Source of the DNA: Auanema rhodensis
Taxonomy: Eukaryota; Animalia; Nematoda
Direction of reading: 5' to 3'
Assembly: GCA_964057225.1 (NCBI GenBank)
Contig: OZ059896.1
Location: 9,362,001-9,426,000 of the forward strand
DNA: 64,000 bases
This document shows positions 1 through 64,000 of this stretch, in pieces. Every line of letters starts with the position of its first letter. The stretch's first letter is position 1. The notes under the pieces were generated by a model. The model did no database searches and had not been told where the DNA came from. It saw nothing but the letters and a program-made list of their open reading frames with translations. Both the position numbers and the translations under genes were made by a program.

Positions 1-654
1 TGCGAATTCAGCCTATTCTTCTCATACACTGTTTATCATGTGTCGTTTTCCTTCTTTTCTATCTACCGTCTACTCCAACTGATGGGGCAACATTCACAAT
101 TGCAAGTTGCTTCTATTCTCTCGTAACGAGAGAGTAATCCAGTCTAGTGTCCATTCTGCTTGATGCTGGCCTTCATCCACAACCTGCTATATCTTTTTCA
201 TCATTTTCTGTATGTTCTCAGAAGATTACGAACAGTATCTTTACCATCTTTTTTGAGTAATGTTGTTTATTGTAATATCTTATCAATTAGTTTTGAATTA
301 TTTTAATTGCATTATATGCATTTTCTAAAATATATATTATAGTAATATTATTATATAATGTAACATTATTATGGTCATTTTTTTTTAATTCTAATCTATC
401 ATTGAAATTATATTCTTATCAAACTTTGAATACTAAAATGGAAAATTAAACTGACCCTATCATAAAATCGACAGACGGCATACTATTCTTATCCTGTTGG
501 ACCCCAACGAACTGGTCATTCTGGCTTACTGCTTCATTCATCATTATCCCTGTTTCTTTTTTCTGATATCTCTGTTCAAGTTTCAAATTTTACGTAATAT
601 TGCGCAATTTCTGTTATTTATTTGCCTTCAAACTTGATAAGCTTATTTCAGAAT

Positions 655-4668
<4,014 letters not shown>

Positions 4669-5744
4669 ATTTAAACTTGCACAATGTGCATCACCTAACA
4701 TATCTGAAAATATCTGTTCATTTTGAATATACTATATACTATTTACTAAAACGAAAGAAAATTCATTGACTAATACCAAATATAAACACAATTTTTACAA
4801 TATATTTATGTAAATTGATTGTTTTTTTGTTACTGTAATTTAAATTTAAATTATGCTGACAACTTCTTGCATGATTTTCATGTTATTATTTATCATATAT
4901 TGAAATTTTTATTTCTGTTGAATGCTTTCAATATGATTCCAAACTTCATACATAGAATAAATTATTTATTTTTCTTATTTTTTTATTATTTAAAGTTTTA
5001 TAAGTAATTTGATAATAATAGCTCAAATAGTTGAGTTCATATCAGCAGAATTATCAATGTTTCATCCTGTTTCTCTGTGAACTTCTTTATATGCTCGTTT
5101 GCCTTATCAGTTTCTTCTTAACTATAAAGAAATCATCAAATATTATATATTATTATAAATTTCTAAGGATTATTTTAATATATTTAAAGAAATAATGATA
5201 ACTATTATCATAGTTATCAATGAATTATTATAATATCAGTTAAACTATATTATTATATATCGATAGTTGACTTTATTGTTTATATTTTAGTATAGATTTT
5301 ATATATTTTGCATGATGCTTGCTTGTGTCCAATATTTTGGTCAATGAATTCATACATTGGTTGCCTGGGTTTTGTGTGATCTATATATTTTTCTCTCATA
5401 TTATATACATATCTTTCCAAATATTAGCTATATAGTTAGTCAGAAAATGAATAATTATTATAAAAATATAAAAATTAAAAGAAATTAAATTATAAATATT
5501 ATAAAGATATAAATATATTATAGAAATTTCTTGAAATTACTATCCTAAAACAAACTTGATAGTGCATCTGTATCAAGCTAACAACCATTATCGACAAAAC
5601 TGAAATGACTATTATGTACATGTGCACGTATCATATAAGATTTGTTCTTGCTCATTTCAAGGCTTCATTTATTGATATCATAATTCAAAATTTCAGTTTC
5701 TGTTAAATATTTGCTATACTTTGGAATTATATGACAAGATTAGT

Positions 5745-7290
5745 ATGAAACATGGTTTACGAATCGACAATCTTAGTTCACGAATATTGTCAGTTAAAAA
5801 AGAGGTATGTTTACTTTTAATATACATGTATATATATATATATCAATTGAATCATATTATATGATACCTTATACTATATATTATATTATATATTTAATAA
5901 ATATTCATTTTCTTTTATTTTAGGTATGGATTAAACTATTTATAGTAATATTAATATGTTCATATTCTCTATATATAGTACTTAAAGAAGATCAAAGGTT
6001 TGTTTCATCATAACTATTCATTTTCATATTTTATCTTTTTTTTTTTCATTTTAGAACAGAAATTGATACGTTGAGGACAAATGTCAAATCAAGTGCAGTT
6101 GATAAATTACCAAAAAAGGGAAAATTGTTTTGTTGGGTTCAAACTTCTCCAAAATATCATAAAACTCGGGTAGCTTTTCCTAACTATTTGAATTTATTTA
6201 TATATAATTCATTTATTATTTTATAATTTTTTTAAAAATATATTAAGGTACCAGCAGTTAATAGTACATGGCTAACACGTTGTGATCATGGTCAATTCTT
6301 TTCATCAGAAACAATAGAAGATAGCTCAATACCACATACTGTGTTATTTGAATCAATGGAAGATTCGTGGTATCAATTATATAGAAAAACACGTTATGCA
6401 TTTTATCATATTTATACTTCAATTTCCTCAGATTTTGAATGGTATCTTAAGGTAATATTATTATTTTTTAATATTTTAAACTTATTCTCACAGGCTGATG
6501 ATGATACTTATGTTATTGTTGAACATTTATTAGAATATTTATCAACTTTGAATAGTAGTAAACCATACTTGATAGGACATACATTCAAACCATTTTTAGT
6601 TAGTCATATTCGTTTTTTTTTAATTTTCTCAAATCATTTTAATTTTTATAGGAACATGGATATGTTGCTGGTGGAGCTTATGCAATCTCTAAAGAAGCAT
6701 TAAAGATATATGCTGAACAATTATATAATAATACCTCTGATTGTTTATTAACTGGAGAATTTGAAGATCTTGAAATTAGCAGGTTTGTTTCGAAATATTA
6801 ATAATTGTAAAAGCTGATTTATTTTGATAATTGTATACCCACTTGACACATGTATGTACAAAATCGTATGAGTTTTATATACATGTATATAATATTCAGA
6901 AAAATATAATATTTGAATATTCTTATATTAAAATAGAAATTATTAATTTAAAAAAATGAAATGTTTCAGATGTTTTGCCAGCAAAAATATTTTTCCAATT
7001 GATACGAGAAATTCAAAAGGTCAACAACGCTTCCATCCGGAATCACCTTTAACTATTTTGAATAAAGCCGAAGAAACCGATGAATATGCTATGAATACAG
7101 TATTAATAGTATCAAACATTTTCTAATTTATGATATAATCTTGTTTATTCAGGGTGAACAAGCATTTGGTATTGACACTATTACATTTCATCATCTAAAA
7201 CCATCAGATATTAGAATATTAGATGCAGTATTATATAAGATAAAATCTCCTCAACTTTCAGAATTCTTCAACAAAAAAATCAATGATTAA
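5745..7290 (+). CDS. Core-1 beta-1,3-galactosyltransferase-like (C1GALT1/fringe-like, GT31), type II membrane protein
   Basis: N-terminal hydrophobic anchor WIKLFIVILICSYSLYIVL; LFCWVQTSPKYHKTR, VNSTWLTRCD, WYLKADDDTYVIVEHL (DxD), GYVAGGAYAISKEAL, EDLEISRCF, QRFHP, TITFHHL; TAA at 7288-7290. Confidence 0.85.
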
Positions 7291-7801
7291 CTCAAATTAA
7301 ATTGAGTTTTGAGTTTTCAATTTTTCCTTTTTGTTTTAATTTTTTAATTTATATTCCGAGAGGCAAAATCATATACCTTTTGCTACATTAGTTTGTCTAG
7401 AATTATTGGTTCAACATGAATCAATTAACAAACAACTAAAAATCATAATAATATGTTGAAGTGTCATCACATCAGTTAGAAAGTTATACAATTTTCGTGT
7501 ACAGTAATAAAGATTTTGAAAATTTCAAATTGACTATATAGATGTTATAGAATAAGAAAAATTATTCCTGATTCATCACATAACGTTTATCAAGCTTTGA
7601 AGAAAATACTTTCACCGTTATTCATCCAAATATTTGAATTGGTGTGTAGCTTATGTAGTGAACAGACCGATTGCAAAATAAATATTTTACGTAAAAATAA
7701 AAATGTATTTTCATTTTTAGTTTCAAATTGAGTAAATGATCTAAGCAGAAAACATTTTTTTGGCTTTTGGCTGATTATTTGAATAATTTGTGATTCTGGT
7801 C

Positions 7802-8253
7802 ATGTCATTTACATTAGAACCTAATCATGCTTCTGTTTCCAAAGAAGGAGAATTAATAAAAATTAATTTAATTTCAAAAGCTAATCATAAATTTGCATTT
7901 AAGGTATTTAATTATAATAATTATTATTCTTAATATTCTTTTTGTGTTTTAAGATTAAATGCTCTAATAACAAATTATACCGTGTTAAATCAAATAGTGG
8001 ATTTATTGATCCTGGTAAAACACAAGAAATTGATGTTTTGAAGCTTCAAGGGCAAGCAAGAGATGATAGAATTATAATTTATCTACTGAAAGTAATTTTT
8101 TAAAATTTAATATCTTAATAGGAATATATTGTTATTTGATAAACTTTTTTTGCTTTGTTTCAGGCTGATGATTTAGAAAGTGATGCTACATCAATGTTCC
8201 AATATACTGTACACGAAGTTCAATTAGAATTCAAATTTAATGCTAAAGATTAA
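7802..8253 (+). CDS. MSP (major sperm protein)-domain protein, SSP-like, 3 exons
   Basis: MSFTLEPNHASVSKEG...KFAFK|IKCSNNKLYRVKSNSGFIDPGKTQEIDV...; the AFKxKxSNNxxYRV..GF motif is typical of MSP domains. Confidence 0.8.
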
Positions 8254-8454
8254 CCTATATGAAACCAAATATTAATATTATATAAAGTATATTATAATAT
8301 ATTTTATAGTTAAAATATTATTTTAAATCATGGCACATGGAGCGCTGCTTTTTGAATTACAACAGTACACGTGAGATACGTGAACTTGTTATATGAAACT
8401 TCACCAACTCATTTCAAGTTTTAAATTTGAATACGTTATTTATTGTTTAAAAAA

Positions 8455-8935
8455 ATGGTTGTACCAAATGATACAATGGTTTTAAATGTGAAACCACATG
8501 TGGGAAAGTTTTCAAACTCTGCAGGGCGTGCAATACATCATATTTATAATTTAACACATCGTCGTATGGCATTCAAAGTATTCTATTTAATTATGTTTTC
8601 TTCATACATACTTTTTTTTCATCATATATACCACAAAATAATAATAAATTCAATTTTATTTTATTAGGTTAAATGTACTAATAATCGTTCTTACCGAGTA
8701 CGGCCCGTGTATGGTTTCGTTGAAGCCAAAGCTACAACAGTTCTAGAAATTCGTAAACTTAAAGGAAAAGTGAAAAGAGACCAATTTATAATTCAATATG
8801 CTGAAGTCTATTTGTCTTTTGTTATTGTGAATTATGTTACTTATTAAGGTTCCAATGGAAGAAAGAAATCCTAAAGCACCATTCATAGCTAAGGTTGAAG
8901 CCGGTGAAGTCATATTACCTGTGCAAACTGATTAA
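8455..8935 (+). CDS. MSP-domain protein, SSP-like, 3 exons
   Basis: HHIYNLTHRRMAFK|VKCTNNRSYRVRPVYGFVEAKATTVLEI...QYAE|VPMEERNPKAPF...VILPVQTD*; intron positions equivalent to those of the neighbouring gene. Confidence 0.85.
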
Positions 8936-9392
8936 TTTAAAATACTATTTTAATCATATAAATATGTAACATGTTGTTAAAATAATATAAATAAATTTTT
9001 TTGTTCTCAAACTATAATCAAGCGTACAAATGTATTATATAATATGCTAATGAATCACGTATCACGCAAAAATATTAAAAACTAGAAGTTTAGACATATG
9101 GCTTATTATAATAATTTTTGATTTTTAATAAAAATACAATTTACGTGATATTTTTTTCACGTAACTTATGAACGATTCGCAGTTTATCATAGAAGTCTAC
9201 TAAATAATTCAGAAGGCTTATGGAAAAAATGAGGTAAAAATCAAATACAAGGAAATAGAAAAAAAAAAGATGAAAAATAAATATTTAAAATGATAAGAAG
9301 TATTAGTGATAATAAAACAATTTACTATTTGCATATTTATATATATATATATATATATATAAGAGTATTCAAAGTAGATCTATGATATAACA

Positions 9393-10927
9393 ATGAAGAT
9401 CATTGCGTTGGCCGTGATTCTGCATACAGTATTCCTTGGTATTGTTCAAGCAACGGTTAGCGAATATTCACATTTCACATCTTTTTAAAACAAAACATTT
9501 CCAGATTGACAAATGTGATGTATGTCTGAAAATAGCAACTCTTGCTAAGAAATGTGGAGATGGTAAAATTAGAATTATGGTAGTGTTGATACTTTTTATT
9601 CTCCTTCCAGATTACGAGGAGACAACGAAAGCGAAGGCTATGAAGGAAGTCGATGAGTACAATGACGAGGAAAAAGAATTTTTTAAAAATGAATTAAAGT
9701 AATTATTTTATTTTAGAAATATACATATCTTATCTATCTATTATATTTGTAGTTGTCATTGGGAAAAATATTACGCGGATGCTAATAGCCCTACAATTGC
9801 TGGAACTAATCCTCGTTCAACTTGCGCTGATACTGCTTGCTGTCCAGCTTCTGTAAGAAAAAAAATATTAATTTTCAAAATTATATTCTTTAAGGATCAA
9901 ATTGCAAATTTTACTACTGTTGATCTTACTAACACCAACAAACATTTCTCAAAAGATCGATGTGTTGTTCCGAAAATTATTTTACTTCACCATACGGTGA
10001 CAAAAACTATTGAAGAAACCTTACATGTAATGCAACAGGTTCCTGTTTCAGTACAATACATTGGTAATTTATAATAAAAACTGTACAAGTTATGAATTAT
10101 TTGAATTAGTTGCTAGAAATGGAACTATTTATCAGCTTTTCAATGATGCTGTTCGAGCTTGGCATGCCGGTGCTGGAACATTTATGGAAGTTGGAGATGT
10201 TAACACCTATTCCGTTGGCATCGAAATGGTTAACCATGGAGATGAGCCATTTGATACTGAACAGGTAATAATGTAAGCTAAACATGAAGCTTTAATGAGA
10301 AATTTAAAGATAAAATCAGTGAAACTGCTAGTTGATACATTGAGACTTCGTTGGCGTATTCGTGATAACTATGTGATTGGTCACATGGAAATTTCGTGAG
10401 TTTTCCTTGAGATAGACGAAAATATGATTTTGCTGTTAAGCCCTGATCGAAAGCAAGATCCTTCTGGTTATTTTCCATGGTCAGATTTGAATGACCACTT
10501 GGGTATTTTCCCAAAATTATACCAGACTAATATGAGTCCCGATGATATGAAGACTGTCTTAATCAACAGTAGTACAGGAACAGCTGATGAAATTAAAACT
10601 CTTCAAGATGACCTTAAGAAGCAAGTTTTTTATTTTTTTTTATTTTTTCAAGTATTAAATCTTAAGTTGGGGATATACCTACTTGGCAATGCAACCAGGA
10701 GTCCTTGATCGTAACACTACGTTTAATATTCTTGCCTTCAACCGTAGATATGCTCCTGAAGTGTTTGTGAAAGAAGTGATAATTAAAGCAAATCATTTAA
10801 ATTAAATTTTAAATTTCAGACCATAGCTGATGACAACATGATTCTTAATCCTCTGAACAACCAATGGTATCAAGTATCACAAGAACGACTATTGCGTCTA
10901 TTGAACTTACTTCCATTGCTTAAATAA
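9393..10927 (+). CDS. Secreted zinc N-acetylmuramoyl-L-alanine amidase (Amidase_2, AmiD/AmpD-like) with N-terminal saposin-like domain and C-terminal peptidoglycan-binding-like domain; 10 exons
   Basis: Signal peptide MKIIALAVILHTVFLGIVQA; Cys-rich CDVCLKI...NPRSTCADTACC. Amidase motifs IILLHHT, VSVQYIV.RNGTIYQL, RAWHAG, NTYSVGIE, VIGHMEISPDRKQDP.GYFPW. C-terminal IKTLQDDL..WGY...GVLDRNT...AFNRRY. Contiguous spliced frame with one GC-AG intron. Confidence 0.88.
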
Positions 10928-11132
10928 TTTACTATTTTTCTTCTATAATTGACTATGATTCCTGTAAAATACTGTAATATATTCTTGAAAATGATCAATA
11001 AAATGAAATAGAATTAGAATTACATATCTGTCAAAAAGTACATTCCAACTTGTAATTAGAAACTAAAACATAACCCCAAAAAGCTTTATCATATCTCCTA
11101 GACTCACTATCAGTTGTTTAGATTTATTCATA

Positions 11133-11954
11133 ATGCAAGCTATTGTGATTCTATTACTTCTATCAATAATATGTCTTACATTGAGTAATGTATGTTTTTC
11201 ATTTATATTTCTGATTTTTTCCTTTCACTAGTTAATTATAATTGTATTGTATATGTTATTATAATAGGAAGACCGATACAACATTTGTATTGATTTAGCC
11301 AAAAGAGCAAAGAAACAAGCTAATGGTTCGAAGAAATACATTGATAATAATTGAATATAGTACATTATAGGTACTGGGGTAAAAGCTCTCCAAGATGCAT
11401 CTTACTACTTTGGAAACGAAAAAAGATTTTATACGGATGAATTGAAGTAAATTTTTTATTTTTTTAATAATATAAACTCTCATCTTATTTCTATTAGATC
11501 AATCATTTCTCAAAAGATCGATGTGTTGTTCCGAAAATTATTTTACTTCACCATACGGTGACAAAAACTATTGAAGAAACCTTACATGTAATGCAACAGG
11601 TTCCTGTTTCAGTACAATACATTGGTAATTTATAATAAAAACTTTACAAGTTATAAATTATTTGAATTAGTTGCTAGAAATGGAACTATTTATCAGCTTT
11701 TCAATGATGCTGTTCGAGCTTGGCATGCCGGTGCTGGAACATTTATGGAAGTTGGAGATGTTAACATCGTCATTATATTCCGGAAGCATTTGAGAAGGAG
11801 GCTAGTTTCGAAAAACAAAAAATTTAACAATTTATTGTTTTTTTAGGGATTTGCGGGAGAATTAACTGTTACTAATCCTTATAATCAGTAATGGTTCAAG
11901 TTATCTAAAGAAAGATTGGAACGCCTTCTAATTCCTTTGCCTACTTTAATTTAA
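11133..11954 (+). pseudogene. Chimeric pseudogene paralog of the amidase gene
   Basis: Own diverged signal and saposin-like exons (MQAIVILLLLSIICLTLSN, EDRYNICIDLAKRAKK). A 263-bp near-identical copy of 9943-10205 lies at 11504-11766, followed by a frame-shifted jump to a diverged C-terminus (HRHYIPEAFEKE; NPYNQ*WFKLSKERLERLL) with an in-frame stop. Confidence 0.8.
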
Positions 11955-12230
11955 TTTTTTATAAAAAATAAACAGAGTATATGTACATGATTTAAAGGAA
12001 AATATTTATTTACCCGTATAAAATACATCACAAAGAATAAAATTTGACTAGATCAATGAAAAGACATAATTTCTATTTAAAAAATGCAATAATCAAGTGA
12101 ATATGATAATGATATGAGTAAAAATTTCGCTTAAAAATGTTTTTTTTTTCAACAACTATCAGTTGAATATCGTGTTGTGTTTATGGAAAACATTTTGCAT
12201 AAGAATTGAATTAACTACTCAAAATTAGAA

Positions 12231-14163
12231 TTACAGTTCCACTAGATAACCGTTATAGTTATTAACAGTGACAAGCTGTTGCGAAGTATCAAGACTAGGT
12301 CGGCTTGTTTGTGTGTGCCATACTAGAAGTTCCTGCTCCTAAAAATCAAAATGTATTTCTACATGTCAGCTTGTGAATGAAGTTTCAACAAACCAAACAC
12401 TCATCATTTTACTCAAAAATAGATAATATTAGTTATGTTAATTAGGTGATTACACAAAATTACAAATATATATATGTCTATTATACTATTTATTGTGTAC
12501 CTGTTTTCTTCTTTTCCGTTTCTTTTTCATTTTCTTCCTTTTTTTTGTGATCTGATGTTTCCGTCTGAAATCATTATAAAGGATATGGTTATTGTGCTTT
12601 GGTTAGTTAAACATCATATATAACAAATAGCTAACATTATTTTCTTTGATCTTATATTCGTATATGAATCCATTTAAATCAGCTTTGCTCATATCATAAT
12701 TAGGTTGATTACTCTTTGTGTGCCATACAACAATATCACGATCGTGCTACAACATAATAACTAGATTATTAGATACATAGTTGGTTGATTTATGAAAATA
12801 TTATTTCAATATAATTTGTATTTGAATTCTATTTTCACCTCACCTCTCTATCATATCCAAATGGTTCAATATCTTTACGTGTTAATCCCATATCTTCTAT
12901 TAAACAAGTTTCTGGTGCTCCACCACCGCGACCACAAGAAGTACCAAACACTGCTGTCGAGCTGAAAGCATATTGTCTTTCTCTATTGAATATACAACTA
13001 AGTTTATACTTGAATACAACTCTTAGATTAATACCAAAACCAGCCATATCCACAGCAAACATTCGGGATGGATTCCACTTCACACGAAAACCGACAACAG
13101 TTCCATTTACAACATCAGGTGATTCAACTGGGGCTCCTCCAACCATACCTATTGGTTACAGAAAGTATTAATGATTAGGCTTTTTTTTAAAAAACAGCTT
13201 ACCAACAGCCCATAATCCAAGCTTTTTAACATTTCGTAAATACTGATTGAATAAACGAATATCATATGAATTGTCATCATCGCCAAAGTATAAAACACCC
13301 TCTTTATGGCCATTCAAAATCTCTTTTTGATTTTTTCTCAAATAATTCAATGCTACCGTTCTTTGATACCATCCACGCTCGAAAACAGAATTTTGTCTCA
13401 GATTGTATACAATAATGACCTACTTGGATATCCAGTAATTGTTTTGGCTGCTAAATAAGAATATGGTAATCCAGTTCGATTGAGAAGCCGCTCAATATAT
13501 TTATGTTTTTTTTCTGAATCTTCAATAACAATCCAATGTAAATCTTTGATCAACATTAATGTATTTGCCATTCTAAAGAAAGCATTATATAATATTATAT
13601 TTAATGAATGAACTATTTATAAAAACCTAGTTAAATCTGCGAGTCTTGTAGCTCTTTTGTATGTTGGAGTGATGACCACAACTAACGGTTGTTTTGCCCC
13701 AGAAAAAAAAGGCATCTGATTGAAAACAGAGCTGGAAAAACTGATCAAATAGTGTTTGAATAGGATTATATAATACTATACCTATCTAAAGATGTACGAA
13801 AAAATGTAAAAACAAGAAATGATGTGATGAAAAACATGAAAAACTTGAAAATATGATAACGTCCATATCTCATTTGTCTACGCATATCTCCTGAAACTAA
13901 GAAATAGTTAAAATAATATAAATAATATGAAGAATATCAAATACATACCTACAGGAAATCCCCATCGTCTATCGACATCCTTCTCACAAAGTTTATCCCA
14001 AGCTTCAGTATTCCCCTTCACTATAATTGAAATCAGAAATATAGATTGGTGAAGATATACAGATCATTTAGAAAAAATGGGATGTACAAACACAAAGTGT
14101 TCAATGTAAAATATATGGTTTATGGAATAAAATATAAACTTACTTAGTTATAAGCAATTGCAT
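12231..14163 (-). CDS. GT43 glucuronosyltransferase (B3GAT/GlcAT; glct/sqv-8 family) with two alternative 3' ends
   Basis: VVVITPTYKRATRLADLTR, LHWIVIED, RGWYQRTVALNYLR, GVLYFGDDDNSYD, FAVDMAGF, PETCLIEDMG and terminal VWHT motifs; N-terminal TM segment. Start codon is less certain. Confidence 0.88.
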
Positions 14164-14465
14164 CAACTAAAACGCTCGATCGTTGTTGAGCTGAAATCTG
14201 TGGATTTGCTGTACAAGTCAAAATAAGATAAAGATATCAATATAAAAGAAAAAAATCAATAGGTTTTTTGATTAAAATATAAATAATGCTTGTACATATA
14301 TTTATTTTTTTAATAACTTTTGAATAAACAATTTGAACAAAGTATATAACGTATAAAGAATAATACTAAGATGAAATCAATTAAAAATAAGAAGAACAGC
14401 AGCATTATATTTCAAAACTCCAGGCTGTATAAATTTCTCAAAACTTCTCACGCATTCTTACTCTT

Positions 14466-14496
<31 letters not shown>

Positions 14497-15047
14497 GTTT
14501 AAATCTTCATATATATCACATCAACAAATGCTTACTATATTCGGAAAGAAACAGATACATAAACTCAATGTTGATCTCTCTCAATCTCTCAAGCTCTCTT
14601 AAAATTTTCATATTATAAACTTGAACAAAAGAAAAGCCAACTATTTTTTAATATATGAATTTAAACTTTATAACAAATATGAATAGAAATGGTAAGCCAC
14701 TAAAATTATTAAAAAATATGAGTTTATTTGTTTTTCAAAAGATTCAACTCATTAACGAAGTTCTGGATAAAGTTATTCGCTTAAGAGAGATTCACAGGAA
14801 GAACATTTTTAAATATAATAGCTGAAAAGCTGATAAGCTATTGGAATTTGTATAACGAAAAACGAATCCCTGTTAGGCTTGGAGATCCGGGTGAAGCTAG
14901 AACATAGCAGCTAAATAATCAAGAGGCGTGGAAGCTGTTTTAAATTTTTTTTTGCCATCATAGCCAACAATCTTCTATGATCTGTTATTTCATTCTCTTT
15001 CAATTTCTCTTGTTCTGTCTCCTTCCCTTTACCCATTTCTCCTCTCT

Positions 15048-15055
<8 letters not shown>

Positions 15056-15104
<49 letters not shown>
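15056..15104. repeat. (CT)n microsatellite
   Basis: Pure CT run; produces the spurious SLSL/ERER ORFs in the track. Confidence 0.95.
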
Positions 15105-15111
<7 letters not shown>

Positions 15112-17827
15112 AGAATAGAAGTTTCTACATTCTGCACTCTCTGTTCAATCCTCTTGTTTCTCGTCAATTTTTCTCTTTTCATTATAGGATCCCATTCTAT
15201 ATCAAACTTCAGCTGTTCGAGCAAATAGTCATGTTGGTTATTCCCATGTTAGATACCATGTCTGGTATCACTTTTTTCTATTTGACGCTAATCGGGAGAT
15301 ATAGCAGATGTTGGATCAAATTGTCAATGTCAAAGCGGCAAACATTAATTCCCATACATTTTTAAATGATTTAAAAATCTATTAGAAATACAATTACAAT
15401 AATTGAAATTAAAAATAAAGGTTTAAAGGAAACTAAAATGATAACATAGTAAAGTCGGAAGTGAAATATGATTCCATTCAAAATAATCACCTTATTCGTT
15501 TCTATGGAGAAATGAGCTATAAACGAACAATGACGTTAATCTTTTAAAGATCTTTAAAACGAAACCAAAAAAGGCTTCTGAGCATGAACTACATAGAAAG
15601 AACAAACATTTCGAAAAAACTAGGTTATATGTGAAAATAAAATAACATAAAAACAGTTTAAAAAGACAGATATAATTTGAAATAAAAAACAGATTTGTTA
15701 TTATTAGGTAATCTATAGATTGGGTGAGCGTATAGCTAAAAGAGAATAAAATAAAATAAACCATCTATATCGACAAAAATCACAATGGGTGGCGATACTG
15801 TTGTGTTCTGAGGTTGAACACTGTCATTATGATATGTCATGGATTAAGTCTGTCTTACTTCACCTCAAGTACTTCATGGAACCCATGAACATTAAAAATA
15901 AACAATATTTGTTATTGTTATCAACTTTTATCAAAAAAAAAAAGGAACTGGTAATATTAGAAGACAATAAGATAATTATTATTTTGTTACGTATAGATAG
16001 AATTCTTCCTCACAAATGAACACAACAGTAGAAATCATTTGGAATGAAAATTCAATTATGGACGGACATACATACTCTTGAATGTGAGTGAAGCTTATAA
16101 CAAAAAAATTTTTGTATTTTGAATGAAAAGGTTCAGTTTATTCGGACGACAATCGGATTGTCACTGGTTCAGTAGCGATGATGAATCAAGACATCTGGGA
16201 AAATTGAATGGATTCAGATGATTGAAACACGGAAAGTATAACGAGACAACTATCATGACAATAGTATTAAAACTGTATGAAAGTAAAGATGTATGACTTA
16301 TTCTGCTTTTAAAACTGTGAACTTTGACAAGTTTTCCAAAGAAAAGCGAATATTTAATGAAACTAAGCTTTTTATAAAACCAGGAATAAGAATTATTTAT
16401 GAACTAACTTACTTTGAAGGTATAATGACTCTTTTATGAAATTAATTAATACAAAACGTCAATATTATGTTTTTGAAAATACATGGTCAATACGATTTAT
16501 GAACAATTAACTTAGAAAATGAAACTTCAACGGAAAAATGACGTTTGGCATACTTCGGTTTCTAGAAATCTTCTTATTTTTGAAGATTAAGCGGAGCAAC
16601 TAACTAGATACAAATTGCAAGAAAAGATGAGCGGACGTTTTCACCAAATAGAACGGAATTTTCTTATAGAAACTCTGCTTGTTCTTCAGTTCGCAGATCT
16701 TTTTTAGACGAATGTTTCAGGAACGAGCCACTATTGTCACCTTTCATATTTGCACAAATGAAAATTGGTCAGATAGTTGATGCATCAGTTAAATAATTAT
16801 TTTCCCATCTTTAAAACTTATCAAATTAAGCTTTAATTGACTCATTTAAATTCTTTATTTATTATTGATTTATTTTCTCTGAGTTTAAAAATAACTTTAG
16901 AGCATAGATTATTATGGAAAACAGTTGAAAATATTTGATCAGGTCTCTCCTGTACATCATCATCATCATCATAAATAAACTTTGAATATTTTGAGTGACC
17001 ACAATAGTATATTTGAATTACTTAAAACAACTTCGATTTCTTCTGAAGTATGATGAAACATGACCGTTGTATATATTTTTTTTCAAATTTGAGCAATTTA
17101 TTCTATATTTTGAAAAAAAATGAAATTAAAGATAAAACAAACAGACATAAGAATCAAGCATTTATTCAGCATGAAGTACAGTTGAACTTTTTTTTTAAAA
17201 TTCATACTCATATATTCAAGTTATATTATTATAGAAAATGTATATGTGCATTTCAAATGAAATATTTAATAAAAGATATAAGATGATGATCATAAACGTT
17301 AATTTCCTTTTTAAATAGAAACAATGTGTTGGTTGATTGACTTCATTCCTGAATTTATTATTATAAAATTAAATTTTTTATTTTTGAATTATTTTTAAAA
17401 CAAAATAATTTTGAATGTAATAGTATGTATGAATATTCAATACAGTTACATACCTATATATACATATGTTTGTGTAATTGTAGATTTATGCTTAAAACGT
17501 ATGTATAATCCAGTCATTTGAACACAATACTACTGTTACTAATTATATAAATATTAATATAAATAATATAAAACAGAATTTAGCAAACATTTATTGATTC
17601 AGATTAATTATTCTGAGAAGAGTTAAAATTAATTTTATTAATCCAATATACAGACATATACATTTTTTTCAGCGCAATATAGTACAAACAACATAACATT
17701 ATACTAAATGTGAAAGCCCGTGAACAGCCGGACAACGGCATGAGCAACAGTTTAGCTGTGTTCCAACATATTCAACAAAAATATATGGAAGTATTGATGT
17801 AACAGCTCCTTACTTTAAGTTACCAAT

Positions 17828-20800
17828 TTAATAAAAATAATTCGTTGGTCGATCGTCTAATGTGTGAGCTGCTGGTAGATCCAAATTCACAGGTGGAATG
17901 GCTGAATATGGTCTATCCATAACTGACATTCCTCCTCCATACATGGATGCTGTAAATGAATTTGTAAATTTTATTATATTATACTATTTTAAAGTTCCAT
18001 TTTCAATTATTTTTTAAAACGAACACTCAAACTTTTTCTAGAAAATGTATTTGCCCCAATAAAGTCAATCATCTCCTTTTTCGTTTAGAGTTACGAAGGA
18101 ATACGATAGCCTAATTGGCCGAATATATACCGGCTCTCATTGTAATCTTATTTGGTCTACGATGAGATGCGGAAGAAGTCAGATAGACAAATAAAAGTTG
18201 ACACTTTTGATCGTTTATGTTGACAGCTTATTAGGGTATCGAAATCAAAACGGTAAAACTTTGTTTACTAGTTTAAGGTGGTTTTCTCGATACTGACCTG
18301 CTGATGACATAGCCCGCACGTCTTCCTCGATTTCCTGGTCTTTTTGCTTCTTCCTTTTGTGACTCACGCCATAGCGTACAAGAGCCATTAAACAGATACT
18401 AATGAGAAGTATAGTCATAATTACGGCTAAAATTAATTTTATTTTTAAATTATAGAAATAGATGAATACATACCTAAAATAATCCAACCTACAAGGGATA
18501 ATGCATTACCCTCAAGAGGTAAAGCATCGTTGTCTGGGCAGAAATTGACTGATCTAAATTATGATTCAGTAATATGTGAAGATGACATATGAATAATTAC
18601 CTCAATGGGGTTCCTTCAGCTGGACATCCATTTGGAGAATCAGTACAAGCTGCAACGCAACCTGGCTTATCAATATCAATGTCCAAGTTTTCTCGAAGTA
18701 GTTGACGGAACCAATCTAATTCGCTGTTACAAAGCCATGGATTTCCTGAAACATTTTACTATTATAAAAGGAAAGATAAAACCTGTATAGAACAAAAGTT
18801 TTTAAAGAAGATAAATTAAGTGGTATTCAATTTCGGCCAATACATATTTGTACTGTTCACCATTTGTTTACCATATAATATATATTCGAAATAGCAATAT
18901 AGCTTAGTATATGTATATAATATGTGTATTAACTTTTTTTAATTTTAATTCACTTAATTTCAAATGTTTATAATTATTTTAAAAAATAACTGCTTACCAC
19001 AAGCATAGATAACACGACGATCATTTGGACTTGGAGCAAATGTATTTTGAAATACATCTTGAGGTAATGTTCTCAATTGATTATAACTGAAAATATTAAT
19101 TGTATTGATAAATTGATTTTATAATTATTTTTATAAAGATTTCAATTTCTTTTTATTTTGATTTTTATGTTCAAAAAGGAAAAAAAATTTTTTTTCGTTT
19201 CACTCATGTTATTTCTATCATGAATTACAAAAATTCTGTAAAAAAGGAAAGACTTAAAGCAAGAACCCTAAAGTAGTCTATCACTCCCTCCATCTACCCT
19301 GGAGCTGTTTATTTGAATGTGACGACAAATCTAACTGGACCCACCAAAACAAATAATATAGAAAAGAAGGAAACGTAAGAAAAAATTTAGTCGGATGGTA
19401 GAAAGAAATCAGATAATCTTTATCTTCTCTGTTGCAACCCGTTTGAAGAAGTTTCTAAGTGGAAAGCTCTTCATATAATTCCAGAGCAAAAGACGATATC
19501 AAAATTTCTTAGAAAACTTATCTCACCTGATGTCCAAATGTCTGAGAGCTGGCAAGTTAGCGAATCCAAGATTTTGAACATTTTCAATGCGATTTCCTTG
19601 AACATCAATAGAGTATAGATCACGTAAATTTTCGAAGAAGTCAGATCGAATTCTGAAAAGAAAATCTTAAATACACGGTTCTTGTGTGAAGTATGTGAAG
19701 TCTATTAGCATATTAAACACCAAAAACCTGATAAACTTCTTTGTTCGTTTAATCTTTTTTTCTTTTTCTCTATTCTATAATCTCAATAGTTTTTGATCAC
19801 TTCTCAAAATTCAACACAATAGGCTTATATGAGTTAAACACAGGTCGCCCTCAATCAACTCAGGTCATGGAGACATCAGCTTCTTCACATATCAAGCTAG
19901 TTTATCATCATGACTAGCGAACTCAGAAGAAGCTTATGTCCTTCGTTCTCTTTTTTTCATCACCTATCCACATATTTCATCACAAGCTCGAATCTCTCCT
20001 TCGTTTGCATCGAAACAATCGCTTACCATTCGGCTTGCTTCTTTTCTTGTCTTTTTGCATGCTGTTTCTCTCAAATGGAATACACACACTTTGCATCTCT
20101 AAACTATTTTAATTCGCTCTCCTTGTTCCCCTCTCACAACTTTCTTCTGCGCTCCCTTTAGAGCTTTGGATTTGCAATGTTTGCTCGATTAGCCATTCGG
20201 TCGTACAGTCCAACACTCCTACAGGCTCACACTCAAGATAAGATGACAACAAGGGCAAAGAAGAAGATGACGATGAACTAGAATACTTCTGTTCATGTGT
20301 CCGTTAACTTCAGAACATAATCTTCATTATAGAGAAAGAGAGAGCCAGGGCGTCTGAGTCATCAAACATGCGAATCGGTTTTTTTAATTTTTTAAACTTC
20401 TATCAAATTATCCTTTAGATTTGAAAATCCAAAAAAAAAAACAAATTGAATATTGGTGATTGAACTAATTTTTGAGACTGTTGAACTTACTGAGATAATC
20501 GATTTTTATTGAGAACGATGGCTTGAATTTGAGGAGTTCTTTGAAATGCTCCTCTTTCAATAGTGTCCACTGCAGCCTCAGACATTTCGAGACGAATGAG
20601 AAGTGGAATATGCTGAAAAGGAGTATAAAGTTTATAATTCTTTATTATTAAACGAAACCTGGAAGGCGTTGTTTGGAATAACTGAAATAGGAGTTTCTCC
20701 AATTCCGAGAGTTCTTAATTGTCCAATAAAACGGAACATTTCTGGATAAAGTTGTGGGAAACGATTTCCAGTGAGATATAAGTATTGAAGATTAGGAACT

Positions 20801-22013
20801 TTCTATAACAAAAATTTGATTTTTTGAATATAGGCATATACAAATATACCTGGAATGCCTCAGGGACAATAACGGTGATGCCGTTGAATTCCAATGACAG
20901 CGATGTAAGAACCGGAAAGTCGAGGGCTCCGACAGGTACCTGCAGACAAAGCGTTAAAGAAAAGCTCAACGACACGATGTCATCCTAGCATAATGCCAAG
21001 AAAAGAATGTTTAAAATGAAAAAAGTCGAATCAAAATGTGAACATTGAGCACTAACTAGTTTCACTTACATCATTGATATTATTTAATCCAAGATTTAAA
21101 TTGGTTAAAGTTTCACGTTGATTTATAAGAGCTGAAGTTGGAATTGAGTTTAAGGCATTGGTTTCCAATGATAATTCCTAAAAACAATTAATAAGCTGAT
21201 TAAAAAAGCTTAGTTTCAACAAACATACTTGAAGAAGTCTCAAAGGACGGAATACAGCATTGTCTCCGAGAGTTTGATCAGTTAATCGATTACCAGCCAA
21301 TGATAATTTGATGAGAAGATCTCGACTCTCATAATTATTAAAAGCATTAGATGCCAACTGATTAATACGATTTCTGTTCAGATAAAGTTTTCTGAGGTTG
21401 CGAAGACGTGGGAGACCAGTCTGAGGAATCTGTCCAAGATTGTTGTCATTCTGGAATACAAAGTAGTGTCAATATACCGTCTTGAAATGAGAAAATTTTT
21501 AAAAAAAAACGAACCAGATCAAGTTCAATCAAAGAATTGGTTAGTTCACCATTGAAAGCTTGATCATCAATATTTTGAAGAGTATTTCTATTGAGAACAA
21601 GACGTAAAATAGTGAAGCCTTGGAAGGCATTAGGTGGTATATTAGGAATAGCAGTATCAACAATTGTTAGAGAATCAATCTATAAGAATACGGATTATCT
21701 AAAAATATTGCGAGAAATATTGTTTTGAAATATTTGTGAATAAGAATATAGATAGTCGAGTTGAAGAAGACAATATTTTTCTTAAAATAAACTTTTGTAT
21801 TCTGAATTTATGACTCACCGTGATCTCACGAGCACTCTGAATTGCTTGTAAGGCATTTTGAAGACTTCCAGCATTCGAACAGATTATGGCAATTGGTTCA
21901 TATATTGATGGGGCACACCGACAAGGACCTCCTGATGGCAGTACAGGGCATTGTTGAGCTGATATGCTGACGAGCAACAAGCTCGTCAACAGCACCGCTC
22001 GCAACATAAGCAT
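17828..22013 (-). CDS. pan-1: Extracellular leucine-rich-repeat type I membrane protein PAN-1
   Basis: Signal peptide + AQQCP...CRCAPSIYEPIAIIC; LRRs (VPVGALDFPVLTSLSLEFNGI, LIRLEMSEAAVDTIERGAFQRTPQIQAIVLNKNRL); LRRCT GNPWLC; TM WIILAVIMTILLISICLMALVRYG; tail PPVNLDLP. Closely matches C. elegans PAN-1 as I recall it. Confidence 0.85.
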
Positions 22014-24881
22014 GGAACAGCTATGAATGGTTTGAAAGCTGCAAGTAAAAGATGGGAGTGGAATAAAACCAATACAACATGAAGAAGGAGAACGCGAAGA
22101 CACAGAAAAAGCTTGAAGATTTTCTGATAGAGAAAAGATAACAGAAAGTCACTGCTAACGAGGCGAAACTGATTGCCTCAAGTCATAAAGGAAGTTTGGA
22201 GATTGGCCAGACAAAAGAAATCAAAGAGCAAGTGAAATAGGAGAGTAGAGAGAATATATTAAGAGAAATATGTTGAAGCGCCGAGTGAAAAGAGAGAAGC
22301 AACCTTCCGAGACTTGGACCGGACAGACTTCTGAACGAAAAGACGAAGATCAACTCCCTGAGGGAGCTGCGTATACGAAGCAGTACAGTGCTCTCGTCGA
22401 GAGACGACAGACAAGAAGAGAAACGCCTTCGACCGAAACGAAATGCATCAGATTTCTCAGCCGCCACCTCCTCCGCCTCTTTGCTTCTCTGACTGTCACT
22501 CATCGACTTCGCGTCCGCCCTCAGGCGTACTCCAGGCAGAGGGCTCACGCTGTCTACGGAACCGGAAAACGGACATCAACACATACACAAACAGTGCACA
22601 TACAAATAGAGAAGCAAAGAATACCTAAGGGAATGACGAAGGAGATGATGATGATTAGCACATGAAGCAAGATAGAAAAACGAGGGATTATCGTTTGTAA
22701 TACAGGCTCTCCTGAATAAAATTCCTTGTGACTGTCTAGTCTCGCCAGGTCACCGACCACACCAACGAGCTTATATGAACACAAATTGCGAAATGGACAG
22801 GTTCCTTTATTCTAAATAAATGGTGACAAATAACAAAAAATGTTACTGAATTTATAAGAAAAAGTTTATTTTACTTTTCAGTAAATCATTATACAGTAAT
22901 TGTTTTAGTATAGATTTCAACTCCACTAAATTCAATAAAAAACGAATATTGTGCTTTCGAATGGTTACATGATGGTTCATCATCAACATCATCATCATCA
23001 TCATTTTTGTAAATAGACAACACTCCTTCGACTATCATTTTTGAGAAAATTCAAGAAAAATTGCTTTATATCGTGTATCTTCTTATTCCAATAACCCCCG
23101 TTATCTAAAAATATATTTTTTTACATTTTTATTCGGTAATGGCTTATGTCTCAATTAGAAGAAATAAAAAAAAACAACAAAAAAGTACGAGAAGAAAAGA
23201 TTGTTGAAAATGGTGGAAAATTCTATTTTTTCACCTAAAATTTCCACAAATTGTAATCATTGTATCATTGCTTTGATCGTATTTGAATTTTTTTTGTTCA
23301 ATACCTATCCGTATTTTATGAAATAAAATGTTTAAAATACTACTATTTGTGCTATTTCTACAACTTTACTCCTTTAATACAAGTATTTAACTAACTTTTC
23401 TAACAATTTCTTTTACTAATCTAGTTAAAGACTTTTGAGCACATTTTTTTGTAAAATCGGAGTGTGCTGACGTGTTTCTGCCTTCGGGCTCACAAACCAG
23501 TTGAGAAACGGCCAGATTGCGCAAAAGTGTTGGCGACAATACTTGAAAAAAGAAAGGGAACACACATATAGAGAAAAGCTAAAAGACGATGTAGATGAGC
23601 AGGAAATGAAGATTTAGTGTATATTCTGATGTATAATGAGTTGCTTAAAGTAATTCAGAGAATGTGATATAGTAAGGGAAACAGTTCAAAAGGATTTTAC
23701 CGATTTTACGAACAATTCAAATCAAATAGAAAGTGCGAATTGTTCGTGCAATCATAGTACTGCTCTCAAAACAAATTGATTTTCTTGTTTTCAAAGTATA
23801 TTATAAATTGGTTGGCTTTCAATGACAATTTATTAGCAACGTTTTTAACCAAAAACGTTAATCTAACTGAAAAGAATTTTTTAGTGCTCGTGACATAATA
23901 CGAGATATATATATATAACGTACAAATGAAACTGGTGCAGCATTTTTCACTATTTACCAAAAAGGTGTGAATGACACAAAAGCTATATGTTGAATTTAAT
24001 GAAAGAGTTCACCTGTCGGAGACAGATTAGCCTTAAGCTCAACACAGTTACTTAAATGAAAACGCGTGCGATACTGGCGAAGATGACAAAAAAAATTATA
24101 TTTGTTTGTTGAATATCGACAAGTATTGTTTTGACTATTATTACCTAAAATTATCAAGAAAAAGGTAAGAAAAAACAAATAAAATTTGGTGAAAAAACTT
24201 TATTTAGCATATGCATAGTAGTCGTCTATAGAATAGCACATAAAGTTGAGAGCAACTATCCAAGAACAAATATAGGATCAGCTGCATCATGTTTTCTCTT
24301 CCCATTCTTCGTTAACGCCTGATTCAATATGCTGTTTAGGATTTTCAATATTTCTTAAATTAGACTAAAGCGAATAGCTTCTAACAGACATTTTTTTGAC
24401 CTTTTGACAGATTTTTTTCGTAAAAGAAAAAACGATGAAAGGACATTGTTGTTTGTAATCAATGCCATACTTCCTGTTTTGGAATATCATTAATCATTCC
24501 ATCATCACCTTAATACACTATTCAAAAGTCTATCCCTTCAATTAGAGAAACATATTAGTATCATTGAAAATCATTGAACGAATTGAACTGAAAATTGATA
24601 GAAAACAGCTTATAGCATTATAAACCTTATAAATGATTACTGTATAATATTAAAAATACTGTATAAAACTTATTTAAATTAACTTAGCAACAAGCCTATA
24701 CAACCATCACATGGCAAAATTGTGAATTCGACCTAGAAAATTAAAAAAATCTCATACAAGCGGCTTTCATGGGCTGTAAAAACGTATCGCCATAGATTTG
24801 ATACGCGTTCGACAACTTTTTTTTGTATCAAGCATAAAATGTCCCTAGAAGGACAAGTTATTTTTCTTGCTTAGCATCACG

Positions 24882-24888
24882 TATAAAA
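24882..24888 (+). promoter_or_regulatory. TATA box of the collagen gene
   Basis: GTATAAAAG about 45 bp upstream of ATG 24929, typical of nematode col genes. Confidence 0.7.
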
Positions 24889-24928
24889 GGATGTTGGAAA
24901 GCCCAATTCATCAGTTCATTCATTCGAC

Positions 24929-25878
24929 ATGGATTTGGAAGGTAGAATCAAAGCTTACCGTTTCGTAGCTTACGCTGCAGTCACTTTTTCTGTTGTGGCT
25001 GTGCTCTCAGTATGCGTTACTCTTCCAATGGTTTACAACTATGTCAGCCACGTCAAGCATCAGCTCAACCATGAAATCAGCTATTGCAAGGTAAATATTT
25101 CTCAATATCTTACATTAATATCATTTCATTCCAGGGATCTGCCAAGGACATCTGGACTGAGGTCAACGAATTAAGAAAGCTCCCAACCGCTAACCGTACT
25201 GCCCGTCAAGCTGGTTACGGAGATGCTGGAGTTGATGGAGGAGCTTCTGAATCTAGTGGCCAATGTGAAGGATGCTGCTTGCCAGGACCAGCTGGACCAG
25301 CTGGAACCCCAGGAAAGCCAGGAAGACCAGGAAAGCCAGGAGCTCCAGGACTCCCAGGAAACCCAGGAAAGCCACCACAACAACCATGTGAACCAATGAC
25401 TCCACCACCATGCAAACCTTGCCCAGCTGGACCAGCAGGACCACCAGGACCACCAGGACAACCAGGAGATGCTGGAACTCCAGGACAACCAGGACAACCA
25501 GGACAAGATGCCGCTCCAGGACAACCAGGACCAAAGGGACCAACTGGACCAGCTGGAAATCCAGGAGCCCCAGGAGCCCCAGGAGCCCCAGGACAAGACG
25601 CTGTCTCTGAGCCAATTCTCCCAGGAGAGCCAGGACCACAAGGAACCCCAGGACCACAAGGACCACCAGGACAGCCAGGAGCCCCAGGACAAGACGGAGC
25701 CCCAGGAGCCCCAGGACCAAAGGGACCAAACGGACAACCAGGACAACCAGGAGCCGATGGAAACCCAGGAGCCCCAGGACCAGCTGGACCTCCAGGATCT
25801 GCTGGAGAAAAGGGAATCTGCCCCAAGTACTGCGCTATCGATGGAGGTGTCTTCTTCGAGGACGGAACTCGCCGCTAA
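24929..25878 (+). CDS. Nematode cuticle collagen, 2 exons (intron 25091-25134)
   Basis: Col_cuticle_N ([30 protein letters not shown]), RTAR furin site, CEGCCLPGP, Gly-X-Y repeats, C-terminal [19 protein letters not shown]. Confidence 0.98.
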
Positions 25879-26504
25879 ATACTTGTTTACAAGTGTCTGT
25901 AGAAATAAAGTTTTCTTTTCGAATTTTGTCTTTTCTTATATTACAATGCAACTCTTAAAATCATTTACTCCTTATAATAGTTGATTTTGAAAATAACAAA
26001 GAACCAAGTATTCTTTTCCAGAATTACTCATTTATGAATAAGAAAATGACGAGCGTTTCGAAACAAAACCTGATGATTTTTTTTGGCCGCCGATTCTGAC
26101 CAGTTTCAAGGCGATCTCCGCGCAGCTTCTCAAGTTTTAAAGAAATTCGACAAGGAATTACGATAAAAAAAGTTGCAAGGACATCACCTTGTTCACAAAA
26201 ACTTTAAAAAGGAATATCTTGCTTATGTTATTATATATATGTCAGAAAAATAATTATATACAATTAATTTGCATGCAGATCTGATACAAGAAAAAAACCT
26301 TTATTTCACTCGATGAAACAGAAAGAAGAATTATAGAGTGATAATACATAAAGCCTAAAGACTAGAAGCATTTGCACATAGAAGCTATAATTGTAAACAA
26401 GATATTACTTGTTATTAGTATGATAAGTGAGCTTTAACCGTAAAATAATTGAGCACTACAATAAGTGAACTCTTTTCACAATATAAAAATTAAATAATAT
26501 AAAT

Positions 26505-29500
26505 TTAAACATCTGTAGAACCATGGTATGGCCTTGGTGGCAACGGAGGAGGCCCTGAATCTTTGCTTAATGATGTTCTTAGTCGAATTCCTAAAAACAA
26601 ATAAACAATAAATTACATTTGTATATCCTTTACTCACCTTCAACACTCAGAGTTGGGTGCATCTTAGAAAGTTTCATCGGGCCAGAGAATGAGAACTGCT
26701 TCTCAAACATTGTACTACTTAAGGAAGTTTCTAAGCAAGATGTATGTAAGGAGGATGTTGAAGGAGGTTGTGAAGTCATGTTTTTTCGAGCAGGTGATAA
26801 CATATTGAGAACAGCGGATACACCACGAGATTTCAAAGTTCCAGTTGACGTCGAACTAATATCCAGGATGCTTCCACCTCCTGACTGTCCTTTCTTTTCT
26901 CGCTCTCCTAGCATCTGCATGTGAATTGAAGCCCCAGTTGGTAAAATTGATCTCTGAAATTATAATCAAATCAAATATAAATAATATAAATAATATACCG
27001 TAACATGCAGTCCGAAATGATCTTCTACAAAACGTTTGTGCTCGAGGAAACCTTCCACTAAATGTTCATGTAACTGTAAACTTGAATGATCCGCCCGAGT
27101 TGCGTGAGCATATAAACAAAACTCTAATATTTCAACCTGAAACAAAACACCGTTACCCTCAAATATATGTGATATTCGCACTTGTTCAATAATCAAAGCA
27201 TGAAGTCTAGAAGCTAATTGTCTGTCTTCAGGTTCATAAATGCTAGAAATTCCATCAGAGAAGAAAATCAAATAGTTTCGTATTCCTCCCTGAACATTGG
27301 CTTGAACGACTCCCATGATTTCTCCTGTTATTTTTTTCACATCATGTGTAGAATTTTGTAAAACCAATAATGCAGTCTTAATAAATATATGCAGAATTTT
27401 GAATTTTGAAAATGTCGAATACTTCATATAACTGCTCGTTTTTTCTCTCCATCTGATCCACAGCACAACGAAGAGGTGAGATAAGAATCTGATTAGTATG
27501 CGACATCACCTTAAAAGAATGTCTATAATAGACATATAATTTCTGCAATACCTGAGAAAATCGGAGAACAGAAGGCAAGGGTTCATGAGTGATAACTCTA
27601 GTTTTTATAATCCAAGTTCTCATCACATCATTATCTTCAATAGATGTCCATTTTGTATCCCGCTTTTCAACCAGCCGACTATACTCATAGTTAGATATCT
27701 AAATTTTGTTTTTGTAATATCTCTATTTTTCCAAGACAAACATTATAGTGTCTATAATAATCTTTTATAGAAGGATTAATCTGGATGCCATCAAATGGAG
27801 AAGAACTACATATTGGATCGACATTGAACACCTATAATGAAAAAAACTGTAATAAGAACAAAAAAGCTTAAAATACTTGGATATAACGACCAGGTCGATT
27901 AGCCAAATCAGATGAATCATCCATCGAAGGAATTGTATCCGGATGTCCATATATCTAAATATAAATTATGAAAAACATTCATCAAACGGTATGCGAACCT
28001 GTTTCATTCGGTCAAGAAAATCGGGCAAACGTTCTAGATTATTGCTTCGGAAAACAAACCTAAAAAGGATAAAACTGTTTTATATCAAACTCGAATCCGT
28101 ACCTTTGGCCATTAAGATATGGAGGAAAACTTCTTCCAAAAAATCCAACCAAGTAATAATAGAAAAATACTCGAGATTCAGAATCAATTTTTCGATACAT
28201 CGCTGCTATTCGTTCCTGAGTTAAGTATATTTTTCGAGATGCAAAGTGAAACAATTTACTAGAAGAAGAGCAAGGCGGTCATATTCGACATATTTTTTCT
28301 CATAAACAGGTATAAGCTCCCTGAAATAATAAATTAGCAGATATAAAGACAAACATCTATACTTTAACGTTTGAATAGCATCTTCCCACATCTGACCATT
28401 ACTGAATAGATCAGCAACTTCACACAACAACCTATCTTTAAGCTGTCTTTCAGTTGCGCAATGCTGATTCAAATTGTGATTCATTAGCCATTCTGGTAGC
28501 TCATGATCCTCCCACTGTGAAAATAAAATATAATATGAACAAGAATACTAAATCACCGATAGCAAATTGGCATGTAAAAGTAAAGTTTTAGCAGCTTCGA
28601 TATCGTTATTATGTTGAAGATGCATTTCATACAACTTATAAACATAAATGACATAGAGCTCCGTATGCTCATATTGTTCATAATATCTCTGAAGTAAATT
28701 GGAATTGTATTTCAAAAAACAAGTAATTAATAAATCTGACCATCAATTGGAACGTGCGACTCATGCCATTTTCGGCACAATCTTCCGTCTCATGAACTTG
28801 CCGATATTCAAATAGATACTTCAGTAATAAATCCACTCGCGCAATGAGCTCTTTCCCACCACCATTCCAAAGATCTTTGTCTGATCTAAATTATAGAGAA
28901 TAGTAAGAATAACAAAAAGCTAGTATACTGGCACTGTTGAGTTAATATCTTAGAAAATTTTTCTTGGAAAGCTCTTGAGCCATAATTTTCGTTTACTAAA
29001 TAATCTAATTGCGCTATCAGTTCATCGGAAAACTGGAACTATTCATGAGACAAACATCTATGATAAATTTTAAAAAAACCAATTTAATTCCAGCTGTGGA
29101 ATCTATGTTGGAGTGGAATTCCGCCTGCATCATATCAAAGAAAATTGGAATTGTAGCATCTCTAATTTTTTCATCTTCTATTAAAGCTACTCTTAAGAAC
29201 GGTCCAACCATTTTGGGTATATACTCCATTTTTTGACGAGCTATAAAATTTAAATTTTGTAATTTCAAACTATCAAATCATACTTGTCAGCATAAACCAA
29301 ACTGAACGTAATTCTTCGGCCGCGGTTTTTCGTAATTTAATTCGTGGATCGGCTTCATCTTTAAGCCATTCCTCTTGAATTTGAAGAGATGGTTGAGTTA
29401 CGAAACAGACAACTGTTCTCATATACTCTTCCCATACCTAAAAGATGAAATATAACTAAACTTTATTTGGATAGGAAGTTTAACCTGCGCATAAAAACAA

Positions 29501-32500
29501 TCTCTTGCAAAGTATGATTGTACAGAAGAACTCATAATGAAGCGAAGACACTTGTTGACAGTTCTGAATTAAAACTATACAAGCATATTTAACTAACTAA
29601 ACTAACTTATTTTGTATCATGATCATTTGTTGCCAAGTAGAAGGGAATGGACATTTGCTTAGGAGATCTCTAATCATCTGTACCATTTCAACAACAAAAT
29701 CCATTTTATCTATTATGCTTGGTCTACAAATAATATTTTAATGACAGTTACAAAATTCATACAGTACCTGCTTTTCAAATAACTATCAAAAATTTGGGCA
29801 GACATTTTATTCAGCATTGCTAATATTAACGCGAAAAATCTTCCACGGGTGACTTCAACCTTAAATATACATATCAATTAATAAACGAGGTTAAGAGAGC
29901 TTACCGATCCTTGCAACTGTTCAACAACAACCATGGCTCTTACGACTGGTCGGTAAAGGCTCTCAATAACTAAATTAAGCTCATCATCAGTTCCCAGAGC
30001 ACCTGTCCCTTGTTTTGGTAGCTACAAAAACTCCAATACAATGAAAATAGGAGAAAGCCTAACTGTTAAGGGGAACAGTCGTTCTATTAAATTGGAGATT
30101 ATTTGGACACATTCTTGGGCTCTTTCAGGATATTCTCGGTCATCAGCAGAATCAGATTCCAAATGAGTTAGAAGAAGAGATATGCATTTTGGAAGCAATA
30201 CTTGTCGACATCGGAAGTGCTGAATTTTAAATATACTAAAAAGGGATTAATAGTTTAAAATAAAACTTCAAAAAGTTGAGTTTCCAAAAGTTGGCCGACA
30301 AATCCAAGTCGTTCACGAGCAACAATGTTCCTTCCAAACCCGTTTAGTACACGAATAAGAACGTTACTGAAATAAAACAAAAAATAAAAACTTTGTATCC
30401 GTATGCCTTACCATAATTCAATAGGTTCATAAGCCCCACTTCCCAAGATAGGATTAATAATTGACGGCAAATGCTTCAGAGCAGTATTCTGAATAGCCAT
30501 GCGCTCACGAGCTTCACTCATAAGGCTAACAATGGAAGATAAAACGCTCTCCAGGTGTGATCGTAAAGTTTCGGTGGAATACGATTCATACTCAAATCTA
30601 AAAATCGCTTATAAATTGACAACACGATGTTTCTCACCGTTCTCCACATTTCATTGAGCAAACTATTGTAATGAATATTCTTCCCATAACTTTTAAGGAA
30701 TTCCTGGTTTTTTCATTATTATTAGTAGATGCACTAACGATATAATGATTCAAGCATTTCAATAATTTTCTGAAAACAAAATTATTTTCGATTCTAACAA
30801 AATCAGACATACAAGGCTGCTGTCGGAAAGAAAAATCTTTCCATGTATTTATCCAATATTTCGGAGCATTTCATATTTCGTGGTTCTTCTACAGTTTGAA
30901 CAAATAATATTTTTAAGCCTTAGAAGTTAAACAAACCAACTAAGCGATAAAGGCTTACTATCACGTCAAAAACAGGAAGTTCCAATTGTTCTCTTTCATC
31001 CCAGATTTCGAATAAAGCATCCAAAAGTGGACAGAAGAAACGAACCATCTGGATAAAATAAGATATTAATCATATTAACACCTAATTTACTTCACTCTCT
31101 GCATCGCCCACTGGAGTGGCCAATTGACTCAATGAATTCGATAGATTATATGGATTATTTCTGAATAATTTTTTTTTTCATTTAGATAGAGGTAAATTAC
31201 CTCCAACGAAGAACATTTACAATATCCTCATTTTGAGAAAGAATAGAAGAGCATAACGAAGTGGACAGCTTGATAATACTCTTTTCGCTTAAAGAAAAAG
31301 CTGCTGAATGTGGCTTTGATGCAGAATTTCCTAAATCTCTAAGCATTTTCTTTGAAGAAGGAAGATTTAGATACGAAACACTTTTTGGACTATACTGCGA
31401 ACTATCAATCTATAAAGAATAATATTACAAAGAACAAAACAAAAATTAATCAAACTTTATATACAAGAAGTTCTTGTTCGTCATTTTTCACTAGAGTTGA
31501 ATTATGTAAAACATGGAAATATGCCAGAGCAAACGGCCCCTAAATGATCTTATTAAGCACATTAATGTCGATAAATAACCTTATCCTGTTTAACTTTATC
31601 GTATTGTTTACGAGAGTGTAAAGTAATACGTAAATGAACATCTTGTGCGGATATTTCAGGTAAACGAATCTGAATATAATATCCGTTATCAAGTTTATCA
31701 AGAGAAAAATCACCTTCAGTTGTTCAAGCCAACATGGCTTATCTTCATGATAATAAACTAAACTTCTGTATTCCGAAGATGTCTTCAATTCATGATTAGT
31801 GACAATCTCTATGCACTATAATACATTTTTATAACAAAGGTTCGATTTATGTGCAATGATTCACATTGGTAATAGCTTCCCCATTGCTATCCAATACCGT
31901 AATACGAGCTTCGACATTTTTGTCTGAGGACTTACTGGTAAGTTCGCCAGATGCTAGAGTAGCATAGAGATAATTGCGATTATCTTCTAAATTATTATTA
32001 TTATTACAATACCAAAACAATTTCACTCTACCTAAGTAAGGATATATATCTGTCCTATTAGAAACTAGAGGAGGATTTCTAGTAAACAAATGAGGATATT
32101 TTAATCTAACCTTTGTAGCATTTCCCCTGTAAACTTGTGATGACAACAGCATTTTTATATCATCTAAAATCAGTTATATCTTATAAATAATCCTACAAAA
32201 TGTAACCTGTAGATGTGTCGGTAGATGGAACACGTTTAGTAACTGCTAAGGATTTGAAGGCCTGATCAAAGTCTTGAGCTCTAAAATGAAATAACACATA
32301 ACAAAATATATTATGAAAAAGAGACCTGCTCATGAATATAACTCGTTCCTTTGGCTCATTTGATGGCCGAGGACTATCAAAGATATGAGAAAGATCGAGA
32401 AAAGACCAAGCAATAACTGAAAAAACTGTATCGAGAAACTAATAGATCCTAAATTACCTTGTCTACAGAAGGAATGAGCCGCTTCCATATCGGGATTTTT

Positions 32501-33775
32501 TCTGATAGTGGAAGATTGCTCAATAGGAGCTATTTGAATTATTCTACATAAAAGAAATATTCGACGACCAGCGTCCGCACGAGTATAACCCTGGAATTTT
32601 ATAAAAAAACATTATAAACTAAACTAATTTTCTTACCGAAAATAAAGATCTTAAATTGAGATCACGAAGAGTTTTCTTGTTGTCCCTTCCTTTCCATGAA
32701 AATGTTACAGTTTCGCTAAACAATAAGATACGAAACAAACTCAAAAAAGAAAAACCTGACAAAAGTTTTCTTTTCCACATCTATCATAGAAAAACAGATT
32801 TCGCAGTTATATGCAGTGTTGAGCTCAATAGACTGAACCGATAACATTATTGAGAACGAGTCGAAGTTTTCATCAAGTTCTGTGGACTAAAATTAATGTT
32901 TTCAACGTATTTCAATTTTAAATTATACATCAGAAGCAACTGCTTTTTCAGCATTCACGTGCTCTCTGTAGTTCTGTAGAACAGAAATTTTCTCTGGATC
33001 ATAAGGTACGCCATTATCTTCCCGTATAGTGACACTCAAGCTTAATAATCTAAACAGAGCATATATAAAATACCAATTTCTTAGACTTACAGATTAACTC
33101 TGTCCATTTTTTTCGATATAGCCATTCGAATGTTATTGAGTTGTTCTTCGGGAACCCCACCTAGAACAAACTAATGTATTACACTCTAACTGTAAGTTGA
33201 ACCTGAAAGAATTTGTTTTCTTGCAGCAAGTAAGTCATCAATTTTATCCAGAACTTCATCCAAATAATGTAAATCTGATTGTTTTCCATAAAGCTCCTAT
33301 AAACAAATGAATATAGAAACTTCCATCATACTATATATAATACCTTTAGCCTAGCCCACCAAATATGTACAGCATGATATATTTCCCTAACGATGCTAAT
33401 ACCTTCAGTTGTTGAATCCGCCTCAAAAATATAGATAAAATGGCTTCGTGTATCTCACTTACCACTTCTGGCTCTGCACTTTTCTTTATATGATTCGCGG
33501 GAAACAAACCAGCTTCCCGTTGGTTACTCAACTTAGAACCATAGCACCATCCTTAAAGAATACTGAACACAGTTATAACTGATATGTACCTTCATTTTCC
33601 GATAAAATGCAGACGCGATCCCCAGCAACAAGAGGAAGAAATTGGCAAGGAGCGCGCTGTTCAGAAGCTTTATGAAGTATCTCATCAGACACTGAGAAAT
33701 TGCAAATAGCTGCAAAAAGTTTGCTAGTCAATCTTAGTGAATGAAGTTATTACCAATAGCAAATGAAGACTTCAT
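26505..33775 (-). CDS. ced-5: DOCK180-family Rac GEF CED-5
   Basis: SH3 (GWCYGSK...GLFPANHI), DHR-1 (EYRSLVYYHEDKP.W.EQLK), MVGPFLRVALI...ATIPIFFDMMQAEF, DHR-2 (LCEVADLFSNGQMWE, PLRCAVDQM, IMGVVQANVQGG) and C-terminal PPPLPPRP. Confidence 0.92.
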
Positions 33776-34084
33776 GTTCTATTATATGATGTTTATCATG
33801 TCGTTGTAGAAGTCCTATGTAGTGTCAAAAGGTAATCAACAATCGAAAGAATTGTTTGAATTATTAATTCTGTTGTCCGCAATTGTATGACTACGTACCA
33901 TAAACTATTGAAAAAATGCTATAAAATAAAATACTCATATCATTACTATAACTATTAAACATACTTGGCCTTTCTGGAAATTTGAATATATTTACAGAAT
34001 TATTTTTTATGTCTTCTTTTTATAAATCAGTTATTCTTAATACAAAATTTCAATCAATTGCTCCAGGCTTCGCTAGAAATAACA

Positions 34085-35084
34085 ATGGCACGCGGAGGTG
34101 CTAAAAAAGATACTACTACTGCAGATAAGCCTACATCAGTTTCGCTGAAAAAAAAATCAAAGAGAAAAAAAGTTATTAAAGATGAAGAATGTATCCAAAT
34201 TTTGTCTTTCAACTCATACATTTCTTTCATTATTTAAGATGAAGAATTTGCCAATGAAGCTCGCAAAATTCAAAATAAGTTCTCGAAAAAGAAACACAGC
34301 AAAGAAGATGATATGGCATATTTGAAAGTCAGTTAGGCAACTTTTCAGAAATTCCTAAGTTTTAAAATAATAATTACTATATCATTCAGTTCAAAAAGGA
34401 AAATGGAAAAGGATCTGTTGTTAATTGTGAGCAGCATAGCAAAATTGTTAGTCGCGCAGAAGAAAACCAAATTAGTAAGATGTATCAGGTTTGAAATAAG
34501 TGTAAGTATTATCAAGAATGCATTTTATTAATATCAGACTGAATTCCGTCAAAATACGCTTACAACTTATTGGAAATGTGCTTTATGTGGTCAACGGTCG
34601 GCACAAGATGGTTTGGGAGATTTATTTGGACCTTACTATATATCAGCTGAGCATATAACATGGCCCACTTTTCTAGCTAAAAAAACAGCAAAGGTATAAC
34701 CTTTTCATCTTTATTCATAGTAATTAAAATTAGAATCACTCATTGACGGATACTGTAATTGATGTGTGGCTCCATGGTGACTGTGCCCTATGGGCTCCAA
34801 ATGTTCACATGAAAGGAAATGAATTAACTAATTTACAAGAGCAACTTGCTGTTTTTTGGAAACAAGTATATTGTATCAATATATTAAAAGACTTCTAATT
34901 TTTAATTTAGTCATGCTGCATTTGTCATACCGAAGGCGCCGCTATTCCTTTGAACAACGGAAAATATGTTCATTTTCCATGTGCTCAGAAGAATGGTGAG
35001 TTCATCGCAATTGTTTTTGTCGTTCATTTTTCCTTTTAAGGGTACAAAATGAAACAGCTTTATTTTAGCTGTGAGGCCAAGTAA
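34085..35084 (+). CDS. Small basic protein with extended PHD finger (zf-HC5HC2H, TCF20/RAI1-like)
   Basis: Lys-rich N-terminus; WKCALC...GLGDLFGPY, VWLHGDCALWAP.V, CCICHTEGAAIP, VHFPCA. Confidence 0.8.
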
Positions 35085-35558
35085 TTTATTATTTGTTTTA
35101 TGTTTTTGCATCTCAGGGTTTGAATCATTTTTTGATATTTTTAAGACTTCAATAGTTTTGATCGTTTTGTATAATAAGGAATGTTCACTCGTTCTAACAC
35201 AGGTTGTTTTTATCCTTTTCATTATCATCCTATTATTACTTATTTTTCTTAAATCAGGTATTGGTTATTGTTGATCCTTGATTTTGAATGTAAAACGTGG
35301 TTTTTGTTGATGTACTTATAAATTCATTAACGAAAAAAATCAGTTTGACTGTAAAGAGAACAGACACAACACAATAGGAAAACAAAAAAAAAGAATATCC
35401 ATCGTAAAAATCACTGTTTTTTTTTAATAAAGCAGCCACTTTTGAGCAATCATTAAGGTAAAGGAAAAGAAATCCAGAAAAATTCAATGCAATGACCCGA
35501 TAAAAAATCAGGGAATGACACAAACACTAGTCTTCGCTTTGCTTATAGTACACAATGC

Positions 35559-37327
35559 TCAGGTTGAATACGGTATCTTGAAATAGAAAACTTGAAAATA
35601 AATATGAAAGAATGAATCAAACCTTTCTCTTGATAAGATTTGCCTAATGGCAGCATAAAGATTGCGTTCAACAAAATCAGGCTGTTGTAATGCAGCTTGC
35701 TCCCCATGAGATAAATGCTCTATTAATGTATTAACTGGTTGAACAGCTACACCGTTCATACGACATCCCTCTAAAACAGTAATAACTTCAAAAATTAAAA
35801 AAAATAACTCTTATCTGACCTTTATAAACACCGGTTTCGACAAGGACGGAAATACATCTATCAACAACATGACGTGTTCGCACTTCGGAAGGACCAGACT
35901 CTTCGAATAAGTCTAAATCGAGGTGATCAAAACGTCCGCGTCCACCATGTCGTAAATAACGGTCAAACAATTTTGCTCCTAATACGTCTGACATTGGGTT
36001 ATCTCTGAAGTATGAAGTATTAATCACTAAGTTGTTATATCTGTTCATTACCCGATAACATAGAGAGTTTTCACAGCATCTAAACCCATTTCGTGAGCTT
36101 GTTTTTGAATAATATGAGCAGCATGTAAATAACTGATCTATATTATTACACATTACATTGACACAGGAATGTAGTAATTATACCTCAGTTGGTTTGCCAA
36201 GTACAGCATCATAATGTAAATAACGATCAGTTAAAGTGTGAATGAATGTTTCTAGACAATGTAAGAACCCGCCATGGCCGATACTTTAAAATCAGCAATA
36301 TACATGACAGAAATTGTTTTAAAAAGTACCGAGGTAAAGCTACTCCTTCTGCCATCCAAACCCAATCGACATTACAAGCAATCACTGGTAATTGATCTGG
36401 TAACGATCCTCGTCGGAAATCACCCATAACTAAAGTTTTGTTAACTATTCTCCAAACTATATAAACTATATCACCTCCTCTAGTCAGAAGGCAATCAACT
36501 AAAAGCTGTAAACTTGATTCCCATCGAACAGGTTCTCCAAGAAGAATGATAGCTGAATATACATAAATGCATATTTAGTATGATAGATAAAAACCTTCAA
36601 TGGGCCGAAAGTTTTTTCGTAACTTCTCAGCATCGTCCTGGCTTATTCTATTACGAGAGAAATCAACACAATCCAAATGCGGAAAATATCTACGAAGTTC
36701 TTGAATAGTAGTAACTTTTTTAAACCCAACGCTATAATATCTTAATAATCACAATTTCTAGTACTGATTTTTTACTTTTCAGCTATTGTTCTAGCATGTT
36801 GTTGGCCAACTACTAGTACATGCTTATTATGAAGTTCTCGGAACATTCTTAAGGGACTATGAGCCATTAGAACTTGCTGAGGTTTAATCTAAATTTCGTA
36901 ATTTATTATCACTTTTCTCTCATTCTCTAACTGGAATTCCTATAATACTAGATAACTTTTCAGCTTTTTCAGAACGCAAGCAATTGGTTCCATTGGTTAA
37001 GAAAACCTGAAAATTATATTTTGTTTTATTTTATTTTCTGATACCAACAGTCGGGACAATGAAGTTATTGTGTTTATCAGTTATATGTTTAAAGGCATCT
37101 TGGACTCGGGGAAGCACCTCTCGCCCACGTTGAAGCACTCCATCAATGTCAAGGACAATACCAAAAGCGTCCTTAATAGGCTATTTTGAGCAACTGTTTC
37201 AACACACAAGTGATAATGAACACTAGAATCACCAGGAAAAAATATGATAACAACTGATACGAACCGTGTTACGGCTGCTCAACAGTCTTTTAGCAACTGT
37301 GTAAGTTTGACGGAAATTCATCTTCAT
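35559..37327 (-). CDS. HAD-IIA hydrolase HDHD5/CECR5-like
   Basis: FGIVLDIDGVL.RG, FLTNG, MAHSPL, IILLGEP.RWESSLQLLVD, ACNVDWVW, PRFGHG.FL, LGKP, GDNPMSDV.GA, SVLVETGVY. Confidence 0.9.
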
Positions 37328-37695
37328 CGATTTTAATCCATTAATCTATCTTTTCATCTAAAATTATTTAAAATTATTCATAATCCTTTATCAACATTTT
37401 TAGACATACAAACGGAATTTTAACAATTAAAACATAAATTAGATAAACAGTAAAGAAAAGTTTTTTTATTTATAAATATCTTTTCATAATAACGGAGCAT
37501 ACACGTAAGCTCAATGGGAGATGGTAAAATCAAATTTGAAGAAAATCATATTTTGAACTAGACACTGAACTTATATAATCATAATAGCATAATAGGAAAA
37601 AAATTCGAAAAACCTGATTATTAACAAAATTAAGAAATAAAGAAAACATGTCAAAAAGAAGTTAAATAATATATATATATATATTTATATTGTGA

Positions 37696-39198
37696 TTACG
37701 ACTGCTCAGAAGCGGCATCAACGGTACCGTTTTCACTCATAAACTCTTTCCAATTTATAGAAAGATTGTCAATCTTGATCAGAGATAAAAGAATAAAACA
37801 TTCGCCACTAGCAGGTTCAAGAACCTGAAAACAATAAAAATAGGAAAAATTAAAAACTAAGATGATCGACACACTTCTGGAATATTTAGACAGCGTCGAG
37901 TGCAAAAATATGTACGAAATCAATAGCGCTTTTCTATATTGTGCAAAACACACACCCTCACGCTGTCAGAAAATAATAAAAGCAGAATAAAATCAAATCC
38001 AAAATAATGACTGAAGCTTCAACATCTTTGGAATAATTTAATGGTTTTAGAATTTTAATGATCAATTTAAGCAGTTTCCATATTGCGCATCTTCTTTACG
38101 GCATGATAAAAAAAACAGAACTGAACTATTTTGATGGAATGTCGTTCACACAAGGGCAAAAATCATAAATATATTACGATTTCCATTGTATAGAATTCGT
38201 TCACAAAAAAATTAAACTATCGCTGGAAAACGCAATCTTAACTTCTCTCATCTCAACTCAAAATATTATTCCACTTATATTTTAACAATTGAATGTTTCC
38301 TGATTAAAACGTCCCTAACAGCTGTTTAGAAATGATTATTGAACATAATGTCTACTTACCTCAAATTTAGCACTATCAGGGTTAACTCTCGTTGGGAATC
38401 GATTAATATCGCAATCAAAAATGTCTACTACTCGGGAATCTGGTCCAGTTTGAACTTCGAGAACAAAGTGGAAGGAAGAATCTTTCAGCTCAAACTTTTT
38501 AAAACGGCCGTTGGCTAGAAGTTTTGAAGGATGATGTGGCTGAAATAAATAAATTAGTTCGAATTGGAATTAAAAAGAATAATATTATTATATTGATGTG
38601 CTTTTTTGAATGTTATGTATAAGGTACTAATAATTGCGAAGATAGAGCTCTCAACTTCGAAATACCCTATCTTTTTTCCTTTGAAACTTGGATCACCATA
38701 TTTCTCACTACAATATAACATCATTGTTTCGATTACGAAACATATTGAAGAATGATTTCATGATTCTCTAAGACTAATAGGATTAAAATCGAAAATTCTT
38801 AATATTTGTAGAAAAAAAATCTTTTCTAGCTTTTCTTATAACTCGGTTACTTATTATTTTCTTTCAACTAAAATAGATGAAGCATTGAAGCATTGTTTAG
38901 TTCAAATCAAAGGAGAGAAACCTGATATCTATAAAGACTATCAATAGAAATTATTTGGTTGCGCATTATTCATATAGTTAAAAGTTTTCGAGGACTAGAA
39001 GTGTAAGAAATAGTACCTTTTTAAAGACGGTGACTATAGAATTCACCAGACTTTTCTTTTTTTTAAGTCCTTGGGCTTTGAACATTAGTTGAACCTATAA
39101 TTTTAAGTAAAATTTCAAATTATATACACTTTATTTACCTTAGTACCAGTATCTTGAATGACAGAAACTGAGACAATTCGGTGACCGTCCTGAGCCAT
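37696..39198 (-). CDS. Small (~148 aa) protein, possible CS/HSP20-like beta-sandwich
   Basis: Four exons splice in frame: MAQDGHRIVSVSVIQDTGTK|VQLMFKAQGLKKKKSLVNSIVTVFKK|PHHPSKLL...FPTRVNPDSAKFE|VLEPASGECFILLSLIKIDNLSINWKE...; the Q..V.l / VnP.s / l.L.K...W pattern resembles CS domains (inference). Confidence 0.6.
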
Positions 39199-41643
39199 TG
39201 TTCTGTGAAATATGTTGAGTTTTACTAAAATTTGATTTTAAGTATTTCGAAATACACGTATAACTATATTAACTCTAAAAGATCAATAAATATTCTAAAC
39301 AAAGGTAAAATAAGTTAAAAATCTACATTGCGCTACGAAACAATATGGCAAACAGCTGGAACAATCGATTTCATGATTTGCTCATGTGAGGCTACAACAT
39401 TTGATGATGATGGTTGTATTATAGGTTTACTTTTTCAGCAAATAAAGGATAGAATACATGAAAGACAGTCAGTTCACAAATTTATTGAAACATGTGGAAA
39501 GTGATAGCTAGAAAAACTTTAAGTATTCATCAAGAGAGAAAAAGTTTCTCACATTTACTAAGAACTTGAGAACCAACAAAAGGATGTCCACGCCATTCAC
39601 ACCTAATCCGTAAGCACAACATTGTGGACGAAGTTAAATGTTTGATACAATAAAATAGAGGAGGGAAAAATGTTTTTTCGTCTAAATTTTCAGACGAAGT
39701 GACAAAAAATCTGAAACTAAAAAACAGTAATAACAGTAGTTCGGTCCATGTTTAGATATCCTGACATATGTAATATCATGAGTCATGTATATAGTGGGGA
39801 TGGTCGGAAAGCCTAGGGGGAATAGCTGTCGATCCTATGTATAACGAACAAGGGTCAAATCGAGCACACTCGCCAACAGAATTCATTTATGCCGACACGA
39901 CAACCAATAAATTCTAGTAGGCATTCTGCCTCTCTAGCTTGGGAAGGTTGAAGGCTGCGGGGATATAAAAGAGAATAGAGAGGATAAAGACATTGAGAAA
40001 GACAAAATTAAATGTCTACTTTAATTCATAGTTTGAAAGATATGTCGAAAATAGAAAAGATTATTGCTAATAGTGAATGGAGGAAAAGATAAAAGTAATG
40101 CTTTAAATGGTTGGTAATCCACAGATAATGCGGGCAACTACAACCTCGGAAATTATTATATCCGGTGCTGTCAAGATCGGAGATATTGAAATAGCTATGA
40201 AAAGAAGTCCAGGCCACAATTATAGGGCAACTATGGAAGTGGACAAGCATGAAGGACGGTAATAGGTAATATAATGCACGCGTCTATTAATGATACATCT
40301 CGAAAAGGCGATCATAAACCTGCTGGTTCGGTGAAAGTCAGTCAACCTATGTTGGAAATCATTGAAGTACTCGATATGAAATGGGAAAACGTTGATGACC
40401 ATGAGAAACGTATCCCTTGGTAATCGAAGTCTGCCATGATAATCAGTTACGAATCATTAAAAAAAGAAACGCATAAGAATATACTAGTTTTCGAGAAATA
40501 TTTGCAACGAACAAAAATAAGAATGGGAGAGAAACCCCGTACATGTGTGATTCATGATTCATGAAAACGTTCTAAAGTATTTAACGATTAATGAACGGAC
40601 ATATCGTAAATCTGAAATTCAACATTTCGAAGTCACACAACGTAAAGTAACCAAATAAGCTTCGCAATCGATTTTATAATGAAGGCAACAACAATCAAGT
40701 GAAGCATGAGCAATGAAGAAGAAAATAGAAGATTTTTGAAAAAGAATAGCAGAAAGTTTGGTCACTTCATTTTCAACTAAAGAAATGCACAAAATATATT
40801 AAATTAGTTTTCTGAAGACAACCCAATTAGGCAGTAGGTTGGCAATTCTATATGGTAATACACATTTATCTGCATCTTTGGCCTAGCCCACAATAAACGA
40901 GTGACAAACCAAGGACAATTCCATCAGTCGAAACAGCCAAATGAACTGACTGATTGCGATCTGAAAATTTCAACCGTCGATAATGGATGGACTGACAAAC
41001 GAGTGAAGAACTAGCGGGACGATCAGGGCAACTGAATATGATTTTACTAAAAGAATTGAGCCAACTAGTCAATCATTGAATCGTGAATGACTAGGATTGG
41101 CAGACGAAATAAAGTTAATACAGATATATAATATACTTGATTGTAAAGAAATTTGTTATAAATATGCCAGAGCGTATGTATATAGTAGGGCAATGATATA
41201 TACTCAATAGATACTCTTCAGCATTCTTTATTTCACTGAGTTCAATTGAGAGAATGACTAGATTGAAGAATAGAATAACCAAGAAATGAGAGACACAGAA
41301 TATGACGAAAGAAGGAGGAGTGTGGAGCTACAAATAGTGAAGAGGATCGGTTATAAAGAATGAAGAGGACGCGGCGCCTTTCGAGAGTCTCAAAGATACA
41401 CGATAGGGGCGGAGACTCCCAAATACCACAGGTATACACATGATTCATATAGCAAGATGAGTATGACAAAAGAAAAAACAGAAAGAGTAAATTTCCAACT
41501 TAAAACAATTCTATAGAACGGAAATGAGACGCAACCATGCATCTGTCGACAACAGAGAAAAGCGACATAGAAAACCGGAACGTATTAGACTTGTAGGGGC
41601 GGGAAAAGCATAGTGAATAGCTATATTTCGAAAAAAAATCACC

Positions 41644-42833
41644 TCAACTATTTAACAGATAATCCAAAAGATGGGAAACAACGATCACATTAATAGAATT
41701 TCCAAGAGTGCGATACATCTGTTTGTTACTAATACCAGATGGTTGACAAAATTCTGGAGGAAATCCCATTAAAGTAGAAAATTCCCGTGGAGAGAATTTT
41801 CTAATTTTTAGCACTAGTTCTTCAATCGACATTTCATCCGCCCAGTTTCTTATTAGACGATTGTTCTCATCCACCAAACTTGGATCTAAAGTTAGGTAGG
41901 AACCACAGCCGACATAAAACGTTCCATATGATTTTGTAAAACAGGATGATCGCCTAGAGTCAGGGGACACCAGATCAATAGCAAGTCCATGTTTCTGAAG
42001 CGTTTCAAGAGAGAGAAATAAACTCTCAAAATCGTCTTCAGTGAAGTCTTCTCCAGCTGTCACCAACGTCATATACTCCTTCAGTTGTGGGCATATAGGC
42101 GATGTTGGAAACGGAGGTTCATAAGAAATGCCATTTGTTCGATTGGATCCATTCAAAGTCGCTAAAATGTAATATCGAGGCCGACTATTTGGAATTCCTA
42201 GTTGTAAGGGATTCAGAATAAATTCCTAAAAATAGATTTTTTTTGATTGAAACTTTTGAAAATATAAAACCTGTAATGCATAACCTTTTTTTACGAAAAC
42301 AGAAACCATGTGGTCATGCACAGATGACAGTTCAAAACCAACAACATTCTCCAGTAATATATGTTTTGGTGGATTACTCATCCCTGATAGATTTTCCAAC
42401 AAAACATAAAAAGAATCAGTTCGCCGATCATCTTCTCCTAGTTGTAACCCTTTCCTACAATACTTGTTTAATCAGTGTAGATTAAGTAAAGCTTACTTTG
42501 TGAATGGTTGACAAGGTGGGCTTAAAGTCCACAAAGTTGCAGCAAACTTTTCTAACTGGCTTATGGTTAACGACTAAATTAAAATGTGACCTTTTAAGTT
42601 TGGGAAGAAAATGAAAACCTGAACATTATTCTGACATAATTTGGTATTCGGAAAATTATTCTTATAAATAACATTTGCTGTTGTATTGATATCAAAGGCA
42701 GCCAGAACTTCGGCATTTTTTCGAACCGCTAGAAAGCATAATGTGTTGTTTGTTTTTAATAATCAAAACCTTTCAAAGCGTAATGCATTCCTCCAATGCC
42801 AGAATAGAACTCTAAACTTCTTACTTCACTCAT
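41644..42833 (-). CDS. DNMT2: tRNA (cytosine-38-C5)-methyltransferase DNMT2/TRDMT1
   Basis: LEFYSGIGGMH (motif I), AFDINT.AN.IY, WTLSPPCQPFT (IV), LLENV (VI), GIPNSRPRYY (VIII), the DNMT2-diagnostic CFT (SSCFTKSYG), R.FSPRE..LMGFP, LGNSINV (X). Confidence 0.93.
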
Positions 42834-43064
42834 TCTATAAAATTTCTCATTTCTACACATTCAAAAAATGTAATAGATAGTGGATCGAAAAGAACAAAAA
42901 TAAAAGAATTTTAGAATATCACAACCTTCATTAACTGTACATGATGTTTTCAATACTAATAAGCATCCAATTTTATTAGACGGATGAGAAACAAGTAGAA
43001 CAACAACTTTAATAATATTATAGCAATAAAATGAATATACTAGTTTTCAATTTCAGGTAGAAAC

Positions 43065-45062
43065 TTAGGCTTCACTGATATAAAAACGGAATTAATAATA
43101 AGCAATGTCAGCTACCTTCGAACTTTTGGTTGAGGTGACTGCGATGATTTCCGATAGCGTTTACCTAGAGATTGATAAACTTCTTTTTCTCTATTACGGC
43201 TTTTCTCCTATAACTGATAGTTAAAAGGCTGAAATCCTTAGTAGTCGCACCTTCATTTTATCTTTATAGAAACGTTCTCTACTTCTACTTCTCCTCCTTC
43301 CTTTATCGTCGCGTCGATTATCTTTTCTATTGCGATCATCCCTTCTCCTAGGAGATTCTCTTCTTCTTCTGGGACTTCTCCTGTAAATAATACACATGAA
43401 AAAGATTATCAAAGGCAAAAGCAAACCTTCTCGGACTTCGAGTTCTTGACCTTGTTCTGGAGCGGGACCGTGTTCTATCTTTCTCTTTAGAAGGTTCCTC
43501 TTTTGTTTCTAATATATGTTAGCAAACCTTTTAAATTTCAGTGTAATCTCGCTTACCTTTAGCTGCATGTGTTAATTTTTGAGCAACCAGAGAGGCCTGC
43601 TTGGCTTTTTCTGCCACCTCACGGTCAGTTCTTATTTTATCCAAGACTCCCATTAATTTATTAAGATTAGGAGGCTGTAAGAAAAAAAACATTCATGGAG
43701 AAAATTATAATAAAAAATCACCTTCTTTCTCGTATAAAGTTGCTGTAAAGTTGAAGCAATATCACGAACATCAAGATCAGATGCACCGAGCAACTCGTAC
43801 CTTAAAAAGGCAAGTTTTATATCTAATTAAACGAACAAATATACCAATGAAGAGGGGATTTAGGGAGCGGAATAGGAGGTTCAACTGTTCTTGCAGCAAG
43901 ATATATACATGCACAGGCAATCGTCTCAGGTGTGTAACGTAAAAACATATCGGTTCTCAGTCCATCGTTCATGTAACTCCTATACAAACAAGTATATTTA
44001 TTTTCTTTGAGTTGCTATACCATGCTTTCTGAATGAGATCTTTACGATTGACTTGGTTTAGAATAAAAATATATGAACAGATAAGTTTGTGAGGGTGCTT
44101 AACATGCACAACAAAACCAAGAGTTGCCATCAATCTCCGCTCGGCTTTGATAATCTTAATAATTTCAAATTAAATTAGTGTAAGGAAGTAGTAAACATAC
44201 ATGATTTTTAGTATTTACATAACTCACATCTAATGCACGTGGTTTCATTCTAGCGGTATCTTCTCTGAAATTAACTAAGTAAACTTGGATAACCTATAAA
44301 AAAAACTGACGCCGTCACTCTCCTTCCAGACTGCCATATTCTATGCAATTGCTCTAATCGGCAGTAAACATTATAAACATCCCTAGGTCTTCGTGGAGCT
44401 TCTTCAATTTTGGATGCAAGAAGTAAGCAAGCCATCACAGTATGCTAAAATATCAACTAGTTTAGATGAAACATCAAGACAAACCCTACCTCCAACATAT
44501 AATTAACAAAACTTTTCTGAAAATAAAACCGCTGAAAAAGAATTTGGCCTGTAGCTGCAGCAGTTTGAGGAAGTTTTAATAAAATAGCACCAGCTTGAAT
44601 AAGTTCACAGCCAAGAAATCTAAGTTCCTAAAAATGGGCAAGTAACACGACTGAATTTGTAAACCAACTTTTTCTGTTTCAGCATCAACTCCATCAGCTA
44701 AAGTGGGAGGATTTTCTAATTTTTGTTTAGATGCATCGTCCATTGTGAGAAGCCATTTATCACAATTAATATCTACCCTAAAAATATAGTAGTTGAGAAA
44801 AAATATATAATATCTCACATACCGAGAATATAGTGGCCGCAAATTAAATGAACTAGGCTTTATAAGAGGATTTTCCTTTAGCTTTTTATCAACTTCTTCA
44901 TGTTCAGGTTTATTTTCATCAGTGTCTTCAAGCTACAATTAAAAATACATAAAGTACATTCAAATAACAGCTAAAAACCTTGGTTTGTTCAGGAGGATGT
45001 TGTTTGGTCATAGACATAGCTTTGGCCAACGCTATCCTTTTCTTCTCCTCAAGCGTCGCCAT
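43065..45062 (-). CDS. cyl-1: Cyclin L
   Basis: PTLADG...[82 protein letters not shown]; RS-rich C-terminus. Confidence 0.92.
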
Positions 45063-45928
45063 CTTGAAATAAATTAAATTATTTTTTTTCAATAACTAAG
45101 TTTTTTTTGAATAAAAGCTTTAAAATCATGAATTGAGTTATGATATAACTTTAAAATAAATAGAATAATATAAAGAACTGGACTGTATTTTTCGAAATTT
45201 GAATATGTTCACGCTCTATTGCGTACGAAACTACCTTGTCGTGAACTTAAAATTATATAATTGTTATAGTTGGCCAGGTAACCTTGGCTGCCTTTTTGAA
45301 GAATTAATTGTTTTAGTAAAAATAGTATACAGTTCCCGCGAAAAGCTATATTAATATTATTTGCCTAGTTTGAATGTTCACTCTTCGGACATATATAGTG
45401 TGTGGTGAATAACAGTCATGATAATTGCAGTCTTTTCAAAATACCTGAAGTTTTGCACTACGACACAACTGTTGTTAAAAGACACTTCAAAATATTAAAA
45501 AAGAACAATTTTTTAGAAGTTTCTTCAAGAAATTCCCAAAATATTACGAAGGAATAAGTGAGAATTAGTTTTCATCTCGCAAAGGATAGCTCCTTTAATA
45601 CAGGAATTTTTTTTTGTATTTTGTAAGTTTTATCTCGAATCTCCATGTGTTTCTATGTTAATACCACTATATGTTATATGTTAAAATACTGCTTAAAGAC
45701 TTGCAAACCTTCCGAAAACATAGCAAGAAAAAGAATAAGCGTGGTTAAAAGCCATTTCCCATGTATTTTTCTATATCTATTAAACAGTATTCGGATTAAA
45801 AACATTGTAAATCAAATTATTGTCAAAGTAATAGAAGGTAAATTTTTTATTCAAATGTTTCATGTTTATTGAGGCTTGGACAAAAGATTAAACAACAAAC
45901 TAAAACACATACAGTTTTTGGAAAAGTA

Positions 45929-47126
45929 CTAAGACCGTTCTGAATAATCTAGACGAGATGTAATATATTTTGCCCAGCAAAACGAAGAGTTAGCATACAT
46001 GAAAAATATTTTAAGCTGGTCTGTTGCTGCATCCACAGAAAATTCCGTAATCAAATAACTGAATTGATAGTTGTTAAAATAATAATATAATAATAATTGA
46101 TACCGTTTTTCTTTAATAATATTCATTAGGAGATCTTTAAAGATTTGCTTCTCGATATTACTCTCCGGAATTTTAATGGCTACATTCAGCTATAAAATAG
46201 ATACTTAAGTAAAATTAGGTTTATATCATATATACCTGACATATAGCAATATTATTTTCTCCAATTGGCCCCCATTGTGCTGTTATATCTCCTAATAATC
46301 TCAAACTATTGTCGCGGTTTCCGAGTACTAGTGAATCCAATTTAAAACGACGAATATATGTTTGAATATACGTTAAGATATCGACGTGTGTTCTTGTTCG
46401 AATTCCTAAAAAACACAAGAAAAAATGAAAATTATTATTTATGAGGTATGAGATATCATACTCTTATTTGTTCGCTGATAGTGAGTTATATAAATTGGAT
46501 GTTGAATGATATTAGTTCCTCTTGGAGATCCTAAGCCAGGACTGGCGGAGTAAACCGAACAATATGGATACTTGTCCTAAAATATTGTTCAAAAACAGTA
46601 TATATCTATAGAAAAACCTTGAAAAGTTGTTCTGATATTAATTCTGGATCTTCTTTTATGAAAAGAACGTCACAAACATGATCTGAAGCCTGAAAGATTA
46701 GTCCTAGAAGTCCATTAGAATTACTTGACTAATACCCAGACGAGTGGAAACGCAAATAAGACTTGATCAACTCCTGTACTTAGGTACTGTACTCTTGCCC
46801 CTAATTGTTTATCTGAACATTGGTTTACCAATCGAGGAAAGTCATTCCGAAGCTATAAGAATAGTTCATTAGAATTTTGTATCTGTTATCTATCACTAAT
46901 ATAGCAAACTGGTTATTAACTAAGAAAGGAGTCAAGCCAAAAAATAAGTTTTTATCAAATATGAAAATCTGTTCTTTCATGTTGTTCAAAAAGTTTCTTT
47001 AAAGTTTGTAGTACTGCTGAAGTTTCAAATGAATAATATGTAATGCATTTTAATCCGTTGTTCTTATCAGAATAGGTTGTTTTTAAATGTTCATAAATCT
47101 CTTTCAATTATTCTTGCTTCTTATTA

Positions 47127-47167
<41 letters not shown>

Positions 47168-47310
47168 TTTAATATTTCTCAAAAGAAACTTATAATAGAA
47201 AAGAAAATTAATTTACCTTGTATACGAAATCATCTGTGCTAATTTCTTTCCATGAACTTGTTCGTTTTTCTAGACAATTAAATGCTGCAGAAGTGTAATC
47301 AGTTGACTGT
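45929..47310 (-). CDS. Divergent nematode FkbM/Methyltransf_21-like protein; 5' end uncertain
   Basis: Exons splice to ...HVDILTYI...IAICQ|LNVAIKIP...FKDLL.NIIKEKRY...LKIFFMYA...CWAKY, resembling the C-terminus of nematode FkbM-like proteins. Start codon not identified. Confidence 0.5.
47130..47166. repeat. (AT)n microsatellite
   Basis: Pure AT run seen directly. Confidence 0.9.
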
Positions 47311-47480
47311 ATGAAAAAGAAAAAATTATACTTTTATAAGATTATATTATTAGAAATAAATTTTATTCCGAAATATCATTTTTGATAGTTAATTAGTCTT
47401 AGTTCTTTATAATTGTTTTTAATTTTAAGTTTTTCTCTTAGGTTTCATACAAATTAATTATCTTGTTGAATTTGAGTAAA

Positions 47481-50400
47481 ATGGTGGTACAACAGGAATA
47501 TGATTTGAAGAAAGCCCAGAAAAATTTTGCTAACAATGTTAGGTAAGTTGTTGTCTTTATTGTATATAAATTTGTTTATGTTTTCGAATGAAAAATATTC
47601 CTCCGGCTAAAAAAGTTCGTACTCGAAATGCGAAAAATCCGTTCGTCCTTGTATGTTTTTAAATATTATTTTATATGTAAAGTAATTTTTAGTTTCGGTA
47701 TGCTAGTATAACTGATATTGTGTGTTATATATTTGGTATAGCTACATCATTAGTATCAGGCTTAGGATATCCATTGATGTCTATAATTATGGTTTTTATT
47801 TTTTTTACAAAATGATATTGACAATGTTTTTAGGGAAACATAACACAAGCTTTCATGGATATTACTGAAGGATTAGGTTAATAAGCTAGTAATTAACTTC
47901 GAAAGTTAAATATATCATTCTTTAGATTCGAATCAATTCAGTATCGATGTTAAAAGAGACTGCATTAAGTTTGCTGTGTTAGGCGCAGTTATATTTGCTT
48001 GTGGATTTTTACAAGTTGTTTCACGAAACCGAATAACTTATCATATATTCTATTTAGTCAGTTTTTCTGGTGAAAGCATGTGATAATGTTATTACCAATT
48101 GGAGAAAAAGGTTTTTTATGTCATTATTACGACAAGATATCGCCTGGTATGATAGCACCCATAGCGGATCTTTAGCTCCAAAACTTTTCGAGTAGACAAC
48201 GGTTTTACATAACAAAATATATTGACACAATTACAGCAATCTTGAGAGAATCAGAGAAGGTAGTGGGGACAAAATTGGTCTGTTGTTTCAGTTCTTAGCT
48301 CAGGTACAAAGAAAAATTTATTTCACTGTATGTTACATACATATATAGTTTGGAGGTGGCTTTGTAGTTGCTTTATCACACGATTGGAAGCTAACTCTCA
48401 TTATGATGTCATTATCACCGTTTATAATGATATCCGGAAGTTATGTTGCCACGGTTTAAAAATAAATCCATTGTGGTTTAAACTTCAATATTTCTGTCAG
48501 ATCATGGCATCCATGGCTCAAGATGAGTCAAAGATATACGAAAAAGCTGGTGGCATTGTTGATGAGGTTCTCAGTTCTATAACAACAGTTCAATCATTTA
48601 ATGGTCAAACGTATGAAATACAAAGGTAGAAATTCTCTATAATTGGTATGAAAGTGTGTACATATAGGTATGAAAAGTCGTTAGAGCAAGGAAGAAAGTT
48701 GGGAATTCGTAAAGCTTTATCAACCGGAGTTGGTATTGGATTCACATTCTTGTTTATGTTTACTTCTTATGCATTAGCATTTTGGATCGGAATTAATTAT
48801 GCTGCCAATGGAACTATTGATGGAGGAACTATCATAATAGTAATATTGGATACATACTTATATCATTTTTTCTTAAAAAAACATCGTTTTGGGTATTTTT
48901 TTCTGTCATGATGGGTGCAATGGCTCTTGGCCAGCTTGGACCTCAATTTGCTGTAGTTGGGGCAGCTGTAGGCGCAGCGACTTCATTGATAGAAATTATT
49001 GAACGAGTATATAGTGATATTATCACATAAGTTATTTAATGATCATTTGTTCAGGTACCAGTAATAGATTCCTTTAGTGCAAAAGGCAAACGTCTTGTTA
49101 GTTTAAAAGGACACATCAAACTTTGCAATGTTTATTTTTCTTATCCAAGCAGACCTGATGTTCCAATTTTAAAGGTATTACATATGAATATTAGGTTGTT
49201 GAACATGAAATAATCTTAGGGAATATCATTGGAAGCAATTCCTGGCCAAACAATTGCTTTAGTTGGCCCAAGTGGTTGTGGCAAAAGTACAATAACTCAA
49301 CTAATTCTTCGATATTATGAACAGATTCATGGAGAAGTGACATATTCAAACGTTGTTGAGAGTTAATAGGCACTGCTGTTTCAGATCAAAATTGATGATT
49401 ATGAAATATCGGATTTGAATATAGAATATTTGAGAACATGTGTTGGAATTGTATCTCAGGAACCTAATTTGTTTAACACAACTATTGAAGAAGTTCATTG
49501 GAAAATGATATTCTCTTGATTATTCGTTCATTTTTAGAATATAAGATATGGTTGTCCTGCAGTTTCTAATTCCGACATAGTTAAAGCTTTAAAAGAAGCA
49601 AATGCTTATGATTTTGTTATGAAGTTTCCTCGCGGTCTTCAAACATTGGTTGGCAATCGTGGAGCTCAACTATCTGGTGGACAGAAACAAAGAATTGCAA
49701 TTGCTAGAGCTCTTGTTAGAAATCCCAAGGTTCAGCAATCAACCGAGAAACATAATTCCGAAAAATCTCAAAAATATTTTATTTGTAGGTGTTATTACTG
49801 GATGAGGCAACAAGTGCATTGGATGCGGAAAGTGAATATATTGTTCAAAAAGCTTTGGAAAATGTGATTAAACTTTCAAATGATTAAACGATTAGGAAAT
49901 TACAGGCTTCCAAAGGGAGAACTACTTTTGTAATAGCTCATAGATTATCAACTATACGTAATGCTAATAGTATCATTGTTATGAACTCTGGAGAAGTTAT
50001 TTTTATTTTTTTAATGTTAAAAATATAAGATTATTTAGATTGTTGAACAGGGAACACATACTGAACTCATGAATTTGAAAGGTTTATATCATAATCTTGT
50101 TAGTAATCAAGTTCTTGCTGATGTGAAACAAGGTAAAACACGTTTTATGAAATTTTCGTTTGATTTTTACGAGCAACATTATTTCAGAAAACATATGTGA
50201 AGATAATGAGAATGAAAAACAACGGGATAATGATATAGAAAGCTTGGTAAGTTATAGTAGTTGTATTATGATAAATACTTAATGAAGTAATTATCAGACT
50301 TCAAATATACAACCTCTACATTCGAATAAAAAACATTCACAATACAATCAAGGACAAGTATCAAAATTAAGAACAGAAAACCTTCTAAGTATAATTAGAA

Positions 50401-52677
50401 AAAGTCGCCCAGAATGGCTTTATTTGATTGTGGCTTTTCTTTCTGCTTCAACACAAGGATGCGTTTTCCCAGCTTTTGCTTGGATATTTGTTCAAATTAT
50501 ACAGGTATAAGATAACATGAGATCTGTATTTTAAAGTATTTTCAAGACATTCACAGAACCTCCAGAACAAATGAAGTGTGATGGCCATTTTTGGGCTGTA
50601 ATGTTTCTAACTTTGGGAGGCTTAATGTTTGTTACGATGATTATTCAAGTAAGTACATATATTTACGTATTTATCAATTTTCAATATTCAAAATCTTATT
50701 AAAGTTTTAAAGACGTTCTTCTTTGGATTAGCTGCCGAATCTATGAGTAAACGTTTTCGTATAATGGTTTTTGAAAATATTCTTCGGATGGACAAATCAT
50801 ACTTTGATAAACCTGAGAATTCACCAGGAAAATTATCAACTCATCTAGCTACAGATGCACCATGCTTGAAATCAGTATTCTTAAATTTTTTAAATTAAAC
50901 TAAGTTTTAAATAGGCTATAGATTTTCGTTTGGGTACAGCTTTTGGAGCTTTAATAGGATTGGTGGTTGGAATTGGAATTGCCTTTTATTATGGATGGCA
51001 AATGGCTTTATTAGTATAAAAAAGTGAAATTTTTAAAATTTAATTCACAAATACTACAGGCAGTATTAATGTCTCCTTTGACCATTATTGGACAATCAAT
51101 TCAAATGCAATATACATTAGGAGCAATGGGAGGAAAGACATCAGATATGGTGGAAAGTGGAAAGGTTTGTAAAATATAGAATTTTATAAATTTTATTAAC
51201 AAAAAGATAATTAGATTGCTGTAGAAGCAATCGAAAATATTCGAACTGTTCATTCATTGACATTAGAACGTAAACTCTATGACGACTTTACAACTTTACT
51301 ATCACGAGCAAAAAAAAATATATTACGTCAAGCAGTTTCACAGGTATTTATAACTGAAAAAAATATATTTTTCTTATTAATATCATTTATGTAGGGTTTA
51401 GCATATGGTTTTGCTGTAAGTGTGTTTTTTTTCTTATTTGCTTCATGCTTTCGATTTGGATTATGGCTCATTGAAAATAATTATATGTATCCTTTTCCAG
51501 TGTTAAAGTATAAAATATTCTTATAAAATGTTTGATTCATGAAATTTCAGTGTTCTATTTGCAATTTCATTTACTACAGGAGGTCTCGGAATATTTAGTG
51601 GATACTTTCCTGAATACATGAAGGCAGTAATAGCTGCTGGAAAAATTTTCTCTATGCTAGAAGAAGAAACAGTTATAGATGGATTATCAGAAGAAGGAGG
51701 AAAGATGAATAAATTTGGTGATATAGTTATATCAAATCTACGATTCAGTTATCCACAAAGACCAACTGTTCCCATCCTCAAAGGAATTGATTTGAAAGTA
51801 GTTTTCATGAAAATTTTAAAAGAATACTATTTATGGTTTTTTAGTTAAAAAAAGGTCAAACTGTTGCATTTGTTGGTCCAAGTGGTTGTGGGAAATCAAC
51901 TATAATCACTTTACTTGAACGAAATTATAAAGTAGATGATGGCAGTATTGTATGTTTAAGTACAGCATATTCGAAAGAAAATTTAATTTTTAAGGAAATC
52001 GATGGAGTAAATGTTGAAAAAATTAACACAAAGCACATTCGAAATCATATCGCTTTAGTTTCTCAGGAGCCGGTCCTTTTCGATAGGTCGATTAGCGAAA
52101 ATATAACATATGGAGTTTCTGAATATGTAAAACATGAATTGATTGAAGAAGCTTGTCGAGAAGCTAATATTCATGAATTCATAACTTCTTTACCTCAAGT
52201 TTGTTATATATTTTATTTAAAATATGACTATATTTAGGGATATGATACGAGAGTAGGTGAAAAAGGAGTTCTATTATCAGGTGGTCAAAAGCAACGTATT
52301 GCTATAGCTCGAGCATTGGTAAGGAATCCGTCAGTTCTATTATTAGATGAAGCAACAAGTGCTTTGGACAGTGAATCAGAGAAAGTAATATTCAGAAAAA
52401 TGTATTGTGATGTATTCAAAAAGATAAATATTTCAGATTGTTCAAGAAGCTCTCGACAAAGCTGCAACTGGTAGAACGTGTATTGTTATTGCTCATCGAC
52501 TGTCTACGATACAAAACGCCGATTATATTATAGTTTTTTCAAATGGAAATATTATCGAACGAGGTAATCATGTCGTTAATGTGACTAAAAACTGGAACAA
52601 CTTTAGGAACACATGACGAATTACTTCAGAAAAGAGGAATGTATTATGATTTAGCTTTAAAACAATCTGGAAACTAA
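47481..52677 (+). CDS. ABCB1-type P-glycoprotein (pgp family full transporter)
   Basis: Two TMD-NBD halves; Walker [10 protein letters not shown] (twice), signature [19 protein letters not shown] (twice), [18 protein letters not shown]. Confidence 0.95.
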
Positions 52678-54076
52678 AGAATATATCAAATATATATCAT
52701 AAAAATGAATGATATATAAACAAAATTGATGTTTTTGATTGCTAATAAAATTTTTTTTTAACTTCATCTAACTTTCTATTTTCTATAAAAAACTTTTTTT
52801 CTACACAAACGCTTTTGCTTAGAAATTAAAATTTGAAAAAACTCACAGAAAGGAAGAAAAATGTGATTCGAATGAATGTAGTTAAAGTGAACAAGAATAT
52901 GACACACACAACAAAAATACGAGAACGATCTTCAAATGAAAGCTGAATATTCGATAATCTTAACATTAATACAAAATTATGGATCCGTTTGCCAATAAAA
53001 TAATATGATACCTGAAGCGAATCCGCATTAGTTCACGACTAAGATTTAAATTTTGAAAAGATTGAGTGTAGGATAAAAGGTCCAGATAGCCAAACTGGTT
53101 ATCAAGAAGATTCTCATCTAACTTTCTTGAAGAAGCTGATTCATGATTAAATACTGTACTCTTTGAAGGTTGTGTAGGAGTATAATTTGATGTAGTTGTC
53201 ATTCGACTGACGTATATGTAATTTTCTTTTTTTTTGTCTTTTATATAATGGTTTTAGTTAAAAGAAGGTCAGTGAAATGTATAGAGGCCAGGCTATTGAA
53301 CAAGTGAAGATAAAATCTTTAATTTCTGCTATCTTCAGAAAATCCTTTGGTATGCATGATTTTTAGATCTCTCTTACCTGCTTCATGGATTTATTATTTC
53401 AGCATAATCTCTATATAAATATGAAATATATTAGGGTACATTGTGTCCGTTGATTATACAAAGATTTTTAATCTTTTTCAGGTTTTATATCGCTTTTTTC
53501 TATAAATTTATTATATTATATATAACTGGGAAGTATTTTATCTGAGTTCAAAGAAATAATTAAAATAAAAGATTAGCAGGAGCATAACACAAAGTACATA
53601 TGTATGTATGAATGTATGAATACGAGTGTGAAGAATATGTGAAGATCTTCAGATGTAAGAAGAAAAACATCTCCGTATGTTATGTAAAATTGTACACTTT
53701 CTTACAACATTATCCTTTTTTTTCAATTTATTAAATATTCGAAACTTTTTTTTGGTTCAAGACACTTATTTGATTAAAATGATTAGGAAGAAGAACTCAA
53801 GTTGTCGGCTTTTTTTCCTGTTAATTTTTAGAAAATTAGTTGTAAAATTTTAAAGAAAGCTTTTCAATTTTGTTCGAGCTGTCAGCTGATGGCTGTGTAC
53901 ACATGAATTGACGGATATGCTCCTCCTATATTACACTGACTATTGTCTTAATTCATCTGTACTAGTCGACCTTTAACTGTAAGCTAAATCTACTGTTAGC
54001 ATCAAATATTTTGATTCTTGTATATTATATTTGTATTTTAAAAAATCTTGTTTTATCCTCATTTTAATTTTGAAAA

Positions 54077-55976
54077 ATGACTGAGTGTAGTCCCGAATCT
54101 TTAAAGTTTCTAACCACAAGATCTATTGCACTGAGACTTTTTGTGGTGAGTTTTTAAATTTTTTTTCATTACTTATTACATAGTTTTCTCATATAAATTA
54201 CACTTTTCTATTTGTCAGATCAAAATTCGTTGGAGAAAAATCAAAGATGTTGCATATGATCTGAATGATGTTCTGAACCAATTGCGAATTCCTAATCGTC
54301 AGAGAGAAATGATACGAGAAGCAATAGGAGAAGTATTACGAGAAGTCCGTCGTTGGGGTATTGTTATTAGATTTTTTAAAAATAAATATATTCATATATT
54401 TATAATAATATATTATGTATTTAAGATGAAAAACATCGAGAAATGTTTTGTGAAAGCTCAAAAGCTGTAAGAGTCATGAATAAAGCGGAACATCTACGCA
54501 CATTTTACCGTCATCTTTTGTGGAAGCACTCATCGTAAGTTTTAGCAAATAATAGGAAGATACTAGAAATTACGAAAAAAAGACTGCATGTGTTTTTTTT
54601 CATAAAACGTTTTATATATTATATAAAATTAAGATATGAAATAGAAGATGTTGAAACTGCTAAAAATCTAATGGAAACAGAATGTGCTGATTGGCCTCAA
54701 ATGCAATTTCAGGTATATATTTTGAAAAATAAACAAATGAAAAACTTTCAATATCTTATTATTTTAAATTTTGCTTAAATTTTATTTCAGTTCGCTTGCT
54801 TATATGCTCTAACCGATTGGGTGGAAGACGATGTTCGATTTGATAAATATCGATGTATAACATTTAGGTGATTTATAAGATATTATTGAGCAAACAATCC
54901 AGAAAACTAGATTTTGTTTCCTATTTTTGTTTTTTTTTCTTTAAGAAAACAATTAGGCGAGCATCCAGTTTATGATTTCTGGCTTACATTATTGAATTCG
55001 GATTGGGAAACATTTTTTGATACAGGTGAGCAATACAAAAATAACAAGAATTCTTTATCTTATTTTTCAGAAACTAGACTTGCTAATCAAAAATTGCAAC
55101 TTTGTCTAAAGTTTTCTATTACACATGGATATTATGAGTTAATGCGTTATATTTGGGATAAAATTGGAAATTCAACAAAAGAATACATTGGTATCTTATT
55201 TATTTTAACATTTTGATTATAATGAATGTACAGGACTTCTTCAGTGGAGGTCAATGTGCTTTAGAGCTAGAGATCGAGAAACAATGAAATTCTTATGTGA
55301 ACGACTATGTGAAATGAATCCCGTCGGAGTTGCTCGAATTTCTTGGTCTGCATTTTGGAGTACATTTTATGACATGATTAATGTGAATTGTTTTATACTT
55401 TTGAATTAAAACAAAACAAGTTTATTTTAGAATGAAAAAAGTGATGTCGTAGTTCAAAATCAATTTAAACGACGTTTTGAATTCTTAATTGAAAACTGTT
55501 GTCCTGAATTAAGACGTCGTCTGTTATGTATGGAAAACTTCAGGTTAATTTTTCTTTCAAATTCAATCAAACTTATAAATTATAAGAATTTTATAAAATG
55601 TATGATTTTATAACAAATATAAGTTAAATTTAGAGTTGTTGCCGACTCTTTCCGTTATAATCGAGCGGACACATTTGCCCTACTCTTGGAACACATGGAC
55701 GCAGAACAGTTGAGAGATGCGAGGTAAACAAAATGACCCTTGGGGTAAACAAGAAAAATATTATATATAAGCATGATTTTGTTTAAACATCGAACAGAAG
55801 AAAAAAATATACGTTTGAAAAATGAATTTATCTTTCTCATAAGTTAGATTTCAAAATGAAATATGTTAAATACTTTTAGAGAAGTTGTTGATCGAATTCA
55901 TGGAAGACGCCAAAGCATCGAAGGAACCATGTTGCGAAAAGCGATGATTCGTCGACAAATGACAACAACAGACTAA
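54077..55976 (+). CDS. Uncharacterised ~340 aa protein with putative N-terminal BC/SOCS-box-like motif
   Basis: About 11 short exons splice in one frame from MTECSPESLKFLTTRSIALRLF to ...MIRRQMTTTD*. From memory it resembles C. elegans T01H8.2. Confidence 0.75.
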
Positions 55977-56226
55977 TTGATAATTAGTTTTATTCACAGT
56001 TATTTTCTTTATCTCATGTTATTTTTTTTTGTTTAAATGTCTTCGTGTCGTGTTAACCACTGATCTCATAGTCATCATCAGTGGCGGGTACAATAACGGA
56101 ATAAGGGTTTATTTTGAATTGTATTGTGTACATGTTATTAGTAAATAAAATATTTTTTATGATACTCTGTAAAAGTAAAACAAAAAATAAAAAGAAGTAA
56201 ATAAATTTATTAATCTGTAACTAGTT

Positions 56227-57646
56227 TTATTCCTTTTTATCTGTTCCCTGTTTCCCATGAGTGTCCTAGAAATATGATTATTTAACAGTTGCTAATGAAA
56301 AAAACCAACACTATCATCTGTTGGCACATCTATATAAAATATTGGAGAAACAGCATTCTGAGAATCCTTAATAAAGATGAATGAATTTCTATTGAATAGT
56401 ATTAATTACTTTTGGATCAACGTATTCATCTAGAACATCATCCATAGAGGAAGCGGATATTGCTCTGAATATTTGAAAATGAATATAGAAAAATAAAAAA
56501 AAATAGGAACCTATTGAGATTAGGGATTAATGTGCTTTCATCTTGATCCATAATTTCAACTTCACTATCAGTTGTAAAATCAAACTTTGAAACTAAACAG
56601 AAGAGGGGAGACTAAAATTTTATCAATATTTAAAAACCTTGCTTAATATTTTCCTCTGATGTTTCGACAAGATCAAATGTTATTTCAGGAACTGACCTCA
56701 TAACTGATCCAGATAAATGTTGATCAGCTATGAATGGAGGTAGTTTTTTAGGTTCCTAAACAAAAATCATATATGGATCTATAAGCGCCGGTTAAAAGCA
56801 GATTAAGTTAACTGATACTACTAACGGCTGGAAGAAGTTCATTAGGGGATTTTCCCATGTGAATTTGTAACAATTGTTCAACTTTTGCATTCATAAGTCG
56901 CAAATATTCCATTTCTTCTTTCTAAATATCAATAAAATACATAATAAACAACTAATAAACTTACATGACGATATTCCATGATTTGCATTTTTAGCTCCAT
57001 TTCTCGAATATCAGTTTGCACTTTATCTTCCGTACTTGAGAGATTGTTTACTCTAAATCAATAAGTATATATACATATATAATTTATAAAATACCGTCTT
57101 AAAATGATATCTGTTCGTTCAGAAGTTCTTAAAATACGTTCTTCATTACTACTTTGTTTTCTCATGTCACGCTCTCTTTCCATATCTTCAACACTTTCTT
57201 CCTCAAACGAATGAATTCTTTCGACCTCTTCCTCTGTTAGAAACAACTCTGAACCATATAACTGAACACCATCAGAACATCATAAATCTGAGAACTACTC
57301 ACTAAGAGAAGCATCCAGTAAATGACGACGATCATTGAAATGTTCCCGAACCAGTATCCATTTCGCTACCCAATAAATATGATAAATAAGAGTGAAAGGT
57401 GGAGGAATAGCTGGTGTTGATTCATATTCCATAACCTAGAAAAACTGAACCACTAATATCAAAGAACAATGAAAAAAACTTGTCTATAACGTTCAAAAAG
57501 CCAAATTTCTTGAGTAATTTCGACATTTCTTTCGAAAATATATGTACAGCAAGCAACCATGGTATTCATCAATAACACATTCGCTATGATCATAAAAATT
57601 GTCATGAATATAGGAACAACGAAATAACCAGGCACACAAGTATCTC
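56227..57646 (-). CDS. TRPM cation channel, 3' exons only (S6, TRP box, coiled coil); gon-2/gtl family, probably gtl-1-like
   Basis: GDTCVPGYF..PIFMTIFMIIANVLLMN.MVA, TRP box EIWLFERY, VMEYESTPAIPPPF, LFLTEEEVERIHSFEEE. The exon starts mid-gene at acceptor TTTAG (57647-57651); upstream exons lie outside the window. Confidence 0.9.
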
Positions 57647-57850
57647 CTAAATATGACAAATATTAGTATGTGATAAAGAGAGGGAATTAAAACAAAGAAT
57701 TGAATTGTAATTAATTTCACAAAATTTTCATTCAAAATCATTAGAGTACCGTGTCACTGTATGTTTTATCGATAAACTACACTTTTTCTATTGACCACTA
57801 GTTTGTTGGAGCCCAATTGATCTGGCGCCATGTATGCTAGCACATCATAA

Positions 57851-57923
57851 GGTCTTGTGGTGTAGTGGTTATCACGTCTGCTTTACACGCAGAAGGTCGT
57901 CGGTTCGAACCCGGCCAAGACCT
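57851..57923 (+). tRNA. tRNA-Val(TAC), first of 26 TAC copies in the array
   Basis: Acceptor GGTCTTG/CAAGACC, A box TGGTGTAGTGG, anticodon arm TCTGC-TT[TAC]AC-GCAGA, B box GGTTCGAACCC, TTTT terminator about 5 nt downstream. Confidence 0.97.
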
Positions 57924-59128
57924 GTTCTTTTGAAGGATTTTAGTCCAAAATCATTAGAGTACCATGTCACTGTATGTTTTATCGATAAACTACACTTTTT
58001 CTATTGACCACTAGTTTGTTGGAGCCCAATTGATCTGGCGCCATGTATGCTAGCACATCATAAGGTCTTGTGGTGTAGTGGTTATCACGTCTGCTTTACA
58101 CGCAGAAGGTCGTCGGTTCGAACCCGGCCAAGACCTGTTCTTTTGAAGGATTTTAGTCCAAAATCATTAGAGTACCATGTCACTGTATGTTTTATCGATA
58201 AACTACACTTTTTCTATTGACCACTAGTTTGTTGGAGCCCAATTGATCTGGCGCCATGTATGCTAGCACACCATAAGGTCTTGTGGTGTAGTGGTTATCA
58301 CGTCTGCTTTACACGCAGAAGGTCGTCGGTTCGAACCCGGCCAAGACCTGTTCTTTTGAAGGATTTTAATCCAAAATCAGCAGAGTACCGTGTCACTGTA
58401 TGTTTTATCGATAAACTACACTTTTCCTATTGACCACTAGTTTGTTGGAGTCCAATTCATCTGGCGCCATGTATGCTAGCACATCATAAGGTCTTGTGGT
58501 GTAGTGGTTATCACGTCTGCTTTACACGCAGAAGGTCGTCGGTTCGAACCCGGCCAAGACCTGTTCTTTTGAAGGATTTTAATCCAAAATCATCAGAGTA
58601 CCGTGTCACTGTATGTTTTATCGATAAACTTCATTTTTCCTATTGACCACTAGTTTGTTGGAGTCCAATTCATCTGGCGCCATGTATGCTAGCACATCAT
58701 AAGGTCTTGTGGTGTAGTGGTTATCACGTCTGCTTTACACGCAGAAGGTCGTCGGTTCGAACCCGGCCAAGACCTGTTCTTTTGAAGGATTTTAATCCAA
58801 AATCATCAGAGTACCGTGTCACTGTATGTTTTATCGATAAACTTCATTTTTCCTATTGACCACTAGTTTGTTGGAGTCCAATTCATCTGGCGCCATGTAT
58901 GCTAGCACATCATAAGGTCTTGTGGTGTAGTGGTTATCACGTCTGCTTTACACGCAGAAGGTCGTCGGTTCGAACCCGGCCAAGACCTGTTCTTTTGAAG
59001 GATTTTAATCCAAAATCATTAGAGTACCGTGTCACTGTATGTTTTATCGATAAACTTCATTTTTCCTATTGACCACTAGTTTGTTGGAGCCCAATTGATC
59101 TGGCGCCATGTATGCTAGCACATCATAA

Positions 59129-59201
59129 GGTCTTTTGGTGTAGTGGTTATCACGTCTGCTTTACACGCAGAAGGTCGTCGGTTCGAACCCGGCCAAGACC
59201 T
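59129..59201 (+). tRNA. tRNA-Val(TAC) variant G7>T with acceptor-stem mismatch (copy 7; repeated at 62537-62609)
   Basis: GGTCTTTTGG instead of GGTCTTGTGG. Confidence 0.85.
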
Positions 59202-60619
59202 GTGCTTTTGAAGGATTTTAGTCCAAAATCATTAGAGTACCGTGTCACTGTATGTTTTATCGATAAACTACACTTTTCCTATTGACCACTAGTTTGTTGG
59301 AGTCCAATTCATCTGGCGCCATGTATGCTAGCACATCATAAGGTCTTGTGGTGTAGTGGTTATCACGTCTGCTTTACACGCAGAAGGTCGTCGGTTCGAA
59401 CCCGGCCAAGACCTGTGCTTTTGAAGGATTTTAGTCCAAAATCATAAGAGTACCGTCTCACTGTATGTTTTATCGATAAACTACATTTTTCCTATTGTAC
59501 ACTAGTTTGTTGGAGCCCAATTGATCTGGCGCCATGTATGCTAGCACATCATAAGGTCTTGTGGTGTAGTGGTTATCACGTCTGCTTTACACGCAGAAGG
59601 TCGTCGGTTCGAACCCGGCCAAGACCTGTTCTTTTGAAGGATTTTAATCCAAAATCATCAGAGTACCGTGTCACTGTATGTTTTATCGATAAACTACATT
59701 TTTCCTATTGACCACTAGTTTGTTGGAGCCCAATTGATCCGGCGCCATGTATGCTAGCACATCATAAGGTCTTGTGGTGTAGTGGTTATCACGTCTGCTT
59801 TACACGCAGAAGGTCGTCGGTTCGAACCCGGCCAAGACCTGTTCTTTTGAAGGATTTTAATCCAAAATCATCACAGTACCGTGTCACTGTATGTTTTATC
59901 GATAAACTACACTTTTCCTATTGACCACTAGTTTGTTGGAGCCCAATTGATCTGGCGCCATGTATGCTACCACATCATAAGGTCTTGTGGTGTAGTGGTT
60001 ATCACGTCTGCTTTACACGCAGAAGGTCGTCGGTTCGAACCCGGCCAAGACCTGTTCTTTTGAAGGAATTTAATCCAAAATCATTAGAATACCGTGTCAC
60101 TGTATGTTTTATCGATAAACTACATTTTTCCTATTGACCACTAGTTTGTTGGAGCCCAATTGATCCGGCGCCATGTATGCTAGCACATCATAAGGTCTTG
60201 TGGTGTAGTGGTTATCACGTCTGCTTTACACGCAGAAGGTCGTCGGTTCGAACCCGGCCAAGACCTGTTCTTTTGAAGGATTTTAATCCAAAATCATCAG
60301 AGTACCGTGTCACTGTATGTTTTATCGATAAACTACATTTTTCCTATTGACCACTAGTTTGTTGGAGCCCAATTGATCTGGCGCCATGTATGCTAGGAGA
60401 TCATAAGGTCTTGTGGTGTAGTGGTTATCACGTCTGCTTTACACGCAGAAGGTCGTCGGTTCGAACCCGGCCAAGACCTGTTCTTTTGAAGGATTTTAAT
60501 CCAAAATCATAAGAGTACCGTCTCACTGTATGTTTTATCGATAAACTACACTTTTCCTATTGACCACTAGTTTGTTGGAGTCCAATTCATCTGACGCCAC
60601 GTTTGCTAGCACATCATAA

Positions 60620-60692
60620 GGTCTTGTGGTGTAGTGGTTATCACGTCTGCTTCACACGCAGAAGGTCGCCGGTTCGAACCCGGCCAAGACCT
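60620..60692 (+). tRNA. tRNA-Val(CAC), copy 14
   Basis: TCTGC-TT[CAC]AC-GCAGA with T-stem GCCGG/CCGGC. Confidence 0.95.
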
Positions 60693-60832
60693 GTGCTTTT
60701 GAAGGATTTTAGTCCAAAATCATTAGAGTACCGTGTCACTGTATGTTTTATCGATAAACTACACTTTTCCTATTGACCACTAGTTTGTTGGAGTCCAATT
60801 CATCTGGCGCCACGTTTGCTAGCACATCATAA

Positions 60833-60905
60833 GGTCTTGTGGTGTAGTGGTTATCACGTCTGCTTCACACGCAGAAGGTCGCCGGTTCGAACCCGGCCAA
60901 GACCT
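60833..60905 (+). tRNA. tRNA-Val(CAC), copy 15
   Basis: TCTGC-TT[CAC]AC-GCAGA with T-stem GCCGG/CCGGC. Confidence 0.95.
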
Positions 60906-61897
60906 GTGCTTTTGAAGGATTTTAGTCCAAAATCATAAGAGTACCGTCTCACTGTATGTTTTATCGATAAACTAAATTTTTCCTATTGTACACTAGTTTG
61001 TTGGAGCCCAATTGATCTGGCGCCATGTATGCTACCACATTATAAGGTCTTGTGGTGTAGTGGTTATCACGTCTGCTTTACACGCAGAAGGTCGTCGGTT
61101 CGAACCCGGCCAAGACCTGTTCTTTTGAAGGATTTTAATCCAAAATCATAAGAGTACCGTCTCACTGTATGTTTTATCGATAAACTACATTTTTCCTATT
61201 GAACACTAGTTTGTTGGAGCCCAATTGATCTGGCGCCATGTATGCTAGGACATCATAAGGTCTTGTGGTGTAGTGGTTATCACGTCTGCTTTACACGCAG
61301 AAGGTCGTCGGTTCGAACCCGGCCAAGACCTGTTCTTTTGAAGGATTTTAATCCAAAATCATCAGAGTACCGTGTCACTGTATGTTTTATCGATAAACTA
61401 CATTTTTCCTATTGAACACTAGTTTGTTGGAGCCCAATTGATCTGGCGCCATGTATGCTAGCACGTCATAAGGTCTTGTGGTGTAGTGGTTATCACATCT
61501 GCTTTACACGCAGAAGGTCGTCGGTTCGAACCCGGCCAAGACCTGTTCTTTTGAAGGATTTTAATCCAAAATCATCACAGTACCGTGTCACTGTATGTTT
61601 TATCGATAAACTACATTTTTCCTATTGAACACTAGTTTGTTGGAGCCCAATTGATCTGGCGCCATGTATGCTAGCACGTCATAAGGTCTTGTGGTGTAGT
61701 GGTTATCACGTCTGCTTTACACGCAGAAGGTCGTCGGTTCGAACCCGGCCAAGACCTGTTCTTTTGAAGGATTTTAATCCAAAATCATCACAGTACCGTG
61801 TCACTGTATGTTTTATCGATAAATTACACTTTTCCTATTGACCACTAGTTTGTTGGAGCCCAATTGATCTGGCGCCATGTATGCTACCACATCATAA

Positions 61898-61970
61898 GGT
61901 CTTGTGGTGTAGTGGTTATCACGTCTGCTTCACACGCAGAAGGTCGCCGGTTCGAACCCGGCCAAGACCT
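61898..61970 (+). tRNA. tRNA-Val(CAC), copy 20
   Basis: TCTGC-TT[CAC]AC-GCAGA with T-stem GCCGG/CCGGC. Confidence 0.95.
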
Positions 61971-64000
61971 GTTCTTTTGAAAGATTTTAATCCAAAATCA
62001 TTACAGTACCGTGTCACTGTATGTTTTATCGATAAACTTCATTTTTCCTATTGACCACTAGTTTGTTGGAGTCCAATTCATCTGGCGCCATGTATGCTAG
62101 CACATCATAAGGTCTTGTGGTGTAGTGGTTATCACGTCTGCTTTACACGCAGAAGGTCGTCGGTTCGAACCCGGCCAAGACCTGTTCTTTTGAAGGATTT
62201 TAATCCAAAATCATCAGAGTACCGTGTCACTGTATGTTTTATCGATAAACTTCATTTTTCCTATTGACCACTAGTTTGTTGGAGTCCAATTCATCTGGCG
62301 CCATGTATGCTAGCACATCATAAGGTCTTGTGGTGTAGTGGTTATCACGTCTGCTTTACACGCAGAAGGTCGTCGGTTCGAACCCGGCCAAGACCTGTTC
62401 TTTTGAAGGATTTTAATCCAAAATCATTAGAGTACCGTGTCACTGTATGTTTTATCGATAAACTTCATTTTTCCTATTGACCACTAGTTTGTTGGAGCCC
62501 AATTGATCTGGCGCCATGTATGCTAGCACATCATAAGGTCTTTTGGTGTAGTGGTTATCACGTCTGCTTTACACGCAGAAGGTCGTCGGTTCGAACCCGG
62601 CCAAGACCTGTGCTTTTGAAGGATTTTAGTCCAAAATCATTAGAGTACCGTGTCACTGTATGTTTTATCGATAAACTACACTTTTCCTATTGACCACTAG
62701 TTTGTTGGAGTCCAATTCATCTGGCGCCATGTATGCTAGCACATCATAAGGTCTTGTGGTGTAGTGGTTATCACGTCTGCTTTACACGCAGAAGGTCGTC
62801 GGTTCGAACCCGGCCAAGACCTGTGCTTTTGAAGGATTTTAGTCCAAAATCATAAGAGTACCGTCTCACTGTATGTTTTATCGATAAACTACATTTTTCC
62901 TATTGTACACTAGTTTGTTGGAGCCCAATTGATCTGGCGCCATGTATGCTAGCACATCATAAGGTCTTGTGGTGTAGTGGTTATCACGTCTGCTTTACAC
63001 GCAGAAGGTCGTCGGTTCGAACCCGGCCAAGACCTGTTCTTTTGAAGGATTTTAATCCAAAATCATCAGAGTACCGTGTCACTGTATGTTTTATCGATAA
63101 ACTACATTTTTCCTATTGACCACTAGTTTGTTGGAGCCCAATTGATCCGGCGCCATGTATGCTAGCACATCATAAGGTCTTGTGGTGTAGTGGTTATCAC
63201 GTCTGCTTTACACGCAGAAGGTCGTCGGTTCGAACCCGGCCAAGACCTGTTCTTTTGAAGGATTTTAATCCAAAATCATCACAGTACCGTGTCACTGTAT
63301 GTTTTATCGATAAACTACACTTTTCCTATTGACCACTAGTTTGTTGGAGCCCAATTGATCTGGCGCCATGTATGCTACCACATCATAAGGTCTTGTGGTG
63401 TAGTGGTTATCACGTCTGCTTTACACGCAGAAGGTCGTCGGTTCGAACCCGGCCAAGACCTGTTCTTTTGAAGGAATTTAATCCAAAATCATTAGAATAC
63501 CGTGTCACTGTATGTTTTATCGATAAACTACATTTTTCCTATTGACCACTAGTTTGTTGGAGCCCAATTGATCCGGCGCCATGTATGCTAGCACATCATA
63601 AGGTCTTGTGGTGTAGTGGTTATCACGTCTGCTTTACACGCAGAAGGTCGTCGGTTCGAACCCGGCCAAGACCTGTTCTTTTGAAGGATTTTAATCCAAA
63701 ATCATCAGAGTACCGTGTCACTGTATGTTTTATCGATAAACTACATTTTTCCTATTGACCACTAGTTTGTTGGAGCCCAATTGATCTGGCGCCATGTATG
63801 CTAGGAGATCATAAGGTCTTGTGGTGTAGTGGTTATCACGTCTGCTTTACACGCAGAAGGTCGTCGGTTCGAACCCGGCCAAGACCTGTTCTTTTGAAGG
63901 ATTTTAATCCAAAATCATAAGAGTACCGTCTCACTGTATGTTTTATCGATAAACTACACTTTTCCTATTGACCACTAGTTTGTTGGAGTCCAATTCATCT

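What the first reader, a model, noticed from the sequence alone, without database searches (positions are those of the whole stretch)
9393..10927. Intron-containing, secreted bacterial-type (AmiD/AmpD) peptidoglycan amidase in a nematode: likely domesticated horizontal transfer
Seen: a 10-exon gene with short nematode-style introns, flanked by ordinary nematode genes, so contamination is unlikely. It encodes IILLHHT, RAWHAG, N.YSVGIE, VIGH.EISPDRK.DP..FPW and a C-terminal LQ..L..WGY...G.LD..T...AF.RRY segment. Known: this is the architecture of proteobacterial AmiD (Amidase_2 plus peptidoglycan-binding domain) with His/His/Asp zinc ligands and a catalytic Glu, all present here. Animal PGRPs use His/His/Cys, C. 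elegans has no PGRPs, and AmiD transfers are known in sap-feeding insects. Inference: a bacterial gene domesticated for digesting bacterial food or for immunity.
Basis: partly seen in the sequence, partly recalled or inferred. Interest (0 to 1): 0.9.

Follow-up and report, generated by a model that had tools for sequence, protein, structure and literature searches.

The report
Nematode secreted AmiD-type peptidoglycan amidase
This is a real, spliced and expressed nematode gene for a secreted bacterial-type cell-wall amidase; it is bacterial in origin, but it is the counterpart of a transfer already published for hookworms and belongs to an old family found in many nematodes.

Summary
Window 9393-10927 (+) holds a 10-exon, 371-aa gene with nine introns of 42-54 nt. 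RNA contigs from four runs support all nine, including one GC-AG intron.

The protein has a signal peptide, a Cys-containing helical N-terminal module, an Amidase_2 catalytic domain and a degenerate PG_binding_1-like tail. The catalytic domain carries the AmiD/AmpD residue set: His135, Glu198, His236, Lys244, Asp246. Sequence profile and predicted fold rank E. coli AmiD and Pseudomonas AmpDh2 far above animal PGRPs.

The horizontal-transfer reading holds but is not new. Schwarz et al. 2015 (PMC4617383) described amiD transfer in Ancylostoma and Necator. This gene is 43% identical to the Necator protein and shares its intron positions.

New here:
- The family also occurs in Auanema, Cylicocyclus, Diploscapter, Enterobius and Plectus, and forms one clade.
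- Auanema keeps 9 of 9 intron positions and the same neighbouring genes.
- The N-terminal module derives from a saposin-like domain; Plectus has CUB instead.
- The closest bacterial relatives are two genes of a Rickettsiaceae sea-urchin symbiont that share a unique C-terminal insertion. The direction of that exchange is unresolved.
- A truncated pseudogene copy lies just downstream.

The scan noted this stretch twice before (the same finding, and the saposin note). I found no report of it on other DNA.

The parts
9393..10927 (+). Whole amidase gene: 10 exons, 9 introns, 371 aa
   Evidence: Gene model; splice junctions in RNA contigs of 4 runs
9393..9455 (+). Exon 1: signal peptide (hydrophobic core, V-Q-A before the predicted cut after residue 20)
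   Evidence: Translation; no signal-peptide predictor was available, so this is inferred from the sequence
9505..9852 (+). Exons 2-4: Cys-containing helical N-terminal module (Cys25, 28, 38, 71, 94, 99, 100), a derived saposin-like domain that has lost the middle disulfide pair
   Evidence: Alignment with relatives that keep the canonical saposin Cys spacing; the model of relative P0027 matches saposin C at TM 0.84; Pfam sees no SapB
9970..10465 (+). Amidase_2 catalytic domain (about residues 129-248, exons 5-8)
   Evidence: Pfam PF01510 on exon 6 alone, E 2e-11; ortholog residues 128-247, E 1e-26; PDB profile and fold hits to AmiD and AmpDh2
9988..9990 (+). His135, first zinc ligand (LLHHT)
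   Evidence: Nearly invariant column in a 40-sequence alignment; alignment with AmiD, AmpD and T7 lysozyme
10223..10225 (+). Glu198, catalytic glutamate (SVGIE)
   Evidence: Invariant column E197 of the ortholog; aligns with the Glu of SIGIE in E. coli AmiD and AmpD
10382..10459 (+). His236 (zinc ligand 2), Lys244 and Asp246 (zinc ligand 3) in GHMEISPDRKQDP, interrupted by intron 7
   Evidence: Same H-x7-K-x-D spacing as E. coli AmiD and AmpD; Asp stands where T7 lysozyme has Cys
10621..10666 (+). Intron 8, GC-AG (GT-AG at the same position in Auanema)
   Evidence: Junction 10620>10667 in contigs of X1-X4 (table 8); intron comparison
10586..10924 (+). PG_binding_1-like helical tail plus the family-specific C-terminal insertion and helix (AFNRRY.PE.F.KE ... 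N..WY.VS.ERL)
   Evidence: PG_binding_1 passes the threshold in Plectus, P0027 and P0011 but not in the Auanema ortholog; the AmiD fold alignment spans both domains; the insertion is shared only with Rickettsiaceae H1
11133..11950 (+). Truncated tandem duplicate (pseudogene). It lacks the equivalents of exons 4, 7 and 8, has an out-of-frame deletion joint after 11766, and has a TAA inside the conserved N.QW motif of the last exon
   Evidence: tblastn of the gene product against the window; sequence reading
11500..11766 (+). 267-nt tract 98.9% identical to 9939-10205 (part of exon 5, intron 5, part of exon 6) inside the otherwise diverged copy; probable gene conversion
   Evidence: blastn of the gene against the copy

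Best explanation
The gene encodes a secreted zinc-dependent N-acetylmuramoyl-L-alanine amidase of the bacterial AmiD/AmpDh2 type. A signal peptide directs it out of the cell. The Amidase_2 domain (His135, His236 and Asp246 holding zinc; Glu198 and Lys244 in catalysis) would cut the amide bond between MurNAc and the L-Ala stem peptide of peptidoglycan or muropeptides. The helical tail descends from the AmiD peptidoglycan-binding domain, and the N-terminal module descends from a saposin-like lipid-binding domain.

The gene is the ortholog of the hookworm amiD reported as a bacterial transfer in 2015. It belongs to a single nematode family acquired once from bacteria before Plectida and Rhabditida split. 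It has since been inherited vertically with its introns, fused to animal-type N-terminal modules, and lost in some lineages.

Shown here: the gene structure, its transcription and splicing, domain identity, conserved catalytic residues, one nematode clade inside the bacterial AmiD clade, and shared introns and synteny. Inferred: enzyme activity, secretion, and a role in digesting or killing ingested bacteria or degrading peptidoglycan fragments.
For: - Gene model and composition; all nine junctions in RNA contigs of four runs.
- Pfam Amidase_2 on exon 6, E 2e-11, and on full-length orthologs, about 1e-27.
- Family profile against PDB sequences: AmpDh2 7.5e-36, AmiD 1.4e-34, AmpD 1e-19, and no PGRP or T7 lysozyme at E<=10.
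- Model of the 57%-identical ortholog (pLDDT 84.5): best folds are AmiD 3d2y at 1e-12 (TM 0.69 by target, 267 columns), then AmpDh2, AmpDh3 and AmpD; PGRPs only near 1e-5.
- Catalytic and zinc residues aligned with E. coli AmiD and AmpD; Asp at the position of the T7 Cys.
- Relatives by full-length BLASTP: Auanema 57%, Cylicocyclus 47%, Necator 43%. Further members are Diploscapter, Plectus and Enterobius.
- Intron positions and phases: 9/9 shared with Auanema, 8/9 with Cylicocyclus, 5 with the partial Necator model.
- Same neighbouring genes in Auanema.
- Careful trees: the nematode rows form one clade (93/85 with 8 rows; 96/85 with Enterobius added), inside an AmiD clade (99/99) with E. coli AmiD, Pseudomonas and Bacteroidota.
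- Prior report of the hookworm gene: PMC4617383.
Against: - No enzyme assay exists for any nematode member.
- The PG-binding tail is below the Pfam threshold in the closest ortholog (14.5 against 23 bits) and unrecognised on the window's exon 9.
- The full-length window protein could not be handed to the Pfam, fold or database tools because it has no reference. Domain and fold statements therefore rest on single exons and on the 57%-identical ortholog.
- The tissue and stage of expression in this species are unknown.
- Absence from Caenorhabditis was not tested here.
- Most neighbouring rows in the trees are unnamed environmental sequences assumed to be bacterial.
Confidence: 0.85

Rival explanations
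1. The gene is an old animal gene inherited vertically (a PGRP-like metazoan family), not a transfer from bacteria.
For: The family is widespread in nematodes, with old conserved introns and animal-type N-terminal domains.
Against: No PGRP is reached by the profile at E<=10, and PGRP folds rank seven orders of magnitude below AmiD. The third zinc ligand is Asp as in AmiD/AmpD, where T7 lysozyme has Cys. The clade is nested in bacterial AmiD with 99/99 support. No other animal member was found; the Dreissena hit is a repeat artefact.
Confidence: 0.04
2. The protein is a non-catalytic peptidoglycan sensor or binding protein rather than an enzyme.
For: Many animal Amidase_2 proteins (PGRPs) are receptors, and the PG-binding tail here is degenerate.
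Against: In Rhabditina, Enterobius and P0011, both His, the Glu, the Lys and the Asp are conserved. Two exceptions exist: P0011 has Gly-Lys at the Arg-Lys position, and the Diploscapter gene model lacks that region.
Confidence: 0.08
3. The Rickettsiaceae H1 genes derive from an animal (nematode-type) gene. In that case the symbiont is a recipient and tells nothing about the donor of the nematode family.
For: AU tests do not reject placing the Rickettsiaceae genes inside the nematode clade (p 0.14 and 0.17). The symbiont copies sit on a long branch (1.9) and their N-terminal part is broken by frame changes. Rickettsiales are known to take up host genes (my own knowledge).
Against: The best tree puts them outside a monophyletic nematode clade (93/85 and 96/85). 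They lack the saposin or CUB modules in the ORFs read.
Confidence: 0.2
4. This species acquired the gene independently of the hookworms.
For: The 2015 paper found it only in two hookworms.
Against: One clade, shared intron positions and phases, the same architecture and conserved synteny with Auanema.
Confidence: 0.02

Closest known systems
Hookworm amiD (Ancylostoma ceylanicum Acey_s0012.g1873; Necator americanus NECAME_15163), Schwarz et al. 2015, PMC4617383
   Same: It falls in the same clade, at 43% identity to the Necator protein. It has nine introns, and five of the six introns in the partial Necator model sit at the same positions. The Amidase_2 core and the C-terminal motif are the same.
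   Different: This gene comes from a different rhabditid with a compact, AT-rich genome (introns about 45 nt, against 600-1500 nt in Necator). The ninth intron sits 14 codons away from the strongylid position. The paper reported no other nematode homolog, described no N-terminal module and, in the text held, named no donor.
E. coli AmiD (PDB 2bh7, 3d2y) and Pseudomonas AmpDh2 (4bj4)
   Same: Two-domain layout of Amidase_2 plus a helical PG-binding domain, with His/His/Asp zinc site, Glu and Lys. They are the best sequence-profile and fold matches.
   Different: AmiD is an outer-membrane lipoprotein with a lipobox. The nematode protein has a eukaryotic-type signal peptide, an added N-terminal saposin-derived module, a 10-12-residue insertion before the last helix, and only about 23-27% identity in the fold alignments of the ortholog model.
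Aphid and mealybug amiD acquired from rickettsial bacteria (Nikoh et al. 2010, PMC2829048)
   Same: A bacterial AmiD gene domesticated by an animal. The nearest bacterial kin here is also a member of Rickettsiales.
   Different: It is a separate event in a different phylum. No insect sequence was placed in my trees, so the relation between the two transfers is untested.
Animal PGRPs and T7 lysozyme
   Same: They share the Amidase_2 fold.
   Different: T7 lysozyme has Cys at the third zinc ligand where this protein has Asp (the same is said of catalytic PGRPs, from my own knowledge). They have no PG_binding_1 tail. They were not reached by the sequence profile, and PGRP fold matches are much weaker.
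Saposin-like proteins (saposin C, NK-lysin, caenopores, Na-SLP-1)
   Same: Relatives of this gene (Enterobius, P0027, L004) carry an N-terminal domain with the six-Cys saposin spacing and a predicted saposin fold.
   Different: In the window protein the middle disulfide pair is gone and the last third of the module is modelled with low confidence in the ortholog. Pfam does not recognise it.

Membership tests
Amidase_2 / AmiD-AmpDh2 subfamily | Amidase_2 (PF01510) domain | tested here: met
   Exon 6 alone scores 44.7 bits, E 2e-11; orthologs score 94-99 bits
Amidase_2 / AmiD-AmpDh2 subfamily | Zinc ligands His, His, Asp | tested here: met
   His135, His236 and Asp246 align with the E. coli AmiD and AmpD ligand positions; Asp stands where T7 lysozyme has Cys
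Amidase_2 / AmiD-AmpDh2 subfamily | Catalytic Glu and the Lys two residues before the Asp | tested here: met
   Glu198 and Lys244 are present; the Glu column is invariant and the Lys column nearly invariant in 40 sequences
Amidase_2 / AmiD-AmpDh2 subfamily | C-terminal PG_binding_1 domain | tested here: inconclusive
   No Pfam hit on window exon 9. The Auanema ortholog scores 14.5 bits against a cut-off of 23, while Plectus (24.4), P0027 (24.7) and P0011 (27.5) pass. The fold model aligns over both AmiD domains.
Amidase_2 / AmiD-AmpDh2 subfamily | Lipoprotein signal and outer-membrane anchoring, as in E. coli AmiD | tested here: not met
   E. coli AmiD starts with a lipobox (LLAGC). The window protein has a plain hydrophobic signal with no lipobox.
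Amidase_2 / AmiD-AmpDh2 subfamily | MurNAc-L-Ala amidase activity | not testable with these tools
   This needs an enzyme assay
Nematode amiD family (hookworm HGT of Schwarz 2015) | Falls in one clade with NECAME_15163 | tested here: met
   Rhabditina clade 100/96 and nematode clade 93/85; 43% identity
Nematode amiD family (hookworm HGT of Schwarz 2015) | Shared spliceosomal intron positions | tested here: met
   9/9 with Auanema, 8/9 with Cylicocyclus, and 5 of the 6 introns of the partial Necator model
Animal PGRP | Sequence membership in the PGRP branch and Cys as third zinc ligand | tested here: not met
   No PGRP at E<=10 with the family profile; the residue is Asp; PGRP folds match only near 1e-5
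Saposin-like (SAPLIP) domain | Six Cys with spacing C-x2-C ... C-x10-C ... C-x5-C | tested here: not met
   The window and the other Rhabditina lack the middle pair. Relatives P0027, L004 and Enterobius P0204 have the full pattern.
Saposin-like (SAPLIP) domain | Saposin fold | tested here: inconclusive
   Relative P0027 matches saposin C at TM 0.84 and rmsd 1.8, but with Foldseek E of only 0.013. The ortholog model has three helices followed by a low-confidence stretch at residues 80-102. The window's own module could not be folded.

The most novel reading that the evidence does not exclude
A Rickettsiales-type intracellular bacterium gave an AmiD gene to a nematode ancestor before Plectida and Rhabditida diverged. 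The gene was then fused to a saposin-like membrane-active module (swapped for CUB in Plectus), making a two-part bacteriolytic secreted protein. It is kept by bacterivorous nematodes and by parasites with free-living stages or constant contact with gut bacteria, and has been lost repeatedly, for example in Caenorhabditis. This would make it one of the oldest functional bacterial genes in animals with a traceable donor lineage.
Probability: 0.35. Interest if true: 0.6.

Novelty: new member of a known kind. Interest (0 to 1): 0.45.

Why it matters
The transfer of amiD into nematodes is already in the literature, so this window adds a member rather than a new phenomenon. Four things are worth having.
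- The family is far older and wider than the "two hookworms only" of 2015, running from Plectus through Enterobius to Rhabditina, with introns and synteny conserved.
- It is fused to animal modules (saposin-like or CUB), which suggests a combined membrane and cell-wall attack.
- A Rickettsiaceae symbiont gene shares a unique insertion with it, giving a concrete lead to the donor lineage and a parallel to the aphid case.
- Auanema, a culturable free-living nematode (my own knowledge), carries a 57%-identical ortholog, so the function could be tested in a free-living species, which is hard to do in hookworms.

Tried and rejected
- Pfam on single exons: only exon 6 gave a hit, because the other pieces are too short.
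- The full-length window protein has no reference and was not typed in. Pfam, fold and database work used exon references and the ortholog P0002 as proxy. Local BLAST, alignments and trees used the spliced protein in scripts.
- The top hit of the exhaustive exon-6 search, a 940-aa Dreissena protein with 15 matched stretches, is a tandem repeat containing RNWHAEAG and not an amidase.
- The word-index protein searches returned few members and missed known ones.
- Plectus P0007 is not on record with DNA, so its introns could not be read.
- The supplement of Schwarz 2015 (tree and donor) is not held.
- Literature searches for Amidase_2 or amiD with nematodes found no paper beyond Schwarz 2015 in the library.
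- AU tests could not decide whether the Rickettsiaceae genes lie outside or inside the nematode clade.
- The junction 10062>11670 in runs X2 and X3 is a mapping ambiguity caused by the identical tract in the pseudogene, not a real 1607-nt intron.
- The Diploscapter gene model P0041 skips the His-Lys-Asp region and has odd introns. I treated it as a doubtful annotation and left it out of the trees.

Full report
**Observation**

Translating the region in three frames and joining ORF pieces at consensus splice sites gives one clean model of ten exons: 9393-9455, 9505-9562, 9611-9698, 9753-9852, 9895-10063, 10110-10264, 10310-10395, 10441-10620, 10667-10775 and 10820-10927. It encodes 371 residues. 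The nine introns are 42-54 nt and 21% GC; the CDS is 38% GC and the window 33%. Eight introns are GT-AG and intron 8 is GC-AG with a good GC-donor context.

Contigs of four RNA runs of one study (coded organism A) carry introns 1-7 and 9 as joints. The 10620>10667 junction appears in the pieces table of all four runs; its joint rows were dropped only because of a low-complexity stretch inside the intron. The gene is therefore real, transcribed and spliced exactly as modelled.

**Surroundings**

The neighbours are ordinary animal genes: a P5CS (AA_kinase plus aldehyde dehydrogenase) at about 600-4700, a Fringe-like glycosyltransferase at about 6040-7270, an MSP-domain gene at about 8470-8935 and a GT43 glucuronyltransferase at about 12620-14020. 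The same four families flank the ortholog in Auanema sp. JU1783. A tblastx comparison shows the same order, with the two-gene block of MSP plus amidase inverted. The exonic GC of the amidase (0.38) lies within the range of its neighbours (0.30-0.41). Contamination is excluded.

**What the protein is**

- Sequence families. Exon 6 alone hits Pfam Amidase_2 at E 2e-11. By sequence it finds only bacterial AmpDh2, AmpDh3, AmiD and AmpD among solved structures.
- Family profile. A profile of seven nematode-type relatives hits AmpDh2 (7.5e-36) and E. coli AmiD (1.4e-34) across both the catalytic and the PG-binding domain. AmpD scores 1e-19 and endolysins about 1e-5. No PGRP or T7 lysozyme appears at E<=10.
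- Catalytic residues. An alignment with E. coli AmiD, AmpD and T7 lysozyme, taken from annotated records, places His135, Glu198, His236, Lys244 and Asp246 on the zinc and catalytic positions. Asp stands where T7 lysozyme has Cys. MAFFT shifted the first His by one column against AmiD. The column that is invariant across the family is the first His of HHT.
- Fold. The spliced protein has no reference, so I folded the 57%-identical Auanema ortholog with a 40-sequence alignment (pLDDT 84.5, pTM 0.76). Foldseek ranks AmiD (1e-12, TM 0.69-0.70 by target, about 265 columns) first, then AmpDh2, AmpDh3 and AmpD. PGRPs follow only near 1e-5.
- PG-binding tail. It is degenerate in Rhabditina, at 14.5 bits in Auanema against a cut-off of 23. 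It passes in Plectus, P0027 and P0011.

**Relatives and prior art**

An exhaustive HMMER search with exon 6 found a 371-aa protein with the match at the same residues. This is the Auanema sp. JU1783 protein, 57% identical to the window product over its full length. Further members are:
- Cylicocyclus nassatus (47%) and Necator americanus (43%);
- Diploscapter pachys, with two tandem genes;
- Plectus sambesii, with several copies of CUB plus Amidase_2 plus PG_binding_1;
- Enterobius vermicularis;
- two environmental transcripts, L003/P0027 and L004/P0011.

The Necator protein is the one cited by Schwarz et al. 2015. I found no later paper on the wider family in the held library.

**Single origin and age**

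Mapping the proteins exactly onto their genomic loci gave these intron comparisons:
- Auanema shares all nine intron positions and phases with the window gene.
- Cylicocyclus shares eight.
- The partial Necator model shares five.
- Both strongylids have their ninth intron 14 codons upstream of the window position.

In trees of the amidase-to-C-terminus region the nematode-type rows form one clade. Support is SH-aLRT 99 in a 120-row quick tree of the domain, and 93/85 and 96/85 in careful trees. The internal order of Rhabditina against Plectus plus Enterobius-type rows is compatible with vertical descent. The clade sits inside a 99/99 group containing E. coli AmiD, Pseudomonas and Bacteroidota proteins, separate from the alphaproteobacterial AmiD-like group.

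The best bacterial matches in 185,579 species genomes reach only 30-42% identity, so the transfer is old. Presence in Plectida, Spirurina and Rhabditina puts it at or before the base of Chromadorea, with later losses. Absence from Caenorhabditis is from my own knowledge and was not tested here.

**A lead to the donor**

One locus from the genome scan, a 303-kb scaffold of "Rickettsiaceae bacterium H1", is a symbiont of the sea urchin Heliocidaris according to PMC10989825. It holds two tandem AmiD-like ORFs next to ispH. They are 35-37% identical to the window protein over its C-terminal half.

Alone among the bacterial sequences examined, these ORFs share the family's 10-12-residue insertion and end helix (FNRHFC.EIFIKEK ... 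NPEN.RWYKLSQQRL) and the EIKTLQ..LK.YGY stretch. The careful tree joins them to the nematode clade at 99/93, on columns that exclude the insertion. A tree forcing the nematodes to their next neighbours without the Rickettsiaceae genes is 13 log-likelihood units worse (p-AU 0.016; the group was chosen after seeing the tree).

The direction of transfer is open. Placing the symbiont genes inside the nematode clade is not rejected (p 0.14 and 0.17). The symbiont copies are also on a long branch, carry a roughly 75-residue insert, and have a frame-broken N-terminal part.

**N-terminal module**

An earlier scan note (s1-391278) called exons 2-4 saposin-like. Pfam does not see SapB in any member. However, P0027, L004 and Enterobius P0204 have the canonical spacing C-x2-C-x28-C-x10-C-x25-C-x5-C. 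The model of P0027 residues 1-112 has pLDDT above 93 for residues 21-90. Its best hits are exclusively saposin-family structures: saposin C (TM 0.84, rmsd 1.8), saposin A, NK-lysin, Na-SLP-1, granulysin and caenopore-5. The E-values are weak, about 0.01, as is usual for an 80-residue helical domain.

The window protein aligns to this module but lacks the middle Cys pair. The ortholog model is unreliable over residues 80-102. I read it as a derived saposin-like domain whose membrane activity is unproven. Plectus has a CUB domain in its place, so the N-terminal modules were added by domain shuffling after the transfer.

**Downstream copy**

At 11133-11950 lies a second, broken copy. It has its own signal-peptide exon and two short N-terminal exons (about 26% identity). 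A 267-nt tract (11500-11766) is 98.9% identical to 9939-10205, including intron 5. After it comes a deletion joint that jumps out of frame to the equivalent of the end of exon 9. The last exon has a TAA inside the conserved N.QW motif.

The copy lacks Glu198, His236, Lys244 and Asp246, so it cannot be an amidase. The identical tract in an otherwise diverged copy suggests gene conversion. RNA contigs of two runs stop exactly at the last shared base. This may mean the copy is weakly transcribed, but it is not proof.

**Mechanism and verdict**

The most likely function is a secreted zinc amidase that strips stem peptides from peptidoglycan of ingested or surrounding bacteria. The saposin-derived module may help it reach the wall. 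Digestion, defence and removal of peptidoglycan fragments are not distinguished by any data here.

The finding is real and correctly interpreted, but it is a new member of a published kind. The added value is the family's breadth and age, its fusions, the Rickettsiaceae link and the pseudogene.

Noticed in passing
window 57851-63887: A tandem array of 29 tRNA genes with a 213-nt period on the + strand (Rfam tRNA, 58-68 bits). Earlier scan notes call them tRNA-Val inside a TRPM intron; I did not check anticodons or the host gene.
   Followed up: no
window 11133-11950: A truncated tandem pseudogene of the amidase, carrying a 267-nt near-identical tract (probable gene conversion) inside otherwise diverged sequence.
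   Followed up: partly
window 10621-10666: Intron 8 uses a GC donor, while the orthologous Auanema intron is GT-AG. The junction is confirmed in RNA contigs.
   Followed up: yes
L031 1-2073 (Rickettsiaceae bacterium H1 scaffold_2): Two tandem AmiD-like ORFs carry a roughly 75-residue insert between the WHAG and GIE motifs. The N-terminal part is split over frames. In the second copy RQQN replaces RKQD, so the Lys and the zinc-binding Asp are lost. They are possibly decaying genes.
   Followed up: partly
L009 6001-7849 and 8557-13681 (Diploscapter pachys): Two adjacent Amidase_2 genes. The second gene call also carries SnoaL_2/DUF4440 hits.
   Followed up: no
L005 6001-11909 (Necator americanus): The deposited 263-aa model lacks the signal and saposin-like exons and the whole PG-binding exon present in Cylicocyclus, so the published hookworm protein is probably an incomplete gene model.
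   Followed up: no
window 9338-9362 and about 15040-15130: A (TA)n microsatellite lies directly upstream of the amidase start codon. A long (CT/GA)n run reads as SLSLSL or RERERE in ORF lists.
   Followed up: no
P0001 (Dreissena polymorpha KAH3724716.1): A 940-aa protein made of a roughly 45-residue repeat containing RNWHAEAGT topped the exon-6 search through 15 short matches. It is a repeat artefact, not an amidase.
   Followed up: yes

Follow-up and report, generated by a model that had tools for sequence, protein, structure and literature searches.

A saposin-like module between the signal peptide and a bacterial-type peptidoglycan amidase in the nematode Auanema rhodensis

What is the stretch of protein that separates the signal peptide from the catalytic domain in a nematode amidase of bacterial type, and what does it do there? 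The question is raised by a locus of Auanema rhodensis lying in a window of 64,000 nucleotides (contig OZ059896.1, positions 9,362,001 to 9,426,000), a stretch of AT-rich eukaryotic DNA in which introns measure some 45-55 nt. The original prediction, made from the letters of this window, proposed that a host saposin had been recruited to a bacterial enzyme and may bind or breach the outer membrane of bacteria. The amiD-like amidase of hookworms (Acey_s0012.g1873 / NECAME_15163) derives from a bacterial amiD gained by horizontal transfer (Schwarz et al. 2015, PMC4617383). The Ancylostoma gene Acey_s0012.g1873 is a domesticated bacterial Amidase_2 with nine introns; the hookworm amidase is strongly expressed in infective L3 larvae, and the gene was said to occur in two nematodes only (PMC4617383). 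That paper does not mention an N-terminal domain, and the word saposin appears in it 0 times. The gene in the window belongs to the same family and likewise has nine introns. Compared with the two nematodes of the earlier report, the clade described here adds Auanema, Cylicocyclus, Diploscapter, Plectus and three transcript contigs, and the module at the N-terminus is identified.

The module-amidase gene has ten exons, with a coding sequence of 1116 nt that specifies 371 aa (Table 1). All nine introns are confirmed by spliced transcript contigs from four runs of one study; these contigs show splicing, not level or tissue. The junction 9455/9505, which joins the signal peptide to the module, is seen in spliced contigs from runs X1, X3 and X4. 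The junctions 9562/9611, 9698/9753 and 9852/9895 are confirmed as well, together with every downstream one, and a GC-AG intron at 10621-10666 is among those confirmed. The contigs of the four small runs cover exons only, and because the exon joins in them are exact, the gene is transcribed and spliced as modelled, with the order signal peptide, module and Amidase_2 inside one spliced transcript.

Table 1. Positions of the module-amidase gene, its exons and the neighbouring copy within the window
Feature	Position	Strand	Description
Module-amidase gene	9393-10927	+	Ten exons
Exon 1	9393..9455	+	Hydrophobic signal peptide (MKIIALAVILHTVFLGIVQAT), as read from the letters; the next intron is of phase 0
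Exon 2	9505..9562	+	IDKCDVCLKIATLAKKCGD; helix 1 of the saposin-like module, CxxC pair (C1, C2) and an extra Cys (KKC)
Exon 3	9611..9698	+	YEETTKAKAMKEVDEYNDEEKEFFKNEL; helix 2 and start of helix 3, very acidic/polar
Exon 4	9753..9852	+	CHWEKYYADANSPTIAGTNPRSTCADTACCPAS; rest of helix 3, loop, terminal TCxDTxCCP (C5, C6); followed by a phase-0 intron
Exons 5-8	9895-10063, 10110-10264, 10310-10395, 10441-10620	+	Amidase_2 catalytic domain, AmiD/AmpDh2 type
Exons 9-10	10667-10775, 10820-10927 (stop included)	+	PG_binding_1-like region, then clade-specific C-terminal tail NQWYQVSQERL
Tandem paralogue	11133..11951	+	Truncated and frame-broken; own signal-peptide exon

The module occupies exons 2-4, where the peptides quoted in the original prediction are indeed found. 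Its 246 nt encode 82 aa, close to the approximately 83 aa first estimated, and its two split codons give D and N. The intron phases of the gene are, in order, 0,1,2,0,1,0,2,2,0, so that the three-exon block is flanked by phase-0 introns, as had been noted, and the introns inside it are of phase 1 and 2. In the 181-Mb genome of the species itself, no second copy of exon 4 was found, and own-genome searches returned only one other amidase fragment.

The enzyme part is readily recognized. Exon 6 alone scores 44.7 bits against the Pfam Amidase_2 model (E-value 2.1e-11; cut-off 26), and the orthologues score 94-99 bits. When the orthologue P0002 was compared with PDB sequences, the closest solved relatives were AmpDh2 of P. 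aeruginosa (2e-21) and AmiD of E. coli (3e-15), both spanning the catalytic domain and the C-terminal peptidoglycan-binding-like domain. Five columns of alignment A1 are invariant (H134, E197, H235, K243 and D245 in P0002 numbering), and the window protein reads LLHHT, GIEMVN, IGHMEI and RKQDP at these H/E/H/K/D positions. From what is known of the family, we take the two His and the Asp to be the zinc ligands and the Glu and Lys to be catalytic positions; all five are kept in the window. The C-terminal region is a weaker match to its Pfam model, PG_binding_1 (cut-off 23). P0002 and P0004 reach 14.5 and 13 bits, respectively, while P0027, P0007 and P0011 reach 24.7, 24.4 and 27.5. Exon 9 of the window, taken alone, gave no match to this model; the AmpDh2 alignment extends through the PG_binding_1-like region.

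Relatives were found by searching exon 6 against 1.84 billion representative proteins. A homologous-protein search did not return the window's own protein. The module is kept in three orthologues: P0002, a 371-aa protein of Auanema sp. JU1783 that is 82% identical to the window in exon 6; P0004, which has 360 aa and comes from the strongylid Cylicocyclus nassatus; and P0003, a Necator americanus protein with a truncated N-terminus. This conservation shows that the module is not a chance open reading frame. Exons 2, 3 and 4 of the window are 58, 36 and 69% identical, respectively, to the module of Auanema sp. JU1783. Further members of the family are P0041 of Diploscapter pachys, in which the annotated version has no module; P0007, P0171 and P0172 of Plectus sambesii; and P0027 and P0011, which come from a 1188-bp JGI contig and from a 1162-bp contig (L006), both transcript-like. 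The sampled bacterial homologues are 254-277 aa long, and their alignment with the nematode protein begins only near its residue 110. A related-locus search with full-length alignment returned only bacterial amidases, all of them devoid of the module; the module alignment by itself offered no stretch of sufficient conservation for such a search. The module is therefore not bacterial; a shared N-terminus in bacteria, which would have counted against the original prediction, is absent.

The identity of the module comes from a set of relatives that retain a more conventional sequence. In three transcript-derived sequences, P0027, P0194 and the upstream frame of L006, the place of the module is taken by a canonical saposin of six cysteines, with the spacing C-x2-C, about 28 residues, C, 10-11, C, about 25, C-x5-C. 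All three also have one extra cysteine in helix 3, within the motif CQY. P0194 is a full-length protein of 368 aa with a signal peptide and is 71% identical to P0027. The canonical and rhabditine modules align over their full length, matching CxxC with CxxC, CQY with CHW, and C-x5-C with C-x4/5-C. In BLASTP searches with the P0027 module as query, the Cylicocyclus module was recovered over its whole length at 8e-8 and that of Auanema sp. JU1783 at 2e-3. A profile built from rhabditine modules alone found no saposin among PDB sequences, and the saposin assignment is therefore transitive. With a profile of the whole family, 11 of the 15 matches among PDB sequences were SAPLIPs aligned end to end, each of them marginal (E-values 0.02-1.3). 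The Pfam models SapB_1 (PF05184) and SapB_2 (PF03489) gave no match at E<=10 to exons 3 and 4 of the window, to P0002 or to P0004. P0027 and L006 reach only 11.7-13.4 bits on SapB_1, with E-values of 0.08-0.27 and a cut-off of 25.2.

Fold modelling points in the same direction. The AlphaFold model of the P0027 module has four helices and a pLDDT of 88.8. In Foldseek, nearly all of its matches are chains of the saposin family, including saposin A (TM 0.73/0.79, rmsd 2.0) and saposin C (TM 0.76/0.86, rmsd 1.8), each with a probability of 1.0 and an E-value of only about 0.01, and AOAH with a TM of 0.60. VIA, a scan independent of Foldseek that covered 48,161 PDB representative chains, placed the SAPLIP fold at all of ranks 1-9: Na-SLP-1 (Z 11.9), NK-lysin (10.8), saposin D (9.5), granulysin (8.8), AOAH (7.7), caenopore-5 (7.2), amoebapore A (7.1), CDNF (6.6) and pERp1 (6.3). 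The first unrelated match had a Z of 5.6. For the window itself, the module of Auanema sp. JU1783 served as proxy, with the window exons entered as separate rows of the multiple alignment. This model also has four helices, at a pLDDT of 70.4. Its top three VIA matches, each aligned over 74 residues, are NK-lysin (Z 6.7, rmsd 2.8), caenopore-5 (6.3) and Na-SLP-1 (6.0), and granulysin, saposin D, CDNF and pERp1 also stand in the top 18. Because unrelated helical proteins appear from Z 5.7, barely under the best value of 6.7, and because the alignment behind the model contained a canonical member, this VIA result is weak when taken alone. Foldseek with the same model against the PDB was not significant, with NK-lysin as first match at E 3.5. 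A model of P0002 from the ESM Atlas, which does not depend on the alignment used here, matched clusters of SP-B and of prosaposin (TM 0.56-0.59) alongside generic helical proteins, and a feature-based search of the protein Atlas gave no usable match for P0002 or P0027.

Both proxies, Auanema sp. JU1783 and P0027, model as the four-helix saposin fold; a non-saposin predicted fold, which would have counted against the original prediction, was not the outcome. Judged by its canonical intermediates and these models, the module is very probably a derivative of the saposin fold. The saposin-like nature claimed in the original prediction accordingly stands by way of the canonical relatives and the fold models, and not by any direct match to Pfam SapB or through the rhabditine profile.

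The cysteines show how far this derivative has moved from the canonical form. The outer pairs are present: exon 2 has CDVC and exon 4 has C-ADTA-CC, and these cysteines line up with C1, C2, C5 and C6 of P0027, L006, saposin A and saposin B, and the CxxC of exon 2 aligns with that of P0002 and P0004 as well. Two outer disulfides, C1-C6 and C2-C5, are predicted from this pattern to be kept in the window lineage along with the helical core. The central pair, C3 and C4, is present in P0027, P0194 and L006 and absent from the rhabditine forms. In alignment A4, the window has Asp and Phe at these positions and the orthologues have Ala/Asp and Tyr. The original prediction had the central cysteines displaced from the canonical pattern, which is not the case: they have been replaced, and the cysteines that suggested displacement are of other kinds. 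That of CHW, in the conserved helix-3 motif NCHWxKYYxDAN of exon 4, is a family-specific extra cysteine also found in the canonical relatives, and that of KKC occurs only in this species. In composition, the window module has a net charge of about -6, and the GRAVY values of exons 2, 3 and 4 are +0.25, -1.66 and -0.54, compared with +0.15 for the canonical P0027 module. The window module is a degenerate saposin, acidic, with a polar middle exon and with its central disulfide lost.

When was the saposin joined to the amidase? In a maximum-likelihood tree, the nematode amidases, including the contig-derived relatives, form one clade with 100% support and a long stem, nested among bacterial amidases. 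Within this clade, the Necator protein P0003 groups with the orthologues of the window (100% support), the Plectus CUB forms are the sister group of P0027 (95% support), with the rhabditine forms outside both. The genes in the window, in Auanema sp. JU1783 (L007) and in Cylicocyclus (L008) have their introns at the same positions and in the same phases, so that the common ancestor of these rhabditines already carried the module in three exons. The window and Auanema sp. JU1783 also share neighbouring genes, a Glyco_transf_43 gene and one of Fringe-like type. The fusion is ancient within nematodes and has decayed in the lineage of the window. On the simplest reading, the fusion of the saposin would be older than the split of these lineages, Plectus would later have swapped the saposin head for a CUB domain, and the rhabditine lineage would have let the saposin decay. 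This order is drawn from a quick tree with no fixed root. The recruitment of a host saposin to a bacterial enzyme is thus borne out in that a SAPLIP derivative precedes a bacterial-type Amidase_2, but not as a recent event in this species.

AmpDh2 and AmiD are bacterial lipoproteins. The idea that the saposin took the place of a bacterial lipoprotein anchor was considered and set aside: no obvious lipobox was seen in the sampled bacterial homologues, among them P0067 and P0079, which are nearest in the tree.

What the head does now can be approached through its extra cysteine. The amidase domain opens with a single cysteine (DRCVVPK), and this residue is present in seven of seven module-bearing proteins, together with the cysteine of helix 3. 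Both residues are missing from the Plectus CUB-amidases (P0007, P0171 and P0172). These enzymes belong to the same clade and have the order of signal peptide, metazoan extracellular domain, Amidase_2 and PG_binding_1, but their head is a CUB domain rather than a saposin. In mature Cylicocyclus amidase there are exactly six cysteines, namely C1, C2, that of CHW, C5, C6 and the amidase-side residue. The mature window protein has eight. The count is odd in the protein of Auanema sp. JU1783, which speaks against the reading preferred below. From the composition of the module, its lost central disulfide and the co-occurrence of the two cysteines, a saposin head pinned by a disulfide is favoured.

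The reading we prefer, with a probability of roughly 0.6, is that a diverged SAPLIP module, joined by an old fusion, now acts as an accessory head on a secreted and expressed zinc peptidoglycan amidase. The module would no longer be a free pore-former and would instead be docked on the catalytic domain, with a disulfide from the CHW cysteine of helix 3 to the cysteine at the start of the amidase as the probable link. Such a head may help the enzyme to engage a lipid-embedded or envelope-associated substrate, as in AOAH and acid sphingomyelinase, and given its acidity this engagement may occur in the gut lumen, where the pH is low. The most likely job of the enzyme would be the digestion or detoxification of bacterial cell walls in a stage exposed to bacteria.

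A strong version of the role first proposed makes the module an active membrane-permeabilizing saposin of the caenopore or NK-lysin type that breaches the outer or cytoplasmic membrane and opens the peptidoglycan to the amidase. The module shares its fold class with NK-lysin, caenopore-5 and amoebapore, and it belongs to a secreted protein whose enzyme part has to reach peptidoglycan. The P0027 module, canonical in its cysteines, moreover resembles an ordinary saposin with a hydrophobic core, and saposins of acidic character can enter membranes when the pH is low. Against this, the negative charge of the window module, the strongly polar exon 3 and the loss of the central disulfide make a free, cationic pore-former of the caenopore type unlikely, and the conserved extra cysteine suggests pinning to the enzyme rather than free oligomerization. 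Judged on sequence features, membrane attack looks less likely for the window module than a docked accessory role in binding lipids or envelopes, and we consider it improbable. Only slightly less doubtful is the opposite view, in which the domain is a relic that serves as a structural cap, folding aid, pro-segment or spacer with no lipid role, its decay reflecting relaxed constraint. The missing central disulfide and the polar surface agree with such a relic, as do a module that evolves faster than the amidase (36-69% compared with 82% identity to Auanema sp. JU1783), the CUB domain that stands in its place in Plectus, the annotated Diploscapter protein that lacks it, and a neighbouring pseudogene copy that has lost its first cysteine. 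However, the motif NCHWxKYYxDAN...TCxDTxxCP, the CxxC and the exon structure are all kept in the window, in Auanema sp. JU1783 and in the strongylids, which points to continued selection on the module.

A further possibility is that the module has nothing to do with saposins and is a lineage-specific helical peptide whose CxxC...CxxxxC resembles the family by chance. The silence of the Pfam SapB models, the failure of the rhabditine-only profile to find a saposin and the non-significant Foldseek result for Auanema sp. JU1783 could all be read in this way, and helical bundles easily reach middling Z scores. Yet canonical six-cysteine saposins sit at the same position in the same amidase clade and align over their full length, extra cysteine included, and SAPLIPs hold structural ranks 1-3 of 48,161 chains for the very model that Foldseek left undecided. 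This explanation is already largely refuted, and hardly any weight is given to it. More novel, and rather unlikely in our estimation, is a reading in which nematodes made a natural antibacterial enzyme of two modules by fusing their own lipid- or LPS-engaging saposin to the transferred amidase, with the head bringing the enzyme onto the Gram-negative envelope or across it, as engineered artilysins do. The head would later have been swapped or remodelled, giving canonical saposin, degenerate saposin and CUB forms.

Several known systems share parts of this design. AOAH and acid sphingomyelinase likewise place an N-terminal saposin-fold domain before a catalytic domain in one secretory polypeptide. 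The small subunit of AOAH is disulfide-linked to the large one, an arrangement that parallels the putative cysteine pair between CHW and the amidase in the window protein. In contrast to these hydrolases, the catalytic part of the window protein is neither a lipase nor a phosphodiesterase but a zinc peptidoglycan amidase that stems from bacteria, with no obvious lipid substrate, and the window domain is without the central disulfide. The best structural matches are caenopore-5 (SPP-5), NK-lysin, granulysin, amoebapore and Na-SLP-1, which have the same closed four-helix bundle with the same outer disulfide staples. Stand-alone SAPLIPs occur as free peptides some 80 aa long that carry three disulfides, and those that form pores are cationic or His-switched. 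The window module departs from this profile in being fused, acidic and hydrophilic, with the two canonical outer pairs only. AmpDh2 and AmiD are the closest solved relatives of the enzyme part, its PG-binding-like C-terminal region included, but lack the saposin domain.

In a search of the literature, no publication connecting a saposin domain with a peptidoglycan amidase turned up, in agreement with the impression in the original prediction that the architecture had not been described. Domain databases cannot reveal such a link because their models miss the module. The transfer of the amidase and the existence of saposin-hydrolase fusions were already known; the pairing of a saposin with a peptidoglycan amidase seems to be undescribed. 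The locus offers a clean example of the fate of a captured bacterial gene in an animal, which gained introns, a signal peptide and a host extracellular domain bounded by phase-0 introns, and whose new head was later remodelled or swapped in different nematode lineages. If the saposin head does target bacterial envelopes, it would represent a natural design principle for lytic enzymes against Gram-negative bacteria, and a new class of effectors in nematode gut immunity or digestion, carried by hookworms and livestock strongylids. Architecture searches that rely on Pfam miss the module entirely, with the result that the family is annotated merely as 'amidase'.

Downstream of the intact gene lies the tandem paralogue of Table 1. 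Besides its signal-peptide exon, it has homologues of module exons 2 and 3, including the same 58-nt exon and the same phases. The first cysteine of its CxxC has become Tyr, and an equivalent of exon 4 is missing. Its broken frame, the missing exon and an in-frame stop in its last exon rule it out as a second functional gene. A 267-nt patch of this copy is 98.9% identical to the intact gene.

Downstream of the amidase gene lies a tandem paralogue, a frame-broken copy that has a separate signal-peptide exon of its own. Diverged homologues of exons 2 and 3 of the saposin-like module are present in this copy, with the 58-nt exon and the phases unchanged. Tyr replaces the first Cys of CxxC, the N-terminal Cys pair of the module, and an equivalent of exon 4 is absent from the copy. 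A 267-nt patch of the paralogue (11500-11766) is 98.9% identical to 9939-10205 in the amidase gene, intron included, and this sequence identity therefore suggests a recent gene conversion event. The paralogue itself stops abruptly at 11766, and its last exon is degenerate, carrying an in-frame TAA near 11889.

Other members of the nematode amidase clade differ at their N-termini. In Plectus sambesii, three proteins (P0007, P0171 and P0172) carry a CUB domain where the saposin module sits, as if this enzyme of horizontal origin had exchanged its N-terminal domain. In the transcript contig L006, which encodes P0011, frame 3 specifies a signal peptide followed by a canonical saposin, and frame 1 specifies the amidase; because the two lie in different frames, the saposin is hidden in the called protein. 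The split reflects either a frameshift in the contig or a broken transcript. P0041, an annotated protein of 236 aa from Diploscapter pachys, is without the module and without one internal amidase segment, and retains a Cys-rich stub (PCAPCTTC) behind the signal peptide. The missing parts probably reflect a gene-model error, or else a real loss.

Within the amidase gene, intron 8 uses a GC donor, and its 10620/10667 junction is seen in spliced contigs from all four transcript runs.

Features of the amidase region and frames of the L006 contig
Feature	Sequence	Position	Strand	Remark
Glyco_transf_43 exon (1.9e-14)	window	6341-6703	+	flanks amidase gene
Intron 8, GC donor	window	10621-10666		GCAAGT...AG
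Tandem paralogue of amidase gene	window	11133-11951	+	frame-broken
Fringe-like ORF	window	12835-13146	-	weak; flanks amidase gene
Frames compared	L006	12-365 vs 175-1119	+ vs +	

The surroundings of the amidase gene show local synteny between the window and Auanema sp. JU1783, in which the orthologue (locus L007) has Glyco_transf_43/MSP genes on one side and a Fringe gene on the other. The top-scoring match to amidase exon 6 is P0001, a 940-aa protein of the mussel Dreissena polymorpha, which matches by way of 15 short repeated stretches corresponding to residues 13-30 (the RAWHAG region). An amidase fragment is oddly repeated in tandem within this protein. In the last 6 kb of the window (57733-64000), GC rises to about 0.43 and the AT skew is strongly negative.

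What the first reader, a model, noticed from the sequence alone, without database searches (positions are those of the whole stretch)
57733..64000. Tandem array of at least 29 tRNA-Val genes nested antisense in an apparent TRPM channel intron
Seen: the array begins ~85 bp from the splice acceptor of an internal TRPM exon and runs more than 6.2 kb, in a genome where introns are mostly ~45 nt. Each 213-bp unit has a complete tRNA with A/B boxes and a TTTT terminator, and there are no indels. Known: C. elegans tRNA genes are mostly dispersed, and long single-tRNA arrays are known from Entamoeba and a few other taxa. Inference: recent amplification that might increase decoding of GTA codons in an AT-rich genome, act as a TFIIIC boundary or satellite, or interfere with TRPM transcription.
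Basis: partly seen in the sequence, partly recalled or inferred. Interest (0 to 1): 0.78.

Follow-up and report, generated by a model that had tools for sequence, protein, structure and literature searches.

The report
tRNA-Val gene array inside TRPM intron
One intron of a nematode TRPM ion-channel gene has grown about a thousandfold to 53 kb because it holds 249 head-to-tail valine tRNA genes, nearly all of the genome's genes for two of its three valine tRNAs; it is a striking example of a known thing, a tandem tRNA gene array.

Summary
The array starts at window 57724 and runs 47 kb past the window's end. It holds 249 tRNA-Val genes, all on the + strand and exactly 213 bp apart, with no indel or insertion.

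168 genes carry anticodon UAC and 81 carry CAC. About 90% look structurally intact. The tRNA part varies 3-4 times less than the spacer.

The TRPM reading is supported. The next TRPM exon lies 210 bp beyond the last tRNA. The exons are collinear with a Caenorhabditis TRPM and join in frame across a GT-AG intron of 53,312 nt, 99.5% of it array.

The genome's size and seven large scaffolds match the Auanema rhodense germline assembly. A 2026 preprint on it counts 19,554 tRNA genes and mentions tRNA arrays in passing.

This scan has already found other tRNA arrays in this genome (Phe, Asp, Ser, Ala, Leu, Gln, Gly). One of them was also read as lying in an intron.

New here:
- The array sits in a gene-rich arm, not in the satellite blocks that are eliminated from body cells.
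- It holds about 98% of the genome's Val(UAC) and Val(CAC) genes.
- The CAC units are a gene-conversion-like mosaic.

Verdict: a new member of a known kind. Expression of the tRNAs and of the host gene was not tested.

The parts
57724..64000 (+). First 29.5 units of the 213-bp tandem array (26 Val-UAC and 3 Val-CAC genes). The array continues outside the window to G000:C4 ~9,472,750, for 249 genes in all.
57851..57923 (+). First tRNA-Val(UAC) gene (73 nt, U73 discriminator), with A and B boxes and TTTT at +5 to +8.
60620..60692 (+). First tRNA-Val(CAC) unit. It has C34 together with C50, which turns the U50-G64 wobble pair into C-G.
57647..57723 (-). Non-repeat 3' end of the host intron (77 nt), ending in the acceptor tttag.
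57477..57646 (-). TRPM exon encoding S6 and the TRP box (DTCVPGYF...IWLFERYRQV), about 85% identical to the Ancylostoma ceylanicum relative by eye.
56965..57435 (-). The next TRPM coding stretch downstream (post-TRP helix and start of the coiled-coil region), aligned to P0004 residues 1342-1466. It includes a short intron that the alignment reads through.

Best explanation
This is a genuine tandem array of 249 RNA polymerase III genes for tRNA-Val (168 UAC, 81 CAC). It most likely grew in place from one or a few tRNA genes nested in a short intron of a TRPM channel gene, an arrangement that is common for tRNA genes in rhabditid nematodes.

Growth and upkeep are by unequal crossing-over of blocks of units and by gene conversion. 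Selection on the tRNA product keeps the coding part, its internal A and B box promoter and its T4 terminator intact while the spacer drifts.

The array holds about 98% of the genome's Val(UAC) and Val(CAC) genes, so it is probably the main source of these two tRNAs. It is one of many such arrays in the Auanema rhodense genome.

The host TRPM gene keeps an intact, conserved reading frame. To be expressed it must be transcribed by Pol II against the direction of all 249 tRNA genes and spliced across 53.3 kb.

Shown here: the structure, copy number, nesting, reduced variation in the tRNA part, and the block duplications. Inferred: Pol III activity, retention in body cells, in-place origin, and host gene expression.
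For: Structure:
- 249 genes lie at exactly 213-bp spacing (248 of 248 intervals) with no N in the sequence.
- All 249 copies of a spacer-specific 28-mer in the genome lie in this array, so there is no second copy elsewhere.

Intactness and selection:
- Rfam scores are 58-68 bits in the two stretches scored.
- 223 of 249 genes have no broken stem pair and no change at a conserved loop base. The TTTT terminator never varies.
- Variable sites: 65 of 140 in the spacer against 16 of 72 in the tRNA (Fisher p = 6e-4). Diversity is 0.047 against 0.012.

Unequal exchange:
- Units 144-165 are identical to units 166-187 (4,686 bp, no difference). Shorter block duplications exist at other lags.
- The right edge carries a decayed partial unit.

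Nesting:
- Pfam finds TRPM SLOG, TRPM2-like and ion-transport domains on minus-strand exons on both sides of the array. The best PDB matches are TRPM3 and TRPM7.
- The exons are collinear with P0004 across the array. The intron is in frame, GT-AG, and 53,312 nt long, 99.5% of it array.
- The two TRPM paralogs on C3 have at most 92 and 355 bp at the same place.

Genome context:
- 243 Val UAC/CAC anticodon arms occur in the genome, 238 in this array and 5 dispersed.
- 43% of C. elegans tRNA genes lie inside introns (PMC3342880).
- The assembly size of 180.9 Mb matches A. rhodense, for which 19,554 tRNA genes are annotated and only 215 called pseudogenes.
Against: - No expression data were available. 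Clustered tRNA genes can be silenced, as in Arabidopsis (PMC7544208), and concerted evolution can keep silent copies alike for some time.
- About 10% of the units carry a disrupting change, including an 11-unit subfamily with a G10-A25 mismatch.
- The perfect 22-unit duplication could be an assembly error.
- The lack of any indel in 53 kb is not explained by simple neutral turnover of the spacer.
- Retention in body cells is inferred only from position in a gene-rich arm.
Confidence: 0.75

Rival explanations
1. The array is mostly silent. The units are real tRNA genes packed in repressive chromatin and contribute little tRNA. The five dispersed Val(UAC/CAC) genes do the work, and the array persists as a tolerated satellite kept uniform by unequal exchange.
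For: Tandem tRNA clusters in Arabidopsis are silenced in most tissues (PMC7544208 and PMC12308677). The array behaves like a satellite, with block duplications and slight isolation by distance. About 10% of units are damaged.
Against: Variation in the tRNA part is 3-4 times lower than in the spacer, and the terminator never varies. A silent satellite does not predict this. Copy numbers of the three valine families (about 310 AAC, 171 UAC, 83 CAC) follow valine codon use in a small sample.
Confidence: 0.2
2. The array acts on its host gene. 249 head-on Pol III units in the intron block or throttle Pol II, so TRPM is expressed only where the array is quiet. Alternatively the array is a chromatin boundary.
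For: A single antisense Pol III unit in an intron lowers expression of mouse Polr3e by transcriptional interference (PMC5358760). All 249 units are antisense to TRPM. This array has no indel and no insertion, unlike the Val-AAC array, which could reflect limits set by the host intron.
Against: There is no direct evidence. The scan's notes describe many other tRNA arrays in this genome, so no host-specific role is needed to explain this one. The orientation is a single observation with a 50% prior.
Confidence: 0.1
3. The host TRPM gene is disabled by the array and is on its way to becoming a pseudogene. The two paralogs on C3 cover its function.
For: A 53-kb intron full of Pol III genes is about 1000 times the size of the other introns in this gene. 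Two TRPM paralogs exist.
Against: No stop or frameshift appears in the aligned exons over P0004 residues 96-1466. The splice sites are canonical and in phase. The S6/TRP exon and the 55-nt mini-exon next to the array are well conserved against other nematodes, even though spacer divergence shows the array is not brand new.
Confidence: 0.1
4. Assembly artefact: a misjoin, or an inflated or collapsed repeat count.
For: A perfect 4,686-bp tandem duplication is the kind of feature assemblers sometimes create. The copy number of a 53-kb repeat is hard to verify.
Against: The exons on the two sides belong to one collinear, in-frame gene. There are 125 distinct unit sequences, which give long accurate reads unique paths. 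There is no N and no second copy elsewhere in the assembly. The assembly is from HiFi reads with a contig N50 of 16.4 Mb.
Confidence: 0.04

Closest known systems
Tandem tRNA gene arrays of other eukaryotes (Entamoeba, PMC2652664; Arabidopsis chromosome 1 Pro and Ser-Tyr-Tyr clusters, PMC7544208; human 1q23.3 tRNA repeat, PMC4041453)
   Same: Head-to-tail units, each carrying intact tRNA genes. Copy number changes by unequal exchange. The gene is more uniform than the spacer.
   Different: The unit here is minimal: 213 bp with one gene. Two isoacceptors differ at two linked positions and are mixed in one array. The whole array lies inside one intron of a protein-coding gene. The period is strictly constant.
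Non-coding RNA arrays noted in the Auanema rhodense germline genome preprint (bioRxiv 10.64898/2026.08.27.747507)
   Same: Probably the same genome. The preprint counts 19,554 tRNA genes and lists tRNA, 5S and U2 arrays among tandem repeats.
   Different: The preprint mentions such arrays only among germline-restricted repeats and gives no anatomy. This array lies in a gene-rich arm of C4, at least 1.7 Mb from the nearest sampled satellite block and inside an intron. Its tRNA density (34%) exceeds the '<20% per 10 kb' stated there.
tRNA genes nested in introns in Caenorhabditis (Wang and Ruvinsky 2012, PMC3342880)
   Same: A tRNA gene lies wholly inside an intron of a protein-coding gene. 43% of C. 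elegans tRNA genes do so.
   Different: [quoted passage not shown] Here there are 249, and the intron is about 1000 times the usual length.
Antisense Pol III unit in the Polr3e intron (PMC5358760)
   Same: A Pol III transcription unit antisense within a Pol II gene's intron, a layout shown to cause transcriptional interference.
   Different: That case is a single MIR element, not 249 tRNA genes. Interference here was not tested.

Membership tests
Tandem tRNA gene array | Head-to-tail repeat units, each with a complete tRNA gene | tested here: met
   249 units at 213-bp spacing, all on the + strand
Tandem tRNA gene array | tRNA with a cloverleaf scoring above a curated threshold | tested here: met
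   The 61 units scored with Rfam RF00005 (29 in the window, 32 in L035) reach 58-68 bits against a threshold of 29. By rule-based checking, 223 of 249 have no broken stem pair and no change at a conserved loop base.
Tandem tRNA gene array | Internal A and B box promoter and a downstream T-run terminator | tested here: met
   TGGTGTAGTGG and GGTTCGAACCC are present. TTTT at +5 to +8 never varies in 249 units.
Tandem tRNA gene array | Transcription by RNA polymerase III and production of mature tRNA | not testable with these tools
   No RNA or ChIP data. Array-specific variants (A59 in UAC; the GGUCUUG acceptor in CAC) would allow the test.
Nested intronic RNA gene | Exons of one gene on both sides, collinear with a homologue, joined in frame by canonical splice sites | tested here: met
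   tblastn of P0004; GT-AG, phase 1, split codon GGA; the 55-nt mini-exon before the intron is conserved in C. auriculariae
Nested intronic RNA gene | Host transcript is actually spliced across the nested genes | not testable with these tools
   No RNA-seq available
TRPM channel (host gene) | N-terminal SLOG/MHR domains, six-helix channel domain with pore, TRP box | tested here: met
   Pfam LSDAT_euk, TRPM2 and Ion_trans hits on the exons; TRPM3/TRPM7 structures at E ~1e-19; IWLFERY TRP box shared with nematode relatives
tRNA-derived SINE or dead tRNA-derived satellite | Truncated or degenerate tRNA head joined to an unrelated body, with dispersed copies | tested here: not met
   The tRNAs are full length with an intact acceptor 3' strand. 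The spacer 28-mer is found only in this array (249 of 249).
Germline-restricted (eliminated) repeat block of A. rhodense | Lies in the terminal or central satellite blocks that are removed from body cells | tested here: not met
   Sampling of C4 shows satellite at 0.5-6.0, 12-13 and 21 Mb, and mostly non-repetitive DNA from 7.0 to 11.2 Mb (the exception is a tRNA-Met array at 8.0 Mb). The array lies at 9.42-9.47 Mb among ordinary genes. Retention itself is inferred, not measured.

The most novel reading that the evidence does not exclude
The array and its host constrain each other. Because it fills an intron that Pol II must cross head-on, TRPM transcription and tRNA-Val(UAC/CAC) transcription would be mutually exclusive or tuned to each other. 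Selection to keep the intron spliceable would then explain why this array, unlike other arrays in the genome, has no indel and no transposon in 53 kb. It would be a natural extreme test case for conflict between Pol II and Pol III.
Probability: 0.1. Interest if true: 0.75.

Novelty: new member of a known kind. Interest (0 to 1): 0.45.

Why it matters
- It puts almost all the genes for two essential tRNAs inside one intron of an ion-channel gene. This gives a natural system for asking how Pol II copes with hundreds of head-on Pol III genes, and how a 53-kb intron is spliced in a genome where introns are about 50 nt.
- It shows that the tRNA gene expansion in Auanema rhodense is not confined to germline-restricted satellite blocks. 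It also reaches gene-rich DNA that is probably kept in body cells.
- The mixed UAC/CAC make-up shows how one array can hold two isoacceptors and shift their ratio by unequal exchange.
- The array's tRNA variants differ from the dispersed genes, so its activity can be tested directly by tRNA sequencing.

Tried and rejected
- **tRNA-derived SINE or dead satellite.** Rejected: the tRNAs are full length and intact, the tRNA part varies less than the spacer, and there are no dispersed copies of the spacer.
- **A boost specific to GTA codons.** Rejected as unnecessary: Val-AAC is amplified as well (about 310 genes), and the three families roughly follow codon use. The codon sample is small.
- **Location in eliminated satellite DNA.** Rejected by sampling along C4.
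- **Random anticodon mutation as the origin of the CAC units.** Less likely than gene conversion. All three sites where the array differs from the dispersed UAC gene carry the dispersed CAC state.
- **Poly(A) and acceptor-like motifs on the TRPM-sense strand of the array.** There is no AATAAA and no TTTCAG. With one 213-bp unit repeated, this is a single observation with no statistical weight.
- **Whether the Val-AAC array on C6 is also in an intron.** Its far end lies beyond the stretch I fetched, so this is unresolved.
- **Supplementary tables of the preprint** (break-site coordinates, ncRNA lists) are not held.
Full report
**Observation.** ARAGORN finds 29 tRNA-Val genes on the + strand from 57850 to 63888, exactly 213 bp apart. 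Tandem Repeats Finder reports a single array at 57724-64000 with period 213, 29.5 copies, 97% matches and 0% indels. Rfam's tRNA model scores every copy at 58-68 bits against a threshold of 29. The sequence shows a standard 73-nt valine cloverleaf with A box TGGTGTAGTGG, B box GGTTCGAACCC and a TTTT run starting 5 nt after the tRNA. Three of the 29 genes carry anticodon CAC rather than TAC. G+C is 0.43 in the 4-kb bin that lies wholly in the array, against 0.25-0.38 in the bins outside it.

**Full extent.** The window is G000:C4:9,362,001-9,426,000. I fetched the next 90 kb and joined it to the window; below, 'ext' coordinates continue the window's numbering.
- The array continues without a break to ext 110,748 (C4 ~9,472,750).
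- It holds 249 tRNA-Val genes, and all 248 intervals are exactly 213 bp. The sequence has no N.
- 168 genes have anticodon UAC and 81 have CAC.
- A spacer-specific 28-mer occurs 249 times in the genome at up to two mismatches. The array accounts for exactly 249, so no other copy exists in the assembly.

**Which genome.** G000 has 180,911,798 bases, and matches fall on seven large contigs.
- A cuticle collagen gene and best protein matches to strongylid and rhabditid nematodes place it in the Rhabditina.
I read the 2026 preprint on A. rhodense (bioRxiv 10.64898/2026.08.27.747507).
- Its new germline assembly spans 180.9 Mb with seven chromosome scaffolds. It has 19,554 annotated tRNA genes, of which only 215 are called pseudogenes.
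- The match in size and chromosome number makes the identification very likely.
- The preprint mentions arrays of 5S rRNA, 'several' tRNA loci and U2 among germline-restricted tandem repeats. It gives no anatomy and says nothing about introns.

**Host gene and intron.** Minus-strand exons on both sides of the array belong to one TRPM gene.
- Pfam finds the TRPM SLOG domain (LSDAT_euk), the TRPM2-like domain and the ion-transport domain on separate exons.
- The pore exon matches TRPM3 and TRPM7 structures at E ~1e-19.
- In a script, a 1,666-residue TRPM of Caenorhabditis auriculariae (P0004) aligns collinearly. Residues 96-1288 match ext 116,334 down to 110,951. Residues 1287-1466 match window 57,644 down to 56,965. 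Nothing is missing at the junction.
- The exon just before the array is a 55-nt mini-exon (VWDTHVENGIPIQQMNVT), conserved in C. auriculariae (IWDTHEDQNIPINQLNVT).
- The donor is AG|gtacga at ext 110,959/110,958 and the acceptor is tttag|GA at 57,647/57,646. The intron is phase 1 with the split codon GGA.
- The intron is 53,312 nt, and 99.5% of it is array.
- Most other introns of this gene, judged from the gaps between aligned pieces, are about 40-60 nt, and a few are 150-250 nt.
- The genome has two further TRPM loci on C3. There the pore and S6 matches lie at most 92 bp and 355 bp apart.
- The S6/TRP-box exon is about 85% identical to the Ancylostoma ceylanicum relative and shares its IWLFERY motif.

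So the coding sequence looks intact.

**Do the tRNA genes look functional?** I stacked all 249 units in register; no gaps are needed.
- Nucleotide diversity is 0.047 in the 127-nt upstream spacer and 0.012 in the tRNA, leaving out position 34.
- Variable sites number 65 of 140 outside the tRNA and 16 of 72 inside it (Fisher p = 6e-4). Variants present in five or more units number 32 against 4 (p = 1e-3).
- The TTTT terminator and the two bases before the tRNA never vary.
- 138 units carry the consensus UAC gene and 64 the consensus CAC gene.
- 23 units have a broken stem pair, including an 11-unit subfamily with C25A and G26A. Three more have a change at a conserved D-loop base. About 223 of 249 therefore look intact.

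This pattern is what selection on the tRNA product predicts. A dead satellite does not predict it.

**Two isoacceptors in one array.**
- C34 (the CAC anticodon) goes with C50, which turns the U50-G64 wobble pair into C-G, in 80 of 81 CAC units. T34 goes with T50 in 165 of 168 UAC units.
- r² between positions 34 and 50 is 0.93. r² between position 34 and every common spacer variant is at most 0.08. Pairs of sites 11-20 bp apart average 0.14.
- The genome has five dispersed genes of these families.
- The array's acceptor stem (GGTCTTG/CAAGACC) is that of the dispersed UAC genes L001 and L002.
- Positions 8-65 of the array's CAC units are identical to the dispersed CAC genes L003 and L004.
- Every array unit has A59, as the dispersed CAC genes do. 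The dispersed UAC genes have T59.
- So all three sites at which the array departs from the dispersed UAC gene (34, 50, 59) carry the CAC-gene state.

I infer gene conversion between the array and CAC genes rather than three chance mutations. This would also explain why the 34/50 pair travels together on many spacer backgrounds, because homology with dispersed genes ends at the edges of the tRNA. Selection for the pair is an alternative that I cannot exclude.

**Dynamics.**
- Units 144-165 are identical, base for base, to units 166-187, a 4,686-bp tandem duplication. Shorter near-perfect block duplications exist: 11 units at lag 12, 9 at lag 16 and 8 at lag 10.
- Mean difference between units rises slowly with distance, from 6.5 to 8.2 per 213 bp.
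- After the last intact gene comes a decayed partial unit with a remnant of the tRNA 3' half.

These are marks of unequal crossing-over, with less homogenisation at the edges.

One feature is unexplained. There are 81 variable substitution sites but no length variant and no insertion in 53 kb. The Val-AAC array on C6 (period 251) has intervals of 160, 250, 254 and 280 bp and insertions of about 3.4 and 7.8 kb in the parts I saw. So the perfect regularity here is not a property of the assembly method.

**Genome context.**
- The anticodon arm of the UAC/CAC family occurs 243 times in the genome, 238 times in this array and 5 times elsewhere. Adding the 11 double-variant units, the array holds 249 of 254 genes, about 98%.
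- Val-AAC has about 310 copies, nearly all in one array on C6.
- The shares are 55% AAC, 30% UAC and 15% CAC.
- Valine codons in the TRPM exons are 58% GTT+GTC, 32% GTA and 11% GTG. In a crude sample of long open frames they are 64%, 21% and 14%.
- The agreement is suggestive only, because the samples are small. It argues for general, roughly balanced amplification and against a boost aimed at GTA.

Sampling along C4 shows the following:
- 176/351-bp satellite at 0.5-6.0 Mb;
- non-repetitive DNA at 7.0-11.2 Mb;
- satellite at 12-13 Mb;
- non-repetitive DNA at 14.5-17 Mb;
- satellite at 21 Mb.

This matches the preprint's picture of two gene-rich retained arms per autosome between eliminated blocks, with breaks only at the transitions. 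The array at 9.42-9.47 Mb lies well inside the left arm, so it is probably kept in body cells. This is an inference, since I had no read depth. One of my samples in the same arm (8.0 Mb) hit another array, of tRNA-Met genes at 192-bp spacing.

**Mechanism and rivals.**
- *Best reading.* A nested intronic tRNA-Val gene was amplified in place. Nested tRNA genes are ordinary in these nematodes: 264 of 608 C. elegans tRNA genes lie in introns (PMC3342880). The array is kept by unequal exchange, conversion and selection on the product, and it serves as the main gene pool for two valine tRNAs.
- *Silent array.* Tandem tRNA clusters are silenced in Arabidopsis (PMC7544208). This remains possible, but it fits the reduced variation in the tRNA part poorly.
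- *Role in throttling TRPM.* This has a precedent in a single antisense Pol III unit in the Polr3e intron (PMC5358760), but it is untested here.
- *Dying host gene.* Not supported by the intact, conserved exons.
- *Misassembly.* Unlikely, given collinear in-frame exons on both sides and 125 distinct unit sequences.

**Comparison and novelty.** Tandem tRNA arrays are known from Entamoeba (PMC2652664), plants and humans (PMC4041453). The expansion in this species has been counted in a preprint. Earlier notes of this scan report arrays for Phe, Asp, Ser, Ala, Leu, Gln and Gly in this genome, one of them read as intronic. I did not test those notes.

This finding is therefore a new member of a known kind. 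It has four particular points:
- the complete anatomy of a 53-kb intronic array;
- its placement in a gene-rich arm;
- its near-monopoly of two isoacceptor families;
- the mosaic origin of its CAC units.

**Limits.**
- There are no RNA, ChIP or read-depth data.
- The preprint's supplementary tables are not held.

Noticed in passing
G000:C6 ~5,769,240 to beyond 5,864,000 (L012-L030, L061-L063): A second valine array: about 300 tRNA-Val(AAC) genes on the - strand, period 251 bp. Unlike the finding, it has odd intervals (160, 250, 254, 280 bp) and insertions of about 3.4 and 7.8 kb. Its far end was not reached.
   Followed up: partly
G000:C4:8,000,001-8,003,000 (L046): Another tRNA array in the same gene-rich arm: 15 tRNA-Met(CAT) genes at about 192-bp spacing in 3 kb, with a three-unit (577 bp) higher-order period.
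   Followed up: partly
array units 144-165 and 166-187 (G000:C4 ~9,450,183-9,459,554): A perfect 4,686-bp (22-unit) tandem duplication with no difference. It is either a very recent unequal crossover or an assembly duplication.
   Followed up: partly
window 57851-57923 and loci L001-L005: All Val(UAC) and Val(CAC) genes of this genome, dispersed or in the array, have T at discriminator position 73. The Val(AAC) genes have A73. Whether this is general in nematodes was not checked.
   Followed up: no
window 48000-52500 (+): Exons of an ABC transporter that looks like a P-glycoprotein (Walker and signature motifs visible in the open frames) lie just downstream of the TRPM gene's 3' end, on the opposite strand.
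   Followed up: no
window 25084-25878 (+): A cuticle collagen gene with long Gly-X-Y repeats, which supports a nematode origin.
   Followed up: no
G000:C3:7,837,783-7,856,310 and 7,866,770-7,867,672: Three dispersed tRNA-Val(AAC) genes lie 10-30 kb from one of the two TRPM paralogs. Probably a coincidence.
   Followed up: no
G000:C4 0.5-6.0, 12-13 and 21 Mb (L040-L044, L055, L056, L059): Satellite blocks with periods of 176, 351 or 879 bp, and 167 bp at 20% G+C in the central block. This fits the terminal and central eliminated repeat blocks described for A. rhodense.
   Followed up: partly
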